Shown here: positions 1 to 5,382 of the stretch, piece after piece | Numbering within the stretch: the first letter of the stretch is position 1 | Layout: the number at the start of each line of letters is the position of its first letter | IMG/VR virus record: IMGVR_UViG_2648501730_000008 | Coordinates: 1 to 5,382 of that record | DNA from: a virus | Taxonomy: Duplodnaviria; Heunggongvirae; Uroviricota; Caudoviricetes | Strand: one strand, 5' to 3' | DNA length: 5,382 nucleotides | Program-made: the position numbers and the translations under genes | Notes under the pieces: generated by a model | Database searches by the model: none | Seen by the model: only the letters and a program-made list of their open reading frames with translations | What the model was told of the DNA's origin: nothing

Positions 1-512
1 TGTGCAGAGGACAGGGGCACCCGGTAAAAGCCGGTGACCGCCATATTGTCCAGGTAAAGGTTCTGACCGTTGCGCCACCAGTCATCCTCACGCTCAAAAT
101 CCGGCATATCAATTCCCGCCAGATGGTATGCATCCCGGAACAGCGTGTAACAGTCCGTCACCCCGTGCTCAAAGCGCCGTCCTGTCAGATGTGGCACACA
201 GCGGAATTTATGAATGTCCCCCCGGCAGACCAGCCACCAGGACAGTGCACTTTTTATCTGCAGCCGCCGGTCGGCCTCGCTCAGCCAGGGCAGACCACCG
301 GGATGACTGTGGACCAGTGCCACAATCTCCCCCTGCATCTCTGCCCGCAGCCAGTCTTCCGGTGCAATACGAAAATACGCCTCCGGCTCTGCAGAAATAT
401 TCACACAAGGGATATACCACTCCCCCTCCGGCGTGCTTATCACGAAGCCGCACGACTCCGCAGGCGCACACCGCCGGGCATGCGCCAGAATCGCTGATTC
501 AGTCTGTGTCAT
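1..512 (-). CDS. K: Tail tip assembly protein K-like (N-terminal MPN/JAMM domain, start of NlpC/P60-like region); ATG at 512..510, 170 codons in window, 3' end truncated by window edge
   Basis: My own translation of the minus strand from ATG 512 gives MTQTESAILAHARRCAPAESCGFVISTPEGEWYIPCVNISAEPEAYFRIAPEDWLRAEMQGEIVALVHSHPGGLPWLSEADRR...GVTDCYTLFRDAYHLAGIDMPDFEREDDWWRNGQNLYLDNMAVTGFYRVPLSSA, open to position 1. It contains an exact JAMM motif H-x-H-x7-S-x2-D (HSHPGGLPWLSEAD) and closely resembles lambda gpK as I recall it. It sits immediately downstream of L, as in lambda. The ORF track missed it because it runs off the window; the 87-aa minus ORF at 208..471 is in a different frame. Confidence 0.9.
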   Translation of the reverse strand, partial: MTQTESAILAHARRCAPAESCGFVISTPEGEWYIPCVNISAEPEAYFRIAPEDWLRAEMQGEIVALVHSHPGGLPWLSEADRRLQIKSALSWWLVCRGDIHKFRCVPHLTGRRFEHGVTDCYTLFRDAYHLAGIDMPDFEREDDWWRNGQNLYLDNMAVTGFYRVPLSSA

Positions 513-522
513 AAACCGGGAT

Positions 523-1221
523 TTACTGCGAAAGTTTATTAATGGAAAGGAAACCGCCAAAATTAGCCACCATGCCGCGCATCTCACACCCGCGCATGCA
601 CTTGCTGCATCTGTCCTTACGGATATCCGTGGTGGGGTTGTCGAACTCATCCGCCACCGCAGGACCGTTATACCCGCATTCATCTCCCCGGTAATCCCAC
701 ATACAGGTGTTCGCCAGCATGATGCGACCGGGAAACAGCGCCCCGTCCGTCTCGGTCGGTGTAGCCAGCACAAACGAGGCCGTCATGGCCGTCAGCTCCG
801 ACATCTGCTCCACCACCCAGCGGTCACTCAGCTCCTGCTCCGGGTCCGCTTCCGGATTGCCCGCAACGAAATTCACCGCATCCAGAAAACGGGCATACAC
901 CCGGCGGCGGACCACCGTGGCCCCCACCAGACTCTGCAGGTCCTCCGCCATCCCGGTGACAAGACCAAACAGATTGGACACCGTCAGCGACGGGCGGGCA
1001 CTGCTGCCCTTCCCGTTCATCTCAAAGCCACTGCCGTCAATCGGGTATGCCTGATACTTACGCCCCTGCCAGGTCACCGGCTCCCCTTTTTCATTCAGCT
1101 CATTACAGAAAAAATACCGCTCACCACCCTGCACCGTCAGGTCAATTTCCCAGAGCACCACCCGCGGTGACTGCTCTGACTTAACCGACTCGTTCAGGCT
1201 TTCTTCGTGAATATCCTGCAT
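523..1221 (-). CDS. L: Minor tail protein L (tail tip complex; gpL family with C-terminal Cys cluster)
   Basis: 232-aa ORF, the same length as lambda gpL, with near-identical stretches as I recall lambda gpL (VVLWEIDLT, GGERYFFCNE.NEKGEPVTWQGR.YQ.YPI, FGGFLSINKLSQ). Its start ATG overlaps the M stop (TGATG). A GGTGGTG Shine-Dalgarno-like element lies about 5 nt upstream. Confidence 0.92.
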   Translation of the reverse strand: MQDIHEESLNESVKSEQSPRVVLWEIDLTVQGGERYFFCNELNEKGEPVTWQGRKYQAYPIDGSGFEMNGKGSSARPSLTVSNLFGLVTGMAEDLQSLVGATVVRRRVYARFLDAVNFVAGNPEADPEQELSDRWVVEQMSELTAMTASFVLATPTETDGALFPGRIMLANTCMWDYRGDECGYNGPAVADEFDNPTTDIRKDRCSKCMRGCEMRGMVANFGGFLSINKLSQ

Positions 1222-1562
1222 CAGTTCACCACCTGCTCAATCGTACAGCTGAAATCACTGTACCGGGCGTTATCCGTGACGCTCCACTCCCGGCACACCA
1301 CCCTCACCGTCCGGTTATGTTTCGGCGGTCGCCACAAAAAGGCACGGTAACCACCATGCCAGGATAAAAATTCATCCAGCCAGCGCCGGGTTGACTCATC
1401 CGTCACCCGGAACACCGCCTGAAACGTCTTCAGTTGAGGATTCAGCCCTGTGGGGCGGCGCTGTTCATAACCGTCACCAAACCGCACCCTCACCACCGAC
1501 GGCTTCTCACTCACCTGCATCCCTTCACGCGGGACCAGATGCAGCGTTTTTATCTCAGCCAC
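1221..1562 (-). CDS. M: Minor tail protein M
   Basis: 113-aa ORF with VRVRFGDGY and C-terminal EQVVN matching lambda gpM (109 aa) as I recall it. It begins at GTG (1562..1560), preceded by GGAGG at 1575..1571 with 8-nt spacing, and overlaps the tape measure stop codon. The position between H and L matches lambda gene order. Confidence 0.88.
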   Translation of the reverse strand: MAEIKTLHLVPREGMQVSEKPSVVRVRFGDGYEQRRPTGLNPQLKTFQAVFRVTDESTRRWLDEFLSWHGGYRAFLWRPPKHNRTVRVVCREWSVTDNARYSDFSCTIEQVVN

Positions 1563-4500
1563 TCAGCATTCCTCCGTCACGTCGCATGGACAGCATCACC
1601 GCCTGCACCCGCTGGTCAATCAGCTGCACAAGACTGCCTGCCGCCTCCGGCCCTATCTGGCCATTAGTCCCGTCATTCTGAATGGCGATATGGTAGACCG
1701 GGGAATACACCAGACCCGCACTGCCGTTCATACTGCCCACCGCGCGCACACCCAGCGAGCCATCCGCCGCCCGGGTCAGGGGCATAATGGCTTCAGGTCC
1801 GGCCTCCCCCATCAGTCCCGCCCCTTTTGCAAAGGCAAAGTACGTGGGCGTATCCACAATACTGTTGCTGTACGCACTCAGGTTTGCCGAGGTATACACG
1901 CCGCCTTTTGCATTGGCCACCGCACCGCCCAGCCAGTCACCAATGCTGCCGAGAAATCCTCCCGCACCGGACATACCGTTTGCCGCCGTCTTAATTCCGT
2001 TGACAATCGCGGCATTCATAAGAACTTTTGATATTTCCTGCAGCACTGATGAGGCCCAGCTGCGCCATTCCACTTTATTTCCGTTCAGCATCTCCGTGAT
2101 GTTATTCACCATCCCTGAGATACCCTCCGTCGCAAGCTGTGCTGCCTGTGAGGCGTAATCGGACGCATTATCCACCCAGTTACTGAATCCCTCCTGCAGC
2201 CCTTTCTGCCAGTCCGCACGCTGCACATCCGATTCGGCATAAAAAGCTTCCTGGTCTTTAAGGCGTTCACTCAGATACTGCGCGTTCTGTGCCAGAGCCT
2301 GTCTGTAAAAATCCTCACTGATATCCCCGGTCTGATACTGAGACTGAAGGTCCGCATCCTTCTGGCGGAAGCTGTCGCGGATCTGCTGCAACTCCCGCAT
2401 GCGTTCTCTGGCTCGCTCCCCCTGCCCGTACCCCAGCAGTTCAGCATCATTCGACGCACGCGCAGCCGCATTCTCATTCTTCAGTGTCTCTTCCCGGGAT
2501 CGCAACTGTTCCCGGATTTTTTGCTGGTCAATCAGGGCCGCATTACGCAGCAGTTCCTGCTTCTGCATCTCCGTCAGGGTTTTCAGTTCGCCCTGCGCAG
2601 TCTGGTATTTCAGCTTCGCCAGCTCTGTATTCTGCCCCACCAGTGCCAGTTGCTCTTTCTGCTGCTTCAGCAGCCGGGAAAAACTGTCTTCCGCTTTTTC
2701 CGTCTCTGATTTTCCACCCCGGGATTTGGGTTTATTCGCCTCGTTATTGCGCCAGGCTTCCAGGGCATTACTGATATAACGCTGTCTCGCCTCCTGATAC
2801 GGATCACCCACAAAACCGAGGTCATCCGCCGCATACCCCAGCCGGACACGCTCTTTTTCTTCCCCTTTCAGTCTGGACAGGGCCAGCTCACGCTCTGTTT
2901 TTGTCAGGGCACTCTGCTGTTTATCATCCAGGGTGGCCTGTGGCAGCCGTAACGGTACATTCACCAGTCCCTGACGCTGCTGAAGCAGTTCATTCCCCAG
3001 CCCCAGCAGACGGTTGAATTCCGTATGCTGACCGTTCATAACCAGCATGGACTGGTACACCTTATTCTGCTCTGCCGCCTGCTGACGAATTAACGCCACA
3101 CGACGGTCTTCCAGCCCGGCAAGCACATCCTGAATGGACTGCGCTTTTTCCTGCATCTGTGCCAGACGGGACTGCTCAACGGCAAGCTGCTCTGTTGCCT
3201 GAGCAAGCCCTTCCGTTACGGTCTTCACCGAGGTCAGATGGTTTATCATGAATCCGTCACCGGTCGTCCAGCCCGGGTTCGCCAGAACATACTGATATCC
3301 TGCGATTTTTTCCTGCAGGGATTTCACCCGACTGGCCTGTTCATCAATCAGCCGGTTCTGCTCTGTCAGCGCCGCCCGTGTTCGTCCTTCATTATCTGAG
3401 GCTTCAGGCAAAGACATTGACGGCGTTTTATGCGCGATTTCATCTATCGTCAGTGCATACTGGCGCGCAGACTCCCTGGCCTGCTCCTGATTCTGGTACA
3501 GCGTATACCATGCTGCAGCCCCCAGCATCACCAGTCCGGGTACGCCACCAACCAGCCCCAACGCACCACTCATCAGACGTGAGCCCACCGCCGTTGTACT
3601 GTTCAGCGCATTCTGGGCGGCGCTTCTGGCAGCAATATTTCTGTTCAGGCGTTCCTGTGTGGCCGCCAGACGGGCCTCTGCAGCAATCTGCATCTCCGTC
3701 CCGCGGGCTGCCGCCACGGCCTGCTGAGCACGGTACACGGCTGCCCTTGCCCGCGCCGTGGCAATCTGCGTTCCCCTGAACTGTGCTTCCGCCAGTGCAA
3801 CTTCATTACGTGCAGCCGTCACAAGTCCTGCCGTGGCAGACATCGCTCCGGAGGCCATATTGCCAAAGTACCGGGCAACCCCGACGGCAACCAGCGCACC
3901 CACAGCTGTTGCCACATTATCAATCTGTCCGGCAACACCGTTCAGCACGCCGGAGAGCGTTTTTGTCACCCCGCTGGCCTCATTCGCACCGCCCACCCAG
4001 GCCATAAAGGCGTTTTCCACCTTCGTGATACCACCAGAAACCGTTTCCGGCATGGCGGCATATTCATCACGCAATACCCCCAGCTGGCTGATTAACGCAG
4101 GAACGACTTTATCCGCCGTCAGTTGACCATCGTCCGCCATCGCCTTCAGATCTTTACGGGCCACGCCCATGCCTGCAGCCAGTGCACGAATGATCCGGTC
4201 ACCACTTTCATTGACCGAATTAAATTCCTCACCGCGCAACACACCCTGTGCCAGCGCCTGGCTGAACTGGGTGATCACCGAACCCGCCTCAGCCGTACTG
4301 GCACCGGAGATTTTCAGCCCCGTGGAAATGGCCTCCGTCACCTTCAGCACATCATCAGCACTGTAACCATATTCACGCATCGAGGCAGCCGAACGGGCAA
4401 ACAGGGCCGCATTATCCGAAAAAGCGGTACCTGTCCGCTGGCTGATATCCATCAGCACTTTCTGTGATGACGAAAATTCATCAGATGACTGCGACGCCTG

Positions 4501-4797
4501 TTTCAGACGGGCATTCACGGAACTCCACTCATCAGCCAGTGAAATCAGGTGTCCGGTGGCAAAGGCACCGGCAAATGCGCCAGCCATTCCGACAGCCGAA
4601 GCGCGGATTTCCGTCAACTGGCTGTTCAGTTCTGCCAGGGCACGTCGCTGCTCCCGGGCTGCCGCAGCGGCCTGACGCCCGCCATTCTGCAGGGTCCGGT
4701 AATATTCACTGCCCATACGGGAAGCACGCTGGAGCTCCGACTGGAATGACTGTGAATTTGCCGAAATTTTGATAATCAGTTCACGTAACGTCGCCAT
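1555..4797 (-). CDS. H: Tail tape measure protein (lambda gpH-like C-terminal region; Gly/Ala-rich hydrophobic segments and long coiled-coil-like middle)
   Basis: 1080-aa ORF, the longest in the window, located between the G-T chaperone pair and M. The C-terminal ~215 aa (NWVDNASDYASQ...NDGTNGQIGP...RRDGGMLSG) resembles the lambda gpH C-terminus as I recall it. The sequence is Ala/Gln/Glu/Arg-rich, typical of tape measure proteins. ATG at 4797..4795 is preceded by a GGAGAAAGG ribosome binding site. Confidence 0.95.
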   Translation of the reverse strand: MATLRELIIKISANSQSFQSELQRASRMGSEYYRTLQNGGRQAAAAAREQRRALAELNSQLTEIRASAVGMAGAFAGAFATGHLISLADEWSSVNARLKQASQSSDEFSSSQKVLMDISQRTGTAFSDNAALFARSAASMREYGYSADDVLKVTEAISTGLKISGASTAEAGSVITQFSQALAQGVLRGEEFNSVNESGDRIIRALAAGMGVARKDLKAMADDGQLTADKVVPALISQLGVLRDEYAAMPETVSGGITKVENAFMAWVGGANEASGVTKTLSGVLNGVAGQIDNVATAVGALVAVGVARYFGNMASGAMSATAGLVTAARNEVALAEAQFRGTQIATARARAAVYRAQQAVAAARGTEMQIAAEARLAATQERLNRNIAARSAAQNALNSTTAVGSRLMSGALGLVGGVPGLVMLGAAAWYTLYQNQEQARESARQYALTIDEIAHKTPSMSLPEASDNEGRTRAALTEQNRLIDEQASRVKSLQEKIAGYQYVLANPGWTTGDGFMINHLTSVKTVTEGLAQATEQLAVEQSRLAQMQEKAQSIQDVLAGLEDRRVALIRQQAAEQNKVYQSMLVMNGQHTEFNRLLGLGNELLQQRQGLVNVPLRLPQATLDDKQQSALTKTERELALSRLKGEEKERVRLGYAADDLGFVGDPYQEARQRYISNALEAWRNNEANKPKSRGGKSETEKAEDSFSRLLKQQKEQLALVGQNTELAKLKYQTAQGELKTLTEMQKQELLRNAALIDQQKIREQLRSREETLKNENAAARASNDAELLGYGQGERARERMRELQQIRDSFRQKDADLQSQYQTGDISEDFYRQALAQNAQYLSERLKDQEAFYAESDVQRADWQKGLQEGFSNWVDNASDYASQAAQLATEGISGMVNNITEMLNGNKVEWRSWASSVLQEISKVLMNAAIVNGIKTAANGMSGAGGFLGSIGDWLGGAVANAKGGVYTSANLSAYSNSIVDTPTYFAFAKGAGLMGEAGPEAIMPLTRAADGSLGVRAVGSMNGSAGLVYSPVYHIAIQNDGTNGQIGPEAAGSLVQLIDQRVQAVMLSMRRDGGMLSG
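1571..1575 (-). promoter_or_regulatory. Shine-Dalgarno element (GGAGG) for M, embedded in the 3' end of the tape measure gene
   Basis: The minus strand reads GACGGAGGAATGCTGAGTGGCTGAG: GGAGG, then 8 nt, then the GTG start of M. The H stop TGA (1557..1555) lies inside the second and third codons of M. Confidence 0.5.
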
Positions 4798-4800
4798 TCA

Positions 4801-4809
4801 CCTTTCTCC
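4801..4809 (-). promoter_or_regulatory. Shine-Dalgarno / ribosome binding site for the tape measure gene (GGAGAAAGG, 3 nt before the ATG)
   Basis: The minus strand reads CCCGGAGAAAGGTGAATGGCG, with ATG at 4797..4795. Confidence 0.55.
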
Positions 4810-4815
4810 GGGCGT

Positions 4816-4836
4816 AAAAAAACCGCCTCAGCGGTT
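4816..4836 (-). terminator. Short hairpin (6-bp stem AACCGC/GCGGTT, 4-nt loop) followed by a 7-U tract, oriented with the operon; candidate weak intrinsic terminator or attenuator between T and H
   Basis: The minus strand reads GAACCGCTGAGGCGGTTTTTTTACGCC, directly after the T stop (TGA 4847..4845) and before the H ribosome binding site. The stem is short, so any termination is probably partial. Confidence 0.3.
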
Positions 4837-4844
4837 CTCATCAT

Positions 4845-5153
4845 TCATGACTGTGCTGCAAGGCTCAGCGCGTCTTCCAGCGCCGCAAACGGATCCACCT
4901 CCGGCTTATCCTCATCCTCGCCCCAGCAGAGCATGGCGTCCTCCAGTGAAACATTCATCCCCTGCGCCCCGAAAACCGCTTTCACGATCTGCGCATTACG
5001 GATATCCCCGCGCTCATCACCCAGCGGGGACACCCTGTCAAACTCCATCCACATCATCGCCTCGCTCGCACTCAGACTGTGCCCCAGTTCGGATAAGGTG
5101 CGCCCCAGACGGAGCGCAAGTCGCATCAGAAAGAGAATTTCCGGGCGGGCTAC
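4845..5153 (-). CDS. T: T-like -1 frame extension of the tail assembly chaperone (C-terminal part of the G-T fusion); not an independent gene
   Basis: The frame is open from the slippery site (first post-shift codon GTA at 5153..5151) to TGA at 4847..4845. It is -1 relative to the G-like ORF. There is no Shine-Dalgarno element ahead of the internal ATG at 5126. It sits immediately upstream of the tape measure gene, as lambda T does. Confidence 0.8.
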   Translation of the reverse strand, partial: VARPEILFLMRLALRLGRTLSELGHSLSASEAMMWMEFDRVSPLGDERGDIRNAQIVKAVFGAQGMNVSLEDAMLCWGEDEDKPEVDPFAALEDALSLAAQS

Positions 5154-5382
5154 TTTTTTCTGGCCGACTCTGCATCAGCGATCAGTTCCAGTGCCTGACG
5201 CAGCAACCGGGCATGTACCGGACCATAGACGGCCAGCACCTGCTCACGGTCGTCCGGAGTGAACACCCGCTGCAGATCAGTATCAAACAGGACATCGCAG
5301 AACAGCGTCACATCCGCTTCCAGGTTACGGCGGGTTTTCGCCACCACCGACAGGGTATCGTCATCCTCTCCATCACCATTGA
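5150..5382 (-). CDS. G: G-like tail assembly chaperone, 5' partial (start lies beyond the window end)
   Basis: The frame is open from the window edge (...NGDGEDDDTLSVVAKTRRNLEADVTLFCDVLFDTDLQRVFTPDDREQVLAVYGPVHARLLRQALELIADAESARKK*). The GTG at 5347 used by the ORF track is internal. The ORF ends in the slippery heptamer plus TAG and lies directly upstream of the T-like ORF and H, the canonical G / G-T / tape measure arrangement. Its sequence does not obviously match lambda gpG from memory, so the call rests on synteny and the recoding signal. Confidence 0.75.
   Translation of the reverse strand, partial: NGDGEDDDTLSVVAKTRRNLEADVTLFCDVLFDTDLQRVFTPDDREQVLAVYGPVHARLLRQALELIADAESARKK
5153..5159 (-). 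other. Programmed -1 ribosomal frameshift slippery heptamer A_AAA_AAG, immediately followed by the G-frame stop TAG
   Basis: The minus strand reads TCG GCC AGA AAA AAG TAG in the G frame. After a -1 slip the reading continues AAA AAA GTA GCC CGC CCG GAA ATT CTC TTT CTG ATG CGA..., which is the 93-aa ORF frame. Confidence 0.75.

Follow-up and report, generated by a model that had tools for sequence, protein, structure and literature searches.

A Tape Measure Gene of HK97 gp16 Type with a Lambda-Like Terminal Segment in a Common E. coli Lambdoid Prophage

Tail genes in the window

The window, by which we mean the whole 5,382-nucleotide stretch of DNA analyzed here, contains tail genes in the order G, T, tape measure protein (TMP), M, L. 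Each gene is backed by a family match:

5150..5382, minus strand: 3' part of the gene for tail assembly chaperone G, which runs off the window; HK97-like (PF06222, 97 bits)
4845..5159, minus strand: slippery heptamer A AAA AAG (5159-5153), located where G ends, with the -1 frame T extension (PF06223 Phage_tail_T, 70 bits)
1555..4797, minus strand: TMP gene, 1080 amino acids, HK97 gp16 type (open reading frame, PHROG 339, collinearity with HK97 gp16)
1221..1562, minus strand: gene for minor tail (distal tail) protein M, with a GTG start (PF05939, 101 bits)
523..1221, minus strand: gene for tail tip protein L, lambda type (TIGR01600, 378 bits; PF05100)

Upstream of the TMP gene, both chaperones resemble their HK97 counterparts. 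The G part is identical to HK97 gp13 at 44 of 73 residues and has no similarity to lambda. The T extension is open in the -1 frame from 5153 to a stop at 4845 (translation VARPEILFLMRLAL..., stop-free), and the HK97 annotation has a -1 frameshift in the same place as this G/T heptamer. HK97 carries a superinfection-exclusion moron, gp15, between T and the TMP gene, whereas the window lacks gp15. A hairpin in the T-TMP intergenic region was found by direct folding; a consensus terminator scan did not report it. Downstream, the tip genes are of lambda type instead. The GTG start of M overlaps the TMP stop by 8 nucleotides. M is 45% identical to lambda M and 34% to HK97 M, L is 77% identical to lambda L and 34% to HK97 L, and window positions 1-1240 are lambda-like at the DNA level (79.5%). 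In phage BP-4795, K and I are lambda-type too, with identities of 86% and 68% to their lambda counterparts and approximately 35% to HK97.

The open reading frame at 1555..4797 is real, starting with ATG and encoding 1080 amino acids, and PHROG 339 matches it from end to end (residues 1-1079 on profile positions 3-1116 of 1123). A sequence-only reading of this DNA had called it a tape measure protein longer than lambda gpH (853 amino acids). It is indeed approximately 27% longer, and the motifs quoted in that reading are present, with its nucleotide and residue positions correctly converted. The domain map of the protein, all on the minus strand, is as follows:

Residues 83-272 (3982..4551): conserved N-terminal domain, PF20155 TMP_3 (195.1 bits, cutoff 41)
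Residues 157-231: TIGR02675, inside the N-terminal domain (80.3 bits, cutoff 21.35)
Residues 395-686 (2740..3615): PF06120 Phage_HK97_TLTM (304.1 bits, cutoff 24; profile 1-292 of 295)
Residues 407-433 (window 3499-3579): strongest hydrophobic segment (Kyte-Doolittle peak 1.73)
Residues 725-1043 (1669..2625): lambda-family C-terminal TMP domain, TIGR01541 (241.7 bits, cutoff 104.75)
Residues 862-933: PF09718, within the lambda-family C-terminal domain
Residues 936-970 (1888..1992): glycine-rich stretch, 29% Gly, by composition and alignment
Residues 961-1035 (1693..1917): GEAGPEAIMPLTRAADGSLGV block, found in HK97-type and SPF_0923-type TMPs and absent from lambda
Residues 1036-1080 (1558..1692): lambda-like terminal segment, 42% identical to lambda gpH 806-850

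Further hydrophobic segments lie at residues 69-87 and 287-313, and the one at 407-433 has a conserved counterpart in HK97 gp16 (residues 424-448). Among the recognizable motifs are GVLRGEEFNSVNESGDRIIRALAAGMG at residues 185-211, SNWVDNASDYASQ at about 872-884 and, in the C-terminal part, NDGTNGQIGP and RDGGMLSG. An embedded enzymatic domain had been raised as a possibility; searches of Pfam and NCBIfam to E <= 0.1 found no enzymatic family (lysozyme, peptidase or transglycosylase) in the TMP.

This gene is abundant. It occurs in 1242 of 5426 complete E. coli genomes, in as many as 8 copies per genome, and is 98-99% identical to annotated TMPs in about 93 phage records. In BP-4795 (YP_001449304), Stx2 phage 1717, Lys8385Vzw (QIW91686) and many Stx1a/Stx2 prophages, the TMP is likewise 1080 amino acids long, lies in the same gene neighborhood and is already annotated as a tail tape measure protein. 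The TMPs of these phages differ from that of the window only by scattered substitutions and patchy DNA divergence; for instance, DNA identity is 89-96% to BP-4795 across window 3900-4950 and 92-97% to Lys8385Vzw across window 2400-4050. The Lys8385Vzw protein is identical at 1060 of 1080 positions (98%), free of gaps.

Relation to HK97 gp16 and lambda gpH

HK97 gp16 (NP_037710; 1089 amino acids) has nearly the length of the window TMP and an identical architecture (PF20155, PF06120 and PF09718; TIGR02675 and TIGR01541, the latter at residues 736-1042). A single BLASTP HSP relates TMP residues 1-1076 to gp16 residues 1-1079 at 53% identity, collinear from end to end. Identity to gp16 is 81% in residues 1-300, where fourfold synonymous sites, at 29%, are saturated; this pattern indicates purifying selection. 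The middle (residues 301-690) is just 26-45% identical. Within it, residues 451-690 share 26% identity with HK97, compared with 70% for Klebsiella phage 1 LV-2017 (Kp1LV) and 85% for PhiR49_2; for the following residues 691-900 the values are 58% with HK97 and 47% with Kp1LV. The block at 961-1035 is 65% identical to HK97, 69% to SPF_0923 and, even in a forced alignment, 25% to lambda, which has unrelated sequence there. The end of gp16 has no homologous alignment with the last 45 residues of the window TMP.

The sequence-only reading confined the lambda likeness to the C-terminal third, and both search programs agree: BLASTP aligns TMP 733-1080 with gpH 477-850 at 27% identity, phmmer aligns 745-1080 with residues 498-850 of PDB 8iyk_H, and residues 1-730 give no significant BLASTP HSP to gpH. 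It also described the last 215 or so residues as aligning well with gpH. The C-terminal similarity stands; however, at 27% identity it is weaker than this wording implies, and since TIGR01541 covers residues 725-1043, the lambda-related region is approximately 350 residues long. The only strikingly lambda-like parts are NDGTNGQIGP and the terminal RDGG-x-x-SG. Lambda gpH has in common with the window TMP the TIGR01541/PF09718 domain, the glycine-rich stretch, NDGTNGQIGP, the terminal gpI-docking helix and a gene position before M-L-K-I-J. It differs in being 227 residues shorter and in its N-terminal domain, PF06791 TMP_2 (233.6 bits in gpH), for which the window TMP gives no match at E <= 0.1. 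The glycine-rich stretch at 936-970 has the same position as the glycine-rich region within which gpH is cut to gpH* (PMC12617516), and from this position the window TMP might be cleaved nearby as well.

A third type of TMP, in Salmonella phage SPF_0923 and Escherichia phage 613R10, is 1077 amino acids long, almost the length of the window TMP, and is followed by lambda-type tip genes. Its final 120 or so residues are 64-69% identical to the window TMP, whereas its body belongs to other families (PF06791 and PF24622, TMP_2/TMP_4) and is approximately 20% identical over window residues 1-960.

Is the gene a novel chimera, the C-terminus of lambda gpH fused to a TP901/P2-type core? This was the proposal of the sequence-only reading, which placed such a core at about residues 90-270, and the restriction of the lambda likeness to the C-terminal third speaks for it. 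There is indeed a conserved domain at residues 83-272, but it is PF20155/TIGR02675. The TP901-family profile TIGR01760 has no match on the whole TMP. On residues 83-272 alone it reaches 28.3 bits against a curated cutoff of 28.8 (E = 8.6e-7), with just one quarter of the profile covered (17-107 of 349), and PF10145 PhageMin_Tail reaches 24.9 bits against a gathering score of 33.2. As positive controls, P2 gpT and the TP901-1 TMP score 356.8 and 270 bits over the full TIGR01760 profile. BLASTP of the N-terminal third against either protein gives E > 1. We therefore rejected the TP901/P2 core; these two proteins have the same general role, and the block bears a faint, sub-threshold likeness to the first part of the TIGR01760 core. 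Full-length collinearity with gpH, which the sequence-only reading had named as evidence against its proposal, is absent; collinearity with HK97 gp16, which already bears the lambda-type C-terminal domain, counts equally against it, and this standard architecture has been deposited many times. Moreover, every segment is saturated at fourfold synonymous sites against both lambda and HK97, which means that no joining took place recently. A new chimera is thus highly improbable.

A different concern is that the gene might be a non-functional relic within a defective (cryptic) prophage. Lambdoid prophages of E. coli are often defective, the gene is present in up to 8 copies per genome, and the intactness of the prophage lies beyond the reach of a 5.4 kb window. 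On the other hand, none of the five open reading frames in the window is broken, they are closely coupled, and the TMP matches that of Lys8385Vzw, an inducible phage imaged by electron microscopy, exactly in length and without gaps. Clearly truncated versions do occur in other species (L096, L102, L105), unlike the window gene. We consider a relic unlikely. Being of HK97 gp16 type and 98-99% identical to genes of sequenced Shiga-toxin phages, the TMP gene is ordinary and well known; it belongs to a lambdoid prophage that is very common in E. coli, and it is no new chimera. On these sequence comparisons we are highly confident that 1555..4797 encodes the intact tail length TMP of a lambdoid siphovirus prophage like BP-4795, 1717 and Lys8385Vzw, a member of the HK97 gp16 family that would act by the mechanism proposed below.

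Mosaicism and the terminal segment

We also asked whether the gene is mosaic at all. Under simple vertical descent from an HK97 gp16 ancestor, uneven identity would reflect nothing but uneven constraint. Fourfold synonymous sites fit this view, since at approximately 25-40% they are saturated against all distant relatives (HK97, Kp1LV, SPF_0923 and lambda) in all segments; the 81% identity of the N-terminal part is then explained by constraint. Constraint fits poorly with the conflicting ranks of residues 451-690 (closer to Kp1LV) and 691-900 (closer to HK97), or with the shared last 120 residues of SPF_0923 behind a body of other Pfam families. In a tblastn search, the final 60 amino acids retrieve lambda-type TMPs and no HK97-type TMP, and among close relatives DNA identity is patchy, 89-100% in alternating blocks. 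Descent without mosaicism therefore seems quite improbable. The mosaicism of the gene is real but ancient, with boundaries other than those drawn in the earlier reading; the synonymous saturation implies that the exchanges are old, and the ages of the segments are indistinguishable by this method. To judge from the alignments, the gene is an old patchwork in which an HK97-type body is joined to a lambda-type terminal docking helix and downstream tip genes.

In lambda, the helix formed by gpH residues 818-849 sits on the gpI trimer or tripod (PMC10721106, PMC12617516). These residues align with residues 1048-1079 of the window TMP, whose last 45 or so residues thus appear to be the counterpart of the gpI-docking helix. 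Among 16 phages, which are phylogenetically non-independent and whose signal comes from only two to three tip classes that differ clearly, the divergence of the TMP end (1036-1080) follows that of M, I and L (Mantel r = 0.84, 0.79 and 0.75) rather than that of the TMP body (r = 0.19). The adjacent block at 961-1035 behaves in the opposite way (r = 0.62 with the TMP body, 0.24-0.31 with the tip proteins). The diversity needed for this co-variation test came from a scan with one genome per species. A scan of IMG/VR is not an independent test, because the 80 relatives listed of 560 are all of the window's own clade. One IMG/VR locus (L088) combines a window-type TMP end and M with an L and I that are 98% lambda, with the junction at the M/L boundary. 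This combination, with which the slightly higher Mantel value for M than for I agrees, raises the possibility that it is M, rather than gpI, with which the terminal segment is most tightly co-inherited.

Tail length, proposed mechanism and significance

The sequence-only reading predicted a tail roughly a quarter longer than that of lambda. The prediction holds for Lys8385Vzw, with its 98% identical TMP of the same length: its tail was measured at 188.4 nm (PMC6986202), compared with a lambda tail tube of 32 rings of 42 A, or 134 nm, for the 853-residue gpH (PMC10721106). JBD30 has a TMP of 1158 amino acids and a 180 nm tail of 45 discs; for HK97, no measured tail length was found in the papers searched. 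By analogy, the length of the TMP probably sets tail length in the window phage, with Lys8385Vzw as indirect support.

We propose the following mechanism by analogy with lambda, HK97 and other siphophages. The chaperones G and G-T, the latter made by the -1 frameshift just upstream, would maintain TMP solubility. The last 45 or so residues would form a helix docked on the gpI plug inside a lambda-type tip complex (M, L, K, I, J), and tube subunits would polymerize round the extended, mostly helical TMP up to its N-terminal end. Tail length would thereby be fixed at roughly 40 rings, about 170-190 nm. A TMP of this kind, largely extended and helical, is unresolved in every virion structure (PMC10721106, PMC12617516; JBD30), and lambda gpH* forms a channel (PMC12617516). 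At infection, the TMP would leave through the opened tip, and its three hydrophobic segments might assist formation of a trans-envelope channel for DNA. An inner-membrane sugar transporter would probably be required for DNA entry. Lambda needs ManYZ for this step. DNA injection by HK97 requires PtsG and FkpA (PMC5099701). Since TMP residues 451-690 are so weakly similar to HK97, the host factors required by the window phage may differ from PtsG and FkpA.

Since the gene, its family assignment and the longer tail predicted for it have all been documented before in virtually the same phages, they carry little weight as a discovery. A modestly useful by-product is that the last 45 or so residues of the TMP behave as if they belonged to the tip module, which is consistent with the cryo-EM position of the lambda helix on the gpI plug. 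It is tempting to generalize: the boundary between the tail shaft and tip modules might lie approximately 45 codons inside the TMP gene, with the docking helix inherited together with M, L, K and I and carried on at least three unrelated TMP bodies. We put the chances of such a general rule at about even. If true, it would maintain the compatibility of the TMP with the tip plug during reassortment of bodies and tips. If general, it would account for a recombination junction inside the TMP gene, and would offer a practical rule for engineering and annotating hybrid siphophage tails, namely that the terminal helix of the TMP is swapped along with the tip genes.

A common tape measure gene in a lambdoid tail module

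The GC skew is uniformly negative along the window, consistent with the location of all its genes on the minus strand. In the sense of transcription, the order is the 3' end of G, the T extension, a long open reading frame (ORF), M and L. From the family matches of these neighbours, the window holds a lambdoid tail module, in which the long ORF encodes the tape measure protein (TMP). The exact position proposed in the sequence-only reading is confirmed, and every peptide motif quoted there is present. The features are listed below.

1555..4797, minus: TMP ORF, ATG-initiated, 1080 aa
Minus: tail chaperone gene G, 3' end (PF06222)
Minus: T extension (PF06223)
Minus: minor tail protein M (PF05939)
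Minus: tip protein L (TIGR01600, 378 bits)
5153-5159, minus: slippery heptamer A AAA AAG, directly before the G stop codon (TAG, 5152-5150)
4816-4836, minus: GC-rich hairpin AACCGC-TGAG-GCGGTT, then seven T's (dG -10.8 kcal/mol, z -2.8)
TMP residues 83-272: PF20155 TMP_3, 195 bits
TMP residues 157-231: TIGR02675 (NCBIfam)
TMP residues 395-686: PF06120 Phage_HK97_TLTM, 304 bits
TMP residues 725-1043: TIGR01541 tape_meas_lam_C (NCBIfam), 242 bits
TMP residues 862-933: PF09718 (Pfam)

The same set of domains is found in HK97 gp16 (1089 aa), which is collinear with the window TMP across its full length at 53% identity. The single PHROG matched is phrog_339, end to end, and no enzymatic domain is detectable within the protein by Pfam or NCBIfam. 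A tblastn search of 50,697 phage records returns 93 with at least 95% identity across all 1080 residues, among them BP-4795, Stx2 phage 1717 and dozens of Stx1a/Stx2 prophages; the gene is annotated there as tail tape measure protein, and these phages share 97-98% DNA identity with the entire 5.4-kb window. The gene is also found in 1242 of 5426 complete E. coli genomes, in up to eight places per genome (coverage at least 80%). This tape measure gene is therefore very common, already known and of the HK97 type.

Residues 90-270 had been read as a TP901/P2-type tape measure core. Searches with TIGR01760 and PF10145 stay below their cutoffs: the former does not match the whole TMP and gives the isolated block 28.3 bits (cutoff 28.8) over profile positions 17-107 of 349 only, and the latter gives 24.9 bits (cutoff 33.2). 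As positive controls, P2 gpT (357 bits) and the TP901-1 TMP (270 bits) cover the entire TIGR01760 profile; in BLASTP, the N-terminal 366 residues give E > 1 against both proteins. The relationship of the block to the TP901 core is at most very remote, and we reject that assignment; the block is the PF20155/TIGR02675 domain. The other half of the reading, a lambda-like C-terminus with a different N-terminal two-thirds, is descriptively correct: lambda gpH (853 aa; also PDB 8iyk_H) aligns to residues 733-1080 only, at 27% identity, and its N-terminus carries PF06791 (TMP_2), a domain absent from the window TMP. This arrangement already exists in HK97 gp16. The earlier interpretation was thus partly right, on the lambda-like end and on a longer tail, and wrong on the TP901/P2 type and on novelty.

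Upstream of the TMP, the -1 frame stays open from 5153 onwards (T frame 4845-5153), and its translation, VARPEILFLMRLAL..., leads into the T domain (PF06223). G/G-T chaperones arise via a -1 frameshift (Xu et al. 2004, as cited in PMC5099701). The heptamer is the expected programmed frameshift site, and the 93-aa "T" ORF with an ATG start, taken alone, is probably not the real product. The hairpin, which a consensus terminator scan did not report, lies downstream of the T stop (4845) and upstream of the TMP start (4797). At the same spot in HK97, a different hairpin and T-run terminate the gp15 superinfection-exclusion moron, whereas in the window the hairpin is present and the moron is absent. 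Downstream, the start codon of M is GTG, with an 8-nt overlap between this gene and the TMP stop (1555-1562; GTGGCTGA), and one base is common to the M stop and the L start (TGATG at 1221). The tip genes are thus tightly coupled in translation, as is also annotated in BP-4795.

Tail length and DNA injection

The whole lambda tail is usually quoted as ~150 nm, and a tail roughly a quarter longer had been anticipated for this phage. Published data on Lys8385Vzw (MT225100) bear this out: its 1080-aa TMP is identical to the window TMP at 1060 of 1080 residues without gaps, and its non-contractile tail is 188.4 nm long (PMC6986202). The lambda tube has 32 rings of 42 A, ~134 nm (PMC10721106). JBD30, with a TMP of 1158 aa, a tail of 180 nm and 45 discs (PMC11445458), matches in scale at ~0.15-0.16 nm per residue. 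Tail length is set by TMP length, according to Katsura and Hendrix (1984) as cited in PMC5099701; our literature search found no measured tail length for HK97.

Our analysis establishes the identity of the gene, its family, its context and the affinities of its segments. As to mechanism, the window TMP would correspond to ~40 tube rings, might insert into the membrane via hydrophobic segments 69-87, 287-313 and 407-433, could be cleaved at the Gly-rich stretch 936-970, and may depend on an inner-membrane sugar transporter. In lambda, gpH* is expelled and makes a periplasm-spanning channel (PMC12617516). HK97 injection requires PtsG and FkpA (PMC5099701), and hybrids with HK022 tube and TMP genes escape HK97 gp15 exclusion (PMC10461980).

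Conflicting affinities and the age of exchanges

The affinities of the TMP segments conflict, as the segment-wise identities show.

Identity of window TMP segments to HK97, Klebsiella phage 1 LV-2017 (Kp1LV), PhiR49_2, SPF_0923 and lambda, in that order
Residues 1-300: 81%, 77%, 85%, 21%, 18%
Residues 451-690: 26%, 70%, 85%, 18%, 16%
Residues 691-900: 58%, 47%, 56%, 24%, 23%
Residues 961-1035: 65%, 67%, 91%, 69%, 25%
Residues 1036-1080: 27%, 29%, 56%, 64%, 42%

In Salmonella phage SPF_0923 (and Escherichia phage 613R10), the 1077-aa TMP has a body of other Pfam families (PF06791 and PF24622), with ~20% identity to the window TMP across residues 1-960. In tblastn, the last 60 residues match, in order, the window's own clade, SPF_0923/613R10/PhiR49_2 and lambda-type TMPs (lambda, 434, Fels-1), and retrieve no HK97-type TMP.

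The flanking genes divide in the same way. G (60%) and T resemble their HK97 counterparts. For M, identity is 45% with lambda and 34% with HK97; for L, the two values are 77% and 34%. K and I of BP-4795, a phage with 97% identity to the window, share 86% and 68% identity with lambda and ~35% with HK97. At the DNA level, HK97-like patches lie between 1734 and 5132, and lambda-like DNA (79.5%) occupies 1-1240, that is, L and the start of K. The lambda-like DNA starts abruptly at the M/L boundary (1240) and extends leftwards as far as the window's end. In one IMG/VR locus (L088), a TMP end and an M of the window type (98-100%) occur together with L and I of 98% identity to lambda; this combination indicates a second recombination junction at the 1-nt overlap of the M stop and the L start.

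Fourfold-degenerate third positions of conserved codons are only 24-40% identical in every segment against HK97, Kp1LV, SPF_0923 and lambda. These sites are saturated and the module combinations are therefore old; the 81% N-terminal identity to HK97 reflects strong purifying selection rather than a recent transfer. Signs of recent exchange are confined to close relatives. The window is ~99-100% identical to BP-4795 in 1500-3900 and 89-96% in 3900-4950; it is 100% identical to Lys8385Vzw in 4050-4800 and 92-97% in 2400-4050. Across 2400-4950 the blocks alternate, Lys8385Vzw being roughly the reverse of BP-4795. The blocks suggest that co-resident lambdoid prophages have recently exchanged DNA in a gene-conversion-like manner, and the pattern is consistent with recombination between the several related prophages found in one genome.

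The terminal segment and the tail tip

Of gpH at the tip complex of lambda virions, only a C-terminal three-helix coiled coil (818-842/849) is well resolved; it docks on gpI, resting on the gpI-trimer tripod inside the tip (PMC10721106, PMC12617516). These residues align with window TMP residues ~1048-1079. The lambda-like terminal segment is thus the part of the TMP obliged to fit the lambda-type tip.

A one-genome-per-species scan yielded 20 HK97-type TMP loci in Enterobacter, Symbiopectobacterium, Klebsiella, Leclercia, Pantoea, Serratia, Brenneria and Pseudomonas. Their N-termini are nearly invariant (MATLRELIIKISANSQSFQ...), and at least six unrelated types can be told apart among their C-terminal ends. 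Residues 1-20 (4738-4797; MATLRELIIKISANSQSFQ) are almost invariant in HK97-type TMPs of many enterobacterial genera, are still recognisable in Pseudomonas (TLRSLIVSVSAETSAYQ), and are conserved far above the rest of the protein. This suggests that a chaperone or the tail terminator may bind here, at the head-proximal end. In three of the loci the TMP frame ends early, after 728 residues in Leclercia adecarboxylata (L096), 865 in Brenneria salicis (L102) and 467 in Candidatus Symbiopectobacterium endolongispinus (L105); unlike the intact window gene, these are probably decaying prophage genes.

Kp1LV itself (L003) and three loci that share its type of end (L095, L097 and L104) have an HK97-type body with a third kind of C-terminal end (…NNPQKKFGRAIYSNLQSKKPR), and homologues of M, L and I are not detectable within 5.5 kb downstream. 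The HK97-type body evidently also serves a tip that is neither lambda-type nor HK97-type.

We calculated Mantel correlations from pairwise identities in 16 non-redundant phages, which are not independent lineages, and a few tip classes drive the values: the last 45 residues correlate with M (r = 0.84), I (0.79) and L (0.75; permutation p = 0.0002 for these three), with the middle (0.57) and with the N-terminal 300 aa (0.19). For the block at -120..-46 the values are 0.31 (M), 0.26 (I), 0.24 (L), 0.62 (middle) and 0.37 (N-terminal 300 aa). The last ~45 codons of the TMP behave as part of the tip module, which is the sole, and mildly, new point here.

Follow-up and report, generated by a model that had tools for sequence, protein, structure and literature searches.

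The locus described here raises a simple question. In a stretch of viral DNA of 5382 bases (the window), all of whose genes lie on the minus strand according to the ORF list, a G-type tail assembly chaperone gene ends with a slippery heptamer directly followed by a stop codon, and a T-type reading frame continues in the -1 frame. Do ribosomes slip at this site in a programmed manner, making both G and a longer G-T protein, or does the arrangement have another origin? An earlier note on this DNA had proposed a classic -1 programmed frameshift joining G-like and T-like chaperone ORFs. Protein domains, gene order, homologues and a reporter cassette that frameshifts at 7% agree with that proposal, and we consider it highly probable that the site is a programmed -1 ribosomal frameshift of the tail chaperone pair G / G-T, in a lambdoid E. 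coli prophage with an HK97-type tail.

When the minus strand was translated, the G frame was found to terminate as ...A-E-S-A-R-K-K-stop (codons GCC AGA AAA AAG TAG), and the ending AGA AAA AAG TAG read in the earlier note was thus confirmed by both sequence and translation. The -1 frame, followed from GTA (5153..5151), reads VARPEILFLMRLALRLGRT... and stays open for 102 sense codons before TGA 4847..4845. The open frame is therefore as the note had described it, while its count of 103 codons holds only if the stop is included. In the opposite direction, the -1 frame is open from 5174, after TGA 5177..5175, which leaves an overlap of 25 nt with the end of G. With so little open frame before the end of G, slippage must occur within a few codons of the heptamer. 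Simultaneous -1 slippage at the heptamer is predicted to create the junction ...SARKK-VARPEILF.... Coordinates of the relevant features are collected in Table 1.

Table 1. Features of the G/T junction and of the neighbouring tail genes, listed in the direction of transcription.
Feature	Positions	Strand	Basis and remarks
G-type tail assembly chaperone, C-terminal 77 codons and stop, 0 frame	5150..5382	-	Translation; start outside the window, beyond 5382
Slippery heptamer A_AAA_AAG, in the X_XXY_YYZ register of the G frame (codons AGA AAA AAG)	5153..5159	-	Sequence; invariant in E. coli-type loci (L078-L138)
0-frame stop TAG directly 3' of the heptamer ('shifty stop' context)	5150..5152	-	Sequence, translation
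T part of G-T, -1 frame, 102 codons and TGA	4845..5153	-	Translation; PF06223; phrog_14766 positions 125-224
Hairpin 1, CGC.CGGAAA / UUUCUG..GCG, beginning 5 nt after the heptamer	5122..5147	-	-7.3 kcal/mol; weak, lineage-specific
Invariant ATG (codon 10 of the T part, Met), from which automatic annotation begins a separate 'tail assembly protein T' of 93 aa	5124..5126	-	PGAP, ORF list
Hairpin 2, UGCGCUCC-GUCU-GGGGCGCA, GC-rich	5099..5118	-	-13.6 kcal/mol, z -4.58
Terminator-like hairpin AACCGC-TGAG-GCGGTT, then a T run, between T stop and tape measure start	4816..4836	-	Fold, -10.8 kcal/mol, z -2.77
Gene for the 1080-aa tape measure protein, with which G/G-T act in tail assembly	1555..4797	-	ORF list; PF06120 (HK97 tape measure), E 1.3e-90; PF20155; PF09718
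Minor tail protein M homologue	1562..1221	-	PF05939
Minor tail protein L homologue	1221..523	-	PF05100

The heptamer as such is not a rare string: it occurs once in the two strands of the window, compared with 0.42 expected copies, and at least one copy was present in 70 of 200 shuffles. Rarity of the heptamer was accordingly dropped as evidence. The part that is not due to chance is its register, its position at the junction of two Pfam domains, and its conservation. As a rough estimate, the probability that any efficient heptamer would fall in phase within the 25-nt overlap by chance may be put below 1%.

Comparison with databases provided a context for the site. The 683 bases around it matched 92 phage records with 95-99% identity, namely Stx1a-, Stx2c- and Stx2a-converting phages, BP-4795, 2851 and YYZ-2008. 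The same region was matched in 1246 of 5426 complete E. coli genomes, and the whole window showed 98.2% identity to the best of these. Judging by such matches, the window represents a tail module, of HK97 type, from a common lambdoid prophage of E. coli that belongs with the Stx1/Stx2c phages and BP-4795.

Gene order points in the same direction. Immediately downstream of the G end and the T ORF comes an HK97-type tape measure gene, and in a locus with 98.7% identity (L001) a complete G of 124 aa is visible (2859-3233), with the major tail subunit gene immediately 5' of it. The order of transcription is major tail, G, T, tape measure, M and L, the first of these taken from locus L001 and the rest from the window. 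A scan of 4600..5382 for consensus terminators and promoters found nothing, and the hairpin with its T run at 4836..4816 was recognised only by direct folding. The records of HK97 and HK446 carry an annotated terminator at the equivalent place.

Protein domain searches assigned the two frames to known families. The full-length G homologue of L001 matches PF06222 (Phage_TAC_1) over residues 1-124 of 124 (E 3.1e-61), and the -1 ORF matches PF06223 (Phage_tail_T; E 3.7e-19). A single PHROG profile, phrog_14766 (224 positions), spans G and T as one protein; matches of the G and T parts to phrog_344 and phrog_337 were also detected. Identity to the HK97-like phages HK446 and mEpX1 is around 57-59%, and a frameshift is annotated among the HK97-like homologues.

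Conservation of the arrangement was examined in a wider set. A tblastn search with the fused protein matched 236 phage records, and 149 homologous loci were fetched by T-domain alignment for comparison (69 from species-representative bacterial genomes and 80 from IMG/VR contigs). T lies at -1 relative to G in 146 of the 149 loci, which belong to many genera. The three exceptions are individual cases. In L013, an indel is found inside G and the -1 junction is retained. In L022, a decaying Symbiopectobacterium prophage, a run of nine A instead of eight encodes ...AKKKVTQPGMQFLM... in frame, which is the junction predicted by slippage. In L077, G was not detectable.

Within the overlap, an in-frame A_AAG or A_AAC was present in all 69 genome loci. 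[quoted passage not shown] All E. coli-type loci keep AGA AAA AAG TAG, and the neighbouring codons vary; the same string is also found in about 60 independent IMG/VR contigs. The T frame is open back to the slip site in every locus, and the codons between the slip site and the ATG bear a T-frame coding signature: positions 1 and 2 of a proline CCN codon are invariant while the third is free, and Phe-Leu is conserved. Moreover, the records of HK97, HK446 and Bcep176 carry an annotated fusion CDS joined from two pieces by frameshifting. For the HK97 pair gp13/gp14 the record says 'translated due to a -1 frameshift', and the Bcep176 pair gp69/69' also has A_AAA_AAG.

These data bear on a trivial explanation, namely that a sequencing or assembly indel has split what is really one in-frame gene, or that the gene is dead. 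Homopolymer runs are indeed error-prone, and frame anomalies were seen in two of the 149 loci (L013 and L022). However, AGA AAA AAG TAG is present in the 92 phage records, in the 1246 complete E. coli genomes (90-99% identity) and in the IMG/VR contigs mentioned above; occurrence in hundreds of independent assemblies excludes a sequencing error. In addition, the -1 relation is nearly universal in the comparison set, and the Pfam domains are intact in both parts. The probability left for an indel or a pseudogene is negligible.

The same comparison can be used to weigh transcriptional slippage. If RNA polymerase added one A to the A6 run, G and T would be placed in frame and an identical protein would be made. 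An extra A yields the same RKK-VAR junction, as seen in the relative with a genomic extra A, and homopolymeric A runs are known for programmed transcriptional realignment (PMC3711429). Furthermore, some relatives have longer runs (A8, in phage Evi and in Symbiopectobacterium), and polymerase slippage is more plausible there. The run in the window has only six A, however, while those cited for transcriptional realignment have more than seven (PMC3711429). Many relatives keep the same -1 arrangement without a homopolymer (GCA_AAG_TAA, GTA_AAG_TAA, G_GGA_AAG), so that a mechanism valid for the whole family must be ribosomal. What is conserved, in other words, is an A-site Lys AAG with an adjacent stop, a combination that makes sense for a ribosome but not for a polymerase. 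We view slippage of the polymerase as a very improbable explanation for this locus, and favor slippage of the ribosome.

Ribosomal frameshifting has in fact been measured in a cassette that differs by one base from the window. In a study by Antonov et al. (2013; PMC3711429), 41 genes with similarity to an HK97 protein were grouped into a predicted frameshift cluster, 'Phage_TAC' (GeneTack cluster 862991913), and two of its members were assayed in E. coli with a GST-MBP reporter. The near-identical cassette gave 7 +/- 0.79 % -1 frameshifting (Table S2 of PMC3711429), a value obtained with a plasmid reporter in E. coli and not in phage-infected cells. A single base distinguishes the window from this cassette: position 5134, within the hairpin 1 loop, is T and not G, so that the T part has Leu where the cassette encodes Arg. 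For the other construct, which carries G_GGA_AAG_CCG_TAA and represents the mEp390 type of relative, 6% was measured (PMC3711429). In turn, Sharma et al. (2014; PMC4066793) placed ECs1801 in a cluster of 53 genes, A_AAA_AAG_25, annotated as 'tail assembly chaperone; [true]', with the motif at codon 124, a 124-aa G and a 226-aa frameshift product. The slip site is already known: it is essentially the locus tested experimentally in 2013. A literature search for ECs1801 found no ribosome-profiling, proteomic or junction-peptide evidence for the fusion in O157 strains or in this prophage type.

An additional alternative is suggested by the way in which these genes are annotated. RefSeq/PGAP and most phage records treat G and 'T' as two genes, the latter truncated to 93 aa, and both RefSeq and GenBank start it, as 'phage tail assembly protein T', at ATG 5126. 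The range singled out in the earlier note (5124..5162) covers the heptamer, the stop and this annotated start (5126..5124). T might then be an independent gene whose translation starts or restarts at the ATG after TAG, producing a free protein of 93 aa, and the heptamer would be incidental. All 58 relatives examined have this Met codon, and with an ATG located only 24 nt past the G stop some reinitiation is conceivable. Against this explanation, no Shine-Dalgarno-like sequence is found at a usable distance (5-10 nt) upstream of ATG 5126 in the window, and none is conserved in the relatives. In all loci the T frame extends without a stop to the slip site, and codons preceding the ATG evolve as coding sequence, with an invariant proline and a conserved Phe-Leu. 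Different genera share both the slip motif and the -1 relation, and the cassette does frameshift (7%; PMC3711429). Lastly, the stable hairpin 2 begins 5 nt past the ATG, inside the initiation footprint, and should disfavour initiation there. For these reasons we hold an independent T gene to be quite unlikely, if marginally less so than slippage of the polymerase. In lambda, T is reportedly made only as G-T, an observation attributed to Levin et al. in 1993.

Programmed frameshifting at the heptamer leaves a quantitative problem. In the reporter of Sharma et al. the bare heptamer yielded 0.29% frameshifting in E. coli (Table S3), and 4.3% when combined with the IS911 stimulator (PMC4066793). 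Comparison of 0.29% with the 7% of the native cassette implies some stimulator or context effect, amounting to a rise of around 20-fold, although the two values come from different assays. Our best guess for the stimulator is the stop codon next to the heptamer, perhaps with assistance from RNA structure on its 3' side.

A possible role of the stop codon is suggested by its position in other loci. The slip codon is followed directly by a stop in 42 of the 69 species-level loci, although the codon in the P site may be AAA, GAA, GCA or GTA and the stop itself TAG, TAA or TGA. Such persistence supports, but does not prove, the view of the earlier note that the adjacent stop may contribute to slippage.

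Other stimulators of the kind described in dnaX were looked for. No SD-like stimulator was found 6-17 nt before the heptamer, in GCAGAGUCGGCC, and Sharma et al. (2014; PMC4066793) also give SD = N for cluster A_AAA_AAG_25. Among the relatives, GAGG-like strings occur in acidic codons of some, and no consistent SD-like element was detected.

On the 3' side, the earlier note had perceived no convincing stem-loop by eye. Folding of the first 60 nt after the heptamer predicts two hairpins (-21.6 kcal/mol, z -2.72), and the impression must be amended accordingly: it stands for the proximal, well-spaced hairpin 1, which is weak and lineage-specific, and not for hairpin 2, which is conserved but distal, 34 nt away. 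Across 36 relatives, 59.6% of the hairpin 1 cells are paired, the proximal 34 nt show no general tendency to form structure (mean z +0.30), and structure is absent in Proteus and Morganella. Table S8 of Sharma et al. (2014; PMC4066793) lists a predicted structure of 130 nt with a spacer of 5 nt, whose stability in excess of expectation (ddG/nt) is 0.020 kcal/mol/nt, below the cut-off of 0.09. A stable and conserved hairpin located 5-8 nt after the heptamer, as in dnaX, was therefore not found, hairpin 1 being neither stable nor conserved. RNAalifold detected no consensus structure in 36 diverse relatives. Longer folds of 87, 91 and 100 nt did not exceed shuffled sequences in stability (z -1.08, -0.24 and -0.67, respectively); pseudoknots are outside the reach of such folds.

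Hairpin 2 shows a different picture. From the heptamer to its start there are 34 nt, and from the invariant AUG 5 nt; its stability is conserved, with -8 kcal/mol or lower in 25 of 36 relatives. Pair counts in those 36 relatives revealed no covariation or compensatory changes, since every third-codon position free to vary is paired with a first-codon position that the protein sequence fixes. Codon usage was examined instead in 58 T genes below 95% identity, a sample in which sequence relatedness inflates the counts: the stem codons are GCG for Ala13 (51/58; 0.53 bits), GGG for Gly17 (48/58; 0.83 bits), CTC for Leu14 (43/58; 1.25 bits) and CGC for Arg18 (44/58; 1.28 bits). Codons for Arg15, in the loop, are mixed (2.04 bits), and so are those of other well-conserved Ala, Gly, Leu and Arg columns outside the hairpin (1.5-2.3 bits). 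The four stem codons have the lowest synonymous entropy in the T gene, with the exception of codon 1, GTA, which overlaps the G stop.

Synonymous recoding gave a concordant result. The native segment that contains hairpin 2 folds with a mean of -10.7 kcal/mol, versus -5.7 kcal/mol for its recodings; z has a median of -2.76, and 34 of the 58 native sequences rank within their own best 5%. In every other 8-codon window of T the mean z ranges from -0.6 to +0.3, and hairpin 2 is the sole part of the T gene that is more structured than its synonymous recodings. On the strength of these sequence comparisons, we regard hairpin 2 as a real RNA-level constraint acting at synonymous sites. In some lineages, such as Yersinia, the hairpin has been lost, and it is therefore not indispensable.

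What hairpin 2 may do admits more than one explanation. At 34 nt from the heptamer it is too far away for a classical stimulator. A tentative idea, to which we give a minor though appreciable chance, is that it might be a functional RNA element of G-T expression, not previously described as far as we could find. One possible role would be to keep ribosomes from initiating internally, or reinitiating, at the AUG, and thereby to restrict T to the G-T fusion. A second possibility is that it acts as a distal modulator of slippage, which would help to explain the 7% of the native site versus the 0.3% of the bare heptamer. A third is that it causes a pause that queues the next ribosome onto the slip site, the distance from A site to A site being 29 nt.

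The reading that we favor, programmed -1 ribosomal frameshifting, can be formulated as follows. Most ribosomes translating G would read AGA AAA AAG and stop at the adjacent TAG, releasing the 124-aa G. A few per cent would slip back one base, with the tRNA-Lys on AAA (P site) and on AAG (A site) re-pairing on AAA AAA; E. coli has a single tRNA-Lys, which makes A_AAG and A_AAA_AAG especially shift-prone (PMC5009743). The slipped ribosomes would continue with GTA GCC CGC... and add the 102-aa T domain, thus yielding a 226-aa G-T with the junction given above. In lambda, tail assembly requires both G and G-T, which are absent from the finished virion; the binding partner of G is the tape measure protein, and that of T the major tail protein (PMC5009743). 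By analogy, G and the G part of G-T would coat the tape measure protein, and the T part would recruit the major tail subunit. Correct tail assembly would then need a low and fixed G-T:G ratio, set by the frequency of slippage. We infer this chaperone mechanism, and likewise the context elements that lift the rate above that of the bare heptamer.

That ribosomal slippage sets the G:G-T ratio needed for long phage tails of correct length is textbook biology. The consequence for annotation is of a more practical kind: as G and T are annotated separately, protein databases lack the true product of 226 aa for a family of prophages carried by about one fourth of the complete E. coli genomes, Stx-converting phages included. 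For the roughly 20-fold rise over the bare heptamer, the adjacent stop and the conserved distal hairpin are the candidates.

Several known systems can be compared with this locus. The closest is ECs1801, in a prophage of E. coli O157:H7 Sakai, which is essentially the same locus: heptamer, TAG, codon 124 and 226-aa product coincide. Among phages, the closest documented homologue of the window's G family (PF06222) is gp13 of HK97. The HK97 pair gp13/gp14 (Xu, Hendrix & Duda 2004, as relayed in PMC3711429 and in the GenBank record) belongs to homologous families, with the same gene order and the same -1 relation, and HK97 shares the conserved distal hairpin at the same distance. Two differences are found: the HK97 slip site is CGG_GAA_AAG (G_GAA_AAG), located 5 codons before the stop, whereas the heptamer of the window abuts the stop; and a moron (gp15) separates T from the tape measure gene in HK97 but not in the window.

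The lambda pair gpG/gpGT follows the same logic, with a -1 slip near the end of G and a low, fixed ratio of around 30:1 (PMC5009743). Its heptamer is G_GGA_AAG, as the earlier note had stated (GCG GGA AAG is read in the lambda G frame), and the stop comes 5 codons later, while in the window it is adjacent. Lambda has a stable but different hairpin around 34 nt after the heptamer, at the codon homologous to that of hairpin 2. The T part of lambda belongs to the same Pfam family, PF06223; since BLASTP of the window T part against lambda T gave no alignment, the relation with lambda is drawn from the shared family and motif only.

In E. coli dnaX the heptamer is identical, as had also been claimed (AAAAAAG; PMC4344849), and is read by the same single tRNA-Lys. 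However, the dnaX heptamer is flanked by strong stimulators, with an SD-like sequence on the 5' side and a hairpin on the 3' side, and its frameshifting reaches around 50%, compared with around 7% in a locus with no SD and no strong proximal hairpin. The outcome is also opposite: the frameshift product of dnaX is a shorter protein, and that of the window is a longer one. Finally, several relatives resemble the A_AAG tetranucleotide sites of IS1222 (G_CGA_AAG) and B. subtilis cdd (A_CGA_AAG) in having A_AAG only, preceded by a non-slippery P-site codon (GCA_AAG_TAA, GTA_AAG_TAA). The window differs from such systems in having the full tandem-slippage heptamer, and the existence of relatives with A_AAG only shows the slip of the A-site Lys to be the conserved core.

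The sequence at which G, the first tail assembly chaperone ORF, slips into T varies among the relatives. In the HK97-type phages (nine loci, among them HK97 at 1230..1260 and HK446), the G-frame codons read CGG GAA AAG, so the slip site is G_GAA_AAG and not the lambda-type register G_GGA_AAG, and a stop lies five codons past it. On slippage, the P-site tRNA-Glu would re-pair on GGA, with a mid-codon G:U pair. Twelve further loci, all from Klebsiella, Raoultella, Pantoea, Erwinia and Kalamiella, retain the tetramer A_AAG alone, preceded by a non-slippery P-site codon and adjoined by a stop (GCA_AAG_TAA, GTA_AAG_TAA); in some of them, the −1 frame is open for only 10 nt. Given such relatives, the family's minimal conserved signal seems to be A_AAG with an adjacent stop. 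A different variant is found in halophiles: Salinicola and a related gammaproteobacterium (three loci) carry A_AAA_AAC with TGA directly 3′, as opposed to A_AAA_AAG followed by TAG or TAA. A different tRNA-Lys repertoire in these hosts may be the cause.

In one locus, the last part of G is in frame with T. In Candidatus Symbiopectobacterium endolongispinus (1150..1260), a run of nine A's, versus eight in its relatives, joins the G terminus to T without a frame change (...AKKKVTQPGMQFLM...). The N-terminal part of G is itself out of frame, and for this reason the locus probably reflects either prophage decay or an assembly error in the homopolymer.

Annotation of the homologues mostly does not reflect frameshifting. 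In the five RefSeq and GenBank loci considered, PGAP and most depositors list G and a truncated T as two separate genes, the latter with 93 aa from an internal ATG or even shorter, and the 226-aa frameshift product is left without annotation despite the published test of the site.

At position 5134, the window has T where the published reporter cassette, like every other E. coli-type sequence read or listed, has G. The change, located in the loop of the hairpin that follows the heptamer, converts minus-strand codon 5135..5133 from CGC to CTC, so that residue 7 of the T part is Leu in place of Arg.

Two additional hairpins were detected on folding:

Predicted hairpins in and downstream of the T gene
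Feature	Position	Strand	Fold
GC-rich hairpin UGCGCUCC-GUCU-GGGGCGCA, within T coding region	5099..5118	minus	−13.6 kcal/mol
Terminator-like hairpin AACCGC-TGAG-GCGGTT, then T run	4816..4836	minus	−10.8 kcal/mol, z −2.77

The GC-rich hairpin starts 34 nt past the slip site and 5 nt past the invariant AUG. When 58 relatives were subjected to synonymous recoding, it was the only T-gene segment with more structure than the recodings, and its four stem codons showed the lowest synonymous entropy of the gene, codon 1 excepted.

Past the tape measure gene, packing is tight, as is typical of translationally coupled tail genes: the tape measure and minor tail M genes overlap by 8 nt (1555..1562), and the M and L genes by 1 nt (1221).

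The terminator-like hairpin occupies the gap that separates the stop of T (4845) from the first base of the tape measure gene (4797), and is absent from the output of a consensus terminator/promoter scan. At the equivalent place, the HK97 and HK446 records have an annotated terminator, and HK97 also harbors a moron (gp15).
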